In this document: piece by piece, positions 1 to 64,000 of the stretch | Position numbering within the stretch: the stretch's first letter is position 1 | How the letters are laid out: each line of letters starts with the position of its first letter | Assembly: GCA_016432485.1 (NCBI GenBank) | Contig: CP066691.1 | Coordinates: 281,762-345,761, forward strand | Direction: 5' to 3' | Origin: Candidatus Niyogibacteria bacterium | Lineage (GTDB): Bacteria > Patescibacteriota > Minisyncoccia > HO2-45-28 | DNA: 64,000 bases | The notes under the pieces: generated by a model | Databases searched by the model: none | The model's input: only the letters and a program-made list of their open reading frames with translations | Told to the model about the DNA's origin: nothing | Position numbers and translations under genes: made by a program

Positions 1-176
1 AGGTCAAAGCCCGAGATATGCGGTTCGCCTATCCAATTTTGAATATCGTCTGAAACAATTGATTGCCCGCCGAACGACTCGGTAATTAAAAGCGTCTTTA
101 ATTTTTTGCGCGCCGAATACACCGCCGCCGCCGTCCCAGCCGGCCCTCCGCCAATAATGACAACATCGTAAAGCAT
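1..176 (-). CDS. FAD-dependent pyridine nucleotide-disulfide oxidoreductase, thioredoxin-reductase-like; N-terminal fragment, gene continues beyond the window start
   Basis: Reverse translation from the ATG at 174-176 gives MLYDVVIIGGGPAGTAAAVYSARKKLKTLLITE, a GxGxxG FAD Rossmann motif typical of TrxB/AhpF N-termini. Confidence 0.6.
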   Translation of the reverse strand, partial: MLYDVVIIGGGPAGTAAAVYSARKKLKTLLITESFGGQSIVSDDIQNWIGEPHISGFD

Positions 177-191
177 AAATTTTAAAAAAAA

Positions 192-899
192 TTAATTGCC
201 GGCCAATTCTTCCTGAATCACGGCTTCAAACGAAGAAAGCGGCAAGGCTCCGGTAATATGGCGACCGTTAATGAAAGACGACGGCGTGCCCGAAACGCCT
301 AATTGTCTGCCAAGAGCCGATTCATCCTGAACCGCAGAAAGATACTTTTCCGAATCCAAGCACTCATTGAATTTTTGGGACTCAAGGCCAAGATTTGCGG
401 CGAAACTTTTAAGGTTGGCGTCTGAAAACGCGCCCCGATTCTCACCCTGCTGATTTCCAAAAAGAGCATCGTGGTATTCCCAGAATTTGCCCTGCTCGCC
501 CGCACACCTTGCTGCAACTGCGGCATCATATGATTCCTGGCCCAAAAACGCGAAGTCGCGCCAGACGAAAACAACCTGCCCTGCTTTTACATATTTTTCT
601 TTAATCTGCGGAAGGGTTTGACTCCAAAATCGGCCGCAAAACGGACACTGAAAATCGCCGAACTCCACAAAGACAACAGGGGCCGAAGGATTTCCCAAAA
701 CAAAATCGTCTTCCTGAATTTTAAGAAGGGTCTGGGCATCATCGGACAGGCCCGCAACCGCGGCTTGCTCTTTTTTTGATTCAAAACCCGCCTGTTCCTT
801 CTTCGGTCCTCCGACGTACACGACGGCTAAAGCAATAATGGCACCGGCAATAATTACCGATACCGGAATTAAATATTTAGACTTAACTTCTAAATTCAT
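192..899 (-). CDS. DsbA-like thiol:disulfide oxidoreductase, membrane-anchored
   Basis: N-terminal TM helix and CPFC (CxxC) active site in a thioredoxin fold (FGDFQCPFCGRF). Confidence 0.8.
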   Translation of the reverse strand: MNLEVKSKYLIPVSVIIAGAIIALAVVYVGGPKKEQAGFESKKEQAAVAGLSDDAQTLLKIQEDDFVLGNPSAPVVFVEFGDFQCPFCGRFWSQTLPQIKEKYVKAGQVVFVWRDFAFLGQESYDAAVAARCAGEQGKFWEYHDALFGNQQGENRGAFSDANLKSFAANLGLESQKFNECLDSEKYLSAVQDESALGRQLGVSGTPSSFINGRHITGALPLSSFEAVIQEELAGN

Positions 900-904
900 A
901 ATAT

Positions 905-2170
905 TTATATCTCTTTAAAACCCGGCGTTAATTCCTCGACATTCATCTTAACATCGATGAACCTGTCTTTGCCATCCCCCTCACCTTTAAGCCTGATGGT
1001 GTATTCCTGCAAAGCGCTTTCTCTGGGGACTTCAATCCAAAAATCCGCTCCGTCCGAAAATTGCCCCGAAGTCAAAGTTATCATCGGCGGGGAAGAAAGC
1101 GGTCCCGAAGATTCCTGGCCGTTAGTGTTATTGCGCAAGTGATACACGGCGCCCGAGAGCGCGGGCGTAATACTATCCACCGAAAGGGCCACTTGTGAAT
1201 TGAAGCCGAAAAGAGAAACTACGGTTATTATAGTTTCAGTGGAAACGGCGAAAGGAGCGGCGGTAATGCTGACTTCGATATTATTTGAAGAAGAAAGAGA
1301 AAAATCTTCCGGCAGCTCCTGGACATTGATTGAAATTCTATTTTCACCAGCATTTGCTCCACGCTCAATTATAACTTTAGCTGTATAACTCCCGACAGAA
1401 GAATAAGTATGAACAACTTCTTTTGATGTTTCTGTTACGCCGTCAAACTTAGCGCCTATTGCGGGATTTGTCGGATCGCCGCAAGCGCCGGTCGCCGACG
1501 AAACATTCGCGCTTCCGTTATTGCAATTCCACCAAAAAGTATAATTTATCGAACCTGCTCCGCCGGCAACGCTTGCGGTCAGATTTGTTGAAAGAGGAAC
1601 AAAACCGGAAGACGGCAGCGCTGAAAGAGAAACGGAAAAATCGGCGCAGGCGTCGCCCGAACCGGTAATGCCGTAATTTGAGCCGGAAAAATTAATCCAG
1701 CCGATCACATCCGAACCCCACGCCCAGCCTTGCCAGACGCACTGGCTTGCGCTTACGCCGTAATTAGAGCCGGAAAGAGAAATCCAGCCGTCCCAGCCGC
1801 CACCGTTAGCCAAAGCCCTTGCCCAGCCGGTTACAGCGCCGTTATTTTTGTTAAAATTTGCCTGACACGGCGAATTAGGACATCCGCCCAAATCGCCCTG
1901 ATTAAAGGTTATCCAACCGACATTGTCCGACCAGGCATAACCGGAAAGGCGGCCGTTTGAAGCAACCGTAACGCCGTAATTTACTCCCCCGCCTTGATTG
2001 GTTGAGTTAAAACTAATCCAGCCGGTATTTCCGGACCACGCCCAACCGGATAAATTATGCTCAGAGCCTGCAAAAACAACGAGAGCGTAAAGGGAAAAAC
2101 TCAAAGCGAAAAACAAAAGCGCAAGACATAAGATATTTTTAGTTTTACGCTGTTGTTTTACATTTTGCAT
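905..2170 (-). CDS. secreted or membrane-anchored repeat protein with GWxW-N-GWI-F repeats and a PKD-like domain
   Basis: Signal/TM at the N-terminus. Four tandem motifs (GWAWSGNTGWISFN, GYAWSDNVGWITFN, GWDGWISLSG, GWAWGSDVIGWINFSG). Beta-rich C-terminal half. Confidence 0.6.
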   Translation of the reverse strand: MQNVKQQRKTKNILCLALLFFALSFSLYALVVFAGSEHNLSGWAWSGNTGWISFNSTNQGGGVNYGVTVASNGRLSGYAWSDNVGWITFNQGDLGGCPNSPCQANFNKNNGAVTGWARALANGGGWDGWISLSGSNYGVSASQCVWQGWAWGSDVIGWINFSGSNYGITGSGDACADFSVSLSALPSSGFVPLSTNLTASVAGGAGSINYTFWWNCNNGSANVSSATGACGDPTNPAIGAKFDGVTETSKEVVHTYSSVGSYTAKVIIERGANAGENRISINVQELPEDFSLSSSNNIEVSITAAPFAVSTETIITVVSLFGFNSQVALSVDSITPALSGAVYHLRNNTNGQESSGPLSSPPMITLTSGQFSDGADFWIEVPRESALQEYTIRLKGEGDGKDRFIDVKMNVEELTPGFKEI

Positions 2171-2195
2171 TTTACACTTTTATTTTAACACATAT

Positions 2196-3329
2196 CTATT
2201 CTTTCATATAAGCGTCTCTTGTATATTTATTGCCGGCGTCCCAAACCATCCAGCCAGTTAATCCGGCGTCATAAACGGCCTGCATTTGCGCTCTGACCAT
2301 TCCCGCGTCGTAAGTCGCGCCCAAATCAAAATCCTGCAGCCACGGCCGAAGTTTTGAAGGACTGGAACTCGCGGCCGTCAGACGTCCCGAGGCCACGGTC
2401 ATCGCCTGATGCACGATTTCGTAAGGATGCAGAGCCGGATTTTTAAAATTATTAAAGCCGGGCGGATAGTGGGACGGGTAAACCATGGGAGCTATGTAGT
2501 CAAAATACAAAGCGGCGTTTTCCAAAACCTGACCTATGTTAAGGTCGTCGTAATTAACCGTAACCATTCCGAATAAATCCACGGACAACGGTAATCCGAC
2601 TCCGTCCAATTCCCTCCTTAGATAGGCGAAAAAATCGCCGATGACTTCCGCCGGAGGCGTTACTTCATCCCAATAATCATATTTAATATCTTTCATATTT
2701 CCGTCTGAAGGAAAACGCACATAGTCAAAATTCAGTTCGTCAAAACCCGCTTTTTCCGACGCTTTAGCCACTAAAACGGTATAAGCCCAAAATTCTTTGG
2801 CCGCGGGATCAATCCAAGTTAAACCTTTACGGTCTTTCCAAACACTGCCGTCTTTTTTCTTGACCGCGAGATCCGGACGCTTGGAAACAAAATACGGGTC
2901 CTGAAAAACGCTAATGCGGCCGATTACATATATATTTTTCTGGTGGAGATATTCAATAAATTCTTTAATATCGATTATCCTTTTTTCGGACGAGCCCAAA
3001 TCTTTAATGTGGGCGTCATCCGTTTCAAACGATACCCGCCCGCTGTAATCCTTAATATCAATCACCACGGCGTTAAGTTCGGTTTCCTCCACAAATTTCA
3101 CCAGGTTTTCGCGCCAATCGGCAGTGCCCGCCACCCAGCTGGTCATATAAATAGCGCGAGTCGGCTCCGGCGTCCGAAGATGCTGAATTTTTTCTTGAGA
3201 AGGCGCGGCTATTTCATTTCCCGGAGCGATATAAGAAATGCGGTTGTTGCCGCCAAAAACCAAAAAAAGAGACGCGACTCCGATAAAAGCGGCCGCCCCT
3301 AATCCAAAGTAATTTTTGAATCTGCCCAT
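2196..3329 (-). CDS. putative TIM-barrel glycoside-hydrolase-like protein (DUF4015/GHL-like), membrane-anchored
   Basis: N-terminal TM. Strand-acid pattern (NAVVIDIKDYSGRVSF, FDELNFDYVRFP) resembles the GH-like DUF4015 family. The 5' end overlaps the next ORF, so the real start is probably an internal Met. Confidence 0.45.
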   Translation of the reverse strand: MGRFKNYFGLGAAAFIGVASLFLVFGGNNRISYIAPGNEIAAPSQEKIQHLRTPEPTRAIYMTSWVAGTADWRENLVKFVEETELNAVVIDIKDYSGRVSFETDDAHIKDLGSSEKRIIDIKEFIEYLHQKNIYVIGRISVFQDPYFVSKRPDLAVKKKDGSVWKDRKGLTWIDPAAKEFWAYTVLVAKASEKAGFDELNFDYVRFPSDGNMKDIKYDYWDEVTPPAEVIGDFFAYLRRELDGVGLPLSVDLFGMVTVNYDDLNIGQVLENAALYFDYIAPMVYPSHYPPGFNNFKNPALHPYEIVHQAMTVASGRLTAASSSPSKLRPWLQDFDLGATYDAGMVRAQMQAVYDAGLTGWMVWDAGNKYTRDAYMKE

Positions 3330-4474
3330 CCATTCATTATAGCTTGATTAATCTTTCCCAAAAACCTCTGGCCGTTCATGAGAACCGCGCCTATGACGCG
3401 ATTATCTTTCATAAAAATTTTTATATGCTCTTTTTTTTCTTTATCAAAGCGGATTTCTTCGGTTTTTACGCCGAACTTTTCGTCAAAGGGGCCGACATCG
3501 CCGACAAAAGAGATATTTACGCCCAAATGGCTGATGGCGTAAACCGGAATATTTTTAAACGATTCTTTGCCGCCCGCCATATTAAGTCCCGCCGTCCTGC
3601 CCTGCATAAAAGCGCCCGACCAGTTTCCGCCAGAACGTCTTCTCCCGGAAAAACGGTCTTTATACGAGGCGACATCTCCGGCCGCCCACACATTTGGAGT
3701 CCCGGTTTCCAAATGCTCATTTACTTCCAGGCCCCCGCTTGGCGGTTTAATCGCCGCATGGGGCAGAAAGTCCAAATTTCTATCAAGACCTATACCAACG
3801 CCAACGAAGTCGGCATCTAGTTCCGCGCTGTTTTTTATCTCACGGCCAAAAATGGTCTCAATCCCGTTTTTTTGCCACAAATCCTTTAAAATTCCGAAAC
3901 CCGTTTCATCCAAAAAATCCGGCCAAAAATACTTTTCGGCGCACAATAATTTTATTTTCCATCCGTATTTTGCCAAAATCGCGATAAACTCCAAAGCCAT
4001 AAAACCTCCGCCGACGACCAGCGCCGTACCCGACGGACGCGAAGACAAAAACTCCTTAATCTTCAAAGCGTCGTCCAGCGTTTGAAGGCGAAAAATATTG
4101 CCGGGTAACAAGGTTTCAAAGTTCCATAATTTTGGCCGGCCTCCGGAGGCAATAAGAATTTTTTTAGCGCGAAATTCTTTGCCGGAAATAGTTTTAAGCG
4201 TCATAGTCTGCGAATTAAAATCGCAAACTGACTCATTCAAAAAAATATCAATGCCGTTTTTTTTATAATCGCCGGCTGTTCTCAACATCACTTTATCCAG
4301 CTCAATCTCTTTGCGGATAAATTCCGGCAAAAGAACTCTTGAATACAAAAAATGCGGCTCGCCGCAGATTAATGCGACAGAACCATTTTGGTCTTTTTGG
4401 CGTATGGTTTCTGCGGCAGTCGTTCCGGCAATTCCGCCGCCTATAATCAGATAATCAAAGACGAGTTCGGCCAT
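3299..4474 (-). CDS. FAD-dependent pyridine nucleotide-disulfide oxidoreductase (NADH oxidase/CoA-disulfide reductase-like)
   Basis: IIGGGIAGTTAAE FAD-binding Rossmann motif, a second NAD-binding GGGFMALE motif, and about 390 aa. Confidence 0.75.
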   Translation of the reverse strand: MAELVFDYLIIGGGIAGTTAAETIRQKDQNGSVALICGEPHFLYSRVLLPEFIRKEIELDKVMLRTAGDYKKNGIDIFLNESVCDFNSQTMTLKTISGKEFRAKKILIASGGRPKLWNFETLLPGNIFRLQTLDDALKIKEFLSSRPSGTALVVGGGFMALEFIAILAKYGWKIKLLCAEKYFWPDFLDETGFGILKDLWQKNGIETIFGREIKNSAELDADFVGVGIGLDRNLDFLPHAAIKPPSGGLEVNEHLETGTPNVWAAGDVASYKDRFSGRRRSGGNWSGAFMQGRTAGLNMAGGKESFKNIPVYAISHLGVNISFVGDVGPFDEKFGVKTEEIRFDKEKKEHIKIFMKDNRVIGAVLMNGQRFLGKINQAIMNGWADSKITLD

Positions 4475-4496
4475 ACGGCGCCATCAATCTTATTTG

Positions 4497-4646
4497 TATC
4501 CCCGGGATAGTTCGGCAAGAAAATCTTTCATTTTTAATTTGCCGTACGGGCCTCCGCGGCGACTTTTGCCGCTTACAAACCCGCCTCTTTGGCGCCGCAA
4601 ATGGGCTTGTTCTTCGGGGGTATATTCGGGTAATTTTTCGTTCATA
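4497..4646 (-). CDS. small basic protein (about 50 aa), not in the ORF track
   Basis: Minus-strand ORF MNEKLPEYTPEEQAHLRRQRGGFVSGKSRRGGPYGKLKMKDFLAELSRGYK. It is intergenic and short, with no obvious RBS. Confidence 0.25.
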
Positions 4647-4686
4647 TCGTTATTATATTAAATTATACAAAAAAGGCAGAAAAAGC

Positions 4687-4720
4687 AAAATCCCTCCGAG
4701 AAACTTCGGGGGGATTTTGT
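4687..4720. terminator. intrinsic terminator hairpin with flanking T runs, usable in both directions
   Basis: AAAATCCCTCCGAG-aaac-TTCGGGGGGATTTTGTT; downstream of the small minus-strand gene 4737-4910. Confidence 0.55.
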
Positions 4721-4736
4721 TATTCACTCCTTTGAT

Positions 4737-4910
4737 TTACATCGCCTGTCCTGCCGACTTTCCTCCGGCCATCGCTGACCAAAAAGCAAGAATCGCAATG
4801 ACGATACCGGTTACCACCATTAATGAACGGTGGGCGGAAGGCGTAAGACCCAAGAAGGGCATCAAAATGACCCAGAGTCCCAAAACGCCGTTAATCCAAT
4901 TTTGCCACAT
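4737..4910 (-). CDS. small two-TM membrane protein (57 aa)
   Basis: Minus-strand ORF MWQNWINGVLGLWVILMPFLGLTPSAHRSLMVVTGIVIAILAFWSAMAGGKSAGQAM. Hydrophobic and followed by a terminator. The overlapping plus-strand ORF 4717-4935 looks spurious. Confidence 0.45.
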   Translation of the reverse strand: MWQNWINGVLGLWVILMPFLGLTPSAHRSLMVVTGIVIAILAFWSAMAGGKSAGQAM

Positions 4911-4980
4911 AATTCAGGTAAAAAATTTAATTTAAAATTAATAAAAGGTTGAAACGACCTTATGTTATTATTTTATCATG

Positions 4981-5013
4981 GCCGCGGAATATAAAAACGG
5001 GGGTTATCCACAA
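4981..5013. terminator. intrinsic terminator for the mutase-meaB operon (hairpin plus T-tract on the minus strand)
   Basis: GGGGGTT-atccaca-AACCCCC flanked by A/T runs. A second perfect 26-bp palindrome (CCTCTTTGCCGGCCGGCAAAGAGG core) lies at 5072-5097 just after the meaB stop. Confidence 0.6.
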
Positions 5014-5119
5014 CCCCCATTTTGGGTCCGGCCGCCATTTAACACATTTAAAAAGCTTAATTTTATATTAATAAAGTAAAATCCTCTTTGCCGGCCGGCA
5101 AAGAGGACAAATAAATCGT

Positions 5120-5833
5120 CTAAGATGTTCGGAACAAAAAATCACGGTGCTTATAGATACCGTCGCGGACAACGGCTTCAACGCCCTCGCCCGTCAAAGC
5201 GTTAGCCCCAAAGACCAACTGCGTCCATCCTTTAATTTCGCGCAGCAATCCGTTAAGCATCGCGGAAAACCTTTTTTCTTCGTCTGCTTTGCCTCTTAAA
5301 TTCAAAACCATGATGTGAGCGTGTTCGTGTATGCCGGATTTCATAAGGTTGACGATATCGGCCCTGATATCCGGTAAAAAGATGAAAGTATCCGCCGCGT
5401 CTTTAATTCCCAAATCCATTTGTCCGGCGCCGGGACTTTCGACTAAAACGATTTCAGCAAAATGAGAAGCGACGTTCACCAAATTCAACAAATGCGGAAC
5501 GCTTGAATCTTTTGAGCCCCTGGAACTCAGGGAACGAATGAAAACTCCCTCATCCAAATAGTGAGCGCGCATTCTTATTCTGTCGCCAAGAAACGCTCCG
5601 CCGCTTTCCGGGTCGCTCGGGTCAATCGCAAGCACCACAACGGATTTATTATCGCTCCTTAATGCTTTTATAATTTGGTTAGTCAAAGTGCTTTTTCCGG
5701 CAGCGGCCGCGCCGGTTACGCCGACTACGTGCGCCGGGCCGCGCGATTGAAATTCCGGCGGAAAATTTCTGCCGTCGGCAGCGCAACTTAAAAGACGCGT
5801 CAGTCGCTTGGGGTCAGCCACGTTAACGCTCAT
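5120..5833 (-). CDS. meaB: MeaB/ArgK-like G3E GTPase (methylmalonyl-CoA mutase chaperone)
   Basis: P-loop GVTGAAAAGKST; overlaps the upstream mutase gene by 11 nt; ArgK/MeaB-like overall pattern, although shorter than canonical MeaB. Confidence 0.7.
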   Translation of the reverse strand: MSVNVADPKRLTRLLSCAADGRNFPPEFQSRGPAHVVGVTGAAAAGKSTLTNQIIKALRSDNKSVVVLAIDPSDPESGGAFLGDRIRMRAHYLDEGVFIRSLSSRGSKDSSVPHLLNLVNVASHFAEIVLVESPGAGQMDLGIKDAADTFIFLPDIRADIVNLMKSGIHEHAHIMVLNLRGKADEEKRFSAMLNGLLREIKGWTQLVFGANALTGEGVEAVVRDGIYKHRDFLFRTS

Positions 5834-7853
5834 TTGCTTTCTCCTCTCCTTCCTTTAAAAATTCGGCGATATTTTTATAGAGATCGGGTCCGGCCGTAAA
5901 AAAACGCTCAACCCCCGATTTCTTCAATAGGTCCGCTTCGGTTCGGCGAATAATTCCCCCGCCGATAACTTTGGCTCTTTCATGTCCGACAATCCGCAAA
6001 TTTTGAATAAGGTCTTCAAAAAGTACGACCGGCGAACCTATATGAGTGGATACCGCGACAACATCAACGTTTTCCTGCAAAGCCACCCTTGCCAAATTCA
6101 AAGTTGAAAGATGTAGTCCGGGATAAATAACTTCCGCGCCCAGATTTTTTAAAAACGGAGCAATAAGATAGATCGGCCTGTCATGACCATCAAGTCCTCC
6201 CTTGGCCAATAAAACCCTCAACGGTTTTTTCAAACGATAAATTCTGACGAGATCGGCTGAATTTTTGTCCGGCTCTGCCGGCACGTAAAGTCCTTTATCC
6301 TCATACGCGCCCCAAACCTGTTTCATGGCTGAAACAATTTCACCAAGAGTCGCTCCGCTTGTCGCCGCGCGAATTAAAAACGGCATTATGTTTTCTTCGG
6401 TTTCGGCAACACGGCGAATATCGTCCAGGGCGGAGCGCGCTTCTGAAATTTTGCTGAATGCCGATCTTTCGCGCTTAAAAGCCGCGAGACTTTCAAGCTG
6501 TCTTTCTTCAAAACCCCGCCTGGTTTCAAGCTCGCGGGCAACGCTTTCCGGCTCATCCAATTCTTCTTGCAGGCAATATTTTGTGACTCCGACAATCTGC
6601 ATCGCGCCCGAACGCAAACCCCGATCATATTCTCGCGCTGATTCCTGCACAACCCTTTGAGGGTATCCGGCTTTGACCGCCTCAATCATTCCGCCGATTT
6701 GCTCTATTCTCTGAATTTCGGCAAGAGCTTCTTCAAAAATTCTTTGAGTACTTTCCTCTATAAAATACGAGCCGCCCAGGGCGTCGACAACGGCGCAAAT
6801 TCCGGTTTCTTCCTGCAAAATCTGCTGAGTGCGGGCCGCGACTCTGGCTGCTCCTTCGGTCGGCGTGCACATCACCTCGTCATACGAATTAGTGTGCATA
6901 CTTTGGGCTCCGCCTAAAGCTCCGGCCAGAGCCTGAATGGCAACGCGCACGATGTTATTCAGCGACTCCTCTCGGGTCAAAGTGCAGCCGGCAGTCTGAA
7001 CATGCATCCGGCACCACTCGGAACGGTAATTTTTAGCGCCAAACCAATGCCGCATAATATGCGCCCATAATTTGCGCGCCGCGCGCAGTTTCGCTATTTC
7101 TTCCAGAAAGTCATTATGGATATCAAAAAAGAAAGAAAGCCGGGGCGCGAAATCATCAATTTTCAAACCGCGTTTTACGGCCTCGCGCGCGTAGGCAACG
7201 CCGTCGGCCAAAGTAAAAGCCAGTTCCTGAACCGCCGTGGCTCCGGCTTCTCGGATATGGTAACCGCTGATTGATATGGGATTCCATCTCGGCATATATT
7301 TGGCCGCGAACTCAATCGTATCCGTAACCAATCTCATGCTCGGTCCTTCAGGAAAAATCCATTCCCGCTGAGCTATAAATTCTTTCAATATGTCGTTTTG
7401 GATCGTCCCGCCTAATTTTTCAACGGCGATTCCTCTTTTTTGAGCCATAGCGATATACATAGCCCAGATTATTGCCGCGGGCCCGCTGATAGTCATTGAA
7501 ACCGTAAGCTGGTCTATGGCAATGCCGTTAAAAAGCTCTTCCATATCGCGGATAGTGTCTACAGCGACGCCATCCCAGCCCACTTCTCCCCGGCAGATCG
7601 GGTCATCCGAATCAAATCCCATAAGCGTAGGCAGGTCAAACGGCGTTGAAAGTCCGGTAGTCCCGGCGCCTAAAAGCATTTTCCAGCGGGCATTAGTATC
7701 AAAAGCCAAGCCGTGTCCGGCAAATTGCCTGATGGTCCACTTTTTATCTCGGTACATTCCGGGATGAATCCCTCGGGTATATGGAAATTCTCCAGCCGGC
7801 GCCGGCTCATGAAGAGCCGCGAAACCTTCAGCCAGTTCGTCCGCTAATCGCAC
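5823..7853 (-). CDS. methylmalonyl-CoA mutase-like, fused substrate-binding barrel plus C-terminal B12-binding domain (MutB-like)
   Basis: Conserved MCM N-terminal motifs (FAGHGLAFDTNARWKMLLGAGTTGLS). C-terminal cobalamin-binding DxHxxG signature (GLDGHDRP) and a Rossmann-like B12 domain. Confidence 0.8.
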   Translation of the reverse strand: MRLADELAEGFAALHEPAPAGEFPYTRGIHPGMYRDKKWTIRQFAGHGLAFDTNARWKMLLGAGTTGLSTPFDLPTLMGFDSDDPICRGEVGWDGVAVDTIRDMEELFNGIAIDQLTVSMTISGPAAIIWAMYIAMAQKRGIAVEKLGGTIQNDILKEFIAQREWIFPEGPSMRLVTDTIEFAAKYMPRWNPISISGYHIREAGATAVQELAFTLADGVAYAREAVKRGLKIDDFAPRLSFFFDIHNDFLEEIAKLRAARKLWAHIMRHWFGAKNYRSEWCRMHVQTAGCTLTREESLNNIVRVAIQALAGALGGAQSMHTNSYDEVMCTPTEGAARVAARTQQILQEETGICAVVDALGGSYFIEESTQRIFEEALAEIQRIEQIGGMIEAVKAGYPQRVVQESAREYDRGLRSGAMQIVGVTKYCLQEELDEPESVARELETRRGFEERQLESLAAFKRERSAFSKISEARSALDDIRRVAETEENIMPFLIRAATSGATLGEIVSAMKQVWGAYEDKGLYVPAEPDKNSADLVRIYRLKKPLRVLLAKGGLDGHDRPIYLIAPFLKNLGAEVIYPGLHLSTLNLARVALQENVDVVAVSTHIGSPVVLFEDLIQNLRIVGHERAKVIGGGIIRRTEADLLKKSGVERFFTAGPDLYKNIAEFLKEGEEKANER

Positions 7854-7912
7854 CGTAATTCCTCCCAGTCCTTATCAAAGTTTCCGCGTTTAATATAACA
7901 AATAATCGCTTT

Positions 7913-8914
7913 TTAAGCTATAAGTTTTTTAAACTCCTCCACCATCGGCACTTGTTCGGGGTCCGCGCCGTAGTAAAGCGCCAAATGATAGGCGGTCCAC
8001 TCCGCCAGAAGTATGGAAGAAAAAATTTTATGCCAGATATTCGCGGGTAAGACGTTTGGGACGGCCGTCCCAATCGTATGACAAACGAATCCCCTCTTTT
8101 TCAAAAGTTTTTGGGTTATATCCATTCTTCTCGCGATTCGCGGATCGTCTTCGGGGTCGCGTAAAAATATAAAAGAGAAATTCCGCGAAAGTTCTTTTGC
8201 CTCTCCCACCGAGTCAAAACCGGTCATCTCGTTATGATTGAGTTCTGGAAAAACATTGTAAAAAGCAGGAATCTTTCCGGTCTCGTTAAATATGGCTTTC
8301 CAGTTGAGCGCGAGCGCGCTATTTTTTTCTGACGCGTAAATCACCGGAATTTTCCCTTCAAGTTTTTTAGCAAGCTCTTTTCCGACATTTTCCGAACCGG
8401 AATCAAAATTAACCGCAAGTTTTTTAACCTCCGCGATTTCTTCATCCTCGCCCATCAATTTCAAAAGAGCCAAAACGGAAAATCCGACGGCCATTCGCGG
8501 CTGAATCCCCGTATCCGGAATTCTTACAAAGGCGACGCCTTTGCTTCGGGCTTCTTCAAGCAGTTTTCCGCCGATTGAAATCGCGGCCAAATTTAATTTT
8601 TTCTCAAACGCCTCGCCAAACGAGTCCAGCGCTTCCTCCGTGTTTCCGGAATAAGAATTGATAATAACAAGCCGTTCGTTCAAGTCGCTTTTTTTGGGCT
8701 TATCCTGAGCGTAGTCGAAGGGCAATCCGTAGTTTGAATGGATGACTAAATCCAAATCGGAGCGCGCCGCCTTAATCAAGTCCGCCGCCAAATGCGACCC
8801 GCCCATTCCGCAGACAACAAATTTATTTTTAGGCCGGAGGTTTTCCGCATTTTCAATAACCGGCTCAAACCCCAGCTGCTTCGGAAAATCTTTTATAACT
8901 TTGTCCATTGGCAT
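7913..8914 (-). CDS. bifunctional phosphoglucose/phosphomannose isomerase (SIS domain, archaeal-type PGI/PMI)
   Basis: SIS-domain motif VVCGMGGSHLAADLIK, two SIS repeats, about 330 aa. Confidence 0.7.
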   Translation of the reverse strand: MPMDKVIKDFPKQLGFEPVIENAENLRPKNKFVVCGMGGSHLAADLIKAARSDLDLVIHSNYGLPFDYAQDKPKKSDLNERLVIINSYSGNTEEALDSFGEAFEKKLNLAAISIGGKLLEEARSKGVAFVRIPDTGIQPRMAVGFSVLALLKLMGEDEEIAEVKKLAVNFDSGSENVGKELAKKLEGKIPVIYASEKNSALALNWKAIFNETGKIPAFYNVFPELNHNEMTGFDSVGEAKELSRNFSFIFLRDPEDDPRIARRMDITQKLLKKRGFVCHTIGTAVPNVLPANIWHKIFSSILLAEWTAYHLALYYGADPEQVPMVEEFKKLIA

Positions 8915-8979
8915 ATAGAAATTATATCAATACCTCAACGCTTTATCCATCATCCCCTTGGCGCTTTTACCTTTTGCTC

Positions 8980-9008
8980 TTGCAATTACTAAAAGGGTGT
9001 GCTATAAT
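8980..9008 (+). promoter_or_regulatory. sigma70-like promoter (TTGCAA, 17 nt, TGcTATAAT extended -10) for the small membrane gene
   Basis: TTGCAA at 8980-8985 and TATAAT at 9003-9008 with a TG at -15/-14. Followed by a YerC-operator half-site TATCGTAGTT at 9011-9020. Confidence 0.45.
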
Positions 9009-9087
9009 CATATCGTAGTTCGTTAACTGGGTAGAGATGCCCCAAAACCGCCCGAGAGGGCTTCCCAGAGATGGGGAGGAGGACAAA

Positions 9088-9252
9088 ATGAAAGACATCG
9101 GAAAAGCTATCGCCACCATTGCAATTTGGGGCGGGACAGCAGGTCTTTCGTATCTTTTCCTTGGATTCGGTATTTTATCGGGACTTGGCGCTTTCTTGAT
9201 GGTGCTGGGAGCTATTCTGCTCACAGCCGCGCTATGGAAACTGAAGATCTAA
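9088..9252 (+). CDS. small membrane protein (54 aa), hypothetical
   Basis: Strong RBS GGAGGAGG before the ATG at 9088; two TM helices. The track ORF 9037-9252 probably starts too early. Confidence 0.5.
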   Translation: MKDIGKAIATIAIWGGTAGLSYLFLGFGILSGLGAFLMVLGAILLTAALWKLKI

Positions 9253-9261
9253 TCTCTTTCT

Positions 9262-9296
9262 TGCATAGGCCTAGCTCACATGAGCGGGCCTTTTTC
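9262..9296 (+). terminator. intrinsic terminator (nested hairpin GGCC-GCTCAcaTGAGC-GGCC plus TTTTTCTT)
   Basis: Palindromic hairpin followed by a T-run, downstream of 9088-9252. Confidence 0.5.
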
Positions 9297-9469
9297 TTAC
9301 CCCTGTGTCATGTGACATCTCTACACTTTAAATACTGTCACGCACGGATTTTCTTTATTTTAAGCCATTTTTCATCTGTTAATACTTCGAATTGGTCATT
9401 TTATAGAAAATGTCATGGGGAACTTATGCTTGATTATTCGCCCTTTCTGCGGTACTCTCAATAAAGAAC

Positions 9470-9721
9470 TTGGTTGGGAGGAAAAACACGGAAATGTTTA
9501 TACAAACAGCTGGCTGGATAGGAACAACTCTGATTGTTCTTGCTTATTTTCTTGTTTCTCGCCAATATGTAACCGGAAAAAGCAAGATTTATCAACTTAT
9601 GAATCTGTTCGGCGCTATCGGCGTTGGCATCAATGTCTTTCACCAAGAAGCCTGGCCCGCTCTAGCTCTACAGATTACTTGGGCTATCATAGCCATTATA
9701 TCGCTCATTCGACCCAAGTAG
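9470..9721 (+). CDS. small integral membrane protein, hypothetical
   Basis: Three predicted TM helices; RBS GGGAGG upstream. Confidence 0.5.
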   Translation: MVGRKNTEMFIQTAGWIGTTLIVLAYFLVSRQYVTGKSKIYQLMNLFGAIGVGINVFHQEAWPALALQITWAIIAIISLIRPK

Positions 9722-9825
9722 CTCGGTTCATTGAAATCGGGCTTTTTTCTTTGTTTTATCTCCCGTGACACTTCTTATATTTCTTCCCCTGTTTGATTTG
9801 CCGCGCGGATATCCAAATCTTAATC

Positions 9826-10524
9826 TCAAAAAGTCAGCCGGCGGAATGGCTCGGCATATTTTGTCCCGCTCTTTTTACCGTTTAGGCGCGCCCGTTCTAC
9901 AACTCCTTTTTCAAGCAGACGCATATCATGAAACTGGCTCTTATGCGCCCGCAGGGCTTTTAATTTCAGTCCGATGGTTTTAGAAATGTCCATAAATTTA
10001 TTCGGATTTTCAGGATTCCAAAACCAGGCCTCGTTTATTTGATGGGGTTTAAACTTCTTGGCCAATTCCGGAAAATAATATTTTGAACCGGCCGCGGGGT
10101 AAATGGCGTCAAAAACGGCTTCAGCCGACGTCCGATGGTCGCGATGCGAGCCGTAAAAACTAATAAAAGATTTATTGGCCGGGTCCGGAGAAACAATTAT
10201 ATCCGGCCCGACCATTCTGATAACTTTGACTATTTTTTTACGCAGGGCTTTGGTATTTTCAACCTCTCCGTCAAGTTCATCCAGAAACAAAACTTTTTTA
10301 ACTCCGACTATTTTGGCCGCGTTCATCTGTTCTTTGCGGCGCGTATTTTTCATTGCTCCGGCATTCAGGCCGGCTTTGTGCGCCCCTTTTGAGCCGTCAG
10401 TTATGACGCAATAAAAAATTTCATTGCCGTTTTTGGCAAGCTCCGCGGCGCTTCCGCTAAAACCAAAATCCGCGTCGTCGGGGTGCGGAGAAAATACCAG
10501 AAATTTTCTGACTTTCTTTGCCAT
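9826..10524 (-). CDS. PIG-L/LmbE family N-acetylglucosaminyl deacetylase
   Basis: N-terminal PHPDDADFGFSGS motif and downstream HRDH signature of the LmbE-like fold. Confidence 0.75.
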   Translation of the reverse strand: MAKKVRKFLVFSPHPDDADFGFSGSAAELAKNGNEIFYCVITDGSKGAHKAGLNAGAMKNTRRKEQMNAAKIVGVKKVLFLDELDGEVENTKALRKKIVKVIRMVGPDIIVSPDPANKSFISFYGSHRDHRTSAEAVFDAIYPAAGSKYYFPELAKKFKPHQINEAWFWNPENPNKFMDISKTIGLKLKALRAHKSQFHDMRLLEKGVVERARLNGKKSGTKYAEPFRRLTF

Positions 10525-10841
10525 AAAAAATAAAAAGTATTTTTACAATTTAACATATTATTCAAAAGATTAAAATGGTTGATATGCCCTTATTTTTTAT
10601 GTTTTAGGCAGGCGCATATGGCGGTTTTTTAGCTCCGCGGTATTTGATTTTTCAAACCGGCCGTTCTTTGCCCCAGCGGGCAAAGTCGGCCTGCGCTCTC
10701 GGCGCAAAATCGGCCTCAATGCCTGCGCGGCATAAAAAAGAGGCCGAACCGTGCTTTTGCGCCTCCGAGAGCTTTGAAAAACCAAACACCGCTTCGCTTT
10801 TGTAAAAACCGCCAAATGTGCTTGCCCATTACCTTAAAGTA

Positions 10842-10870
10842 TTGACAAAATATAATAATAGGAGTATAAT
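10842..10870 (+). promoter_or_regulatory. consensus sigma70 promoter (TTGACA, 17 nt, TATAAT)
   Basis: TTGACA at 10842-10847, a 17-nt spacer and TATAAT at 10865-10870, about 70 nt upstream of the 10940 ATG. RBS GAGGAGGGAG lies before the start. Confidence 0.6.
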
Positions 10871-10939
10871 AGGAGTTAAATAAATAGGCAGTTCTTAAGA
10901 CAAACCAAGCGCCCACGGGGCGAAAGAGGAGGGAGTAAA

Positions 10940-11725
10940 ATGAGTTTCCGGATGAAGGTGGTGCTGTCTTTGGCCTTGACAATGTTCGGTCTCACTGCCG
11001 TAACCCCGGCCTTCGGGGACGTGCTCACCTGCGGCAAGGACGTGATCGTGAACAGCGATTCAACCTACGCGCGGTTTGCGGGTCTTGACCCTGACTGCTA
11101 CGGCAGGGGCGTGGAGCCAGCCGTGGTCGTCTCGAGTAAGGAACGGCGCGAGGCCGCCGAGGCGAGGATACGCATCTTGGAATCCGAGCTCAAGAAAGCG
11201 GTGGAGCCGGCCGTGGTCATCCCGGAGAGCAGCAGGAAACGGCACGAGGCCGCCGAGGCGAGGATACGCATCTTGGAATCCGAGTCCAAGAAGGCAATGG
11301 ATGAACTCAAAAAGCTGGCAGCCCTACGGGCAAAACCGGCAATCAAACCGCCGGTGGTGAAAACCACCCTGACAGCGAAAAAAGCAACTACCGTCGCCGG
11401 CAAAAAGAAGTCCGGCCCCCCCACGCCATCCTGGGTATGGATTATGATTGGCGTGGTGCTCATCGCGATCCTGGCGTCATTACTCGCCAAAGTCGCAGAG
11501 AACTTTCCAAGCCGGCTTATCATGAAAGGTGGGCGCCGAGCCGCCGCACCGGCCGGCCCAACCGCGCCGCCCAACCCAGAGGCGCCACCCGCCCCCGAAA
11601 ACGCAACCCCGCCTGACACTCCCGCGCCTGCCGAAGAGCAGTCCGTCGATGAAAAACCGCCGACGGAACCAGACGAACCCTCAACGCCGTCAACTACGTC
11701 GGGCGTCAGCACTTCCAGACGCTAA
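10940..11725 (+). CDS. secreted/membrane protein with a tandem roughly 31-aa repeat, a central TM helix and a Pro/Thr-rich tail; high-GC gene
   Basis: Signal peptide. Two tandem 90-96-nt repeats (11111-11200 and 11201-11296), each containing EAAEARIRILESE. TM helix WVWIMIGVVLIAILASLLA. PAPT-rich C-terminus. Local GC is visibly much higher than the flanks. Confidence 0.6.
   Translation: MSFRMKVVLSLALTMFGLTAVTPAFGDVLTCGKDVIVNSDSTYARFAGLDPDCYGRGVEPAVVVSSKERREAAEARIRILESELKKAVEPAVVIPESSRKRHEAAEARIRILESESKKAMDELKKLAALRAKPAIKPPVVKTTLTAKKATTVAGKKKSGPPTPSWVWIMIGVVLIAILASLLAKVAENFPSRLIMKGGRRAAAPAGPTAPPNPEAPPAPENATPPDTPAPAEEQSVDEKPPTEPDEPSTPSTTSGVSTSRR
11111..11296 (+). repeat. tandem direct repeat, 2 units of 90 and 96 nt, inside the CDS
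   Basis: gtggagcc[a/g]gccgtggtc...cgaggccgccgaggcgaggatacgcatcttggaatccgag repeated, with a 40-nt identical core. Confidence 0.85.
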
Positions 11726-11746
11726 ACCCGCCTGGACGGAAACAAA

Positions 11747-11778
11747 GGGGCTCCCCCACCAGGGAGCCCCGTTTTTTA
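11747..11778 (+). terminator. intrinsic terminator
   Basis: GGGGCTCCC-ccacca-GGGAGCCCC followed by GTTTTTTATT. Confidence 0.7.
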
Positions 11779-11869
11779 TTAGATTTCTTTTTTCATATTT
11801 ACTTTTTACGTAATTCATACTATCCTGGGGACAGAAGAACACGGTTCATTTGCCGGGAGGAAATATCAG

Positions 11870-12190
11870 ATGGTCACATTGCCGGACGGCGTTACGTTTA
11901 TTTTCGAACGAAACAGTAAATTAAAATATGTTAAAACTACCGAATACACCTCTGATCGCCTGCTGATTTTTTCCCGACTGATTAAAAAAACGACGGGGGA
12001 AATTTTAAATTCAATCGCTGATAAATTCAACGATGATATTTCGGAAGAACTTATCAATCGCCATCTTGATGAACTGGACCCGCCGCTGCCAAACCCGGAA
12101 GATGTTGAAATCCGGGGTCCGGTTACGGATATTGAAATTCGAGCGCAATTTACAAGGTCACAGGAGCGCCTGATAGAACCATCAGAATAA
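11870..12190 (+). CDS. hypothetical protein
   Basis: RBS GGGAGG 8 nt upstream; followed by terminator CCCCTC-atttgc-GAGGGG plus a T-run at 12200-12236. Confidence 0.45.
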   Translation: MVTLPDGVTFIFERNSKLKYVKTTEYTSDRLLIFSRLIKKTTGEILNSIADKFNDDISEELINRHLDELDPPLPNPEDVEIRGPVTDIEIRAQFTRSQERLIEPSE

Positions 12191-12257
12191 CAAACACCCC
12201 GCCCCTCATTTGCGAGGGGATTTTTTATTTTTTAAAAATGTTTCTTCCTCTTCTTTT

Positions 12258-12716
12258 TTACGCCTCCCTTATTTCGTGGCTGATAATCGTGTCATTATCC
12301 TTGAAGAAAAAATCGGCATTGAAGTTTTTGCCGGCCAGAAACAGGGGAAACCAGTGGCGGTCGTCGGGCCACATCTTGTCAAACGGAATTTCATCTTTGG
12401 CGTACCATTCGGGCTTCATTTCTTCCCCTTCCGTCGGCTCGCCTTTAAATTTTGTCGCGGAAAAAAGATGCACTTCCAGCGTTTCGGGATTACCCTGAAA
12501 TTCAAAATTGATTACTCCCCTCTTTTTTAAATCTTCCGGCACAACACTAATTTCCTCTTTTATCTCGCGCATTGCCGCCTGTTCAATGGTTTCTCCTTCA
12601 ACCGGCTTTCCGCCAAAACCGTTCCAGCGGCCCTCTCCAAAACCGCGTTTTTTTAAACCCAAAAGCACATGAGTATCGTTATGAATAAGGCAGAGGGTTA
12701 AAATTTTTTTAGTCAT
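12258..12716 (-). CDS. NUDIX hydrolase
   Basis: Nudix box GGKPVEGETIEQAAMREIKEEISV (GX5EX7REUXEEXGU). Confidence 0.85.
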   Translation of the reverse strand: MTKKILTLCLIHNDTHVLLGLKKRGFGEGRWNGFGGKPVEGETIEQAAMREIKEEISVVPEDLKKRGVINFEFQGNPETLEVHLFSATKFKGEPTEGEEMKPEWYAKDEIPFDKMWPDDRHWFPLFLAGKNFNADFFFKDNDTIISHEIREA

Positions 12717-12727
12717 ATATGAAAATT

Positions 12728-13219
12728 TTAGCGTATCAGCTGAAAAATGGCTATACCAAAGGCAACGCTGACATTAAGCGATTCCTTTTTGCCCCTCTGG
12801 GGAATTTCCAAAATTTTATCCGATTGTCTCAAAATACTTTCCGGCAGACCTTTTGTTTCTTCGCCCAAAATAAGTGCGTATTTAAACTTTTTAACAGATT
12901 TGAACTTAAAGATATTAACCGACTTTTTATGCTGTTCAAGCGCGAGTATTTTATAGCCCTCTTTTTTTAATTTTTTAATCAAGGCGGCCGCGGACTTGTA
13001 ATGTTCATACGACACGGAGTATTCCGCGCCGAGCGCGACTTTCGCCAGTTTCTGATTTATTCTGCCGTATTTATCGCGGGGCCCGGGCGTAATTCCGCAT
13101 AAATAAATTTTCTCAACGCCGGCGGCGTCGGCCGTCCTGAAAATTGAGCCGACATTATGCGAACTACGGATGTTATTTAAAATCGCGACCATAAAAAGAT
13201 AGTGTATCAATTTTAACAT
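12728..13219 (-). CDS. SpoU/TrmH-family RNA 2'-O-methyltransferase (SPOUT)
   Basis: C-terminal SPOUT knot motifs LILGEETKGLP and LNVSVAFGIAIFQL; about 160 aa. Confidence 0.8.
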   Translation of the reverse strand: MLKLIHYLFMVAILNNIRSSHNVGSIFRTADAAGVEKIYLCGITPGPRDKYGRINQKLAKVALGAEYSVSYEHYKSAAALIKKLKKEGYKILALEQHKKSVNIFKFKSVKKFKYALILGEETKGLPESILRQSDKILEIPQRGKKESLNVSVAFGIAIFQLIR

Positions 13220-13273
13220 AAAAACTTTACAAATTTTCCGCAGATAGTTAATCTTAGGCAGGATTTAGCTTCT

Positions 13274-13909
13274 TTGACCGGAGGAGAAATGCTTAAAAAC
13301 GCCCTGTGGCGCGGCTTTATTATTCTCGGGTTTTTACTGGTTGCCTCAATAACCTTAAAACTGATTTCTTCAACCTTTCTAGAGCCGCTATTCGTCAATC
13401 CCATAGAACGCGCATTGCTTAATTCGGCATTAGCGGATTTTTTGGACCAATTCTGGCTCAAGATGTTATCGTTTATTTTGGGCATAACGGGTTTTATTGC
13501 GGTTGTGACCATAGTGGGCTTGCTATCCATAGGCAATTTTGTTTCTCGTCTCTTCAGCCGCTTTCCACGTCTGGCAAAAATACCACTGTTAAAAAAATTG
13601 GCCGATATCTGGTTTATGAAAATTTTTGAATGGAAAACGGGACTCCACGCCCGCTATGTCATTGAAATGGAAGATCGGCTTTTTTATAGCGGCGGCAAGA
13701 TAATCGGAATTGTGACTAATGAATTTACTAAAGAAGACGGCCGCGTCTTTTGCAATGTTTTCTTGCCAACCGCGATAAGCATCTGGACCGGAAATTTGCT
13801 CAAAGACGTCCCTAAAGACGAGTTCCGTATTTTGGATGGAGCGACTTTAAGCGAATGCACTATTTTATTCGGTTCCTTCGGCGCCAATGATCCCCTTCAT
13901 CGTCATTGA
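13274..13909 (+). CDS. DUF502-family membrane protein
   Basis: Two N-terminal TM helices plus a conserved C-terminal region (FLPTAISIWTGNLL) typical of DUF502. Confidence 0.55.
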   Translation: MTGGEMLKNALWRGFIILGFLLVASITLKLISSTFLEPLFVNPIERALLNSALADFLDQFWLKMLSFILGITGFIAVVTIVGLLSIGNFVSRLFSRFPRLAKIPLLKKLADIWFMKIFEWKTGLHARYVIEMEDRLFYSGGKIIGIVTNEFTKEDGRVFCNVFLPTAISIWTGNLLKDVPKDEFRILDGATLSECTILFGSFGANDPLHRH

Positions 13910-13964
13910 CAAAAATCAAGTCGGCTGATATGATATCCTTGGAATAAATGAGGAGGAGAAAAAA

Positions 13965-14192
13965 ATGATGGTGCTGGATGAACAGTTTTTACGTTGCGGA
14001 AATGAAGGTTGCGGTGAAATACTTAAACGCTTGCCCAGTCCATATTTTGAGTTAGGAGTTTGCTATTACGGATGTCCGAGATGCAATCTTGTTTTTAAAG
14101 CAAAGATTGAAAATAACGCTATTAGCGCGCTTGAAAAAGACGAAAGAACTTACGAAAAATATATGCTGGAACATCCCAAAAATTGGGAATGA
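13965..14192 (+). CDS. small zinc-ribbon protein (2x CxxC)
   Basis: CGNEGCGE...CYYGCPRCN; RBS GAGGAGG upstream. Confidence 0.5.
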   Translation: MMVLDEQFLRCGNEGCGEILKRLPSPYFELGVCYYGCPRCNLVFKAKIENNAISALEKDERTYEKYMLEHPKNWE

Positions 14193-14240
14193 TAAGTAAA
14201 AATCTCATCAAAACCGCTTCTGCAAAAGTCAGAGCGGTTT

Positions 14241-14609
14241 TTATGTCGAAAAGTAATTTTTTCGGCGAGACCAAAAATCCAACGCAAGAGCTAAAGCGCC
14301 TGCCAGAAGTCCTATGTCGCGAACGGTTATGGCGTTAATTCCCGAAACCAATAAAACCAGCGCCAAATGAAGAACGGCTAAAAGCGAGGCCGTGAATGTC
14401 CAAAAATTAATCAGCAGGAAAAAACCCACCGCCAAATCAAAAATACCCGCGCCAATCATCGTTTTTTCCGGAGTAGTAAAAAGAAAATTCACGGCCCACG
14501 GCTTTATAAACCCGCTCCAGGCCGCGGGATTTTGCAAAATCAAAACGCCTATCCAGACAAAAGTAATGCCCAATCCTATTCGTAAAATATGCGCCGAGGC
14601 GGTTTTCAT
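14241..14609 (-). CDS. DoxX-family membrane protein
   Basis: Four TM helices and a DoxX-like N-terminus (LRIGLGITFVWIGVLILQNPAAW). Confidence 0.65.
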   Translation of the reverse strand: MKTASAHILRIGLGITFVWIGVLILQNPAAWSGFIKPWAVNFLFTTPEKTMIGAGIFDLAVGFFLLINFWTFTASLLAVLHLALVLLVSGINAITVRDIGLLAGALALALDFWSRRKNYFST

Positions 14610-15748
14610 AATTTTCCCTCCTTTATTTTCCGGCGTATGTTCTCCACGAATTTATTAAAACAAAAAAGATTATGCATCGTCAATAAGCGTAAGGGCGTTA
14701 TCTCCCGCGCGCGCAGCAAGTGTGAAATATAATTTCGCCTGTAATTTTTGCAGACAAAACAGGAGCAATGCTCGTCAATCGGTTTTTTATCTTTCAAAAA
14801 GCGGCTTTGGCTGAGATTGACCGGTCCGGAATTCGTAAAGGCAACTCCCGTTCGCGCGTAATGCGTGGGCACGGTGCAATCAAATGTGTCTATGCCGCTT
14901 TTAATTATAAGTTCGATGTCTTCAAGTTTGCCTATACCCAATAAATGCCTTGGCTTTTTTTCATCAAGAAGCGGGAGCGTCCACGAAATTATGTCTTTGG
15001 TTGTTTTCTTGCTTACGCCCAAATCTCCTCCGATGCCGTATCCGTCAAAACCCAGCGAATTTATAAATTTCGCGCTTTCCTGTCTCAAGTCCTTAAAATC
15101 AGAGCCCTGCGTTATGCCGAATAGCGATTGTTTTTTATTTTTTTTTGATTCCAAACATATTTTCGCCCATTTGTGGGTGCGTGCCAGAGATTTTTTAATA
15201 TAGTCCTTTGACGACAGGGGGGCGGTACATTCGTCAAAAGCAAAAATAATATCGGCGCCGAGGGCCTCCTGTATTTTTATTGATTCTCTCGGACCTAAAA
15301 AAAGCGGGCGGCCGTCCACGGGCGAACGGAAATGGACGCCGTCGTCGGTAATTTTTACCGATTTCGGCTGGGAGTGTTCTGAAATCATAATTTCTTTGCC
15401 GGATTGTCCGCTTATTTTCTTTCCCACGCCCAAGTCATGTCCAAAACCCAAACTAAAAACCTGAAATCCGCCGGAATCGGTCATGAGCGCGCCGGGCCAA
15501 TTCATAAATTGATGCAAGCCGCCGGCCGATTCAATTATTTTTTCGCCGGGCTTCAAATGCAGATGAAAAGTGTTGGCAATCAAAAGCCGGCAGCCGGCGG
15601 CCGCGGCTTCTTCCGAAGTCAAAGTTTTTACAACCGCCTGCGTCGCCACCGATACAAGGGCCGGTGTCTCAACTTCGCCGCGCTCGGTATGCAAAATCCC
15701 CAGCCGCGCCCGGCTCCTTTTTGATTTTTTAAGTATTTCAAAACGCAT
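14606..15748 (-). CDS. tgt: queuine tRNA-ribosyltransferase (tRNA-guanine transglycosylase)
   Basis: Tgt catalytic motifs (MTDSGGFQVFSL, LGIGKLED) and C-terminal Zn site CSCFVC...H. Confidence 0.9.
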   Translation of the reverse strand: MRFEILKKSKRSRARLGILHTERGEVETPALVSVATQAVVKTLTSEEAAAAGCRLLIANTFHLHLKPGEKIIESAGGLHQFMNWPGALMTDSGGFQVFSLGFGHDLGVGKKISGQSGKEIMISEHSQPKSVKITDDGVHFRSPVDGRPLFLGPRESIKIQEALGADIIFAFDECTAPLSSKDYIKKSLARTHKWAKICLESKKNKKQSLFGITQGSDFKDLRQESAKFINSLGFDGYGIGGDLGVSKKTTKDIISWTLPLLDEKKPRHLLGIGKLEDIELIIKSGIDTFDCTVPTHYARTGVAFTNSGPVNLSQSRFLKDKKPIDEHCSCFVCKNYRRNYISHLLRAREITPLRLLTMHNLFCFNKFVENIRRKIKEGKL

Positions 15749-15795
15749 TTTTATTATTTTAAGACACGCCTACATTTCAACTGGTATTTTAAGAT

Positions 15796-15846
15796 AAATG
15801 TTTTAAATAAGGTGATGTTTTAAATAGAATGATGTTTTAAATAGGA
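15796..15846. repeat. three tandem 17-bp repeats (TGATGTTTTAAATAGRA) in the tgt upstream region
   Basis: aaatgttttaaataagg / tgatgttttaaatagaa / tgatgttttaaatagga, directly seen. Confidence 0.8.
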
Positions 15847-15860
15847 TATATTCACCTAAG

Positions 15861-15888
15861 TTTAAACTACGATATATCGTAGTTGAAA
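15861..15888. promoter_or_regulatory. 28-bp palindrome (one mismatched pair), copy 1 of the YerC-associated operator; sits in the tgt promoter region
   Basis: tttaaactacgatatatcgtagttgaaa with a perfect 20-bp core at 15865-15884. A near-identical copy lies at 16404-16431. Confidence 0.6.
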
Positions 15889-15909
15889 TAAATGCATCTG
15901 TTTTTTAAC

Positions 15910-16326
15910 TTATTCTTTATTCATCATGTCATAAAACCATTTCCATCGGCCGCGTCCTCTCGGCGGAAGACCGGCGCTCAGTAAAATTTCCAAATCGTCA
16001 ATAAATCCTCTTTTTTTCTTGGCATCAACAATAATTGCCTTTATGTTGTCAAAATCCCCGCCCCTCATCCCCTTCCACAAACGGCCTACGGTAGAAGGAC
16101 TGACCTTCAGCGTTTTTTCCACTACCGTAAAAGGGTATTTGTTAAAAAGCATCAGGATAACAGCTAAGCGTTTGGCCAGCATTATCCGTTCCGTGGACGA
16201 CAAAAGGTCACCAAAGAAAAGCCGGCCAAAATTCTTATCTTTTAAGCTGGCCATAACGGCGTAAAAACGATCATTCATTTTTAAAAATGCTTTCTTTTTT
16301 AATTTTCTCTTCGAAATATGCGGCAT
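15910..16326 (-). CDS. TrpR-like YerC/YecD-family DNA-binding protein
   Basis: LLSSTERIMLAKRLAVILML...VVEKTLKVSPSTVGRL matches the YerC/YecD TrpR-like HTH pattern. Confidence 0.6.
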   Translation of the reverse strand: MPHISKRKLKKKAFLKMNDRFYAVMASLKDKNFGRLFFGDLLSSTERIMLAKRLAVILMLFNKYPFTVVEKTLKVSPSTVGRLWKGMRGGDFDNIKAIIVDAKKKRGFIDDLEILLSAGLPPRGRGRWKWFYDMMNKE

Positions 16327-16403
16327 ATATTTATTTGTGTTTTGATATTAACATCCATACTGCCAATGCTATTAACGGTTATATTAGCTTATAAAAACCA
16401 AGC

Positions 16404-16431
16404 TTTCAACTACGATATATCGTAGTTGAAA
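16404..16431. promoter_or_regulatory. perfect 28-bp palindrome, copy 2 of the YerC-associated operator, in the yerC promoter region
   Basis: tttcaactacgatatatcgtagttgaaa; perfect inverted repeat checked base by base. Confidence 0.6.
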
Positions 16432-16473
16432 ATAGGTTGAAAATGGATTGTGAGCACTAGTAAAAGGCCTTAA

Positions 16474-16506
16474 ATAAAAAAACGCCTCGAGAAAAACTCG
16501 AGGCGA
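16474..16506 (-). terminator. intrinsic terminator
   Basis: GCCTCGAG-aaaaa-CTCGAGGC followed on the minus strand by TTTTTTTATTT, downstream of 16517-17011. Confidence 0.7.
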
Positions 16507-16516
16507 AAATCAAAAC

Positions 16517-17011
16517 TCAATTGCCGTCGGATCCTCTGCCATACGGAATTTCCGACCTCTTCTCTTCCCACTTTTCGTCAGACAAAAGATAATCTTTATA
16601 GCTTGGTCTGGTCGAGAGACCGGCCCTTTTGGCGATTCCGTGCATTTCCCAAAAACAGTGTTTACGTGCCGCGGCATTTTTCTTACATATATTCAAATTT
16701 TCCACAGCACCCCAACTCGGGGCAGGATCATCCGCCACTATCTTAGACCATCTGGCTTCGTTTTCAAATGCCGCATTAAGAAAATCGGCTTCTCGTTTCA
16801 AAGCACGGTCAACAGCACCTCGAACAATTTTTCTCCAACCATCCGCGCATCCGCAATGTCTCGGTGTAAACGGATTTATGCCAAAAGTTCTTTGGAAATC
16901 AAACAGATTTATTTCATCTTCCCACATCAGCCATCTCGGTTTGCCATGAAATAAACCCAAACAGAACCCGAATGCTACTATGATAAAGGCCAAAACAAGC
17001 AGCGCCCCCAT
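16517..17011 (-). CDS. membrane-anchored hypothetical protein
   Basis: N-terminal TM helix; Cys/Trp-containing soluble domain; no recognisable family. Confidence 0.45.
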   Translation of the reverse strand: MGALLVLAFIIVAFGFCLGLFHGKPRWLMWEDEINLFDFQRTFGINPFTPRHCGCADGWRKIVRGAVDRALKREADFLNAAFENEARWSKIVADDPAPSWGAVENLNICKKNAAARKHCFWEMHGIAKRAGLSTRPSYKDYLLSDEKWEEKRSEIPYGRGSDGN

Positions 17012-17234
17012 CCACCTTTCCTCCTTTTTTCAAGGCGCTCTTCGCCTTGGGAGACGCTCTTCGCCTCCGAGGAGAACCGAACCCCGCCCAACGAAAGCCT
17101 ATCTTTCGCGGCGGGCCAAAACGCTTTTTCAAATCCTTCGTGAGAATATCAAAAAACAGGCGCTTCGTCAAGCCCTTTATGTTTTAAAAAATAATTTCCA
17201 TTCTCTCTAAAACCTACGATCGTAAGATTTAAAT

Positions 17235-17712
17235 TTACCCCCACCAGCGGTGAAGTCCGGGGAAATTTTTGCAAATAGGCAGATTCGCGCACCAGTTTTC
17301 CAAACCCCAGTAGCGTCCGGCGCGGACTGTCGCGAAATAAACCAGAACCAAAGCGTAAATTATATGGTCATCAATAATATATGAATTCTGGCCGATATAA
17401 GGAAAGGTCAAAACCGGAAAGTAGTAAAGAAGCATCAGCAAGGCGCCGAAAATCGAGGAAAACCTGACTCCGATACCCAAAATTAACGACGCGCCAAGCA
17501 AAGTCAGCCCCCCATTCATTTATAAAATTGATTGTCGGCAGGATATTCGGCTGTAAAAACCATTGATAAAACGCCGGAAAAGTTTTTGCCGAACCCAAAT
17601 ACCCCGCCGCCGACCAAGCCGGATTTAAAATCTTGGTAATTCCTGCGTAAAACATCACCCAGCCCATTGAAACCCGCAGGATAAATAACGCAAATTTTTG
17701 GCCGCCGTTCAT
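17235..17712 (-). pseudogene. DoxX-like membrane protein gene split by a frameshift (two overlapping ORFs 17371-17712 and 17235-17519)
   Basis: The upstream ORF has a DoxX-like N-terminus (FALFILRVSMGWVMFYAGITKILNP). The downstream ORF in another frame continues the TM helices. They overlap across 17371-17519. Confidence 0.45.
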
Positions 17713-17730
17713 ATTTAAAAATATTTTTAA

Positions 17731-18492
17731 TTAAGCCGCCAACCATCCGCCGTCGACATATAAAGTTGAGCCAGTTATATAACCGGCCTCATCGGAAGCC
17801 AAAAATACCACTGCCGCCGACACTTCTTCGGGCCTGCCCATTCTTTTTAACGGCACCCTTGAAAGCATCGCGTCCATTTCTTCTTTGGAGGTGTTTGCGG
17901 CATCAACCATTGGCGTATCAATAACACCAGGAGCAATAGCATTGACATTTATGCCGAGAGGCGCCAGTTCTATTGCCATCGTTTCGGTCATACCGATTAT
18001 CCCGCCTTTAGAAGCCGTATAATGGGCGCCGTATGAAAAACCTATCCCGACCCCGCCAGAAGCAATTGAAGCAATATTGATTATTCGACCCCATTTATTT
18101 TTAGCCATTTCTTTGGCCGCGCGCTGAGCACAAAGAAATTCTCCTTTCAAATTTATTGCCAGTGTCCTATCCCATTCTTTCTCAGTCATTTCAAGCGCGG
18201 ATTTGGGCAAAAATACGCCGGCATTATTTACCAAAATATCCAATCGGCCGTAAAATTTAATTACTTCGTCAAAAACTTTATTAACCTCATCGGCATTTGA
18301 TACGTCCATCCTCAAACAAACCGCCTCTCCTCCCCTTGCTTTAATCTCTTCAACCACCGGCAAACATTCTCCGGCATCAATATCGGTTACGATAACTTTC
18401 GCGCCCTGTTCGGCCAAAGCCAAAGCATGCGTCCGGCCCATACCGCGCCTGGCGCCCGTAACTAACGCGATTTTATTTTTAAGACCAAACAT
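17731..18492 (-). CDS. short-chain dehydrogenase/reductase (FabG-like)
   Basis: TGARRGMG cofactor motif, NNAG, and the YxxxK catalytic motif (YTASKGG). Confidence 0.85.
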   Translation of the reverse strand: MFGLKNKIALVTGARRGMGRTHALALAEQGAKVIVTDIDAGECLPVVEEIKARGGEAVCLRMDVSNADEVNKVFDEVIKFYGRLDILVNNAGVFLPKSALEMTEKEWDRTLAINLKGEFLCAQRAAKEMAKNKWGRIINIASIASGGVGIGFSYGAHYTASKGGIIGMTETMAIELAPLGINVNAIAPGVIDTPMVDAANTSKEEMDAMLSRVPLKRMGRPEEVSAAVVFLASDEAGYITGSTLYVDGGWLAA

Positions 18493-18501
18493 TAAATCGG
18501 A

Positions 18502-18726
18502 TTATTTTTTATCAATATGCTGCCAAAGCCAAACTATTACCAAGACGCCGACAATCAGAAAAATGGTTGAGTAGGCGAACATAAAAAATCCTCCCCACCC
18601 GTAACCCATCATGCTCCACGGCATCATATTCCAGCCGGAAACATCCGCGCCGTTGGCCAAAACGGCAAAAGGCGACAAAGCCGCAAGGGCTAAAATTATT
18701 TTTTTCATAAAATAAACATATTTCAA
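18502..18726 (-). CDS. small secreted/membrane protein
   Basis: Signal peptide plus one TM helix. Confidence 0.4.
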   Translation of the reverse strand: MKYVYFMKKIILALAALSPFAVLANGADVSGWNMMPWSMMGYGWGGFFMFAYSTIFLIVGVLVIVWLWQHIDKK

Positions 18727-18750
18727 CTAATAATGCCCGACTTTTTTATT

Positions 18751-20904
18751 TTATATCTTTTTTCGGCGCATTAAAATAGCGTTTATCGCGACTATCACCG
18801 TGGATAGCGACATTAGGATTGCGGCCGCCGCCGGCTGTAACAATACGCCCTTAAACGCCAAAACTCCCGCAGCCAGCGGAATTGCCGCAACATTATAGCC
18901 CGCCGCCCAAAAAAGATTTTGAATCATCTTATTATATGTGAGGCGCGAAAGTTTAATTATCTTTACGATATCCCTTGGGTCGTTTCGGACAAGAATTATG
19001 CCCGCGGATTCAATGGCCACATTCGTTCCCGCGCCTATGGCTATGCCCAAATCTGCTTGCGTTAAGGCCGGCGCATCGTTAATTCCGTCCCCCACCATCG
19101 CAACCTTCATCCCTTTTTCCTGCAAAATTTTTACTTTTTCCGATTTTTCGCCCGGCAAGACCCTCGCGAAATATTCATCTATTCCCAATTCGTTTGCCAC
19201 CCACTTTGCGACATTATCCGAATCACCGGTAATCATAGCGACCCTAACGCCTTCTTCCTTAAGCGCGCGCAATGCTTCTCTTGATTCCTCACGAATTAAA
19301 TCGGATAAAGCCAGAGCGCCCAAAATAGAACCGCGGTCAAGCGCGTAAATTATAGTTTTGCCTTTTTTGTTTTCTATCTCTATTTCGCCTCGCAATTTAT
19401 CAGTTAAAGGAGACTTTACTCCTTCCAAAATCGCTTGTCCGCCGACTAAAATTTCTTTGCCGTCTATTTGGCCGCTAACCCCCTTGCCGGCAATGCGCTT
19501 GAAATTTTTTATCTCAAAGAGCGATAGGTGTTTTTCCGCCGCCGCCCTTACAATGGCTTTGGATATAAAATGCTCCGAATGAGCATCAACCGAAGCCGCC
19601 AAACGCAAAAGTTCATTTTCATTCTCCGCGCCGACATTCCAAATGTCAGTCAGTCCGTATTCTCCTTTGGTCAATGTTCCGGTTTTATCAAAAAGCACCA
19701 CATCAATTTTTCGGGCCAGCTCAAGCGCGAGACGCTGTTTAATCAAAAATCCCCGGCGCGCGGCCATAGTCGTTGATATTGAAGCCACAAGAGGAACCGC
19801 CAAACCCAAAGCGTGCGGACAAGCAATGACCAAAACCGCAACCAGCCGCTCAACGGCAAAACCAAAACCGGCTTTAGCAACAAGCCAGAAAATAAAGGCC
19901 GAGGCACCGAAAGCAATCGCGATAATGGTCAGGAAATAAGCCGCGCGGTCGGAAAGAATCTGCAGTCGGGATTTTGACGCCTGGGCTTCGCGCACCAAAC
20001 GCATGATTCCGGCCAAAAAAGTATGTTCTCCAACCTTAGTTACTTTAATTTTCAAAGCGCCGTCGCCGTTTATGGTGCCGGCGATGACTTCTGACGATGC
20101 GGATTTTTTTACCGGGGCCGATTCTCCGGTAATCATTGATTCGTTGGCTTCCGATTCTCCTTCAACAACAACTCCGTCCGTGGGAATTCTTCCGCCCGGA
20201 CGCACAAAAACAATATCTCCTTCCTTTATTTCTTCTAGACGGACTTTTTTGGGCTCGCCGTTTTTAATCACCTCGGCTTCGTCGGGTATAAGTTTTGAGA
20301 GTTCTTTAAGCGCTCCTTGCGCGCCCGAAACCGCTCTCATTTCTATCCAATGGCCCAAAAGCATAACCGTAATCAGCGAGGAAAGCTCCCAGAAAAGGCC
20401 TTCTTCGGGGCGTCCGACCAAAACGACATAAATACTATAAATGTAAGCAGCGCCTATGGCGACGGCTATCAAGGTCATCATTCCCGGCAGACGCGCTTTT
20501 AATTCCCTCGCGGCGCTCGCCAAAAAAATCCACCCGCCGTAAAAAAATATGATTGAGCCCAAAACAGCAGGAATATAAGAAGAGCCGTAAAATGCGGGCG
20601 CCCGCCACTCAAAAAGCTGATTTAAAATATCGGAATAAATCACAACCGGAATAGAGAGAATCAAACTCACCCAAAATTTTTTCAAAAACGCCTCGGTTGA
20701 ATGCCCGGCGTGCTTATCATGCTCTTTATGGTCAGTATGCTTTTTATGACTCGTGGTAATTAAATTCATTCCGCATTCATGGCAAATTCCCGGCGATTCT
20801 TCCAAAATCTCCGGATGCATGGGGCAGGTGTAAAAACTCCCGCCTTTTTCGGCAGAATCAGAATCATTTTTATGTTCCTGATGACAATAATTATGATGGT
20901 TCAT
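18751..20904 (-). CDS. heavy-metal-translocating P1B-type ATPase (CopB-like, CPH motif) with an N-terminal His-rich/CPMHPE metal-binding region
   Basis: DKTGTLT phosphorylation site, GDGINDAPAL, TM6 CPH (IACPHALG), N-terminal YTCPMHPE...CHECGM and a His-rich stretch. Confidence 0.85.
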   Translation of the reverse strand: MNHHNYCHQEHKNDSDSAEKGGSFYTCPMHPEILEESPGICHECGMNLITTSHKKHTDHKEHDKHAGHSTEAFLKKFWVSLILSIPVVIYSDILNQLFEWRAPAFYGSSYIPAVLGSIIFFYGGWIFLASAARELKARLPGMMTLIAVAIGAAYIYSIYVVLVGRPEEGLFWELSSLITVMLLGHWIEMRAVSGAQGALKELSKLIPDEAEVIKNGEPKKVRLEEIKEGDIVFVRPGGRIPTDGVVVEGESEANESMITGESAPVKKSASSEVIAGTINGDGALKIKVTKVGEHTFLAGIMRLVREAQASKSRLQILSDRAAYFLTIIAIAFGASAFIFWLVAKAGFGFAVERLVAVLVIACPHALGLAVPLVASISTTMAARRGFLIKQRLALELARKIDVVLFDKTGTLTKGEYGLTDIWNVGAENENELLRLAASVDAHSEHFISKAIVRAAAEKHLSLFEIKNFKRIAGKGVSGQIDGKEILVGGQAILEGVKSPLTDKLRGEIEIENKKGKTIIYALDRGSILGALALSDLIREESREALRALKEEGVRVAMITGDSDNVAKWVANELGIDEYFARVLPGEKSEKVKILQEKGMKVAMVGDGINDAPALTQADLGIAIGAGTNVAIESAGIILVRNDPRDIVKIIKLSRLTYNKMIQNLFWAAGYNVAAIPLAAGVLAFKGVLLQPAAAAILMSLSTVIVAINAILMRRKKI

Positions 20905-21077
20905 ACCTTACTCTTTAAAGAAAAAATAAATGACTATCCATACAGTCAAAGTATAAGACTCCAAATAAGCCGGGCATACCGCACAGTCGAATTAGGTTAC
21001 GCGCCTTTCCAGCCGGACAAAAATTTATTTTTATTTAGTTCCATATGTTTTTGTTAAGTTATTAATTTTTCCGACCT

Positions 21078-21338
21078 TTATTTTTGTTTTAACTCGTCAA
21101 ACTTTTTCTTCAACTGTTCTTCGGTCGCGCCACCAAAAGCGAAGAACTCGTCATTTACAAGAATCCCGGGGCTTGAAAGGATATTATACTTTTTAACCAT
21201 TTCTTGACCTTCGGGCGTGGTCATATCAATTTCTTCAATGGTAAGTTCGGGGTAGTCAGCTCTCATATTTTCCAAAGTTACCTTAACCGCGGCGCAATGC
21301 TGACAGCCCGGAGGACGAATAAGAGTTACCTTTAACAT
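21078..21338 (-). CDS. glutaredoxin/thioredoxin-like small protein (CxxC)
   Basis: PGCQHC active site in a roughly 85-aa thioredoxin fold. Confidence 0.6.
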   Translation of the reverse strand: MLKVTLIRPPGCQHCAAVKVTLENMRADYPELTIEEIDMTTPEGQEMVKKYNILSSPGILVNDEFFAFGGATEEQLKKKFDELKQK

Positions 21339-21360
21339 AAATTTATAATTTCTAATTATT

Positions 21361-21549
21361 CTAATTTCTAGTCACGACCTTTTTAATTCTTTTTGAAATC
21401 ATAATTACCAAAGCAATAATTATAATTGCGATAATTGGCCCCCACCAATCCGCTTCGGCCAGATTCGTTATTTCCTCTTCCCCTTCATGGGCAAATATTT
21501 TAACCAAAGGCAGAAGCAACAATATGCTTATTGAAAAAAGTTTCTTCAT
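21361..21549 (-). CDS. small membrane protein
   Basis: Signal peptide plus TM; HEGEEE motif; 4-nt overlap with the upstream gene. Confidence 0.35.
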   Translation of the reverse strand: MKKLFSISILLLLPLVKIFAHEGEEEITNLAEADWWGPIIAIIIIALVIMISKRIKKVVTRN

Positions 21550-22520
21550 AAATTTTGATTAGCGGCGTCGGTTTTACGCAAGTGAACCGCGTCCCACAAA
21601 ATAATCGCGCCAATAATGCCCGCGAATACAACCCACGGGACAATTCCGCCAATTCCCTGCGGAAGATTCAGAGACGATTCAATAATCGCCGATTCCGCTA
21701 TTTTTGGAAACGCAACCTCCAAAAATCTGTTCCATCCCTGATGGATAATTGAATCCTCAAACCAGGCCATTCCAAAAAATCCATAATTAAATATAAACGC
21801 GCCTAACGCCACCAGGGCCCATGCGACCCATCGTTTTACTTTTTCCTGATAAAAACTTAATTTGTTCATTGCGTTAATTCCCAATACCGCAAGCACAACA
21901 AGGAATAAAAGCGGCACAATTCTTCCAAGTCCGTGAAGCGCGCCCAACGACGCGCCGACCGTCGGAATACCGAGAGTCGCGACATAACCAAAGAGAATAT
22001 AGAAAGCGGGATTCGGACATCCCACGCCGGCATTGCCGAGAAAGAATCCCAAAAAGAAACTGCGGATATAATCATTTTTGCCCTGTAAAGATCGCGGGAG
22101 AATTGTTTGTTTGAAAGGCAGTTTGAATTTAATCAGATTAAGTTCGGAAACGCCGAATACCAGCGCCGCGATTCCGCCCAAAAGCAACATCCATGTTATA
22201 ACTTTATACAAAGCGACAAAACCCCCGAGCCAGCCAAGAGCCATTCCGTAAAGAGTAAAAGTAAGGGTTAATCCCAAACCGAAAAGAAAGGCCATAGTAA
22301 GTCCTTTGCCGATTTTACGCGAAAGCGCTAACGGCACGATGATAAATACCAGCGGAAAGGTGCATGGCAAAAAAATCATTGAGATGCCGGCAAGAAAAGC
22401 AAGAGAATATCCCGGAATAAATTCCGGCGATGTCCATAAGCTAAAGAGTCCCACCAAAATTATTGAAAGCAGAATAAAAGCCGCGGCTGTTAGCCAGATT
22501 TTAATTATATTTACACCCAT
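21546..22520 (-). CDS. DsbD/CcdA-family thiol-disulfide transporter-like membrane protein
   Basis: Polytopic; two conserved Cys in TM segments (FLPCTFP and GVGCPNPAF), resembling the CcdA/DsbD transmembrane domain. Confidence 0.5.
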   Translation of the reverse strand: MGVNIIKIWLTAAAFILLSIILVGLFSLWTSPEFIPGYSLAFLAGISMIFLPCTFPLVFIIVPLALSRKIGKGLTMAFLFGLGLTLTFTLYGMALGWLGGFVALYKVITWMLLLGGIAALVFGVSELNLIKFKLPFKQTILPRSLQGKNDYIRSFFLGFFLGNAGVGCPNPAFYILFGYVATLGIPTVGASLGALHGLGRIVPLLFLVVLAVLGINAMNKLSFYQEKVKRWVAWALVALGAFIFNYGFFGMAWFEDSIIHQGWNRFLEVAFPKIAESAIIESSLNLPQGIGGIVPWVVFAGIIGAIILWDAVHLRKTDAANQNL

Positions 22521-22552
22521 AAATTTATCTTATTGTCCCTACTTATATTATA

Positions 22553-23347
22553 TCAGATGGCGCAACCGCCGGATTGCGGCTGGGAATCTACGGCGCAAGG
22601 AGAACCGGCATCCTGATTTAATTCGGGAAACCACATTGCGTTAACCTTTGCGGCAAAATCGTACATTTCTTTTTCACCCACTCCTTGTGAGGCCATCAAT
22701 TCCAAAAGCCCGAGCATGGCCATACCGTGATTGCAGTCGGGGAAATAGGTTGAATTACTGCAGCAAGGCCGATAAACATTTTTGCTGACGCGTTCAACTA
22801 ATTCCTGCTGTTCCTCGTTCAAAATCACGAATGGGTGCCTGGCATAATGCTCCATTGCGTGTCCTTTTGCCAGCGTCCACCCTCCGGTTGATGCGAATCG
22901 GGAAGCCTTGATCAAGACCTCTTCGGCCGAAGCGGGACTTTTGCCGTCATAAGTCGTCATCGGGCCATAAATTAAAATATCGTTTCTGTTGCCAAGACCC
23001 AAAGCCCATAAAAGATTTAGGATAACGCCCGAGTTTTCAGGAGTAATTTTAAGATCGCCGTTATTTTCGCCGTAAAGAAGCTGGCGCGTTTTTTCATCCA
23101 AACCGCCGCGACCCGCGTAAAGCGATTCAAATTTTTCGGCGTCAATCACGCCCACGCTTATCATTTTTACACCTAAATCGCCCCATTTAACCGGCAAGAC
23201 CGTTCCTTCCGAGAACCCTGGCGCAACCGCGGCAAGATTTTTATTTTTTTCAGCAGCCGGTTTTTGAGTATAAATCCATGCGCCTCCAAGAATAAGCGCT
23301 GAAACTACTATGGCAACCGGCAAATTAAAACTGTTTTTTATGTCCAT
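22553..23347 (-). CDS. membrane-anchored extracytoplasmic Cys-containing hypothetical protein
   Basis: N-terminal TM; CC and C..C motifs near the C-terminus; sits within the redox gene cluster. Confidence 0.4.
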   Translation of the reverse strand: MDIKNSFNLPVAIVVSALILGGAWIYTQKPAAEKNKNLAAVAPGFSEGTVLPVKWGDLGVKMISVGVIDAEKFESLYAGRGGLDEKTRQLLYGENNGDLKITPENSGVILNLLWALGLGNRNDILIYGPMTTYDGKSPASAEEVLIKASRFASTGGWTLAKGHAMEHYARHPFVILNEEQQELVERVSKNVYRPCCSNSTYFPDCNHGMAMLGLLELMASQGVGEKEMYDFAAKVNAMWFPELNQDAGSPCAVDSQPQSGGCAI

Positions 23348-23356
23348 AAATTATTT

Positions 23357-23722
23357 TTATTTTTTATTCTCTAATAAGCACCCGCTTGCCTCTGATAATT
23401 TTTCAAGACCCGTCTCACCTTCAAATCTGCGGCCGTCGGAAAGAATCCATGTCGGATAGCCGTTAATTTTTTCAGCTAAGCATTTGTCCGTTTCTTCGGT
23501 ACACTCCACATAATTCACGAGGCGAAATGAACCGGCGAAGGCCTTTTTCTCGTTTTGGCAATGCGGACACCAGTAGGCGCCGTACATAACGACGCCTCTA
23601 TCCGTAAGGCATTGCGCGAAATCGTCATATTTTCCCTCAACCGATTCTTTCGGCCAAAAAATAAATACAAATACTGCTGCTAAAATTACGGCTAATAAAA
23701 TAATCCAAATAATTTTTTTCAT
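23357..23722 (-). CDS. membrane-anchored thioredoxin-like protein
   Basis: N-terminal TM plus WCPHC active site. Confidence 0.7.
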   Translation of the reverse strand: MKKIIWIILLAVILAAVFVFIFWPKESVEGKYDDFAQCLTDRGVVMYGAYWCPHCQNEKKAFAGSFRLVNYVECTEETDKCLAEKINGYPTWILSDGRRFEGETGLEKLSEASGCLLENKK

Positions 23723-23746
23723 ACTATAGTTCGACTACGCTCACTA

Positions 23747-24304
23747 TTAACAGCAATTTTTTAACTCGTCTTCCAATTTTTCGGCTTTGGCCGAATGTTT
23801 TTTGAGATTCTCGCTTCCGCTATTTTTTCTGACAAAAAAGACGTAAACGAGCATCGTGAAAAAAACAATTTCAATGACAAATGTCGGCCAGCTCAAAGCG
23901 CCTATGGCGATGTGCGCCAAATAAAATCCGGCGACGATAACGGCAAACCTGAACCAGAAAGATTTTTCGCCTCGCCAGTTGAATTTTTTTTCCGCCTGAT
24001 ACGCAATGCCCGCAACCGTCCCGCCCATCAGAAGCGTTATTACCGGCAAATATAAATCTACCGGCGCAAAGTCGGCCAAAACCGCGAGCGTCATCAAAAT
24101 CCACGCCCCCGAAACGCCGGCGCAAAGAGCGCAAACAGAAAAAGGCAAAAATTTATTCGCGACCTTGACGCCCAAAGTTATTGCCACAAATAAAATCAAA
24201 GCAATGATTATATCCATAATTAAAGAAGAAATATTAAAGCGCCCAAAACGACCATGGCTATTCCGCCCCAAAGCCGCATATTTTTTCGTTCTTCGGCCTG
24301 CCAA
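23747..24304 (-). CDS. polytopic membrane protein with a CxxC motif, possible disulfide-bond-formation (DsbB/VKOR-like) function
   Basis: Four to five TM helices; CALC in the first TM region; C-terminal CC; adjacent to a thioredoxin-like gene. Assignment is tentative. Confidence 0.35.
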   Translation of the reverse strand: MAGRRTKKYAALGRNSHGRFGRFNISSLIMDIIIALILFVAITLGVKVANKFLPFSVCALCAGVSGAWILMTLAVLADFAPVDLYLPVITLLMGGTVAGIAYQAEKKFNWRGEKSFWFRFAVIVAGFYLAHIAIGALSWPTFVIEIVFFTMLVYVFFVRKNSGSENLKKHSAKAEKLEDELKNCC

Positions 24305-25002
24305 GCCCGAACTTTTTTAAGCAATTTCTCCTCGCTCGCGATTAAAAGAATTATCGCGAGCGGCAAAACAAATATCAGATTGTACATCAGAAGATACCCA
24401 AAACCTCTCAAATAAGTCGCGCTGTCGTGCAAAAGCCCCAAAACCATGAGATACGGACCGCCGGTGCAGGGAAACTCGCAAAGCCCGACTAAGACCCCCA
24501 AGAAAAACGCCGTCGGCATAGAGGCCTTCTCCATAAGTTGCGCCATTTTGTGATGAGCCGCGTGCGGAACTCGAAGTTTTATGGGAAATGTCGGGAAAAA
24601 TTCATTGATGACGTTAATCGCGCCAAAGGCAATGAGAAGCGACGCTCCAACTTTAGCCATAAAATGCGGGGTGTTGAATAAATGCAGGGCTTGCAAAATC
24701 CCAAGGCCGATTAAAACATAAATTACGAACACACCCAGAATGTAGAAACCGCCTATGCGCAAAATCCCCGATCGCATTTGCCCCAGACCAAAAAGAAAAG
24801 CGACGGTCAGTAAAAGAATTGAGAAAGCGCAGGGATTGATTGAATCAATCAAAGCCGCGATGCCGACCAAAGGCAGAATCCAGCGGCCGCCATCGGACCA
24901 ATTCCACAAAATTTCCGTTCCCGCGCCACCAAATCTGAAAAAAATGACCACGGCCGCAAGTAAAACCGCGAAAACAACCAAAAAAACGAATCTGGAATTC
25001 AT
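24220..25002 (-). CDS. ccdA: CcdA-like cytochrome-c-biogenesis/DsbD transmembrane-domain thiol-disulfide transporter
   Basis: Six TM helices; conserved INPCAFS and EFPCTGGP Cys motifs; about 260 aa. Confidence 0.65.
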   Translation of the reverse strand: MNSRFVFLVVFAVLLAAVVIFFRFGGAGTEILWNWSDGGRWILPLVGIAALIDSINPCAFSILLLTVAFLFGLGQMRSGILRIGGFYILGVFVIYVLIGLGILQALHLFNTPHFMAKVGASLLIAFGAINVINEFFPTFPIKLRVPHAAHHKMAQLMEKASMPTAFFLGVLVGLCEFPCTGGPYLMVLGLLHDSATYLRGFGYLLMYNLIFVLPLAIILLIASEEKLLKKVRAWQAEERKNMRLWGGIAMVVLGALIFLL

Positions 25003-25007
25003 AGTCC

Positions 25008-25496
25008 TTACGGGGTTACCGTTGCTTTAATCATAAATTCGGCAACCGGACCCGAATCATCCTCAATTATGACTTCCCTTTCAATGTAACCGATACCGGT
25101 CGGGCCGTGCGCCGCCGGATCAAATTCAACCAGAATTTCGGCTTCCTCGTTTGGTGCCAATGTTTGACCAGCTCTCGGCACAAACCCATGCCCGGGCATG
25201 CCGTAAGGCCCGTATTTCTTTCCACCTTGAATTAAAGTGGCTTCGGTACACATGCAGGAAGTGTAGATTTTTTCCATCTTAAGCGGATCGGTTCCCGAGT
25301 TGGTAATCTTGAATTTGTGATTTACCTTGCCTTTTGCCATTGAAATTGAGCCGAAATCATAGAGTTCCTCATCAAGTTTCAGAAATCCGGCCGAGGCCGA
25401 AAGCGAGGCACTTTTTTGCGGCTGTATGTATTTTAGTCCCCATAATCCCCCGACAACCAAAATTGCTACAGTTAAAGTTAAAATAATTTTTCGCAT
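25008..25496 (-). CDS. DUF1573-domain secreted protein
   Basis: Signal/TM anchor; FDFGSISMAKGKVNHKFKITNSGTDPL...SCMCT pattern typical of DUF1573. Confidence 0.6.
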   Translation of the reverse strand: MRKIILTLTVAILVVGGLWGLKYIQPQKSASLSASAGFLKLDEELYDFGSISMAKGKVNHKFKITNSGTDPLKMEKIYTSCMCTEATLIQGGKKYGPYGMPGHGFVPRAGQTLAPNEEAEILVEFDPAAHGPTGIGYIEREVIIEDDSGPVAEFMIKATVTP

Positions 25497-25584
25497 ATTT
25501 TAAGCAATAAAAAATAAAAACCCCTTATAGAGGTTTTGCGCCGCGATATAAATATGCCCGACCGGCAAATTTAAAATCGCGGTT

Positions 25585-26049
25585 TCAGTTAAAAGACGGG
25601 CTGTTTTCGTGTAGCGAAAGCCAGCGTAAATATTTTTCAGGAAAACGAACCGCGGCCGCGAACCAACGGCTCAAAACCGAAAAAGAAAAATCTTTGTTAA
25701 CGTAAATATCCGCGGCCGAAGCTGTCAGATAAATAGCAACCGTAAACAAAACGGCAAGTACGGCAAAATTAAAAGCCGCGGAAAAAACGGCTAAAGAAAA
25801 ACTCTTAAAGGCGTTGGAGTAAAAAGAAACTGCCCCGCTTATGCCTGGAGGACAGGCCGAACGGTTGACCGCGGCAGCTAAACATCCGCCGCGCATTTCG
25901 GCATTATGACCCATGGCCAAAAACCCAAAAATCGCGATTGCGATGAAACCAAAAAGTATGAAATTAACCAAAAACTTGTTCACTATTGCATTATAGTCCT
26001 CGTCCAAATCAAGGTCAACAAACCCCTCAACTTCGTTCAGGGCAAACAA
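25585..26049 (-). CDS. hypothetical membrane protein
   Basis: Two to three TM helices. Confidence 0.4.
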   Translation of the reverse strand: MFALNEVEGFVDLDLDEDYNAIVNKFLVNFILFGFIAIAIFGFLAMGHNAEMRGGCLAAAVNRSACPPGISGAVSFYSNAFKSFSLAVFSAAFNFAVLAVLFTVAIYLTASAADIYVNKDFSFSVLSRWFAAAVRFPEKYLRWLSLHENSPSFN

Positions 26050-26080
26050 AAAACGCGCTGTCGGGCGCGTTGTTTCAACC

Positions 26081-26503
26081 TTAATCAGTGCCGAGATTCA
26101 CAATCATCTTACGTTCAAGGGTTTCACCGGCTATTATTTGAATCCCGCCTGTGTGTCTTAAGTTGTTAAAATTTACGTAGGGCTTGCCGTTGTATTCTAC
26201 AAAAATACTATACTCCGCCGCTTCAAGCTCTATACTAAATTCTCCGTTTTCATCCGTATCTACCACAACGACTGGCTCTTGAGATCCGAGATACAGATCG
26301 CCGGGCGGCCATCCGTCTTTTCCATATTTATAGTCAAGAATTTCTTTGCAAGACGCTTCCCATGCGCCAATACATTCTTTGCAGAAAATTGGCGGGCTGT
26401 AAATAAAAATCCTTGTTTTAAATGGCACAACTTTTCCTCTAGGCATTGGTGGCATAAAATCGCCCGTCCGTTTAAAAGCCTGGCCTTTCAGCAGCCCCCT
26501 CAT
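26081..26503 (-). CDS. hypothetical protein with a carboxypeptidase-regulatory-like beta-sandwich
   Basis: VVVDTDENGEFSIEL...IFV pattern. Confidence 0.35.
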   Translation of the reverse strand: MRGLLKGQAFKRTGDFMPPMPRGKVVPFKTRIFIYSPPIFCKECIGAWEASCKEILDYKYGKDGWPPGDLYLGSQEPVVVVDTDENGEFSIELEAAEYSIFVEYNGKPYVNFNNLRHTGGIQIIAGETLERKMIVNLGTD

Positions 26504-26631
26504 TCCTAAAACCTCCTCTCAAAAAACACCCGACCCCATCTTTGCATATTCAGTAAAAAATCGCAACCTAACCAATTTTTAATTGGCTTTTAATCAAATC
26601 AAAAACCGGCCAAACAATCACAAGTCACACA

Positions 26632-26661
26632 ATTCAGACGGCCGTCCGAATTATATGACTT
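26632..26661. repeat. 30-bp direct repeat, copy A, containing an 18-bp imperfect palindrome
   Basis: attcagacggccgtcCgaattatatgactt; matches 27253-27282 with one mismatch. The reverse complement contains TATAAT directly abutting the palindrome. Confidence 0.85.
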
Positions 26662-26682
26662 ACTATATTTGCCATATTTGTG

Positions 26683-27210
26683 TTACACAACTTCTTCTAT
26701 AAGAAACAATTTAATATATGGGATAACGCGGTAGGATCGTATAATTTCTTCAGTTTCTTTGTAAACATCGTAGGGGCACACCCACGCACTTTGCTGGAGT
26801 TTTTGATAACCCAGATTTATCAACGCCTCTCTCAATAATCCCCTCGTCCGCCTTTGCTTCTCCGGAATATCAAAAATGATCATTACCCATCTCCCGTCTT
26901 TTCGTCTTTTCTTTTGCTTTGATTTCCACCTTGCCAAAAGCACCCTTTTGGCGCCTTTGGGCGTAAGAATAATCCCCCTTGTGCCCTCAAGAGCTTTCAC
27001 CTTTATATATCCTCTTTCTCCTAAATTCTTAATAAACTGACTGAATTTGGTTCTGGCTTTCAATATTTGATACTCGCGTCTCAAGCGATGCTCTTCGGGG
27101 TAAACAACTTGATGCATCGTGTGCGGTGCTAAGACATCATATGCTTTATCCATTTTCTCAATAAATAGATAGAGTTTCCATAAAAACGCATCGGTAATTG
27201 GTAATTTCAC
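26683..27210 (-). CDS. winged-helix plus Cas2-like-fold (PaaX_C-like) putative transcriptional regulator
   Basis: C-terminal WVMIIFDIPEKQRRTRGLLREALINLGYQKLQQSAWVC matches the Cas2 core pattern (YDI..KRR.K...L..YG.R.Q.SVFEC). The N-terminal half is wHTH-like. Bracketed by 30-bp direct repeats. Confidence 0.5.
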   Translation of the reverse strand: MKLPITDAFLWKLYLFIEKMDKAYDVLAPHTMHQVVYPEEHRLRREYQILKARTKFSQFIKNLGERGYIKVKALEGTRGIILTPKGAKRVLLARWKSKQKKRRKDGRWVMIIFDIPEKQRRTRGLLREALINLGYQKLQQSAWVCPYDVYKETEEIIRSYRVIPYIKLFLIEEVV

Positions 27211-27252
27211 GATGTTTTAATTATACATCAATTTAAAACACAAGGTAATATG

Positions 27253-27282
27253 ATTCAGACGGCCGTCTGAATTATATGACTT
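27253..27282. repeat. 30-bp direct repeat, copy B, with a perfect 20-bp palindrome ATTCAGACGGCCGTCTGAAT
   Basis: Directly seen; lies in the promoter region of 26683-27210. Confidence 0.85.
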
Positions 27283-27287
27283 GGGTT

Positions 27288-28430
27288 TTATTTATCTTCA
27301 AAATATTTTCTGCCTTTAAGCTTATCGGGCATCAAATCCTCGCTGGTGTATTTCTCATAACCTTTGCCGTAGTTTAAATTCTTCATCAATTTTGTGGACG
27401 CGTTTCGGATTTTAAGCGGAATCGGGAGGTTACCGTGATCTTTTGCGTCTTTCATCGCCGACATCAATCCGTCGTAAGCCCTGCGGTCTTTTTTGCACTG
27501 CGCCAAATACGCGACTCCATGAGCCAGATTTATCGCGCATTCGGGAAGTCCTATTGTTTCAACCGCGCGAAAGACCTCGTTAGCGACAACAAGCGCTGTC
27601 GGCTGGGCTAAACCAATATCTTCGGATGCAAAAATAACCATTCTGCGAGCGATAAATTTCGGGTCTTCGCCCGCGTCCACCATTCGCGCCAAATAATATA
27701 AAGCCGCATCCGGCTGGCTCGCGCGCATGCTTTTTATAAACGCGCTGATGGTATTATAATGTTCCTCGCCTTTTTTATCGTATCGTAAATGTTTTGATTG
27801 CAACGCGGATTTCAAATTTTCTAAATTAACTTTGCCATACAAATTATCCGTTGTTTCAAGCAAATTAAGAGCTTGGCGGGCGTCGCCGTTGGCCATGGCA
27901 ATAAGCCAATTTTGCGCGTCTTTTGGCATATTCATTTTAGTTCTGCGTATAATCCGCGTCATTTCGGCATTGTTTAATTCATTCATTACAAAAACACGGC
28001 AACGGGATAAAAGCGCGGGGATGACTTCAAAACTGGGATTTTCAGTGGTTGCGCCGATTAAAGTTAAACGCCCCGACTCAACAAAAGGCAATAAAAAATC
28101 CTGCTGGGCTTTATTGAAACGATGAATCTCGTCTAAAAATAAAATTTTACTTTTCTCGCCCAACTTGCCCTGATTGGTTCCAAGAATTTCTTTTATGTCT
28201 TCTTTTCCGGCCGAAACCGCCGAAAGTTCGTGAAGTTCGGCGTCAAGATTTCTTGCGTAAATCCGCGCGAGTGTTGTTTTGCCCACCCCCGGCGGGCCCC
28301 AAAAAATAAATGAAAAAAGGTGTCGTTTGCGAACGGCCTCATAAATCGGCTTTCCCTTGCCAGCCAAATGCCCCTGCCCCACGAATTCCCTTAAATTTTT
28401 TGGCCTGATTTTTGCCGCTAGCGGTTCCAT
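27288..28430 (-). CDS. rarA: recombination factor RarA/MgsA (AAA+ ATPase)
   Basis: Walker [12 protein letters not shown] and the RarA C-terminal helical domain. Confidence 0.85.
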
Positions 28431-28481
28431 AACGACTTAATTCTAATAAAAAAACCGCCTCGCGTGAAGCGGGACGGCTGG

Positions 28482-29075
28482 CTATTCGTGGTTTTTTGAA
28501 AACCATTTGGCAAATTTCGTAGCGGCGTTACTATCTCTTTTTTTGCGCCACAAGGCGCGCTCCCCATCGTTCATTTCGGCAATAGTTTTTGTATAACCCT
28601 CCGGAACAAAAATCTGCCACAAACCCGACCACGCCTCTTTCGTCAACTCGCCTTTTGGCTTATTCGAAACAGAGCCCAAAATTGTGTCTTCAAAAAATTT
28701 TACATTCTCGCCGTCATCGGTATAAGCAAGACACTCGCGAAATTCGCATTTGCGCGTCCTTTTTTTGACAAGCACCATAATCCCCTCCGGCCCAAGCGTC
28801 ATAAAAGCGAATCTGACAAACGTCCCCGGAAAGTTCGGCCAAGCGTGGAGATAAAAACCAGAATCCTGCACAATCACGGGCTTTTTTATCAATTTATATG
28901 CCGCCAAAACTTTCTGTCTGGCAATTTCTTTTAGGTCCATCAATTGCGGCTCCGGCAATTCTCTATCTATGTGCTCAATTTCAATCCCATACGGCTCAAA
29001 AACGGTCTTAAATGAAGCGACTTTACCGGGATTCGTGGTTACCAGACAAATTTTAGACATACGCCTTCTCCGCAA
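28482..29075 (-). CDS. Ham1/RdgB-family non-canonical purine NTP pyrophosphatase
   Basis: N-terminal TTNPGKVASFK and C-terminal FVPEGYTKTIAEM motifs. Confidence 0.7.
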   Translation of the reverse strand: MRRRRMSKICLVTTNPGKVASFKTVFEPYGIEIEHIDRELPEPQLMDLKEIARQKVLAAYKLIKKPVIVQDSGFYLHAWPNFPGTFVRFAFMTLGPEGIMVLVKKRTRKCEFRECLAYTDDGENVKFFEDTILGSVSNKPKGELTKEAWSGLWQIFVPEGYTKTIAEMNDGERALWRKKRDSNAATKFAKWFSKNHE

Positions 29076-29114
29076 ATATAACCAAATCCTAAATTAGGTT
29101 ATCAGAAAATACAC

Positions 29115-29336
29115 TTATTGCAATATTTCAAAAATTTTGGAGGGGCGGCGGGCTCCTTTTATCATACGAACGCGCGATGCGGGGATTTTTAAATGTTCGG
29201 CAAGAGCGCGGATAACCGCGCGGTTGGCCTCGCCCCGTTCGGCTTTTGCTTTTACGCAAATCTCAAAATGATTTTCTGATTTACGCGAAATCCCCTCTTT
29301 TTTCGCGCCGGCAAAAACTTTTACTTTAATTAACAT
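29115..29336 (-). CDS. DUF167 (YggU/UPF0235) protein
   Basis: VKAKAERGEANRAVIRALAEHLKIPASRVRMIKGARRPSK matches the YggU pattern. Confidence 0.7.
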   Translation of the reverse strand: MLIKVKVFAGAKKEGISRKSENHFEICVKAKAERGEANRAVIRALAEHLKIPASRVRMIKGARRPSKIFEILQ

Positions 29337-29387
29337 AATTATTCATATCTCACCGGAGGCATTTTTAAGAAATTTAAAAACTCAAGT

Positions 29388-30089
29388 TTATTTTATTCTT
29401 ATTTTTTTCTCGTTTCGTCCGGCGTAATAATCGCACTTTTTGCACTCCAAATCGTCTCCCGGGTAAGGTTTTTCAAGAAAATCAACCATTTCTTTGAGTT
29501 TCTTTTCAAAATTTTTGGCGTCAATTTTCACTTCGTCCACATGACTCGCGAATTTCACTTCTGTTGACGGGTCGTTTTTGTCTTTGACGAAATAGTGCAG
29601 CAAAAAGGCGCGGTCTGACGGCTTATATCCGTTTTTCAAAAACATATAGCCATAGGCGGCAAGTTGGTCGCGGTAATATTTCTGCTTGTCTTCAGCCGGC
29701 GCGTTGCCGGATGATTTGTAATCGGCCGGAATAAAGCGGCCGTCCGATTCCACAAAAACATCGTCAATTTTTCCGACAAGTTCGTAACCCGAATTTTCAT
29801 TTACCACTTTAAGCGCGCTGGAATTGGTCCGCCACTCGTTGAGAAGTTCCAGATCGTCAAAAGTCCTTATGCCCATTTTCTCAAGCTCCTTGGATTCCGG
29901 CGGAAATTTTTTGTCGGCGCGGTATTTGTCGTATCTGGTCTTTAAAATGCTGTCCATCGCCGTATTTAAAGCCAACGGCAGCATCGGCGGTTTTCTATGA
30001 TGATTCTCAAGCCAAAAACAGGCCTTGCATTCCGTATAAGAATAAAGCCCGCTCGGGCTCAACTTCCATAATCCATTTTTTGTTTTCAT
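29388..30089 (-). CDS. PD-(D/E)xK nuclease, Cas4/RecB-like, with four Cys
   Basis: IDD...ADYK nuclease motif. N-terminal CKAC and C-terminal CKKC pairs, consistent with Cas4-type Fe-S ligation. Confidence 0.55.
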   Translation of the reverse strand: MKTKNGLWKLSPSGLYSYTECKACFWLENHHRKPPMLPLALNTAMDSILKTRYDKYRADKKFPPESKELEKMGIRTFDDLELLNEWRTNSSALKVVNENSGYELVGKIDDVFVESDGRFIPADYKSSGNAPAEDKQKYYRDQLAAYGYMFLKNGYKPSDRAFLLHYFVKDKNDPSTEVKFASHVDEVKIDAKNFEKKLKEMVDFLEKPYPGDDLECKKCDYYAGRNEKKIRIK

Positions 30090-30271
30090 GATTTTGGTTT
30101 TTTGTTCTTTTTTAAGTGTTTAAAAATCTCAATTTGACGAAGGCGCCTTTCGGCTTCTTTTTTTGTGTTATATCTTCCAAAAACTCTGCCTGTTTTTTCC
30201 GACGTCACCACATACTGTCCCTTGACTTTTTTAATCACGTACCTATAATAACACCGGACGTTGTTAAGCAT
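30086..30271 (-). CDS. small basic protein, hypothetical
   Basis: 61 aa, Lys/Arg-rich; overlaps the upstream nuclease gene by 4 nt. Confidence 0.35.
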   Translation of the reverse strand: MLNNVRCYYRYVIKKVKGQYVVTSEKTGRVFGRYNTKKEAERRLRQIEIFKHLKKNKKPKS

Positions 30272-30556
30272 AAGGGGGATGCCGTGAAAATTCTACGCGC
30301 TCTTCTTAAGGCGCTAAATCCTCTCATCTGGCTTATTAATCTGTTTATGTACTTTGCGCATCTTGAGGGTCAGAGATCTTGTAAAGAATATCATCCTTAT
30401 GATTTTTTCTGGGATCTAAAATATTTTTAAGGCCGAACCGCCCAACCCTCTTGGGCGGTTTCAATTGTTGCAAAGCATTTAATTATTCATATAATGTATA
30501 GAGAAGTTCCCTTTAAATTCATTCCGCAGTAGCTCAATGGTAGAGCAGCTCCCTGT

Positions 30557-31128
30557 GAATAAAATAGTTCGTTTTTTGTGGTATACTTAAATGTGTATGC
30601 CAAAAGAAAAACGAACATACGCCGACCGCCGAGAGTATTTAAAAATGGCAGTGACCAAAAGACGACGAAGATTAAAAACACTGCTTGTAGAATATAAAGG
30701 CGGGAAATGCACGGTCTGCAGTTATAATAAAACCCCGTGGGCAATGGATCTTCATCATGTTGATGAATCCAAGAAATCATTTGATATGTCCTCACGCGGA
30801 CTTACCCGCTCATGGGAACGTCTTAAAAAAGAGGCAGATAAGTGTGTGTTGCTTTGTGCAAATTGTCACAGAGAAATACACGCCGGCGTAACGCAGCTTC
30901 CTAAAGTAATTTAGGTTGAAAAATCTCGGGATAACGGTGAAGCCCTAAATCTTTTGCATTAGATTGGGTAATACCGTGGGAACCTTTGCTTGTTCGGGGT
31001 TTACTCCGAGCGAAGTCGAGGAGCGCCGTAGAGACTAGATACCGAGATCCCGCCATTCATTTGAAATATTATTTAATGGAGGGGGGGAAAGATATAGTCC
31101 AACCCTAAAAGTAATTTTAGGACCGTTG
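30557..31128 (+). mobile_element. group I intron (about 572 nt) with an embedded HNH homing-endonuclease ORF
   Basis: Lies between tRNA halves. Exon 1 ends in T and the intron ends in G (accgttG). P7-like pairing GAGACTAGA / GATATAGTCC, with the latter close to the Tetrahymena AGATATAGTCGG segment. P9-like hairpin CCTAAAAgtaaTTTTAGG just before the 3' splice site. Confidence 0.6.
30591..30914 (+). CDS. HNH homing endonuclease (intron-encoded)
   Basis: CTVCS...DLHHVD...CANCHREIH HNH/zinc-finger motif; 107 aa, basic. Confidence 0.75.
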   Translation: MCMPKEKRTYADRREYLKMAVTKRRRRLKTLLVEYKGGKCTVCSYNKTPWAMDLHHVDESKKSFDMSSRGLTRSWERLKKEADKCVLLCANCHREIHAGVTQLPKVI

Positions 31129-31234
31129 TAAGGAGTTGGTTGTAGGTTCGAATCCTACCTGCGGAGCCAATAAACTAGATACGAACTCATTTTTTGAAGA
31201 TTAGACCTCTATCAGAGGTCGTATCCAGCGCGGT

Positions 31235-31270
31235 TGACAATCGCTTGACAATTGAATATAGATTGCTTGG
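31235..31270 (+). promoter_or_regulatory. candidate promoter for the SNF2 operon
   Basis: Two TTGACA hexamers (GCGGTTGACAATCGCTTGACAATTGAATATAGAT); the first is 17 nt from TATAGA. Confidence 0.3.
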
Positions 31271-31292
31271 GTTTTGTGCCGCAAAACGCCCC

Positions 31293-31331
31293 GCCCCCGC
31301 CTCCGGCATATGCCGGAGGCGGGGGGTTTTA
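31293..31331 (+). terminator. intrinsic terminator downstream of the tRNA
   Basis: CCCCGCCTCCGGCATATGCCGGAGGCGGGGGG followed by TTTT. Confidence 0.7.
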
Positions 31332-31464
31332 GGTTGAAATCAGGCCAAAAATGTGGGAAAGTAAGGGGGATATGAAGAATCTCATGGAAAAATTGAAAAA
31401 GGTGCTTATCAAAGAGATGTTTACACATTCGGTGTTCCGCTTGATGATTTAATCAAGTAGAAAT

Positions 31465-34398
31465 ATGTCGGTTTTTCTTAAAAAATATTTGGCTGAAAAA
31501 GTAGCTCTTCAAAAAATGGCCGGCTCTTTGAACCGCCTATCTTCTGTCTTGGCAAAATCAACGATTGACCTCAACCCGTATCAAATTCATGCGGCTCTTT
31601 ACGCATTTAACAGTCCGCTTTCTCGTGGCGCAATTTTGGCCGATGAAGTCGGCTTGGGTAAGACGATTGAAGCCGGCATTATCATATCCCAACTTTGGGC
31701 CGAAGGGAAGAGAAAGATATTAATTCTTGCCCCGGCCTCGTTAAGAAAACAGTGGCAAGATGAGTTGCTTTCAAAATTTGGAATTGAATCAGAAGTTTGG
31801 GACGGCCCCTCTTTTAGGGCGCAAACAGACATGGGAGAAAAGACACCCCTAACTTACAGTGGCGTTTTTATAATTTCTTACCATTTTGCTTACAGCCACC
31901 TTGAATTGATAAGGAAGCAAGGTTGGGCTGTTGTTGTAATAGATGAAGCCCATCGTTTTAGGCGTGTGTTCAAGGGAAGAGATGCCTCAAAAATGGCATA
32001 CGACATTCGGGAAATAATAAAAGATAAACCAAAGGTTTTGCTGACGGCAACACCCCTGCAAAACAGCCTTGAGGAATTATACGGGATAGCAAGTTTTATA
32101 GACGACAAGCTTCTCGGATCATCCTATAGTTTCAAAACGAAGTTCATACAGCCGATAAAGGACCAGTCGGGGTTAGCTAAATTGAGATTGGAGGAATTGA
32201 GGGCATTGATACGCGGGGAAGAAGGCGACGACCCGTCGTCAATCTCCGGAGTAATTACACGGACTTTGAGAAAACAAGTTTTGGAGTATGTGCAATTTAC
32301 CGACAGGACATCAATGACTTTTGACTTTACTCCCACCGAGGAAGAAGTTGAATTGTACGAGAAAGTTTCCGCATACCTCCAGCGTCCTAATGTGGCGGCC
32401 ATTACCGCGACGCAGAGAAATTTGATGATTCTCGTTTACAGAAAATTATTGGCCAGTTCGTCGTTCGCCATAGCCGACACCCTGAAGAAGTTAAGTGAGA
32501 ATCTAAAAAACGAATTGAAGTTGCGAAATAAAGAAGCAGTGGCCGAGGAGTTGAATCCGGAGTCAACGGCAGATGAGGGCCTTTTGGAAGAATTTGAAGA
32601 ATCAGAATTGGAGGGAGTAGAACAAGGTCAGAAGAAAGAAAAGCAACGCGTTGACGATACTTTTAGCGATGACGACATAAAAAAGGAAATAGAGGAGTTG
32701 GAAGGATATTATTCATTGGCAGTCAAAATTAAAGAAAACACAAAGGGTAAAGCGTTGATTAACGCCTTGTCGCAACTTTTCAAACAGGCCAGAGAAAAGA
32801 AGTGGCCTGAAAAAGCTGTGGTGTTCACAGAGTCAACGCGCACTCAGGACTATCTTTTAAAACTTCTCAAAGAAGCCGGAATTTCTTTTACGGAATTCAA
32901 CGGGTCAAATAACTCGCCCGAAGCACGAGAGGCATTCAATCGTTGGAAAAAGGAGTTTCCAGAAGCGGCATCTGTTGGTTCAGCATCTGCCAACACGCGC
33001 CAAGCTCTTATTCATGACTTCAGAACAAATACACAAGTCTTGCTTACCACAGAAGCGGGGGCGGAAGGATTAAACCTCCAGTTTGCAAATATTGTCATCA
33101 ATTATGATTTGCCGTGGAATCCTCAAAGAGTGGAACAGAGAATCGGCCGTTGCCACCGCTACGGCCAAAAGCACCAAGTGGTAGTTGCGAATTTTCTTAA
33201 TACAAAAAATTACGCCGATAAGCGAGTACTGGAATTGTTGAGCGAGAAACTAAATTTATTTAACGGACTTTTTGGAAGTTCCGATGAGATTCTTGGCGCT
33301 TTGGAATCCGGTCTTGATTTTGAAAAGAAGATACTTGAAATTTATCAAAACAGCAGAAGCCCTGAAGAATACGACAAAGCGTTTACAGAACTACAGGAAA
33401 GCTTGAAAGATGTTATCTCAAAAACAACCTTGCAATATAGAAACTTGTTATTGGAAAGCGCGGATCAAGCTGTTGCCGCATTATTCAAAAAAACGGAAGC
33501 GGAAACTAAAAAAGCGATTTCAGATTTTGACAGGGATTTGCTTTTTCTCTGCAAGCTCACGCTGGAAGAAAAGATAAAACCAACCGAGGATGAGGCGATT
33601 TTTGTGATAGATGGTTATAAATTTCCGATTGCTTTTCGAGAGCTTCGCGATGATGAAGAAGGTAAAATTTCCCGCGCGCACAAAGACCATCCAGTCATCA
33701 GTAAAATTATTGAAGATAATTTGAAACTGCAAACTAAGCCGATACCTTCTTTGATTTTTGAGCTTTCAAAACACGGCGGTAAAATATCCCAGTTGAGCGA
33801 CGCTAAAGTAAAAGAAGGATTTATATTTCTTTGGAAGTTAAAGATAGCCGGAGTCGAGACGGAAGAAATTTTAGTGCCGCTCGTTTTTCTCGAAAAAACA
33901 GAAGGCGAATTCAGCGCATTGGATGTGGCAATTGCCAATGAATTCATTGATGTGGAAAGTGTTGATTCTGAAAAAACACTTGAGAGTTCGCCTATTAAAA
34001 AAGAGTTTTTGCTTCAAACTTGGGAAAAATGGAAAAAGCCAGTTGTAGAAAGGTATCAGAAAAGAAATGAGCGTCTTTTTGACAGGGAGACGAACAGGAT
34101 AAACCGATATTACGACGACTACGCGCTTCGTGTTGAAGATAGGATGAAAAAGTCGGAAAATGAACAAAAGGATGTAAATCGTAGGAGAGATAATTCCTCC
34201 GACTTGGAAGAAAGGCGGAAGTTGCTCAAGCGAATTCAAGACATCAATATTGCTTTGGACAAGCTAAGAATCCAGCAGTTGAAGTTGAGACAAGAAGGTG
34301 CGAAATTGCGAGAAAAAGAACTGGACAATCTTTGGAAAACTCTGGAGCCGAAAATTTCCGAAGAAATGATTGCGATAACGCATTTCACCATTCAATAA
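31465..34398 (+). CDS. SNF2-family DNA-dependent ATPase/translocase with a roughly 350-aa C-terminal domain of unknown function
   Basis: Motif I DEVGLGKT, Ia PASLRKQWQDE, II DEAH, III TATPLQNSLEELY, helicase-C motifs (TEAGAEGLNLQ, QRIGRCHRYGQ). Acidic insert between lobes; coiled-coil C-terminus. Confidence 0.85.
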   Translation: MSVFLKKYLAEKVALQKMAGSLNRLSSVLAKSTIDLNPYQIHAALYAFNSPLSRGAILADEVGLGKTIEAGIIISQLWAEGKRKILILAPASLRKQWQDELLSKFGIESEVWDGPSFRAQTDMGEKTPLTYSGVFIISYHFAYSHLELIRKQGWAVVVIDEAHRFRRVFKGRDASKMAYDIREIIKDKPKVLLTATPLQNSLEELYGIASFIDDKLLGSSYSFKTKFIQPIKDQSGLAKLRLEELRALIRGEEGDDPSSISGVITRTLRKQVLEYVQFTDRTSMTFDFTPTEEEVELYEKVSAYLQRPNVAAITATQRNLMILVYRKLLASSSFAIADTLKKLSENLKNELKLRNKEAVAEELNPESTADEGLLEEFEESELEGVEQGQKKEKQRVDDTFSDDDIKKEIEELEGYYSLAVKIKENTKGKALINALSQLFKQAREKKWPEKAVVFTESTRTQDYLLKLLKEAGISFTEFNGSNNSPEAREAFNRWKKEFPEAASVGSASANTRQALIHDFRTNTQVLLTTEAGAEGLNLQFANIVINYDLPWNPQRVEQRIGRCHRYGQKHQVVVANFLNTKNYADKRVLELLSEKLNLFNGLFGSSDEILGALESGLDFEKKILEIYQNSRSPEEYDKAFTELQESLKDVISKTTLQYRNLLLESADQAVAALFKKTEAETKKAISDFDRDLLFLCKLTLEEKIKPTEDEAIFVIDGYKFPIAFRELRDDEEGKISRAHKDHPVISKIIEDNLKLQTKPIPSLIFELSKHGGKISQLSDAKVKEGFIFLWKLKIAGVETEEILVPLVFLEKTEGEFSALDVAIANEFIDVESVDSEKTLESSPIKKEFLLQTWEKWKKPVVERYQKRNERLFDRETNRINRYYDDYALRVEDRMKKSENEQKDVNRRRDNSSDLEERRKLLKRIQDINIALDKLRIQQLKLRQEGAKLREKELDNLWKTLEPKISEEMIAITHFTIQ

Positions 34399-34399
34399 T

Positions 34400-35374
34400 A
34401 TGTCAACGGAAATTAAACAAAAAAAACAGGACTTGGGAATTTTTTACACCGACCAGAGAATCGTGAGTTTTATATATGATATTCTTTCTGTCTGGAAAGC
34501 AAAAGAGGACGAGGATTTAAAGCGTTGGGAGAGTCGAAAACCTCATGCTCACTATCCGTCAGTTATTGATCCGGCTTGCGGCGAGGGAATCTTCTTAAAG
34601 AAAGCAGTGGAGTCCGGTTTTACCGGATACAATCCTACACATAAAGTGCCATATATTTTCGGTATTGATATAGATGAATCGGTTGTTGATAAATGGGAAT
34701 CTGTTGAGCTTCTAAATTTTTTCCACGAAGACAGAAGGGCAATGAAAAATCACTTTTATGGCCAAAACGGATTGCTTAATCTGCCGAATAGAAAATTGCC
34801 TTACAAAAAAATGGAAGACGGACTTGTACAATTTGATGCGGTTGTTGGTAATCCGCCGTATGGAGGCATCGGTCTTAAAGAAGAAGAAATGAGGGGCAAA
34901 TTGGCGGCATCCCTTTTGGAGTACGAGATATGGAAATACGCTTTTGATATACAAATAAGCAAGCAGGGAAATATGTTTGGATCCATGGCCTCTCAAAAGG
35001 ACATTGTAAATAGATTGAGAAATATGCCCATCGAAATTTTATTTCTAGAGAGATTTATACAACTTGCAAAGCCGGGCGGTTGGATAGCTATCATTATTCC
35101 AGACGGCATTTTAACCAATTCAAATTCTCACTATGTACGCGAATTTGTTAGCGAGAAAGCAAGAGTGGAAGCAATTGTTTCTTTGCCGCGAGACGCTTTC
35201 AAAAATGTTGGCACAACAGCCAAAACCAGCATTTTATTTTTACAAAAATATAAAGACCAAGGGAAAGAGCGAGATTTAAACTATCCGGTTTTTCTCGCTT
35301 CAGTCGAATCTCTTGAAGAAAAATATTTTAAAATTATAAAAGATGCTTACCAAAAGCATTATACAAAAATATGA
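34400..35374 (+). CDS. gamma-class N6-adenine DNA methyltransferase (HsdM/Eco57I-like catalytic module without TRD)
   Basis: Motif I DPACGEGIFL and motif IV VVGNPPYGG; the start is 2 nt after the SNF2 stop. Confidence 0.8.
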   Translation: MSTEIKQKKQDLGIFYTDQRIVSFIYDILSVWKAKEDEDLKRWESRKPHAHYPSVIDPACGEGIFLKKAVESGFTGYNPTHKVPYIFGIDIDESVVDKWESVELLNFFHEDRRAMKNHFYGQNGLLNLPNRKLPYKKMEDGLVQFDAVVGNPPYGGIGLKEEEMRGKLAASLLEYEIWKYAFDIQISKQGNMFGSMASQKDIVNRLRNMPIEILFLERFIQLAKPGGWIAIIIPDGILTNSNSHYVREFVSEKARVEAIVSLPRDAFKNVGTTAKTSILFLQKYKDQGKERDLNYPVFLASVESLEEKYFKIIKDAYQKHYTKI

Positions 35375-36198
35375 GCAAGAAAAATTTAGTTCAAATAACA
35401 ACAGATGAAAAAGGTCGGGAAATCGTAATGGTACGAGTGGATAAAACCCTGAAAGAAATGATGGAAGAAAAACCATCAAGTAGATGGAATGCTGCTTACT
35501 GGCATCCAACCTATGTTAAAAATTCAGAAGAAATAGCAGCAAGTAATTTTTCTGTAATTAAAATAGGCGACGCGGAAGAAAGATTGACTTATGGCGCAAT
35601 CGTTACTGGCGGGAAAAATTATGAGGGGAAGGGAGTATTTTTAGTCAATCAGGGAGATATCCAATTTACCGGATTAGATAATACGAATTTGAAAGAAGTT
35701 AAAAAAGCTTCTCCTTGGAATATTGAACGCGCAAAGGTTAAACTTAATTCTTTGATTTTAGCTCGATCTGGAGTTGGAGGAGTTGGTAAAAATCGAATTA
35801 CTATTATAACCAAGCCAATGAATGCGGTGGTAGATAGTTTTGTTGATGTTTTAGACCTAGACGATAAAAAAATTAATCCTGTTTATGTACTTGTCTTTTG
35901 GAAAACTATGTTTGGGAAATTACAAATTGAAAGAATAATAAATGGCGTTGGAACTGTAAATATTAGTTTTGATGAAATTAGAGAAATGAAAATACTTGAT
36001 ATTTCGGAAGGTGTTCAAGGCAATATTGAATCCGAATATAAAAAAATATCTGTCTTTCACGACAAGGCAATGGAAGCAAAGAAAAAGGGCAAGGATGTGG
36101 AATACAAAGCTAACATGGAAACCGCCGAGAGAATGCTGAAAGATTTAATCGCTAAAACCGAAGCCGTTATTCGCGGCGAGAAAAAAGATGTAATTTAA
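35371..36198 (+). CDS. HsdS-like DNA specificity protein with a single target-recognition domain
   Basis: TRD-like pattern (LTYGAIVTGG..., LILARSGVGGVGKNRITI, INGVGTVNISFDEIREMKILDISE) plus a helical conserved region. Overlaps the MTase stop by 4 nt. Confidence 0.7.
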   Translation: MSKKNLVQITTDEKGREIVMVRVDKTLKEMMEEKPSSRWNAAYWHPTYVKNSEEIAASNFSVIKIGDAEERLTYGAIVTGGKNYEGKGVFLVNQGDIQFTGLDNTNLKEVKKASPWNIERAKVKLNSLILARSGVGGVGKNRITIITKPMNAVVDSFVDVLDLDDKKINPVYVLVFWKTMFGKLQIERIINGVGTVNISFDEIREMKILDISEGVQGNIESEYKKISVFHDKAMEAKKKGKDVEYKANMETAERMLKDLIAKTEAVIRGEKKDVI

Positions 36199-36203
36199 TT
36201 TTT

Positions 36204-37997
36204 ATGCCAGAACAAAGGTCGGAAAATTCTTATATCGTAAACGACATCTTACCGTTTCTGGCAAGCAATTTTGGCTACCCGATTCATGACGCGGAGCGAG
36301 TAAAAATAAACGATGTTCCGATTTTTCGGCCAAGCGGCGGCAGAAGTGGGTCCACAATTGATATTGTCTACTATCATAACGGGGAGCCAGTTCTTCTCAT
36401 TGAAGCAAAAACTAAACATAAAACTCATGAGTCCGCATTGATAGAAGCAAAGAATTATCTAAAAAACTTTCCCATAGACAAACCGGAGTTTGCTCCGTCT
36501 GGCTTGCCCCCAAAAATTTTGGCAACAACAGTCGGTAAAAACATTAAATTTTACAAATGGAGCATAGATTATTCAAAACCAATTCCGGATTTTATAACCG
36601 AAGAAATTGAGGTTTTATCATTTGAGAAGTTGCTTTCCTACTACGGATTAATTAAAGAATATAAGGCGCGCATTTTAGAGCCCAAAAACTTTGCCACGGA
36701 TTTTTTTGACGAACTAATTTCTATTTTCAAATTTCATAAAAAAGAGAAAAAAATAACAAAGGATGTTGTCAAAGAAGTTGTTTATCAAATTCACAATTAT
36801 TTGCTGAATCCAAAAAAATACACCGGCGATTATCCTTACACCGAATTGGACTTACAAGGACAAAAAGCCGTTCGCGATCTGTTTAAGCGATTTGATTTTG
36901 TCGCTTCGCTTGGCCCGGAAATAGCCAAAGAATTTCGCAAGTCGATTTTGAGATCTTTTCAAGGCGAAGAATTCAATCAGTACCTTACCGAAAAATGCGT
37001 TATAGATTTTGTTTTCGGTCTGATTGGCAAATTGAACAAACACACGAAAGTTTTGGATTTCGAGTGTGGTAGTGGAGGATTTTTGGCGACGGCAGTCAAT
37101 CAGAACAATTTGGATTTGGAAAATGTGATGGGGATTGATATTGAGGACTTGCCTTATATCATCGCCAAAACTTACTTTGCTCTGTACTTCGGAAAAACCG
37201 GTGAGGGGTTGAATCTTGTCCCAATAAAGAAAGATAACGGCTTGTTTTATCACGGCAAGAATTGGGATTTAGTTGTGGGCAATCCCGCCGGAAGCAGTAA
37301 ATACGAACATGGCGATGAAGATAAAATTTTTGAGAATCTAAATAGTGATTTAAATAACGACGACAAAAAAGATAAAATTTCGGAGTACAATTTGTCAATT
37401 CAGCAAGCGATTCAATCCGCTCGCGTTGGCGGCAAGATTTGTTTGATACTGCCTGAAGGAGTGTTTTCAAATTCTCAAGACGAGTTTTTAAGAAAATATA
37501 TCGCCAAATATTGCAATATATTGGCAATCGTGAGCTTGCCACCGGGGTCGTTCAGAAGAGGAACAACAGTAAGCCAGTTAAGGAGAGGCGCACAATCTGC
37601 TTCAATGAAAATGTCTATTGTGTACGCGGAAAAAACCAGAGAGGTCAGGAAAAAAGAAGGATTGGAAGTTGATTTGAGGCATTTGGACTACCCGATATTT
37701 TTAGCGCACATTGATAAGGTTGATTCCGGATCAGGCGAAATCAGTGAATGGCTGGAGGAAAGATTAAACGTTGTGTTGGAGCAATGGAAAGAGTGGCAGA
37801 ATAAAGCTGAATTGAATGATATTGAAAAAATAACCACAAAGCTTGATAAAGAAGAAAAGATAAAAGAAAATCAAAAAACTTTGTTTAGCAAGGTCGAGCT
37901 CGACAAGACAAACATAGAAAAAAGTAAAAAGATAAAACCAAAAGAGGGTAAGTCAGAAACAAAGATAAGCAAAAACTTGGAAGATTTATTAAGTTAA
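36204..37997 (+). CDS. HsdR_N-type PD-(D/E)xK nuclease fused to a paralogous N6-MTase-like domain with a degenerate motif IV (NPAG) and a Lys-rich coiled-coil tail
   Basis: N-terminus GSTIDIVYYHNGEPVLLIEAKTK (D...ExK). MTase-like domain has motif I LDFECGSGGFLATAV but VVGNPAGSS in place of NPPY. Collinear similarity to the 34400-35374 protein (MGIDIE vs FGIDID, GGKICLILPEGV vs GGWIAIIIPDGI, AIVSLPP vs AIVSLPR). Confidence 0.7.
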   Translation: MPEQRSENSYIVNDILPFLASNFGYPIHDAERVKINDVPIFRPSGGRSGSTIDIVYYHNGEPVLLIEAKTKHKTHESALIEAKNYLKNFPIDKPEFAPSGLPPKILATTVGKNIKFYKWSIDYSKPIPDFITEEIEVLSFEKLLSYYGLIKEYKARILEPKNFATDFFDELISIFKFHKKEKKITKDVVKEVVYQIHNYLLNPKKYTGDYPYTELDLQGQKAVRDLFKRFDFVASLGPEIAKEFRKSILRSFQGEEFNQYLTEKCVIDFVFGLIGKLNKHTKVLDFECGSGGFLATAVNQNNLDLENVMGIDIEDLPYIIAKTYFALYFGKTGEGLNLVPIKKDNGLFYHGKNWDLVVGNPAGSSKYEHGDEDKIFENLNSDLNNDDKKDKISEYNLSIQQAIQSARVGGKICLILPEGVFSNSQDEFLRKYIAKYCNILAIVSLPPGSFRRGTTVSQLRRGAQSASMKMSIVYAEKTREVRKKEGLEVDLRHLDYPIFLAHIDKVDSGSGEISEWLEERLNVVLEQWKEWQNKAELNDIEKITTKLDKEEKIKENQKTLFSKVELDKTNIEKSKKIKPKEGKSETKISKNLEDLLS

Positions 37998-38001
37998 AAA
38001 T

Positions 38002-38283
38002 ATGAAAAAAGATAATAAAACAATAGGTATTACAATTCGTTTTTTCACCAACGATCTGCCGGGTCGTGTAGGAACCAAAAAGGAACACACACCATTTTGG
38101 ACTTGTGGCAACGTTCATCTCGAGGCGAACAAAACAAAAGGAATAAAACCTCAAGATGAAATGTTCAATTACTTTGAAGATATTCCCCGCGCAATTAAGG
38201 TGGTTTTAAGCAAAAGTAAATTGGTAGCCGTTGAAGATGTTGCGTATAGCATGAGAGCAGAGAAAAGAAGAAAAACAAGTTGA
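38002..38283 (+). CDS. small hypothetical protein, last gene of the operon
   Basis: 93 aa; begins 4 nt after the upstream stop. Confidence 0.4.
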   Translation: MKKDNKTIGITIRFFTNDLPGRVGTKKEHTPFWTCGNVHLEANKTKGIKPQDEMFNYFEDIPRAIKVVLSKSKLVAVEDVAYSMRAEKRRKTS

Positions 38284-38568
38284 TCAGCTCGTCTATGGTT
38301 CGATAAACTCACCACAGGTAAACTCTACACCCTCACCCCGGAGGAAATTAAGGTTGTGGAAAATTGATTTGCATTTTCAAAAATTTATGTCCTAACTTTA
38401 AAACCAAGTTGATTTTTTAAATAAAATATGCTAGACTTAAACTAAAGTAGATAAAAAATTGAGAGATTAATAAATCGGGGGTTCGCTAAACATTTTTTGT
38501 GACGCAACCTCATTCATCCCTCCGATTCACGGAAAGATGCTCGTCCGAAAACGGCGGCATCTCAAGAA

Positions 38569-38597
38569 AAACGGACGGGATAGGTCCGTTTTTTTGT
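38569..38597 (+). terminator. intrinsic terminator
   Basis: AACGGAC-gggatag-GTCCGTT followed by TTTTTTG. Confidence 0.65.
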
Positions 38598-38634
38598 TTG
38601 CTGAGTCGAAAAACAGTAATTATTAATTCATTGC

Positions 38635-38919
38635 TTGTCAAAATATATGATAACTTTAGAGCTTGTTTTCGCAGTTATAACAACCGTCCTTACTCTAGCC
38701 AATATTTTTCAGTGGTTTGATCACAGATCAAAAAATAAAGCACTGCAAAGCTTTCTGGAAGCTATTCACGACATCTCTAAAAGGTTAGAGGGGGTAAGTG
38801 ATGGACCAACAATTAAACAAAAATCTCAAGATATTTGTTCGGTAGTAAACGCCGCAATAGTAACGGTTGGTGGATATAAAAAGCCGTTTTTTAACCGCAT
38901 TAAAAAGGGTGGGGCTTAA
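38635..38919 (+). CDS. hypothetical membrane-anchored protein
   Basis: N-terminal TM; followed by terminator AAACGGCTAAATC-ggtg-GATTTAGCCGTTT at about 38996-39032. Confidence 0.4.
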   Translation: MSKYMITLELVFAVITTVLTLANIFQWFDHRSKNKALQSFLEAIHDISKRLEGVSDGPTIKQKSQDICSVVNAAIVTVGGYKKPFFNRIKKGGA

Positions 38920-39101
38920 AAATCCTGAAAACCACATGAGTCTTGATCTGCTTAGATAAGCGGAGATGGCGCTTTGCTAATTCAGGGACCCGACACCAAA
39001 CGGCTAAATCGGTGATTTAGCCGTTTGGTTTGCCCTTGATTTTTCCCAAAATTTTTTGTAGGCTTGGAATATCTTTATGGATATCTTTATCTTCTTAAAA
39101 A

Positions 39102-39785
39102 GTGAAAAAAGATCAAAAAATATATATAAAAGAGAACGATGTTAACTTTCGGAAGCCATCCGGTGAACCAGATGGCGTGGAAAAAATGAAAGCGGGACAG
39201 AATCTCGTTTTTGTGGATGGGCCGTGGTTTAGGGCAACAAAAGATGGAAAGATTGGTTGGGTCTATGCTGACTATATATCTGAAACGAATCCGAACCCCG
39301 CACAGCAGCCACAGCAATTGATTTCTTTTGTGGAGGGATGGCCAAACTTATACAACAGCCCTGTTACTGTTGCCGTTCGCGAAATTATTAATAATGAGTT
39401 TGGGCTTGAAGCGGAGAAAATCCCGTTAAATTGTACCGAATACGTCCAGTATTGCATCAAGACAAAACTGGGCATTGTTATCGAGTGGCCATCTGACCGC
39501 CCGCGTCATGGCGGAAAATGGGCAGATATTTTTAGACGAAATAATTTGTACAAGGTTATAAATGAACCAGTTTCAAATTGTGCTGCTTGTTTTACTGATG
39601 TCCGCAAGAAAGACGGAACTTTAACAAAGGAAGGTCACGTTGCATTTGTTGAAGAAATATTTCCTGATGGCTCAATAAAAATTTCAGAGGCAAATTGGCC
39701 CAACAGCGGTATTTATAGTGAGCGTATTTTAAGCAAAGCGGATTGGCAAAATAAATATAGGTGCCGTTTTATTGATTTTTTATGA
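39102..39785 (+). CDS. SH3b plus CHAP-domain peptidoglycan hydrolase (no signal peptide)
   Basis: SH3b-like GQNLVFVDGPWFRATKDGKIGWVYADYI. CHAP Cys (CTEYVQYC) and His (GHVAFVEEI). Confidence 0.65.
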   Translation: MKKDQKIYIKENDVNFRKPSGEPDGVEKMKAGQNLVFVDGPWFRATKDGKIGWVYADYISETNPNPAQQPQQLISFVEGWPNLYNSPVTVAVREIINNEFGLEAEKIPLNCTEYVQYCIKTKLGIVIEWPSDRPRHGGKWADIFRRNNLYKVINEPVSNCAACFTDVRKKDGTLTKEGHVAFVEEIFPDGSIKISEANWPNSGIYSERILSKADWQNKYRCRFIDFL

Positions 39786-40279
39786 CAATACCGGGTCAAC
39801 AAAAAGTACGAAAAATTATTCGTGGGGACGAACAAAATAGGATTACTATTGCGGTGGTATTTTTGGCCACCTATCTAACTATTATTTTTGGGCTGTCTGA
39901 TAAAATCAGGGTATCTATAAATGATATAAACGGGATGAGCATCTTGAATGACTTGGTTTTTGCAATTTTTATAGTTTTCGGCGTCTTAATTTCATCTCTG
40001 TTTTTCTTATATCTAGTTTTCACGGCACTAAGTTTAGATTTTAATAAACAAAAAGAGGTTATTTTTGAGCAAGAGGTGAGTGAGAAAAAATTAGTTAAAG
40101 TAAGAGAAAAACTTTTTAATGCTGGAGTGCGATCTGTTTTCATTTCATTTACGTTCCCGGTTTATTATCTCTTCGTTTTGTTTAGGAAAGGTTACGGAGT
40201 ATGGACCTCCGTATTGCTGTGGGGCTTCAGTCTAGCCTTAATATATATTTTGTTATTTTTAGTTTTTAAAGACGATTAA
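39782..40279 (+). CDS. four-TM membrane protein, hypothetical
   Basis: Overlaps the CHAP gene by 4 nt. Confidence 0.45.
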   Translation: MTIPGQQKVRKIIRGDEQNRITIAVVFLATYLTIIFGLSDKIRVSINDINGMSILNDLVFAIFIVFGVLISSLFFLYLVFTALSLDFNKQKEVIFEQEVSEKKLVKVREKLFNAGVRSVFISFTFPVYYLFVLFRKGYGVWTSVLLWGFSLALIYILLFLVFKDD

Positions 40280-40311
40280 CTGGCCAACAAAAAAATTAGG
40301 AAAATAAATTT

Positions 40312-41136
40312 ATGAACGAATTTGAATATATTAAACAGCATCTGCTCAATAGATTAGAAATTGATCGCGGATACTCTCATGGTGGGGCCCAGCGTATTTT
40401 AAGAGAACAACTAAATGAATGGGAAAAAAGAAAAAATGGCATTAAAGATTTATATGGCTTGTATAGACAATTTCTTATAAGCGCGCAAAATCGGCAGGGC
40501 ATGCCTAACATTATAGGGGGAGAAAAAGGGGTTGATGAAATTTTAGAAAAAGTCATTAAGACACGACGACTTGATAAAATTGTGGAAAACTTTAAATCAC
40601 CGGAAATTCTCTTTGAGAAAATTAAAAAGGTGAGTATAACAAAAAAACATACACTGAAAAGCTCTAAAAATACATGGATTGGTTTTTGTAAATCTGTTAT
40701 ATCCAGCGCGGAGTTTTTAAAGCAGTTTAAAGATTTAAACGATTTTAGAAAGTTTGCGGATTCTTTGTATAAAGTGAGGGGAGCGCGTATGGCTCTGCCT
40801 CTTATCATAAGTGCGGAAGTTAGCGGGATTGGGTTGGCATTGGCTTGTGATATTTTAAAAGAAAGCGGATACCCAGATTATGTTAAACCCGATATTTGGA
40901 TTAAGCGCTTTGCAAAAGCTTTTGAAATTACAAAGTCAAACAGCGACTACAGAATAGCGGAGGATCTCGTGGCTTATAGTAAATCTATTAACGAACTGCC
41001 GTATGTGGTTGATAAGGCGTTCTGGTTAACTGGTAGCGGAGATTTTTATCTTAGTGGAGATAAAATCGAAAGAGTTAAAAAAGAAGATATAGAAAGTTTT
41101 GTTGAAAAATATAAAAAAGAGAAATTAACCCCATGA
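40312..41136 (+). CDS. hypothetical protein with an HhH-GPD-like motif (possible DNA glycosylase fold)
   Basis: LPLIISAEVSGIGLALACDIL followed by VKPDIWIKRF resembles the EndoIII LPGVG...VDTHIFRV arrangement. Confidence 0.35.
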   Translation: MNEFEYIKQHLLNRLEIDRGYSHGGAQRILREQLNEWEKRKNGIKDLYGLYRQFLISAQNRQGMPNIIGGEKGVDEILEKVIKTRRLDKIVENFKSPEILFEKIKKVSITKKHTLKSSKNTWIGFCKSVISSAEFLKQFKDLNDFRKFADSLYKVRGARMALPLIISAEVSGIGLALACDILKESGYPDYVKPDIWIKRFAKAFEITKSNSDYRIAEDLVAYSKSINELPYVVDKAFWLTGSGDFYLSGDKIERVKKEDIESFVEKYKKEKLTP

Positions 41137-41474
41137 CCTCAATTTTAATTTCCATAATTATTTTTCTTGCCGTGGCAGTTTTGGTGCTGGCTGTTTTTGC
41201 GCGTAAAGAAGCGGAAAAACACGGCACGAATACGAAAGATGAATTTGTCGGTATCTGCGCCTCGGCAATTGAGACGGCTTCGGAAAAAGAATCTCGCAAG
41301 CAAAAGGCGCTGGCTATGTTTGAGCGGAAAAAAGAACTCTCCAACGCCGAAATCCGCAAGACGCTCGGCGTATCTAGCCGCACGGCCGTGCGCTATTTAG
41401 ATGAATTGGAAGCGGAGGGCAAAATAGAGCAAGTCGGCAAAATCGGCCACGCCGTCACCTACCGTCTAAAATAA
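41133..41474 (+). CDS. membrane-anchored winged-HTH DNA-binding protein
   Basis: N-terminal TM plus C-terminal LSNAEIRKTLGVSSRTAVRYLDELEAEGKI HTH. Confidence 0.55.
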   Translation: MTSILISIIIFLAVAVLVLAVFARKEAEKHGTNTKDEFVGICASAIETASEKESRKQKALAMFERKKELSNAEIRKTLGVSSRTAVRYLDELEAEGKIEQVGKIGHAVTYRLK

Positions 41475-41475
41475 A

Positions 41476-41513
41476 ACAACATTCCAACATTCTGCAGAAT
41501 GTTGGAATGTTGT
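41476..41513. promoter_or_regulatory. perfect 38-bp palindrome, ArsR operator candidate, copy 1
   Basis: aacaacattccaacattctgcagaatgttggaatgttgtt, checked base by base. Located immediately upstream of the arsR-like gene. Confidence 0.6.
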
Positions 41514-41536
41514 GGCGGATGTGTTATGTTGTAAAT

Positions 41537-41806
41537 ATGGTAAAGACTTCAAGACAACTGGAAAGATATTTTAAGGGCGCGGCCAACCATCGGCGAATTG
41601 ATATCTTGTTTACGGTTGAAAAAAATGACGGGATTACGGTTGAAGAGATTGCGGATGCTCTGGAGGCAAATTTCAAGACCATCTCCCAGCACACACGCTC
41701 GCTGGTCCATGCCGGTCTGTTGAATAAACAATACCGCGGCCGTCGGGTAGCGCACTCACTTTCTCCCTATGGCAAATTTTTCCTTAAGTTCATGAAAACA
41801 TTCTAA
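41537..41806 (+). CDS. ArsR/SmtB-family transcriptional regulator
   Basis: HRRIDILFTV...ITVEEIADALEANFKTISQHTRSLVHAGLL ArsR HTH. The track start at 41507 overlaps the palindrome, so the likely true start is the ATG at 41537 (MVKTSRQL). Confidence 0.7.
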   Translation: MVKTSRQLERYFKGAANHRRIDILFTVEKNDGITVEEIADALEANFKTISQHTRSLVHAGLLNKQYRGRRVAHSLSPYGKFFLKFMKTF

Positions 41807-41830
41807 CATTCTGCAGAATGTTAGAATGTT
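41797..41830. promoter_or_regulatory. perfect 34-bp palindrome, ArsR operator candidate, copy 2, upstream of tspO
   Basis: aaacattctaacattctgcagaatgttagaatgttt; shares its core with copy 1. Confidence 0.6.
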
Positions 41831-41865
41831 ATGAATGCGCCAGACGAGTGGCGTATTGAAAAAAA

Positions 41866-42375
41866 ATGAAAATCGGTAATATTTTAAAACTCACTATTGC
41901 GATTGCGGTGTCGGAATTGGCCGGTGTGATCGGCTCGTTTTTTACTGTTTCTTCAATTCCAAATTGGTATGCCGGGCTGGTGAAGCCGGCGCTCAATCCT
42001 CCTGCTTGGGTATTTGGACCCGCGTGGACTATGCTTTACGCGTTGATGGGCATTTCGCTTTTTTTGATCTGGAAGATCAACCCTTCCGAAGCTCGCGTCG
42101 GCGAGCGTAGGAGGGCCGTCACATTATTTTTCATCCAGCTTTTCTTAAACGCAATCTGGTCAATTATTTTCTTTGGCCTGCATGGTTCAACATGGCTCAC
42201 CATAAACAATCTCGGCTGGGCATTGGTTGATATCATTCTTCTCTGGCTCGCGATCGTCTGGACAATGGTTGTATTCTACAAAATTTCTCGCCCGGCGGCA
42301 TATCTCCTCGTGCCGTATCTTCTCTGGGTAAGTTTCGCGATGTATTTAAACTACGCGATCTGGGCATTAAATTGA
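41866..42375 (+). CDS. tspO: TspO/MBR tryptophan-rich sensory protein
   Basis: Five TM helices; conserved NPPAWVFGPAWTMLY and W-rich segments. Confidence 0.85.
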   Translation: MKIGNILKLTIAIAVSELAGVIGSFFTVSSIPNWYAGLVKPALNPPAWVFGPAWTMLYALMGISLFLIWKINPSEARVGERRRAVTLFFIQLFLNAIWSIIFFGLHGSTWLTINNLGWALVDIILLWLAIVWTMVVFYKISRPAAYLLVPYLLWVSFAMYLNYAIWALN

Positions 42376-42382
42376 AAAAATT

Positions 42383-42847
42383 ATGACCACATACAGACAC
42401 ACTCAAATTGGTTACCTGATGCTCTCTATTACGCTCGTCGTGCTGGTGTTTTTCGCGTGGCTTCAGATCACGGCCAGAGCTGAACCTCCTTCGTATGACT
42501 CCGGCACCAATTTTGCCATTACCGCCATAATGGCACTCATTCTGTTTATCCTTGCATCGTTTTCAACGCTTACCGTCTTCATTGACGAACAATTTTTGAA
42601 AATCTGTTTTGGCTGGGGCATTTTCCGCAAAAAGTTTCCGTTAACCGATATCGCCACTATCGGGAAAGTAAAAAATCATTGGTATTACGGCTGGGGCATA
42701 CGGCTATGGTTCTGGCCGTATATGTGGATTTTTAATGTTTCCGGCATTGACGCGATTGAAATTCGAATTAAGAACGGAAAAATCTATCGTATCGGCACGG
42801 ACGAGCCGGAAAAACTTGAGGCCGCGATCAAGCAAGCAATAAGTTAA
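42383..42847 (+). CDS. hypothetical membrane protein
   Basis: Two N-terminal TM helices plus a Trp-rich region. Confidence 0.4.
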   Translation: MTTYRHTQIGYLMLSITLVVLVFFAWLQITARAEPPSYDSGTNFAITAIMALILFILASFSTLTVFIDEQFLKICFGWGIFRKKFPLTDIATIGKVKNHWYYGWGIRLWFWPYMWIFNVSGIDAIEIRIKNGKIYRIGTDEPEKLEAAIKQAIS

Positions 42848-43002
42848 GCAAATCGTCCTAAGGGTTCAAGTTTCGTTTTACGGCTCGTCAGTATCGCAAT
42901 TGGCGCAAAGGGCTCTTACCCTCGGCACAAATCACCGCGGGGACAATTACGGGGCAGTCAGCTCGTTTAAAGTAGATTAATACGTTTAACAAGTTATAAA
43001 AA

Positions 43003-44415
43003 TTGGGCGATAATGGGGATGTGAAGCATAAATCCTCGATTCTACCAATAGTGGCGGTATTATTCTTTTTTGAGATAATGCTTGTCAATGCGCAAGCAGA
43101 TTTTATATTCTCAAAAACACTTCGGAAGGGAAATTCTGGAGCAGATGTCCATAAATTACAGGAAGCCCTTGCCGCAATGCCCGATATTTACCCCGAAAAG
43201 CTTGTTACGGGATACTTTGGTGTTCTAACAAGGCAAGCAGTGCGAAGATTTCAGAAAAAATACGGAATTGTTTCTTCGGGCGATGAAAGCACTACGGGAT
43301 ACGGATTGGTCGGGCCCAAAACAAGAAAAAAGCTGAATGAATTTATGGGAGGGCCGCAAGCCGGAATATCACAAGCGACAACGACTCCTTCCGGTTCCGA
43401 ACTAAAAATAAATTCCGCGTTATGTCCGGATAACATTTGGGATGAAGCAGAACAAAAAGATTTGAACCTGTGCCCGGAAGACAATCCGATAAATAATCCG
43501 AAATCCGCAGTCGCGAAAATTGCGCCGCAGGCATCTTCATCTCCGTCTGCGTCGACTACGACACCTCCGCAAATTACACAACCGCTCCCCCCGCCTGTTT
43601 CGACGACAACGCCGCCGTTTAAATGGACAAAAGATTCGGGAATTAGAATTTCTGGAGGACAAGTTCCGTATGTTTACAAACTCAAAGATGGCAGATACCG
43701 CATGTATTATTGCGGCACGAATGGCAGTATTATGTCGGCTATTTCTTCAGACGGACTTAATTTTCAGACAGAATCAGGAGCGCGCTTGTCGCCAATCTAT
43801 GGCGATTTTGAGGCCGTCATTTGCGACCCAACGCTTGTAGAACTGTCAGATGGCCGATTTCGTCTTTACTACAAAGGCGCTAATACCGGCGGTGTGCCGG
43901 CAATACATAAAGTATTTTCGGCCATTTCGTCTGACGGGTTAAATTTTGAACGGGAGGGATTGGTTATAGACTCGGAGAAAACTGACGACCAGAGTTGGGC
44001 AAGCGTACCCGAGGCGATTAAATTATCCGATGGTCGCGTTCGACTTTATTATGTATCAAGGGCTTGCGGCCGCGGCTGTATAGTTTCCGCCATATCAAGT
44101 GACGGCCTAAATTTTACAAAAGAGGAAACGAAAATTTACGATTATGTTGATCCGTCGGTAACACAACTTTCAGACGGCAGGTTTTTTCTTGTTACTGCGA
44201 ATTTTACTTCGCAGGGCGGAACCGAACTTTATAGTTTTATTTCGAGTGACGGTATTCATTTTGACAATGCGAATCCGCAATCGGTAATCGTTGAATCGGT
44301 GGCAGATCCGGCAATTGTGAGGGTGGACGACAAAACTTATAGAATTTATTACTGGAAGATACCAGACAGCTCTCCCGTCATCTATAGCATTACCGGAACA
44401 ATCGCAGGACAGTAG
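43003..44415 (+). CDS. secreted protein with a peptidoglycan-binding domain and five Asp-box (SxDGxNF) repeats, probable beta-propeller
   Basis: Signal peptide; PG_binding_1-like LRKGNSGADVHKLQEAL...LTRQAVRRFQKKYGI; repeated ISSDGLNF motifs. Confidence 0.55.
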   Translation: MGDNGDVKHKSSILPIVAVLFFFEIMLVNAQADFIFSKTLRKGNSGADVHKLQEALAAMPDIYPEKLVTGYFGVLTRQAVRRFQKKYGIVSSGDESTTGYGLVGPKTRKKLNEFMGGPQAGISQATTTPSGSELKINSALCPDNIWDEAEQKDLNLCPEDNPINNPKSAVAKIAPQASSSPSASTTTPPQITQPLPPPVSTTTPPFKWTKDSGIRISGGQVPYVYKLKDGRYRMYYCGTNGSIMSAISSDGLNFQTESGARLSPIYGDFEAVICDPTLVELSDGRFRLYYKGANTGGVPAIHKVFSAISSDGLNFEREGLVIDSEKTDDQSWASVPEAIKLSDGRVRLYYVSRACGRGCIVSAISSDGLNFTKEETKIYDYVDPSVTQLSDGRFFLVTANFTSQGGTELYSFISSDGIHFDNANPQSVIVESVADPAIVRVDDKTYRIYYWKIPDSSPVIYSITGTIAGQ

Positions 44416-44509
44416 TCAAACTAATTTTCTCTACACTCGGCAGCAACTGATTCATTTGCGCTAAGATAACAGTGGGATATTCGTATTTTTCCGCCCAGTC
44501 AAACTCCCA

Positions 44510-44538
44510 CCCCGTTAGATGCGAGCTATCTAACGGGG
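44510..44538. repeat. hairpin with an 11-bp perfect stem
   Basis: CCCCGTTAGAT-gcgagct-ATCTAACGGGG. Confidence 0.8.
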
Positions 44539-44555
44539 TGAAAAAGTCATCAAGC

Positions 44556-44616
44556 GGGGGGAGCAAAAACAAAAGCAGACGGCCATGTGTCGTCTGCTTT
44601 TGTTTTTGCTCCCCCC
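44556..44616. repeat. hairpin with a 26-bp perfect stem and 9-nt loop
   Basis: GGGGGGAGCAAAAACAAAAGCAGACG-gccatgtgt-CGTCTGCTTTTGTTTTTGCTCCCCCC. Confidence 0.85.
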
Positions 44617-44694
44617 AATCCCCTCCTGCTGAGCCGTCTTTGCTCAAAAAGTTTTGGCGGCTACATCTTTAAATAAACCCAAAAAATTGGTAAA

Positions 44695-45363
44695 ATGATA
44701 ACAACCGCTATGAAATTACTCCTTACTTCAAACGGGTTTTCAAATCAAGCAATCGCTGACACACTCTTTGAATTGGTCGGCAAGAAGCCGGAAGATACGA
44801 GTTTAGTTTTCATCCCCACCGCCTCAAATGTTGAGGCGGAACATAAAGATTGGTTTATTGACGACCTTATCAATATTAAAAAACAAAACTTCAAATCGGT
44901 CGCCATAACTGACATTTCGGCTGTGCCGGAAAATATCTGGCGCCCGCAACTGGAAGAAGCGGATGTTTTGTTTTTTGAAGGCGGCAACACTTATCACCTC
45001 ATGCGCTGGATAAATGAGTCGGGGCTTATAAAACTTTTGCCGGAAATGCTGAAGTCAAAAGTATATGTTGGCTTGAGCGCGGGAAGCATGGTAACCGGCC
45101 CCGATCTAGACCTCCGCCTTTTCAAAGCGATTTATGGTGAAGAGGCGGAAAAAGATTCGGTGGCTGGACTTGGTCTTGTAGATTTTTATTTTTTACCGCA
45201 TCTCAATAACCCTCACTTCTCCGCGCGGATTGAAGCTAATCTCAAAGAAGTGATGAAAGAAATTAAGAGAAAGACCTATGTACTTGACGATTACTCCGCG
45301 CTAAAGGTAGTTGACGGAAAAGTGGAACATGTCGGTGGCGGGAAATATCTGGAATTTAATTAA
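44695..45363 (+). CDS. peptidase S51 (dipeptidase E/cyanophycinase-like)
   Basis: GLSAGSM nucleophile motif and class-I glutamine-amidotransferase-like fold pattern. Confidence 0.7.
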   Translation: MITTAMKLLLTSNGFSNQAIADTLFELVGKKPEDTSLVFIPTASNVEAEHKDWFIDDLINIKKQNFKSVAITDISAVPENIWRPQLEEADVLFFEGGNTYHLMRWINESGLIKLLPEMLKSKVYVGLSAGSMVTGPDLDLRLFKAIYGEEAEKDSVAGLGLVDFYFLPHLNNPHFSARIEANLKEVMKEIKRKTYVLDDYSALKVVDGKVEHVGGGKYLEFN

Positions 45364-45375
45364 ATTGGAATAATT

Positions 45376-45837
45376 ATGAATACCGAAATTCTCGCAATAT
45401 TTCTAAACGAAGCGAACAAAGCGACTTATGCCAACAAAAACACCCCCAAAGTCGCGCCCACTCGCCTGAAGTCAGAGGACTACCATTTTGAAAAAGATGG
45501 CTTGATTTACCACGATACATATTTTGGTGGACGCGACTTTATCGGTGAGGAAATCGTATACGAAAACGAAAAACCAGTATGGGGCGCAAATTATTTCGGC
45601 TTTGTCCTTGATAAGAAAGTGAGCGAGAAAGATGTTTACGATTTCCTCCGAAAAGCACTGATGCAAGAATACAACGATATTATTCCGGTTCGAGGACCAG
45701 CAAAATTTTCTGATGGTGAGTGGACTTATCAATTTACAGCAAATGGTGGCTTAGAAAACTTTGCTGGTCAAGAAGAAATTTTGCTAAACGCAAAAATTGT
45801 GTATCGTTGTTTGATACACGGAGGATTCATCAGATAG
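45376..45837 (+). CDS. hypothetical protein
   Basis: 153 aa, no recognisable family. Followed by twin GC-rich hairpins at 45855-45901. Confidence 0.4.
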   Translation: MNTEILAIFLNEANKATYANKNTPKVAPTRLKSEDYHFEKDGLIYHDTYFGGRDFIGEEIVYENEKPVWGANYFGFVLDKKVSEKDVYDFLRKALMQEYNDIIPVRGPAKFSDGEWTYQFTANGGLENFAGQEEILLNAKIVYRCLIHGGFIR

Positions 45838-45955
45838 CCGCCGGATTTTTTCTTCCCCGCCGCGCTTGCGGGCGGGGCTTCCTCGCCGCCGCAGGCGGCG
45901 AAATGCGTTCGAACTATCTTAAGAATACAGAACCAAAACATGAAGTTAGAATTTT

Positions 45956-46765
45956 TTGCGAGAACGAGATAAAATAGAACCAATGAACGAGAAAGCCATG
46001 CCTGCCGGCAGGCAGGGATTCGCGCCGCTTATAATTATTGTCATCGCGACTTTAGTTATCGGCGCCGGAGTCGTCTGGTTTTTAAGATTCCGGAGTGAAG
46101 GGGGGTTATCTTCCCGAGCAGCCGTCCCTCAATTTATCCAAGCCGATTTTATTGACTTATCAAAAATATCCGCCATATCAAAATTTCGTTCGGGAAGCGG
46201 ACATGACTTTTCACGAGGATCGGGAGAAACCTGCCGCAGTATGAAGCATTATTTTAATGTTCAAAGGCCGGAATCAGCGGAAGAATTAATTAACAAAAAC
46301 AGGGGCATCCCGCCAAAACCTGACGGCAAAACAGATATCCCTATTTACAGTCCGGTTGACGGAAAGATTATCAGCATTGAATCTGACCAATTTGGTGAAC
46401 AATTTTATATTCGGCCAGATTCTCATCCCAACTTCACCGTTCGGCTATTCCATATTTATCCGCTCTCGGATATTAAAAAAGGCATTAAAGTTAAAGCCGG
46501 ACAGAAAATTGGCGTCATTGGACAATATCAAAACACCGACATCGCGATTACAAAGGGCTGGACCAATTACTTTTCCTACTTTGAGGTTATGCCCGATGAT
46601 ATTTTTGCGAAATACCAGGCCTTGGGAATTAAAAATCGCGACGAATTAATTATTTCAAAAGCAGACCGCGACGCCAATCCATTACAATGCAACGGGGAAT
46701 GGTTTACCAAGAATTATGACAGCGATCCAAATTCCGGAAACTTTGTTTATTTAACCAGACATTGA
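45956..46765 (+). CDS. membrane-anchored hypothetical protein (weak M23/LytM-like beta-barrel resemblance)
   Basis: N-terminal TM; VKAGQKIGVIGQ resembles the M23 C-terminal strand, but the HxH motif is absent. Confidence 0.35.
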   Translation: MRERDKIEPMNEKAMPAGRQGFAPLIIIVIATLVIGAGVVWFLRFRSEGGLSSRAAVPQFIQADFIDLSKISAISKFRSGSGHDFSRGSGETCRSMKHYFNVQRPESAEELINKNRGIPPKPDGKTDIPIYSPVDGKIISIESDQFGEQFYIRPDSHPNFTVRLFHIYPLSDIKKGIKVKAGQKIGVIGQYQNTDIAITKGWTNYFSYFEVMPDDIFAKYQALGIKNRDELIISKADRDANPLQCNGEWFTKNYDSDPNSGNFVYLTRH

Positions 46766-46781
46766 TAAAATAGCTTAAGCT

Positions 46782-47387
46782 ATGATGCCTATTTCTAAAT
46801 CGGGCCTCCTCGTTTCTCTGGCTTCCGGAATTTTTATTGGCGGCGCTTTGTTTGATGTGTTGCCGGAGACAATAAAAAACCTCGGAATATCCACAGCCGT
46901 CTTTTGGCTGCTTGTCGGCTATATTGGCTGGTGGATTATTAAGCTCGTTTTACAAAAATTAAAAAAGGCCTCTCTGCCGTATCTCACCGCCGCCGCGTTG
47001 TGGCTTCATTCCGTTTTGGAAGGAATGGTTACCGGACTTGCTTTTGGGGTTTCTCAATTATTCGGGTTTGTCATACTTATCGCGATGACTCTGCATATTC
47101 TTCCGGAATTTTTTTTGTCTATGATACTTATGAAAGGAGCCGGCTCAACCACAAAATGGTCGCTCGCGACCACCTTTGCCGGGTTTGGATTGCTTTACGC
47201 AAGTTTTGGAATAACTTATTGGCTGATACCTGACTTCGGGACGATACTGCCGATTGCTCTCGCGCTGTCGGGCGGGGCTTTCTTGTTTGTTGGATTGGCC
47301 AGTTTCTGGAAAAGAAAGTCGCTTGCGAACTTTGTATCGCTTCTTGTTGGTATCGGTGTTATCTTTCTGCAAAGCGTAGCAGATTGA
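46782..47387 (+). CDS. ZIP-family metal transporter-like membrane protein
   Basis: Six to seven TM helices; HSVLEGMVTGLAFG and HILPEFF motifs resemble the ZIP/ZupT metal-binding motifs. Confidence 0.5.
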   Translation: MMPISKSGLLVSLASGIFIGGALFDVLPETIKNLGISTAVFWLLVGYIGWWIIKLVLQKLKKASLPYLTAAALWLHSVLEGMVTGLAFGVSQLFGFVILIAMTLHILPEFFLSMILMKGAGSTTKWSLATTFAGFGLLYASFGITYWLIPDFGTILPIALALSGGAFLFVGLASFWKRKSLANFVSLLVGIGVIFLQSVAD

Positions 47388-47448
47388 ATTTTTCGCTTTG
47401 GGGATAACCGAATTTACGTTCTTTCTCGGGAAAATGATAAAATAAAAT

Positions 47449-49665
47449 ATGCAAAATAAAAAATGGTTGGCCGCGAGAGCGGCGGTGTTTTATTTGACCT
47501 TAGCCCTGATTCTTCCGGCCGGAGCGTGGGCCGCCGAGGAAACGGCCGAAGAAGTGCCCGAAACCGTTCAGGCGGCAATTGAAGAAGCGGCGGAGAAATC
47601 TTTAGAAGAGGAGCGGAAACCCGAGGAAGTAAAACTGGATACGGAAATCAAAGCGGAAGATCTGGGGGTAGAAAAGGCTAGGGTTTTGCCGGGCAGTTTT
47701 TTCTACGGGTTCAAGAATTTTTTCCGCGGGACGCAGGAGGTCTTGACTCTGAACTCGGTGAAAAAAGCCGAACTTCGGCTGCAACACGCCAATGAAAAAA
47801 TTATTGAAATCCAGCAGCTCGCGGAGGAACAAGGGGCTGAAAAAGCGTCGGAAATTTCGGCAGGAGTCATCAGGGGAATTAACCGGAACTTTGAAAGAAT
47901 CGCGAATCAGGGTGATAAATTAAAAAAGGCCAAAGCCAAAGACGGCCAAAGAGTGGAAAAACTCCTTGATAAAATCGCCGACAATTCATTAAAACAGCAG
48001 ATTGTCCTGCAAAACTTGCAAGGACAGGTTCCGGAAAAGGCCTTTGCCCAAATTGAGGAAGCCAGGCAACGGAATTTAGAAATGTTTGGCCAAGTGATGA
48101 CCAAAGTGGCCGAAAATCCTCAAGAGCTGGCCCAACGTTTGCCGCGAATCATTGAAAACAGGGAGGGCAGCGATTTTAAGGAGTTAAAGGCCGTGGAGAT
48201 TTTAAGAGAATTGGAAGACAAGGCGCCGGAAGAGACTAAGGAGGCCTTAAGATTAGCCCAAAACGCGCTCGCCCAGAGATTTGAGCAAAGATTCGCCGCC
48301 CTGCCCGAAAAAACCAGAACGGAAAAACTCAATAATTATGTTGAGTTCTTGCCGGGCAACGCCGTCCGACAGTTTGAAACCCTTGAGACAATGAAACAGA
48401 ATTTCCAGTCGCCGAAAACAATGCAAGAAATGGAAATCGCCAAAGACGGAGCCCTCCGCAAATTTGAAAATCAGTTCTCGCGGTTTGATGGCGATGAGGC
48501 CCGCCAGGCGTTTATGCAGCCCTGGAGGGAAGGCAGTCCCGAGGCCTTAAGAACGATGACGGAAATGGAAATGAGAATGGAACCCCCAAAGGATGACCCT
48601 AGCGCTCCGCCCGTGCCAGTTTTCCAGAATTTCCAGCAGTTTCACCAGGAAGCCCAAAACAATTTCCGGGAACGTTTTGACGACAATCCAGAGGCCCTGC
48701 GACAAAATCCGGTTTTTCAAAGAATGGCGGAAAATCCAGATATTGTTGATTTGAAATTAACGCAGGACTTGAGTCGGGCTTTCCAGCCCGGCCAAGAGGC
48801 GCCCGGGCCTATCGAGCCAGAGGGAGCCGCGCCGCCGCCTCAACCAAGAACATTTGATTTTATGAAAGAGGTCCGGAATCAAGCGACGGAAAAATTCATT
48901 GAAAACACGGAAAATAATGACCAAACCAACAGATTTATCTTTGGACCTCCTGTTCCCGGCGGTTTGAAAGTTCTGGAAGAAATCAGAGGACGGGCTCCTT
49001 TTCAGGCGCAAGCAGGATTAAACCGAGCCATTGAAGCCCAAACCCAAACAGTGGAAAGACACGCGGAGCGCGTTGAAATGATTGAACAAAAAGAAAGGGA
49101 GAGAAAGTTCCAAAAGATAGAGGAGATAAACCGTCAGATATTTATGCCGCCATCCGAGTCCCCCGGAGGCGAAGGCCAGGTAACAGGACAGCCACAACCG
49201 ACAGGACAACCAAGAGAAGAAATTATGAAAATATTCAGGCCAGAAATGCGTCAGGAAATAGAGGGATTCAGAAAGAGAATACCGGAGGGACAGCAGCCAA
49301 TTTTCAGACCCGAAAAAAGCAGTCAAGAACAAGGGGGTGTCCCCGGCGGACCACCGCCAAGACCAAATGTTCCTTTGACGCCGGAAAGAGCCAAAATGTT
49401 TGAAGGAAGACAGCCGACGCCTCAACCAATCGGCGAACCGCAATTCCGGGAACAGCCCGGCAATATGAAGCCAATTTTGCCCGCGCCAACGCCAACGCCA
49501 GCTCCGATTCAGGAAAGGGCTTTGCCTCTGCCGGTCGGTCCGGCTCCAGTGCCGGCCCCCGCCCCCACTCCAACGTCTGCTCCAACGCCAACCATAATGC
49601 CAGCTCCAACGCCCGCACCAGCTCCAGCGCCCGTTTCAGAACCAGGCCTTAATAATTCTTTCTAA
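47449..49665 (+). CDS. large secreted low-complexity protein (Glu/Gln/Pro-rich; DUF5667-like N-terminus)
   Basis: Signal peptide; VLPGSFFYGFKNFFRG N-terminal motif; long coiled-coil/PQ-rich and PAPT-rich C-terminus. Confidence 0.55.
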   Translation: MQNKKWLAARAAVFYLTLALILPAGAWAAEETAEEVPETVQAAIEEAAEKSLEEERKPEEVKLDTEIKAEDLGVEKARVLPGSFFYGFKNFFRGTQEVLTLNSVKKAELRLQHANEKIIEIQQLAEEQGAEKASEISAGVIRGINRNFERIANQGDKLKKAKAKDGQRVEKLLDKIADNSLKQQIVLQNLQGQVPEKAFAQIEEARQRNLEMFGQVMTKVAENPQELAQRLPRIIENREGSDFKELKAVEILRELEDKAPEETKEALRLAQNALAQRFEQRFAALPEKTRTEKLNNYVEFLPGNAVRQFETLETMKQNFQSPKTMQEMEIAKDGALRKFENQFSRFDGDEARQAFMQPWREGSPEALRTMTEMEMRMEPPKDDPSAPPVPVFQNFQQFHQEAQNNFRERFDDNPEALRQNPVFQRMAENPDIVDLKLTQDLSRAFQPGQEAPGPIEPEGAAPPPQPRTFDFMKEVRNQATEKFIENTENNDQTNRFIFGPPVPGGLKVLEEIRGRAPFQAQAGLNRAIEAQTQTVERHAERVEMIEQKERERKFQKIEEINRQIFMPPSESPGGEGQVTGQPQPTGQPREEIMKIFRPEMRQEIEGFRKRIPEGQQPIFRPEKSSQEQGGVPGGPPPRPNVPLTPERAKMFEGRQPTPQPIGEPQFREQPGNMKPILPAPTPTPAPIQERALPLPVGPAPVPAPAPTPTSAPTPTIMPAPTPAPAPAPVSEPGLNNSF

Positions 49666-49695
49666 ATTTTTAATGAGTGTTAAAATGTAAATACT

Positions 49696-49887
49696 ATGAA
49701 TATAAAAACTTTTTATTCAACAGTCGGAATTATCTTTGCGCTTATTTTTATTTTACACTCGGCTAGAATTATCTTTGGCTGGAGCGCCGTTATCGGCGGA
49801 TTAGAAATTCCCATGTGGGTAAGCTGGATTGCCGTTTTTGTGGCAGGATTCCTTATCTATCAAGGAAATAAATTCAGAAAACAATAG
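49696..49887 (+). CDS. small two-TM membrane protein
   Basis: Hydrophobic, 63 aa. Confidence 0.4.
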   Translation: MNIKTFYSTVGIIFALIFILHSARIIFGWSAVIGGLEIPMWVSWIAVFVAGFLIYQGNKFRKQ

Positions 49888-49893
49888 ACAGAA

Positions 49894-50610
49894 GTGTCAA
49901 AAAGCGTAGTCAGAGTTTATCTTTTGCTTTTTATCGCCGCTATCGCGGTCTGGCTCTATAATTCCAATCTTGATTTTTATTACGGCCGGGGCGGAAACTT
50001 TCCTTCCTTTTTGGAGAACTGGCCGGTCTCTTCCCGCCTTTTACTGCTCAATTTAACATCAAACATTTTTTATGCGTTTATCGCGCTGGGACTTCTCATT
50101 GAGTTTTTTAATCCAAAAATAGAAATCAAGCGGCAAAGAAACAAGTTTTTGGCGGGGCTTGGCATTTTGCTAGTGGCCAACGCTTTGATGGTTGGCTGGA
50201 ATAACACCCTTTTTTCCGGGAATCTTTATTATCTAATTGATACGGTAATTTACGGATTGGGATTCGGGCTTATGTTTTTATTTATGTCGCCGCAAAAAAC
50301 ATTGGGCTTGAGCGTCGTTTTGTGGGCCCGCCTTATTGAGGTGGGCGGATTTTTTATCGGTTATTTTTTCATGCCCGCCGTCTTGAGCATGTGGCCGGAG
50401 GGCTACACTCTCGGTCATTTTGCGCGCGGACCGGCTTTTATGTTTACCAACTACTTTTTTTGGACGGATTACATTACGGCCGTCGGAAGTTTAATTGGGG
50501 TCATAATTTTGTTAAAAAAATTTAATTTTTCAAAATTTTGGATGTCCTCTTTTTTTATCGGCGCGATTATTGTGGGATACAACATCGCCCGCGCGCTCAT
50601 TAAAGCGTAG
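49894..50610 (+). CDS. polytopic membrane protein, hypothetical
   Basis: Six or more predicted TM helices. Confidence 0.45.
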   Translation: MSKSVVRVYLLLFIAAIAVWLYNSNLDFYYGRGGNFPSFLENWPVSSRLLLLNLTSNIFYAFIALGLLIEFFNPKIEIKRQRNKFLAGLGILLVANALMVGWNNTLFSGNLYYLIDTVIYGLGFGLMFLFMSPQKTLGLSVVLWARLIEVGGFFIGYFFMPAVLSMWPEGYTLGHFARGPAFMFTNYFFWTDYITAVGSLIGVIILLKKFNFSKFWMSSFFIGAIIVGYNIARALIKA

Positions 50611-50707
50611 AGGTTCAAAATAATCCGCCGTCGGGCGAGAGGTATTTTTTTTCGCCCATAAATATGGAAGTAAGAAACACCCCGCAGTCGCGGGGCAAGT
50701 AGCAAAT

Positions 50708-52498
50708 ATGGAAATACGCAATATCGCTATTATCGCTCATGTAGACCACGGCAAAACCACTTTGACCGATGCTTTGATGCGTCAGTCCGGGGTTGCCGAA
50801 GAAGGGGTCTCAATGGATTCAAACGCCCTTGAACTTGAGCGCGGAATTACGATTTATTCAAAAAACGCGGCGATTTTTTACAAAGATACAAAAATAAATA
50901 TCGTAGACACTCCCGGGCACGCCGATTTCGGCTCCGAGGTTGAACGGGTTTTACACTCAATTGATTCGGTCCTTTTGGTGGTTGACGCGCAAGAGGGGCC
51001 GATGCCCCAGACCCGTTTTGTTCTAAAAAAGTCGCTTGAGCTGGGATTGAAACCGATTGTGGTTATAAATAAAATTGATAAGCCCGCGGCCGACCCGAAA
51101 CGCACCGAAGAACAAACGCTTGAGCTTTTTTTGGAGCTTGGCGCGAACGACGAACAAGCCGATTTTCCGGTGATTTATGCCATAGGCCGCGAAGGTATAG
51201 CCAAATTAAAACTTGAAGACGAATCCAAGGATTTGACTCCCCTGCTTGACGCCATTCTCAAACATATTCCGCCGACATCAAGTTCCACGATTGACCTGCC
51301 GCTTAGATTGCAGCCATTTAATCTTGCCTATGATAATTTTTTGGGGCGGCTTGCGGTATCGCGGGTTTACGAGGGCTCGGTAAGCGCGGGCCAAAATGTG
51401 TTTGTCAAAAAACCCGAGAGCGAGGCCCGCGCGGGAAAAATAACGCGTATATTCACTTTCCGAGGATTGAAACGGATTGAAACCGAACGCGCTGAAGCCG
51501 GAGACATCGTGATGATAGCCGGAATTCCGGATATTGATATCGGCGAAACCGTGGCTTCAAACTCCGATACTCCTCCCCTACCCGCAATCGCGGTGGATGA
51601 GCCGACGATTGTTTTGAATTTTTTGATTAATAATTCGCCTTTTGCCGGACGCGAAGGAAAATTCGTAACCTCGCGCCAGCTTCGCGAACGGCTCAAACGA
51701 GAACTGGAAGTGAATGTCGGCCTGCGCGTTGATTTTAATTCGTCAGAAAATTTTACGGTGTCCGGCCGGGGCGAACTGCACATCGCGATTCTGCTTGAAA
51801 ATATGCGCCGAGAGGGCTATGAAGTGCAGGTGTCCCAGCCGCAAGTCATATTCCATCAGGAAGAAAACGGCGAGCGAAGCGAGCCGTTTGAAGAAGTGAT
51901 TATTGACACTCCATCACAGCATCAGGGCACTATTATTGAACGCCTTGGCAAACGCAGATTCGTGATGAAAGACATAAAAACGCGCGGCAATTCGGTTCGC
52001 ATAATCTTTGAAGGGCCGACGCGCGGAATTTTGGGGTACCGCAGTCAATTCGTGATTGACACCAAAGGCGAAGGAATTATTTCTTCAAGAGTTATCGGAT
52101 TCAAACCTTACGCCGGCGAAATTAAAAAGCGCTCTACGGGCTCAATGATCTCTATGGCTGACGGAAAAGCATTGGGATATTCGCTTTGGAACCTGCAAGA
52201 CCGAGGCGTGCTTTATATCGGCCCGAGCGCCGAAGTTTATGAAGGCATGGTTATCGGCAATACATCCAAAGGCGAAGAGATGAGCGTGAATCCGACCAAA
52301 GGAAAACAGCTTACCAACGTGCGCGCGTCGGGATCGGATGAAGCCATCGCGCTTACTCCTCCTTATGAACTTACGATTGAGCGCGGACTTGAAGTGATAG
52401 CCGTAGACGAATATCTGGAAATAACACCCAAAAGCGTCCGCCTGCGAAAACAGCATCTCACCAAAATTGACCGCTCCAGAGCGCGAAATAAAATATAG
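50708..52498 (+). CDS. typA: translational GTPase TypA/BipA
   Basis: G1 AHVDHGKTT, G3 DTPGHADF, G4 NKID; about 600 aa with an EF-G-like domain order. Confidence 0.9.
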   Translation: MEIRNIAIIAHVDHGKTTLTDALMRQSGVAEEGVSMDSNALELERGITIYSKNAAIFYKDTKINIVDTPGHADFGSEVERVLHSIDSVLLVVDAQEGPMPQTRFVLKKSLELGLKPIVVINKIDKPAADPKRTEEQTLELFLELGANDEQADFPVIYAIGREGIAKLKLEDESKDLTPLLDAILKHIPPTSSSTIDLPLRLQPFNLAYDNFLGRLAVSRVYEGSVSAGQNVFVKKPESEARAGKITRIFTFRGLKRIETERAEAGDIVMIAGIPDIDIGETVASNSDTPPLPAIAVDEPTIVLNFLINNSPFAGREGKFVTSRQLRERLKRELEVNVGLRVDFNSSENFTVSGRGELHIAILLENMRREGYEVQVSQPQVIFHQEENGERSEPFEEVIIDTPSQHQGTIIERLGKRRFVMKDIKTRGNSVRIIFEGPTRGILGYRSQFVIDTKGEGIISSRVIGFKPYAGEIKKRSTGSMISMADGKALGYSLWNLQDRGVLYIGPSAEVYEGMVIGNTSKGEEMSVNPTKGKQLTNVRASGSDEAIALTPPYELTIERGLEVIAVDEYLEITPKSVRLRKQHLTKIDRSRARNKI

Positions 52499-52537
52499 CC
52501 AAAAGGATATAGAATAACCGCGACGGGAACAAAAACA

Positions 52538-52568
52538 AAAAGGGCGAATAGCCCTTTCTTTTTTTATC
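52538..52568. terminator. bidirectional intrinsic terminator between convergent genes
   Basis: AAGGGC-gaata-GCCCTT with T-runs on both sides. Confidence 0.65.
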
Positions 52569-52932
52569 TGGTTAAAAATTCATTGAGCGCTTTTTCGTTT
52601 TCGGCGAAGTCCATATAACGGCGTTCTTTTCCTTCTTCAGAAAAACCTTGCTTAATCGCCAGACGATTGCACAAATCCTGCAATACAGAAAAAATGATTG
52701 AACGCAGAACTTTTGAGCCAATCCAGTATTGGCCGTTCATGCGGAGGGCGCCCATTATTTTCAAACTGTCGGGAGAATTCATAGCATTGGAAAAATCAAC
52801 AAATCCGCGCTCTTCTTGATACAGTTTAAAAAATTTTCTCAACAGCTCTCTATGTTTCTTGCCAAGTTTTCTAAGATTTAATCTTTCGCCTTCTAAGGTT
52901 ATGTAGTAAAACCCGGCCTGTCCTCTGCTCAT
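52564..52932 (-). CDS. hypothetical protein
   Basis: 122 aa, no recognisable family. Confidence 0.4.
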   Translation of the reverse strand: MSRGQAGFYYITLEGERLNLRKLGKKHRELLRKFFKLYQEERGFVDFSNAMNSPDSLKIMGALRMNGQYWIGSKVLRSIIFSVLQDLCNRLAIKQGFSEEGKERRYMDFAENEKALNEFLTR

Positions 52933-53021
52933 TTATCCCCTCCTCAAATTGCTAAAGCCAAAACAACACTATCATTGACAACCATAAAAATCAAATCTCA
53001 AGAGGTTTATCAAATTATTAT

Positions 53022-53420
53022 ATGATATATAATATGCTTATTATGGAAAATAAGAAAAAAATTGAATGGATTTTGCGTATCGGGGTTGCCGGCGAGTTTG
53101 CCGGACACGGTTTATTGGCAATAGGCGGAAAAGCAGACTGGGTAGGCTGGATCGGCCAAATGATAAAGGTCAGCGAGCCGACTGCGACAGCGCTCCTGCT
53201 CTGGGCAGGCATTTCGGACCTGATTGTGGCAACAATTATTTTGATAAAACCGATTCGTCCGGTTATTTTGTGGGCGGCTTTCTGGGGTTTTTGGACCGCT
53301 CTTGTGCGCCCTTTGGTTGGCGTGGGATGGCTGGATTTCATAGAGCGATTCGCGAACTGGGCCGCACCGTTGGCTTTATATTACTTATACCGCCTGCCGG
53401 GCAAAACAAATAATAAATAA
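53022..53420 (+). CDS. hypothetical membrane protein
   Basis: Four TM helices. The alternative overlapping ORFs (53066-53413 plus, 53018-53341 minus) are judged less likely. Confidence 0.4.
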   Translation: MIYNMLIMENKKKIEWILRIGVAGEFAGHGLLAIGGKADWVGWIGQMIKVSEPTATALLLWAGISDLIVATIILIKPIRPVILWAAFWGFWTALVRPLVGVGWLDFIERFANWAAPLALYYLYRLPGKTNNK

Positions 53421-53422
53421 TA

Positions 53423-54325
53423 TTGTTGAGAAAACTTATACTAACAGCCGCGATTTTGATGCCGTTATTCGCGCTGGCCTCTGCCCTGACCAACGCCGGC
53501 TTCCTGCAAGGCGGCATTTGGTATTCCAAAGACCCGTTTTTTGCCGGAGAAACCGTCAGGATTTATGCCGCGCTTTTTAATAGCGGTCCGGATGACATTT
53601 CCGGAACCGTTGAATTTTTTGACAATCAAAAATCAATAGGCGTTTCTGATTTTTTTGTGGAACGCGGAGGAAAATTCACCCAAGTATGGAACGATTGGAA
53701 AGCTGCCGAAGGCCAACATTCCATAGAAGCGAAAATAATAAAAGCGTCTCTCTTACGGGTGGGAAAGCCGCCCATAGCAGTTGAACTGGCAAAACAAAAA
53801 ACTCAAAGTAGTTCGCTTTCAATACAAAAAGACACCGACGGCGACCTGATAGGAAACGACAGCGACCCCGATGATGATAATGACGGCATTCCGGACATTG
53901 AAGAAATAAAAAACGGCACGGATCCATTGATCTCAAATCCGCGAGCGCAAAAAAAGGAAAACGTCATTCCGGATAACGAAGAACCAGAAAAAAATATCAC
54001 GGATGAATTGATTTCTTTGCTGCCGCGAGATTCGGAACCGCAAATATCGGCGGCCAGGAACGCGGTAAAGGAGGTATTGGCGCCGACCGTGGAATTTTTG
54101 GAAGAAAAAAAGAATGAAGTCAGAAAACGGCTGCAAGCCTTAGCCCAAAATCCGCAAGCCGATTCAAAAGAAAAAATAATAGATTATTCTTACCTCTCCG
54201 CGCTGACGGCCGCGTCTTTTATTTTTAAAAACGAAGTCGTCTTATATATCGTGGCGGCCTTTGCGGCCTATCTTGTCTTAAAAATGATATTTCGCAGGAT
54301 TTTCAGAAGATTCCACAGGCCCTAA
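53423..54325 (+). CDS. secreted protein with thrombospondin-type-3-like Asp-rich calcium-binding repeats and a C-terminal TM anchor
   Basis: Signal peptide; DTDGDLIGNDSDPDDDNDGIPDIEE; C-terminal hydrophobic helix. Confidence 0.5.
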   Translation: MLRKLILTAAILMPLFALASALTNAGFLQGGIWYSKDPFFAGETVRIYAALFNSGPDDISGTVEFFDNQKSIGVSDFFVERGGKFTQVWNDWKAAEGQHSIEAKIIKASLLRVGKPPIAVELAKQKTQSSSLSIQKDTDGDLIGNDSDPDDDNDGIPDIEEIKNGTDPLISNPRAQKKENVIPDNEEPEKNITDELISLLPRDSEPQISAARNAVKEVLAPTVEFLEEKKNEVRKRLQALAQNPQADSKEKIIDYSYLSALTAASFIFKNEVVLYIVAAFAAYLVLKMIFRRIFRRFHRP

Positions 54326-54334
54326 AGACCTCCT

Positions 54335-54362
54335 TGACATTGTATCTGGCCTATGATAAGAT
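54335..54362 (+). promoter_or_regulatory. candidate promoter for csp (TTGACA, 16 nt, TAAGAT) with a long 5' UTR
   Basis: TTGACA at 54335-54340; about 100-nt leader, as is typical for cold-shock genes. Confidence 0.35.
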
Positions 54363-54462
54363 GGACTTAATCAAATCAGGGCTGTAAGAGAAACGGGGGT
54401 CGGGTTTTGTTCTACAGCAAGCTGTTTTTGAGGAATTATTTAATTTATTCCTTTCACAATAA

Positions 54463-54663
54463 ATGAACGAGGGAACAATTGCTCGACTGACTGACCGAGG
54501 CTTCGGGTTCATCGCTCGCGCGGGTGAAGAAAAAGATCTTTTCTTCCACTCAAACGAGCTTCAGAACGTAAAGTTCGATGAGCTCAAAGAGGGGGACAAA
54601 GTCACTTTTGAGATTGCTGAAGGTCCTAAAGGCCTTAGCGCTGTAAAAGTTAACCGAGTGTAA
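54463..54663 (+). CDS. cspA: cold-shock protein (CspA family)
   Basis: RNP motifs GFGFI and FFH within a 66-aa cold-shock domain. Confidence 0.9.
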   Translation: MNEGTIARLTDRGFGFIARAGEEKDLFFHSNELQNVKFDELKEGDKVTFEIAEGPKGLSAVKVNRV

Positions 54664-54707
54664 CTAAAACAAAAATCCGTCTCGCGTCCGCGGGACGGGT
54701 TTTTGTT

Positions 54708-55463
54708 TTGGTGTATAATATAATTGATCATATGGCCTCAATATTTGTCGTAACGCCGACCTATAACGAAAGGGATAATCTGGAAAAGCTCGTCAAAAAA
54801 ATAATCGGCGCCGGAATCGCGAGCCTCAAAATAATCGTGGTTGATGACAATTCTCCGGACGGCACCGGAGAACTGGCCGAGAAGCTGGCCAAAATTTATC
54901 CGCTAAAAGTCCTGCACCGCGCGAACAAATCCGGCCTCGGCACCGCCTATGTCCACGCTTTTAAAAAAATACTAAGCGGCGAATTTAACGATGGGGGCCT
55001 GCCCGATTATATCGTGCAAATTGACGCCGATTTATCGCACGACCCCGAGGTAATTATGCGAATGCTTGCCAAAATGCCGGAATGCGACGTGGTTTTGGGA
55101 TCGCGCTACATCCCGGGCGGAGAAATAAAAAATTGGGGCTTTCTGCGCCGGCTGATCAGCCGCTTCGGCAATATATACGCGCGTTTAATCCTTGCCCTCC
55201 CCCATCAAGACCTGACCGGAGGATTTAAATGCTGGAAAAAAGAGGCTCTGGCGGCCATAGACTGGAATTCCCTTTCTTCAATCGGCTACAATTTTCAGAT
55301 TGAGACCACTTATCGCGCTTACAAAAAGGGATTTAAGATTTGTGAAATCCCGATAATTTTTACCGAGCGCAAAACCGGCGTTTCAAAATTCAATCCCAAA
55401 ATAATCCTTGAAAGTTTCTGGAAAGTGCTGGTTTTGAGGTTTAAAAATAGAAAAAATAAATAA
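54708..55463 (+). CDS. GT2 polyprenol-phosphate mannosyltransferase (DPM-synthase-like)
   Basis: VVTPTYNE, VDDNSPDGT and DADLSHDP motifs. Confidence 0.8.
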   Translation: MVYNIIDHMASIFVVTPTYNERDNLEKLVKKIIGAGIASLKIIVVDDNSPDGTGELAEKLAKIYPLKVLHRANKSGLGTAYVHAFKKILSGEFNDGGLPDYIVQIDADLSHDPEVIMRMLAKMPECDVVLGSRYIPGGEIKNWGFLRRLISRFGNIYARLILALPHQDLTGGFKCWKKEALAAIDWNSLSSIGYNFQIETTYRAYKKGFKICEIPIIFTERKTGVSKFNPKIILESFWKVLVLRFKNRKNK

Positions 55464-55494
55464 ATTCATACGTACATCTTTTTTGTACGATTTT

Positions 55495-56925
55495 TTATTT
55501 CCTCCCGAATATAATATATCTTTCACGAATAACTTGAATATTGTACTCGCCGGAAAGCGCGTAAGAATCGGCATAAGACTGCAAGGCCTCGGGATTGTAA
55601 AAACCGAATAAATCCCCGCCGTCTATGATAACCGCATCCGGACGGAAAGGCTTACCGTCGACCCAAAAAGGTTCGCTGCCAAGCATATAAACACGCTCGC
55701 GCTTTGCCAGATGCGGCAAAATATTGGCATGGGCGGAAACTGATATCTCCCCGGGAATATTTTTAACGATTTGCCGCAGAGTCTGGCGGCGTTCATTTGA
55801 TTTAAAAATTTCTGTCGGAAAATAAAAGGGACTGACGGGAGAACGAAATAAAAATCCGGCAAGTATGACGGCGGCAAACAGCCATTTTACCCAAATTATT
55901 TTTTCAGGCCAAATTTTTAATAAGGACTTAAGGCCGTAAACCGAGGATATAAAAATTCCGGCGATGAGCATTGAGTCATATTGATAAAATCCTGAAAATT
56001 GGCTGGAAAAATTGGTCAAAAGATTTTCCAGAAGCCCCGGAACTAAAAGTAAAAGGGAAAGCGGGCGGATAAACGGCAAAAATAAAACCGGAAAAAAAAT
56101 CCAAAATAAATAAGTGAGTTTCGGCGCGGTAAAAGCCGTTTTGAAAAAAAGCGGCGGATGCGTAAATAAATTTCGCGCAATCTCCGAAAAACTTCCGCCA
56201 AGCGCGGCATATCGGTCAAGACGCAACAACCCCCCTCCGAAAACCGGCATAATCAATTTAACTGAAATTATAAAATAGCCCAGCGCCGCGGCCGCGACCC
56301 ACAAACCATTTTTTCTTTCGTCCCTTTGTCGCCAATGTAAAACGGCCAAAAATAAACCGCTAAACGCGACTGCTAAAATGGCGTCTTCCTGGGTGACAGA
56401 TGCCAAAACCATAAATACCCAAAACCAGAGCCATTTTTTTTCGTTAAAAAAATAAAAAGCCGCAAGCAGCGCCGGAATCAAAAAAGCTATCGGATGAAAA
56501 TCAAAAAAATTTACCCAGTGAAGCGCGGGATATAAAAGGTACCCGAAGGCGATAATTAAAGCCGAACCCCTGCGCTCCAGAACTTTTTTGGCAAACAGAT
56601 AGAGCGGCAGCGCGCCAAGGGCAAGCGCCAATGTCTGAATAATCAGCAGGTAATAAGCGCTGGGGAAAACCAAAAAACCCGGAAGCAAAACAAAAATAAT
56701 CGGACTCATGTGAACCCCCAGATGGTTCGACACTTCTTCAATACTGTTTTGCATTATTCTGCCTTGAGCCGTGTTCCAGAAGGTCTGAAAAAAAATTCCC
56801 ATATCCCAGGCCTGCGTTTGAAAATCGTAGTGGCGCGCGACGGAAACAGAGCCGACAACCGCGATATAAACGAAAATCGCGGCTAAAACCGCAAAAAACG
56901 CCTTTCGCTCGCTTAAAATTTTCAT
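55495..56925 (-). CDS. polytopic membrane protein (DUF2079-like, putative glycosyltransferase/flippase-type)
   Basis: About 12 TM helices plus a C-terminal soluble domain. Confidence 0.4.
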   Translation of the reverse strand: MKILSERKAFFAVLAAIFVYIAVVGSVSVARHYDFQTQAWDMGIFFQTFWNTAQGRIMQNSIEEVSNHLGVHMSPIIFVLLPGFLVFPSAYYLLIIQTLALALGALPLYLFAKKVLERRGSALIIAFGYLLYPALHWVNFFDFHPIAFLIPALLAAFYFFNEKKWLWFWVFMVLASVTQEDAILAVAFSGLFLAVLHWRQRDERKNGLWVAAAALGYFIISVKLIMPVFGGGLLRLDRYAALGGSFSEIARNLFTHPPLFFKTAFTAPKLTYLFWIFFPVLFLPFIRPLSLLLLVPGLLENLLTNFSSQFSGFYQYDSMLIAGIFISSVYGLKSLLKIWPEKIIWVKWLFAAVILAGFLFRSPVSPFYFPTEIFKSNERRQTLRQIVKNIPGEISVSAHANILPHLAKRERVYMLGSEPFWVDGKPFRPDAVIIDGGDLFGFYNPEALQSYADSYALSGEYNIQVIRERYIIFGRK

Positions 56926-56954
56926 ATATAAAGAATATAATATAATAATCCTTT

Positions 56955-58586
56955 ATGAAAACCAGAAATTGGCTAATTTTGATACTTATACTTGCCGCGG
57001 TTTTACGTTTTTGGGGGCTCTCCCGAGGCGACACCGTAAACGATGAGGTCTTTTATGGATTTCGGGCCGTCGGCCTTATGGATTTTGACGAGGCAGCCGA
57101 ACAAACAACGCCTCTTGAATGGCTTGATCCGAACATCCCCTCATGGACCAAACTCTCCTTCCACGACCATCCGCCGCTGGTATTCTGGGTCCAGCATTTC
57201 TCCATTTTGCTTTTCGGAGAAAATAATTTTGCTCTGCGCTTTCCGTCAGCCGTACTGGGCATTTTATCGGTTTATCTTTTGTATTTAATCGGCCGGCGGC
57301 TTTACTCGGCGCGCGCCGGCTTGGTGGCCGCGGCCTTAATGGCCGTAACGCTCAACTCGGTTTATATTTCGCGGACAGGACTGCAGGAAGCATTCGTGAT
57401 ATTTTTCCTGCTTTTGGCGTCTTATTTTTTTCTGCGCTCGCTTGATGAAGAAAATTATCTAATCTGGCTTGGCGCCGCGCTCGGACTCGGATTTTTGACA
57501 AAATATAACGTTTTTGTGCTTGTTCCGATTTTTACAACCTATTTGCTATTTTTCAGGCGCGATTATTTTTTGAATAAAAAATTGTGGCTCGGCGGGGCGC
57601 TGGCCGCGATTATTTTCAGCCCGGTGATAATTTACAATATTAAACTTTACCAAACGGTCGGGCATTTTGACTTTCAATTTTCTTATATTTTCGGCCAAAA
57701 TCCAGAGGTCTGGAAAATCGCTCCGGGCAAAGAAATCGGGGGCCTTACGGACCGACTTAAGAACTTCGTTTTGCGCTTTATCGCAAGCAATTCGTGGCTG
57801 TTTCTCGGGATTTTCGCGGCGGCGGCATCTGCGGCACTTGTAGGTGCGATAAAGAAACGAAAAGAGTTTTTAAAAGAAAATTCCTTTCTTCTTCTTGCCT
57901 CCGCTTACTTGCTTTTGTTACTAGCCGCAATCGGCCCCTCATACCGCTTTTTAACCATGCTTACGCCGTTTATGGCCCTTGGCACCGGAGTTTTTCTGAA
58001 TTACATTTATAAAAGCAAAATTTTTCTTCTCGCTCTCGGTGTATTTCTTGCGTTTGAAATTTTTTATTCTTTCAACAACCAAATCACCTACTACCCCATC
58101 GGGCCCCAGCTGTGGCTTTCTTCAAAAGTCCGCTATGAAAATTACAACTGGGGTTATAACGCGCTCGGAGATTTTTTTAAAAAAGAACTCAAAGAAAAAA
58201 TGCCGGCTATAAGATTTGACGCGCGCTATAAATTTATTGAAAAAGCGCAGGATAAATCTTTAGAGCTTGCTCAAAAAAACGGCTTTGAACCGTTCCCGGC
58301 TATGATTATAACCTACGGCAATTTTGACCGCGGAGCGAAACTCTGGGTTTTAGACCGGCTGCATATTTATCACGGCTGGCCGGTGATTGATCTGGATACC
58401 TATTTTAAGTATTTATCCGAAAACGGCCCTGACTATTACGAGCGAGTTGGTTTTAAGCATTACTATTTCGTGTTGGCTGCTAATATCGTTCCCTCTTACG
58501 AATTCCAAAAAATAGTCGGGGATACCAAATCCTTGAGCGTTTTAAATCCTCGGGGTGATGAGACGTTTAGGATCTATAAATTTTAA
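56955..58586 (+). CDS. PMT/ArnT-family (GT39/GT83-like) membrane glycosyltransferase
   Basis: N-terminal DE-containing loop (VNDEVFYGF), 10 or more TM helices, C-terminal soluble domain. Confidence 0.6.
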
Positions 58587-59755
58587 CTGTAACCGTCAAG
58601 TTTATGCGCTTTTGAATGCTGGCGGATTCTTTCAAGGGCTTTGGCCTCAATCTGGCGGATGCGTTCGCGAGTAACGCCGAATTCTTTGCCTACTTCCTCC
58701 AGAGTGTGGGTTATGGCGTCTTCCAGACCGAAACGCATTTTTAAAATCTTCTGCTCTCTGGGCGTAAGATCAACTATTATATCGCGAAGCTGGTCTTTTA
58801 AAAGTTTTCGCGCGGTTTCTTGATCGGGAGAAAGAATAGTATCGTCCATTATAAACTCACCCAGCGTTGAATCCTCTTCGTCCTCGCCCACTGGAGCGTC
58901 AATTGAAATCGTATCCTGCGAAATCTTCTGAATATGATGAATTTTTTCAACCTCAAGACCCATTTCATCGGCAATTTCTTCAGCCAGCGGGTCGCGCCCC
59001 AAATCCTGCGTTAATCTGCGCACGGCCTGCTGATATTTTGAAATGGTTTCAACCATATGCACCGGAATACGAATGGTGCGCGCCTGGTCTGCCAGCGCCC
59101 TGGTAATAGCCTGCCGAATCCACCAGGTGGCGTAAGTCGAAAACTTGAATCCGCGCCTCCAGTCAAATTTTTCCACAGCGCGGAATAAACCGATATTCCC
59201 TTCCTGAATCAGATCCAGAAGAGTGAGATTCGGGGAGCGTCCGGCGTAACGCTTGGCGATTGACACCACCAAACGCAGGTTGGCTAAAGCCAGACGATTC
59301 TTGGCGTCTTCGTCTCCTTTTTCTATTTTTCTGGCCAGTTCCTTTTCGTCCTCAGCGCTAAGTAACGGTATTTTCCCTATTTCACGAAGATACATCTGCA
59401 CCGAATCCGTACCCGTAAGCTCCAGCGCCTCGCGCAGCTTAACCTGGCGCGTCTTTTTTTCCTCAACTTCCAGCAGGTCTTTGCCTTCAACCACATCAAT
59501 ACCGGCCTCCTGCAAACGGTTATAAAGATCTTCAAGAAAAAGAATGTTGCGTTCAATATGGTGAAACTTGGACAGTATTTCACCATAGGTTACAAATCCT
59601 CGGATTCTTCCGCGCTTAATGAGTTCAGCGACTTTTTCCTCGCTAAACTCCTTTTTAGCCGAGAATCTGCCTGCCGCGGATAACTTGGGCTTTTTTGCAG
59701 ACTTGGCCCCGGGCCTTTTTTTGGCCCTGGATTTTGATTTGATCTTTTTAGGCAT
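58583..59755 (-). CDS. rpoD: RNA polymerase primary sigma factor (sigma-70)
   Basis: Region 2 [10 protein letters not shown]...[12 protein letters not shown]; regions 3 and 4 present. Confidence 0.9.
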
Positions 59756-59821
59756 GTAAATATCTATCTTACATTAAATTGCCGGACATTTCAACTTAAA
59801 AACTATTTAATTTTAACGGCG

Positions 59822-61555
59822 CTAAAGGGAGTTAAGTTCGGCTGAAACGGCCTTGAATTCGTTAAATTTTTTCTCAAGTTCTTCTTTACCTCCGGAATCC
59901 TCCAGCTCTCTGACCGATTCCCCGAGCTTGATCAGCCGGTTTTTCAAATGTTCTTTTTGAAGTTCTTTGGCTAAATTTTTAAACTGGTCCGACAGATTAT
60001 CTTCTAGAGAGTAAATCACTTCGGCTTCAAGCGCCAATTTTTTGACGTAGTGATCTTCGGCCGCGCTACCTTGCGCGCTTGATTCAAAAATATGCCGGCG
60101 TTCCGGAGAAAACCAATCAGCCCGACAATCACCAAAAACCGTTGACAAATCATTTCTTCGCCATGCGGCCAGACCTATTAGCCTTTCCTCTAAAAGGCTT
60201 TTGCGGCTTCGCGTTTGCGGGCGAATTTCATAAGCCGCATCTTTTGAATCAGGCTTTGCTTTTATTCTTTTGAGCTCCTGCCAAACATTTTCTTCGCGCA
60301 TTTTAAGGGCGCTTGCGACTTCGCCGACCCAATGGGCCTTATCTATTTCGCTCGGCATAGCGGAAATATACGGCAATACGGATCGCCCCGCTTCTTTTTT
60401 AAAGGCAAGGACATCTTTATGCTTTGAAGCCAAGGTTTTCAGCAGAAACGCGACAATCGGCTCGGCTTTTTCCAAAACAACCGGCCAGCTTTCGGGGTTT
60501 TCTTTTATTAAATCAGCCGGATCTTTTACTTCCGGTATCAAAACTATTTTTACGTCAAATCCGCAGGTCAAAGCCAGGTCAAGGCTTTTTTTCGTGGCCT
60601 CAAAGCCGGCGTTATCCATATCAAAAGACATAATTAAGGTATCGCAAAGCCGTTTAATGCTTATTAGATGCTGCATGGTTAAAGCCGTTCCGGAAACAGC
60701 CACGGCGTTAACGACGCCGGCTTGATGCGACATAATCAGGTCCATTTGCCCTTCAAGAATTATTGCCGCGTTTTTTTTGCGGATTTCGGATTTCGCCCGA
60801 TCAAAACCGTAAAGCACTCTGGATTTGTCGTAAAGGGTCGTTTGGGGGGTGTTGATATATTTTGCCGGTTCAATGTCCGCGCCGCCCGGACGCAGATCTT
60901 TCTCAAAAATTCTGCCGGAAAAACCCACAATGCGCCCCGCGCCGTCAAAAAGCGGAAACATTACGCGGGCGCGAAATCGATCGTAAAATCTGCCGGTAGC
61001 CGGCTGTTGGTCGCCGGCTGCCGCGATAGCTAATCCCGCTTTTTCTATTTCATCTTGTTTAAAACCGGCTTGTTTAAGGTGGGAAATGGTAGCGTCCCAA
61101 GAATCGGGAGCGTAGCCCAAACGAAACGATTTGGCGGTTTGCCCCGTCATGCCGCGCTCTTTTAAATACGCGCCGACATCTTTTCTTTCATATAAATTTT
61201 TTTCATAAAATGAGGCGGCTGTTTCCAGCAAATCCAGAAGGCGCGTGCGTTCGCTTCTCAATTTGGGGTCCTGGCGTTCAAGCTCCACTCCGGTTTTTTC
61301 AGCAAGAATCCGCAGAGCTTCGGGGAATTCAACTCCCTCAATATTCATTACGAATCTGAAAATGTCTCCTCCGGCGTTGCATCCGAAGCAGTGCCACATT
61401 TGGCGCGCGGGAGAAACATAGAAAGACGGCGTGCGCTCGGAGTGAAACGGGCAGACGGCCTTAAAGTTGACGCCGGCTTTTTCCAGCTTGATATAGGAAC
61501 CGACAAGTTCGGCAACATCCATTTTTTCTTTTATTCTCTCTACGGGCGAAGGCAT
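59822..61555 (-). CDS. dnaG: DNA primase
   Basis: Zinc ribbon CPFHSE...CFGC plus TOPRIM motifs (EGQMD, DMDNAG). Confidence 0.9.
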   Translation of the reverse strand: MPSPVERIKEKMDVAELVGSYIKLEKAGVNFKAVCPFHSERTPSFYVSPARQMWHCFGCNAGGDIFRFVMNIEGVEFPEALRILAEKTGVELERQDPKLRSERTRLLDLLETAASFYEKNLYERKDVGAYLKERGMTGQTAKSFRLGYAPDSWDATISHLKQAGFKQDEIEKAGLAIAAAGDQQPATGRFYDRFRARVMFPLFDGAGRIVGFSGRIFEKDLRPGGADIEPAKYINTPQTTLYDKSRVLYGFDRAKSEIRKKNAAIILEGQMDLIMSHQAGVVNAVAVSGTALTMQHLISIKRLCDTLIMSFDMDNAGFEATKKSLDLALTCGFDVKIVLIPEVKDPADLIKENPESWPVVLEKAEPIVAFLLKTLASKHKDVLAFKKEAGRSVLPYISAMPSEIDKAHWVGEVASALKMREENVWQELKRIKAKPDSKDAAYEIRPQTRSRKSLLEERLIGLAAWRRNDLSTVFGDCRADWFSPERRHIFESSAQGSAAEDHYVKKLALEAEVIYSLEDNLSDQFKNLAKELQKEHLKNRLIKLGESVRELEDSGGKEELEKKFNEFKAVSAELNSL

Positions 61556-61706
61556 AAAGTTATCTAAAATCTAGCAGATTTTTGACTTTCGGGCAATGTA
61601 AAGAGCCGCAAGCTCAAAAAAATCCTCATGAAATCGGCCTTGCCTTGGGCCTAAAAAACTGCTAGTTTTTTGACAGACCCGTTACTTAACAGCAAAGGGA
61701 CAAACA

Positions 61707-62819
61707 GTGATGAAACCAAAAATCAGATTTAATGAAAAACGAGCGCTTGATATTTTTCGTATTCTGGCCGACTTGTGGAAAAAACGCGCGGGAATTTTCC
61801 AGGGAGTTCTTCTTCCGCAAGAAAAATGGCTCCTGCCGAGCTCCACTGATTCTCGCGATTATGCTAATTGGCTTTTTTTTGCTTCCATGCCGATGCGCGG
61901 CGGAATCATGTCCGAATTGCCGTTCAAATTATGGTGGACTCTGCAAAGAAAAACGCCCGAACTTTTTCGTCCGGAAATAATTTCAAAGGATTTCTCGCCG
62001 AAAACAATACTTGAGGTCGTGCGCCTGACGCTTTTGGAGATTCTTGAAGAAAACGGGGCGCCTTTGCCGGCAAACGGCGATGATTTTGGGTTCAAACTGG
62101 ATGAATTATCCCGCTGGTGGCACCAAAACGCAAAAACGCTCAATCAATGTTGGGGAAACAGTGTGTTAAACATTTTTAACGGCGCGCGCGAATTTGAGGG
62201 AGCTTTCGCCAAAATATCCCCGAACGGAAAATCGCCGGATGGTTTTCGCGGAGTGCGAAGAAAAATCTTTTCTCTTTTCGTAATCTGGCTCCAGGAAAGA
62301 AATCTCATTCCGATTTTTCCCGCGCCCATCCCAGTGGATTTTCACGCCATAAGAGTGCTGTGGGCAACAGAAATTCTGGATTTAAGCGGCATCGCCAAAC
62401 CATTTGAACCGAAAACGGAAGGGCAAAAAAAGCTCGCAGTCATTGCCGGTTTGCCGACGATAAGAGTTTCTGAAAAATTTACGGACGCGATTGCGATATG
62501 GTCGCAAAAATTCCTGCAAAAACACGGAATTTCACACCTCAATATCAATCCCGCGCTCTGGGTTTTAAGCCGCGACTTTTGCAAATGGCAAATCCAAAAT
62601 AAAATTCGCGGAGGCGGAACACTATTTTTTTCCGCCGAAACGCTGGAAAAAAATCCGGAACTCTGGCCGACCAAACATAACAACCCGTGCAAACTGTGTC
62701 CGATTGAGAAGTTTTGCACCGGGGTTGTTCCCAACCACCCATATTCAAGGCAGGGATTGCTTGCGCGAGGAAGACGAGCCAAACATCCTCAACTGGAACT
62801 AATCCTGGAAGGGAGGTGA
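61707..62819 (+). CDS. hypothetical protein with an EndoIII-like VDxHxxRV motif and a C-terminal Cys cluster
   Basis: PVDFHAIRV and CKLCPIEKFC (C-x2-C-x5-C). Confidence 0.35.
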   Translation: MMKPKIRFNEKRALDIFRILADLWKKRAGIFQGVLLPQEKWLLPSSTDSRDYANWLFFASMPMRGGIMSELPFKLWWTLQRKTPELFRPEIISKDFSPKTILEVVRLTLLEILEENGAPLPANGDDFGFKLDELSRWWHQNAKTLNQCWGNSVLNIFNGAREFEGAFAKISPNGKSPDGFRGVRRKIFSLFVIWLQERNLIPIFPAPIPVDFHAIRVLWATEILDLSGIAKPFEPKTEGQKKLAVIAGLPTIRVSEKFTDAIAIWSQKFLQKHGISHLNINPALWVLSRDFCKWQIQNKIRGGGTLFFSAETLEKNPELWPTKHNNPCKLCPIEKFCTGVVPNHPYSRQGLLARGRRAKHPQLELILEGR

Positions 62820-62824
62820 AATAA

Positions 62825-63832
62825 TTGTCCGGATATTCGGCGCCGGACTTAGTAAAAAGAGATGTTGCTTCAATACTTAGATGGGCGGAAGTGACTATAG
62901 AAATTACTCCTGCCGGCGTTGAAGAACATGTTAATCCGGATCCCGGCCTTAGAGTTATCGGCGTGATAGGCCAAGGAGCCAGTGGCCACAAAAATCTCTG
63001 CGGTCAAAAGTTTGAAAAAGCCGTCCTTATGGAAATCGGCATAAGCCGAGGACGCCCCTACGGCGCGACTGTAACGCCAATTGATTCTTTTGACCCTGAA
63101 ATGCCCAAAACACTTGCCAGACGACGAGGCGAATATTTTTCCATCACCGAAGAACAATATATTCAAGCAGCGCCATACCTCTGGGAACATATCCAGCGCA
63201 TTGCCGATGAACGAATCAGTAGATGGAAACGCGGCCCAAAATATCCAATTAAATTGCCGACTCAACGCACTTTTATGCACGCGCTCACCCATAAAATCAG
63301 ACAATACTTATTTCTCTGGCGTCCCCAACCCAAAGGAGCGCGATTCAGTGTTTCCAAACACGATACATATTTAATTCAAGATATTTTCTTCGCCGAGCTT
63401 TCGTGCAATCCGCAATTTAGGCGCGCGGTAACGGGACTTGCTAAATTCATCCATCAAGTTTTCAGCCGCTTGCGCTACGGCGCCAGCGATAAAAACCTGT
63501 ACGCGCTGGTCGAAAATATCAAAGAGCGCGGAATTCCGACTCGTATTATTTACGAAGCGCGCAGTTTCGCGTTGAATAACCTGCGCATAATTCCGGGTTA
63601 TGATGCGGAGGAAGCAATTCCTCTCTGGAAAATATTTTTTGAAAAACTCGGCCTGCCCGACTTAGAGATTTGCCCGGAACGGGCTCTTGCCGACGGCGCG
63701 CTTCCCGGCGCGCATGAACGCCTCGGTAATGTCCGGCTTCGTGTAAGCACCGGAATAGATGCAAATAAAAATTATGTAGTTTTTGAGGTCTATTCATCCG
63801 CCAAACTTAATACGGGTGTCAATAAAACATAA
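62825..63832 (+). CDS. hypothetical protein
   Basis: 335 aa; starts 5 nt after the upstream gene; no recognisable family. Confidence 0.4.
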   Translation: MSGYSAPDLVKRDVASILRWAEVTIEITPAGVEEHVNPDPGLRVIGVIGQGASGHKNLCGQKFEKAVLMEIGISRGRPYGATVTPIDSFDPEMPKTLARRRGEYFSITEEQYIQAAPYLWEHIQRIADERISRWKRGPKYPIKLPTQRTFMHALTHKIRQYLFLWRPQPKGARFSVSKHDTYLIQDIFFAELSCNPQFRRAVTGLAKFIHQVFSRLRYGASDKNLYALVENIKERGIPTRIIYEARSFALNNLRIIPGYDAEEAIPLWKIFFEKLGLPDLEICPERALADGALPGAHERLGNVRLRVSTGIDANKNYVVFEVYSSAKLNTGVNKT

Positions 63833-63883
63833 CCGCGACCGGCAAAATCCGCCGGCCGCTTTTAATTTATTTTTTAATTTTAA

Positions 63884-64000
63884 TCAGAGCTTTGGCCTCA
63901 ACGCCTTTTCAAGAGGCGGATAGAGTTCCGGATCAATGGTCCTGTCAAAACAATAGTATCCCGATGGGTGGTCCCACGCGCCCGAAAGATAGCCGAAAGG
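63884..64000 (-). CDS. C-terminal fragment of a minus-strand gene that continues beyond the window end
   Basis: Reverse translation ends ...PFGYLSGAWDHPSGYYCFDRTIDPELYPPLEKALRPKL-stop at 63884-63886. Confidence 0.3.
   Translation of the reverse strand, partial: PFGYLSGAWDHPSGYYCFDRTIDPELYPPLEKALRPKL

Follow-up and report, generated by a model that had tools for sequence, protein, structure and literature searches.

A small winged-helix protein of Patescibacteria was found to be encoded between two perfect palindromes, which are very probably its own binding sites. Two comparative observations carry this assignment, the conserved positions of the palindromes in about 110 copies of the gene and the co-variation of the recognition helix with the palindrome sequence, and the earlier proposal that the enclosed protein binds the flanking palindromes was thereby strengthened. 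The reading favored here, with a probability of about 0.62, is that the palindromes would be the cognate sites of the 89-aa protein, that gene and sites would form a self-contained cassette conserved among Patescibacteria, and that the protein would be a genome-wide binder and not a dedicated tspO or metal regulator. The window, i.e., the whole stretch of 64,000 nucleotides that was analyzed, contains the following features at this locus:

41133-41474, + strand: membrane wHTH protein of 113 aa with one N-terminal membrane helix and a winged-helix domain (Pfam HTH_11, 8.3e-8)
41476-41513, no strand: palindrome 1, 38 bp, perfect, with a conserved 34-bp core at 41478-41511; sequence ACAACATTCCAACATTCTGCAGAATGTTGGAATGTTGT
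41502-41507, + strand: -35-like hexamer TTGGAA at the junction of the two right-arm heptads, 17 bp 5' of the -10
41522-41530, + strand: extended -10 TGtTATGTT, ending 6 nt before the ATG, as read from the sequence
41537-41806, + strand: regulator gene, 89 aa plus stop, minimal winged helix with ArsR/MarR-like fold; recognition helix NFKTISQHTRSLV
41797-41830, no strand: palindrome 2, 34 bp, perfect; sequence AACATTCTAACATTCTGCAGAATGTTAGAATGTT
41834-41857, no strand: second conserved palindromic hairpin, AATGCGCCA-GACGAG-TGGCGTATT, which differs from the heptad palindrome
41866-42375, + strand: TspO/MBR membrane protein of 169 aa (Pfam TspO_MBR, 7.5e-48)

Perfect palindromes of 38 bp and 34 bp on the two sides of the regulator had been reported by the sequence-only reading. 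Both are present and their lengths had been given correctly, but the strings as typed carried one extra non-complementary base per side (...GTTGTg; aAAC...GTTa). The motif consists of four heptads, AACATTC-N-AACATTC-TGCA-GAATGTT-N-GAATGTT, i.e., of four 7-bp units with spacings of 8, 11 and 8 bp around a TGCA center, and thus it is a perfect palindrome of 34-38 bp instead of the imperfect 12-2-12 inverted repeat of ArsR/SmtB-type operators. An 18-mer common to both palindromes, AACATTCTGCAGAATGTT, occurs exactly twice in the 64 kb, even when 3 mismatches are allowed; the chance expectation was 0.03, and two copies were reached in 0 of 100 shuffles. Across deep lineages the heptads are more than 90% invariant, the conservation is symmetric and at the level of the sequence, and the direct repeat of heptads inside the palindrome is retained. 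The heptad junction is C/G in upstream copies, which yields TTGGAA, and T/A in downstream copies, which yields the TAA stop in the left arm.

The AlphaFold model of the regulator (pLDDT 90.7) revealed the winged helix-turn-helix topology of ArsR/SmtB proteins (a1-a2-a3-aR-b1-b2-a5), with the order a1-a2-a3-a4-b1-b2-a5, helices at residues 5-11, 18-29, 35-42 and 46-58, strands at 62-67 and 70-75, and a last helix at 77-88. Pfam matched HTH_5 with 27.5 bits (cutoff 22) and MarR with 25.3 bits (cutoff 24.6), and the nearest sequence relatives among solved structures are HlyU, ArsR, CadC and SmtB. With Foldseek, MarR/MepR were retrieved at a TM of about 0.8 and SmtB, HlyU, ArsR and CadC at 0.67-0.73; the alignment with the MarR structures is limited to the winged-helix core (target-normalised TM about 0.5), and the regulator, with its 89 aa, does not have the 140-150 aa with N- and C-terminal dimer helices that define the MarR family. 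Metal or redox control had been suggested before. Sensing of this kind is unsupported, because the 89-aa sequence contains no cysteine and none of the alpha3N or alpha5 metal ligands of ArsR/SmtB proteins (e.g., ELCVCD; alpha5 Asp/His/Glu): the sequence of helix 3 is VEEIADAL and that of helix 5 is PYGKFFLKFMKT. The score against NCBIfam HTH_metalloreg, 44.3 bits, is also below the 55-bit cutoff for metalloregulators, and the conserved residues in 27 homologs include neither Cys nor an alpha5 His/Asp/Glu pattern. Neither a recognizable sensor nor a catalytic or any further domain was found in the regulator (Pfam, NCBIfam, AlphaFold model), and PADLOC and NCBIfam searches returned generic winged-helix similarity only, e.g., to the HTH domains of Csa3 and CasR. 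In total 1230 homologs were retrieved, which are mostly 88-89 aa long, and the best 120 of the 1230 are 78-94% identical. A phage origin of the system was rejected, because 50,697 phage records contained no homolog of the regulator, and the single match on a viral contig comprised the 18-mer core without the outer heptads, within a gene.

For the analysis of conservation about 110 regulator copies from Patescibacteria were compared (114, 104 or 94, depending on the count), with at most 20 kb of sequence per contig and with crude gene calls, i.e., the longest ATG-started ORFs. At a strict threshold both palindromes were present in 83 of the 114 copies, and most others had weaker or displaced ones. 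The upstream site was found in 93 of the 114 copies at the same strictness, with its center about 42 nt 5' of codon 1, or about 30 nt in a second class. We read palindrome 1 as a predicted autoregulatory binding site, and the regulator most likely autoregulates. In the window, palindrome 1 ends about 11 bp before the extended -10. A TAnnnT hexamer peaked 13-14 nt past the palindrome at 44 of 79 upstream sites, and in 77 of 94 copies the start followed the end of the -10 after 3-12 nt (mode 6-7); TGn was present in 44 of these 77. The distance of 6 nt between the extended -10 and the ATG implies that the regulator mRNA is leaderless; a Shine-Dalgarno-like 4-mer was seen in just 7 of the 94 copies. 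The open frame has its first ATG at 41507, within palindrome 1. That translation begins at the downstream ATG (41537), as had been argued earlier, was borne out by the typical length of the homologs and by the extended -10 that ends 6 nt upstream of it, in keeping with the 77 copies. A site centered near -42 could also fit a class II activator, i.e., activation in place of repression.

The downstream site is located at the end of the gene, and palindrome 2 covers the last codons of the regulator, K-T-F, and the TAA stop (41804-41806). In 82 of 104 copies the site was centered exactly 10 nt past the final sense codon, irrespective of the next gene, and the palindrome was kept also in about 20 loci in which the next gene is convergent. 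From this placement, we read palindrome 2 as a second predicted binding site that is part of the regulator cassette. Its earlier designation as a tspO operator was contradicted by the fixed position at the stop codon whatever gene follows, and also by the TspO sample, in which both regulator and palindrome were absent within 3 kb of six of the eight genes. The centers of the two sites are 302 to 355 bp apart, with no helical phasing, which argues against an obligatory loop, and DNA looping between the two sites was therefore rejected.

The recognition helix and the palindrome center were found to co-vary. SQHT[RK][SA]L helices are associated with TGCA, SQHTRRL-type helices with TATA, and SEHTRRL helices with TTGA, TCAA or TTAA, and the center is uniform within a genome. 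In locus L035 two paralogs on one contig, with SEHTRRL and SQHTRSL, are each bracketed by their own site variant. The paralogs on one contig in locus L088 also have their own variants each, and here the inner heptad is changed to AATGTTC...GAACATT. Because the co-variation holds between paralogs on single contigs, simple lineage drift is excluded, and binding of the regulator to its own flanking sites is supported.

The favored reading would involve the following steps. By comparison of the copies, palindrome 1 supplies the -35 (TTGGAA), and the extended -10 fires a leaderless mRNA from the ATG at 41537. The regulator would bind as two dimers, one per heptad pair, occlude its own promoter and thus exert negative autoregulation. 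For SmtB more than one dimer has been reported on its 12-2-12 site, and by analogy more than one dimer per palindrome is plausible here. At the 3' site the bound regulator may separate its own gene from the downstream gene, in this case tspO, as a roadblock or insulator, and the transcribed palindrome 2 could also form a stable 3' hairpin.

The palindrome is dispersed, with roughly tens of copies per genome. Of the loci with exact copies in metagenomes, 91 of 121 are away from any regulator gene, and these copies occupy promoters and the space between convergent genes or lie in frame within ychF, tsaD, tspO and other genes. Near anchor sites there are about 3-7 copies per 100 kb, and no further copy is present elsewhere in the 64-kb window. 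Non-regulator copies favor gene 3' ends and convergent regions (intergenic copies: 14 convergent versus 3 divergent; baseline: 112 versus 98), and no fixed -10 offset was seen at these sites. The regulator is therefore better called a genome-wide site-specific binder (repressor or roadblock). The distribution of the non-regulator sites is unlike that of classic operators, and some 3'-end copies adjoin a canonical GC-rich terminator. Pfam analysis of 80 genes starting beside a site gave no theme beyond wHTH, PIF1 and TspO; a coherent regulon was rejected in favor of a dispersed element, because the neighboring genes are functionally heterogeneous. The in-frame sites in ychF follow the motif variants and encode HSNILQNVRM, HSNILENVRM and HSNVLENIRM (DNA verified in L202 and L203). 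The ychF copy takes the place of a native segment of equal length and is kept across many lineages; a recent selfish insertion was rejected on the grounds of this equal length and of the many lineages that share the site. Proximity to the origin or terminus was likewise dismissed: the change of the GC-skew sign near 31 kb coincides with a switch of gene orientation and a low-GC restriction-modification/SNF2 island, and is thus uninformative with respect to the palindromes.

A wider interpretation is possible, but is put forward tentatively and well short of even odds. It holds that this is an undescribed genome-wide system of Patescibacteria with about 10-50 sites per genome that selection would maintain at promoters, at gene ends and in frame within essential genes (ychF, tsaD, tspO). 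The protein would be a transcriptional roadblock/insulator or a chromosome-architecture factor, paralogous protein-site pairs would diverge in specificity and exist in parallel in one genome, and the site-gene-site cassette, which brings its own insulation along, would for that reason be portable.

TspO is the commonest gene 3' of the cassette. The regulator was found directly 5' of TspO in two of eight length-selected TspO loci and in at least five further loci (the window, L002, L006, L017 and L026), and thus the association is real; the loci with TspO directly 3' of the regulator comprise the window, L002, L006, L017, L026, L207 and L211. The TspO of the window is 100% identical to a protein of Candidatus Niyogibacteria on an 837-kb contig, and its start at 41866 is 35 nt past the end of palindrome 2. 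In relatives the tspO promoter is located 60-150 nt beyond the palindrome, and TspO would be a recurrent, optional neighbor that has its own leaderless promoter in these relatives. The idea of an ArsR-controlled TspO was thus narrowed: the recurrent adjacency held, but a tspO-specific operator and metal or redox sensing were unsupported, and the TspO link is a genuine but small part of the protein-and-site system. Two TspO lineages contain an in-frame palindrome, and palindrome-bearing TspO exceeds the palindrome-free form by 7 aa. Homologs of the membrane wHTH protein adjoin the regulator in L001, L002, L063, L078 and L207 and are thus recurrent cassette partners; where such a homolog has its own promoter, a palindrome is followed by TAAAAT, about 6 nt and the ATG.

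It is quite unlikely that a metal or redox sensor of the ArsR/SmtB type acts at two operators as the repressor of both its own gene and tspO, and that an effector releases the repressor and tspO is induced. The absence of Cys and of the ligand patterns and the score below the metalloregulator cutoff argue against it, as do the independence of the downstream palindrome from the next gene and its orientation, the lack of both elements at six of the eight sampled TspO loci, and the distance of the tspO promoter from the palindrome in relatives, although the HTH_5 match, the four nearest solved relatives, the listed loci with TspO directly 3' of the regulator, and the two TspO lineages with an in-frame palindrome are in accord with it. 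The palindromes could also be nucleic-acid hairpins only, i.e., intrinsic terminators or mRNA-stabilising stem-loops unrelated to the enclosed protein. The predicted RNA folds are indeed very stable (-24.9 kcal/mol and, for palindrome 2, -19.8 kcal/mol; z about -7), the non-regulator copies prefer gene 3' ends and convergent regions, and a minority of copies has longer perfect extensions of arbitrary sequence, while the general excess of flank complementarity is confined to the first 1-3 bp. At least 5 T within the next 8 nt follow 5% of the upstream, 16% of the downstream and 20-24% of the other copies, and thus some copies may double as terminators. However, on the + strand of the window no T-run comes after either palindrome (the scan flagged palindrome 1 on the - strand alone), neither combines a GC-rich stem-loop with a U-tract as an intrinsic terminator does, and the upstream copy is 5' of the inferred transcription start. 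Moreover, it is the sequence, including the direct heptad repeat, and not mere pairing that is conserved across deep lineages, the center is uniform per genome and follows the recognition helix even in paralogs on one contig, conserved copies lie within essential genes, where a terminator would do harm, and some 3'-end copies have a canonical GC-rich terminator beside them, making this explanation very unlikely. Selection at the RNA level was also considered via the ratio of G-U to A-C mismatches in the arms (32:14 upstream, 21:16 downstream and 33:33 elsewhere, counts that depend on phylogeny), and was dropped because the asymmetry was inconsistent; this evidence is weak and not decisive.

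A further explanation treats the palindrome as a mobile or recombinogenic repeat similar to REP, RPE or MITE elements, the unit of gene and sites as a portable cassette that spreads through recombination at palindromes, and the protein as the site-binding accessory factor of this element and not as a host regulator. We regard this as unlikely, since no transposase or integrase is among the recurrent neighbors, the protein has no catalytic domain, the copy number is low, the ychF site stands in for an equally long native segment and is kept across many lineages, and the GC content of the regulator equals that of its host; in addition, paralogs within one genome are about 85% identical and therefore old. 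Many features of the loci would nevertheless fit a mobile repeat. The gene is bracketed by two copies, like RAYT genes by REPs, its contexts differ widely even among regulators that are more than 85% identical, and some genomes and contigs contain several copies. Single genes, i.e., a PIF1 helicase, a DUF559 nuclease, an unknown protein of 331 aa, NYN and TspO, are separated by palindromes and occur in shuffled order. In comparison with L002 (membrane wHTH, palindrome, second hairpin) the window resembles a "regulator + palindrome" unit integrated at a pre-existing palindrome. The in-frame copies in many unrelated genes, the 7 additional aa in palindrome-bearing TspO, insertions seen at palindrome centers, and the occurrence of the system also on high-GC contigs labeled Kiritimatiellia point in the same direction.

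As a genome-wide binder with cognate sites, the regulator can be compared with several known systems. It is similar to HlyU, SdpR, BigR and NolR, non-metal-sensing ArsR/SmtB autorepressors, in the small winged helix, the topology and the palindrome over its own promoter. In contrast to these proteins it is shorter (89 aa), it has neither a Cys pair nor metal ligands, its site is a perfect 34-38 bp four-heptad palindrome and not a 12-2-12 repeat, and it has a second copy fused to the stop codon, a leaderless mRNA and tens of additional sites, some of them intragenic. The REPs treated by Nunvar et al. and by Bertels and Rainey are reportedly palindromes of about 35 bp, mostly extragenic or at gene 3' ends, and two copies are said to flank the gene of the presumed recognizer. 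Dispersed palindromes of about 35 bp and a binder gene flanked by two copies are thus common to both systems; however, the flanked gene encodes a bare winged helix here and not a Y1 (HUH) transposase-like protein, there are tens and not hundreds of copies, and the palindromes are perfect, conserved across whole bacterial classes and in some cases conserved inside coding sequences. The Rickettsia palindromic elements of Ogata et al. 2000 are said to be 100-150 bp long and to have no dedicated binding protein. They share with the present system the in-frame palindromes in unrelated housekeeping genes, which add or replace a short peptide, whereas the ychF copy keeps the length of the native segment and is maintained across lineages. 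Short conserved palindromes with a handful to tens of copies, placed without regard to gene features and also intragenic, and a binder gene that adjoins the sites are likewise typical for the chromosome- or plasmid-organising pairs parS/ParB, matS/MatP and AspA (Sulfolobus pNOB8). AspA, an ArsR-like winged helix with a length of about 90 aa, was among the Foldseek structure matches (4rs8, rmsd 1.0 over 66 columns), but the sequence similarity is insignificant (E about 0.7), and no ParA/ParB-type partner recurs beside the regulator. Integrons have IntI, attI and imperfect, variable attC sites, whereas no recombinase is among the recurrent neighbors and the palindromes are perfect and conserved. 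Rfam gave nothing in the region at the gathering threshold, only generic miRNA-precursor hairpins (34.8 versus 80 bits).

Patescibacteria can hardly be cultivated and encode very few transcription factors, and therefore little is known about their gene regulation. In the papers searched nothing relevant was found on the motif strings, on TspO together with ArsR, or on regulators of Patescibacteria; a paper on a LexA network of Patescibacteria reportedly concerns a different motif. The analysis points to one of the most conserved DNA-binding proteins of Patescibacteria, together with a predicted recognition sequence, apparent specificity residues and a map of putative target sites. The pair is amenable to in vitro work, in which a synthetic protein of 89 aa would be combined with a 38-bp oligonucleotide, and the natural variants Q51/S55 with TGCA and E51/R55 with TTGA are a ready recognition-code system. 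It is unusual that sites are kept within the coding regions of essential genes and that one site merges with the stop codon of the gene for its own binder; both bear on the insulation of transcription units in compact genomes.

The last element of the locus is the second hairpin, which covers the sole space available for a tspO promoter in the window and would thus lie over the tspO promoter position. Its predicted RNA fold has -13.4 kcal/mol (z = -5.1). It follows the regulator also in L207, and about 15 instances of AATRCGCCA-N6-TGGCGYATT were found in the loci, 8 of them at a distance of 4-5 nt from the heptad palindrome.

Two perfect palindromes of 38 and 34 bp, which the sequence-only reading had placed around an ArsR-type regulator gene, were indeed found. 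The features of this region of the window are as follows.

41133-41474 (+), gene of the membrane wHTH protein upstream of the regulator, 113 aa, one membrane helix and a winged-helix domain
41476-41513, palindrome 1, perfect, 38 bp
41502-41507, -35-like hexamer TTGGAA, 17 bp upstream of the -10, at the junction of two right-arm heptads
41525-41530, -10 of the regulator promoter, TATGTT, with TG at 41522-41523
41537-41806 (+), regulator gene from the second ATG, 89 aa, Pfam HTH_5 (ArsR) and MarR just over the cutoffs
41797-41830, palindrome 2, perfect, 34 bp
41834-41857, second hairpin, AATGCGCCA-GACGAG-TGGCGTATT, filling the 35-nt space between palindrome 2 and the TspO ATG
41866-42375 (+), TspO/MBR gene downstream of the regulator, clear match (7.5e-48)

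Both palindromes consist of four heptads (AACATTC-N-AACATTC-TGCA-GAATGTT-N-GAATGTT). Their common 18-mer core was present in only two copies in the 64 kb when up to three mismatches were allowed, at a chance expectation of 0.03. The TspO was 100% identical to a Candidatus Niyogibacteria protein, which places the window within the Patescibacteria (candidate phyla radiation).

The regulator had 1230 homologs in a large protein collection, and the best 120 of them showed 78-94% identity, were nearly all 88-89 aa long, and were annotated from Giovannoni-, Sung-, Yanofsky-, Lloyd- and Liptonbacteria and other Parcubacteria. A 50%-identity library represented the family by 351 clusters with E<=1e-3, or 94 with E<=1e-10. 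Eighty genomic loci, each encoding a regulator relative, were fetched, and 114 regulator copies were collected in all. Most of the 80 loci had the core motif about 50 bp 5' of the start codon and a second copy over the stop codon. Both palindromes were present in 83 of the 114 copies under a strict symmetry threshold, and in most copies that failed it the palindromes were weaker, displaced or truncated. In 82 of 104 copies there were exactly 10 nt from the last sense codon to the centre of the downstream site, whose left outer heptad plus junction read as the codons K-T-F-stop (AAA ACA TTC TAA). The heptad junction was C/G in upstream copies versus T/A in downstream copies, and the latter gives rise to the TAA stop. 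Insertions exactly at the centre of the downstream palindrome were seen in three of the fetched loci (L011, L022, L062); the insert in L022 was palindromic itself, with duplicated CTGCAG on its flanks, and palindrome centres are possibly prone to breakage or recombination. The cassette, i.e., the regulator gene with its two palindromes, was also found on contigs whose GC fraction is 0.52-0.58 and whose MAGs bear the label Kiritimatiellia or Verrucomicrobiota (L013, L020, L027, L031, L042, L053). The regulator GC content matched these hosts, and the occurrence reflects either horizontal transfer beyond Patescibacteria or mislabelled bins.

The palindromes are predicted to be binding sites of the regulator, with a probability of about 0.8, and the comparative evidence for this was strong. 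The arms were conserved in sequence and not merely in pairing (more than 90% invariant across deep lineages), and the centre and some arm positions changed between clades in step with the recognition helix. The helix SQHT[R/K][S/A]L was paired with the centre TGCA, SQHTRRL-like helices with TATA, and SEHTRRL with TTGA/TCAA/TTAA, often together with CACATTC. In this clade-level comparison all sites within any one genome had the same motif variant. Lineage drift as the explanation was ruled out by paralog-specific pairing inside one genome. Locus L035 contains two regulator paralogs 1.9 kb apart on one contig, of which that with the helix SEHTRRL had TTGA palindromes on both sides and that with SQHTRSL was flanked by TGCA palindromes. 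In L088 a divergent paralog (SEHIRRL) was flanked by ATTCC-AATGTTC-TTAA-GAACATT-GGAAT, and the canonical paralog on the same contig by canonical sites. Specific recognition can account for this within-genome pairing. The AlphaFold model of the regulator (pLDDT 90.7) had the winged-helix topology a1-a2-a3-a4-b1-b2-a5, and its structural neighbours were MarR/MepR/MexR cores, SmtB/HlyU/ArsR/CadC and the archaeal centromere-binding protein AspA.

By its fold the regulator belongs to the ArsR/MarR-like winged-helix superfamily, and the ArsR label given earlier holds in this sense only; it failed the tests specific for metalloregulators. No cysteine occurs among the 89 residues, neither helix 3 (VEEIADAL) nor helix 5 (PYGKFFLKFMKT) has the alpha3N or alpha5 ligand sets, and the residues conserved among 27 homologs did not include such ligands. 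The NCBIfam metalloregulator model scored 44.3 bits, below its cutoff of 55, and the best relative of solved structure was HlyU (E = 4e-4). The proposed metal or redox control was therefore not borne out, and a role as such a sensor is very unlikely.

Next, the promoter geometry was compared. Of 79 sites, 44 had a TAnnnT hexamer at +13/+14 after the upstream palindrome; a second class had it at +1. The hexamer ended 3-12 nt before the start codon in 77 of 94 copies (mode 6-7 nt) and was preceded by TGn in 44 of those 77, and a Shine-Dalgarno-like 4-mer was seen in only 7 of 94. This combination of spacing and rarity is the signature of a leaderless mRNA, as which the regulator transcript is predicted. 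In the window, 6 nt separate the -10 TATGTT from the ATG at 41537. The first ATG of the open frame (41507) falls within palindrome 1, and promoter geometry and homolog lengths agreed with the suggestion that the downstream ATG is the start. As TTGGAA is the junction of the right-arm heptads, palindrome 1 carries the -35 of the regulator's own promoter.

The regulator would bind each palindrome, the four heptads probably being taken up by two dimers, and by covering the -35 it would repress its own leaderless promoter; autoregulation is considered probable. At the site over its own stop codon the bound protein could block read-through in either direction, and at other sites it might act as repressor or roadblock. 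Transcribed palindrome 2 would also form a 3' hairpin of -20 kcal/mol.

The sequence-only reading had also proposed that the regulator controls TspO via palindrome 2. TspO directly followed the cassette in the window and in the regulator- or motif-anchored loci L002, L006, L017 and L026, and was at other positions in several further anchored loci. In addition, eight Patescibacteria TspO homologs were sampled, chosen solely for long contigs and not for regulator or motif. The regulator and palindromes were immediately upstream of TspO in two of these eight loci (L207, L211), and in the other six neither was present within 3 kb. Compared with a genome of several hundred genes, 2/8 is far above chance, and the association is genuine but optional. 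Like the window, L207, from the complete Giovannonibacteria genome CP066687.1, is ordered membrane wHTH, regulator, TspO. The recurrent adjacency stood, but the role of palindrome 2 as tspO operator did not: the gene after the cassette was otherwise very diverse and in about 20 loci convergent, near the baseline for convergent neighbours, which makes palindrome 2 a constant component of the cassette. Relatives have an own tspO promoter, TAAAAT-N6-ATG, 60-150 nt past the palindrome, which was also present in L206, where the regulator is absent. Palindrome 2 and the TspO ATG of the window are only 35 nt apart. Direct control of tspO in the window is possible but rather doubtful, and could operate sterically, from 52 bp upstream of the TspO start, or by co-transcription past palindrome 2. 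As to the tspO promoter, the second hairpin has a better position over it than palindrome 2.

About 15 instances of this hairpin were found across loci, eight directly beside a heptad palindrome, often at a distance of 4-5 nt. Its consensus was GAATRCGCCA-N6-TGGCGYATTC, and it was seen at L002:1564-1587, L004:4298-4321, L017:4295-4318, L035:4526-4549, L038:4349-4372, L063:3859-3882, L078:2499-2522, L117:3359-3382 and L196:105-128, and just after the regulator in L207. In at least five loci (L001, L002, L063, L117, L196) it was directly 3' of the membrane wHTH stop. A second factor, perhaps the membrane wHTH protein, could bind there.

The palindrome was not confined to the cassette. The exact 26-base motif matched at least 120 metagenome stretches, and a regulator was nearby in only 30 of the 121 motif-anchored loci listed (120 metagenome and one viral-contig locus). 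Away from the anchoring site or gene there were about 3-7 further sites per 100 kb, and thus tens per genome are likely; elsewhere in the window there was none. Some copies are promoter sites that directly adjoin a TATAAT or TAAAAT box, as was seen 5' of the membrane wHTH gene and in L105, L107, L109 and L200. Non-regulator sites were between tandem, convergent and divergent genes in 40, 14 and 3 cases (baseline 552, 112 and 98), T-runs followed 20-24% of them, and neither a fixed -10 offset nor a common function of the adjacent genes was found. Around the regulator, runs of single genes split by palindromes in shuffled order were frequent, encoding a PIF1-like helicase, a DUF559/MTES_1575 nuclease, a 331-aa unknown, NYN, a PD-(D/E)XK nuclease and TspO. 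Nucleases, helicases (PIF1, DUF559, NYN, Mrr) and restriction-modification genes were frequent near the cassette, and also near TspO of other genomes (L205, L208, L211). A PD-(D/E)XK (Cas4-like) nuclease follows the cassette in L030 (2998-3777), and an apparent relative, judged by eye from its N-terminal CxxC region, is encoded in the window at 29388-30089 (-), 11 kb upstream.

About 15 sites were within real genes, nearly always in the frame xHSNILQNV[G/R]Mx: TsaD and YchF (three loci each), TspO (two), HsdS, a PurN-like formyltransferase, a histidine kinase, MnmA, alanine racemase and a HemK-like methyltransferase. In an alignment of 120 Patescibacteria YchF homologs the segment length was identical with or without the palindrome, and many lineages had HSNILQNVRM, HSNILENVRM, HSNILKNVRM or HSNVLENIRM, which are exactly what the canonical palindrome and the TTGA, TTAA and AATGTTC...GAACATT variants encode. 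On the two contigs checked at the DNA level, the site was CTCATTCTAATGTTCTTGAGAACATTAGAATGAG in L202 and a 12/14 copy in L203. The comparison indicates an old YchF site whose DNA sequence has been preserved within an essential gene and which seems to follow the specificity variants. A recent selfish insertion was rejected, because the length is unchanged and many lineages carry the site-type peptide, and a terminator because the site is inside an essential gene. The TspO subfamily with the palindrome has 165 aa versus 158 aa without, and in the TspO homolog P0448 the HSxIL...NVRML peptide is interrupted at its middle, the palindrome centre, by 13 additional residues. In L207 the regulator-flanking sites (2494-2527, 2813-2846) have the centre TGCA, and the in-frame site within TspO (3212-3245) has TTGA, which suggests that a second paralog of other specificity acts on it.

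The comparisons established cassette anatomy, conservation, promoter overlap, helix-site co-variation, dispersal and intragenic conservation. No prior description of this regulator-palindrome system was found in the searchable literature or Rfam. In contrast to the 12-2-12 operators of ArsR/SmtB, a four-heptad perfect palindrome is present here, with a second site fused to the stop codon. REP/RAYT also have a gene flanked by its repeats, but the transposase is absent here. Rickettsia palindromic elements have in-frame copies too, but are longer and without a binding protein. Integron cassettes likewise have a site at the ORF end, whereas the present system lacks an integrase and has an invariant site sequence. 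Conserved palindromes indifferent to gene features are shared with parS/ParB or AspA-type systems. The system would be a winged-helix autoregulator with an unusual, dispersed site network, and there is a fair chance that its genome-wide role is something so far undescribed.

Further features were observed in the window. At 44556-44616, between genes that end at 44415 and start at 44695, there is a perfect inverted repeat of 26 nt (GGGGGGAGCAAAAACAAAAGCAGACG...), with 9 nt between its arms and no relation to the heptad palindrome. A group I intron (Rfam RF00028, 30815-31121, 57.3 bits; region about 30700-31170) is overlapped in its 5' part by an HNH-like coding stretch (...CANCHREIH...). Directly 3' of the intron is an apparent 3' tRNA half, with the T-arm GGTTCGAATCC and an acceptor end that includes CCA, and the intron looks as if it splits a tRNA gene; ARAGORN called no tRNA at this candidate. 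A low-GC block (31465-37997, 0.37-0.39) starts where gene orientation and GC skew switch, encodes a 977-aa SNF2-type helicase and N6-adenine methylase-like proteins, and looks like a restriction-modification or defence island.
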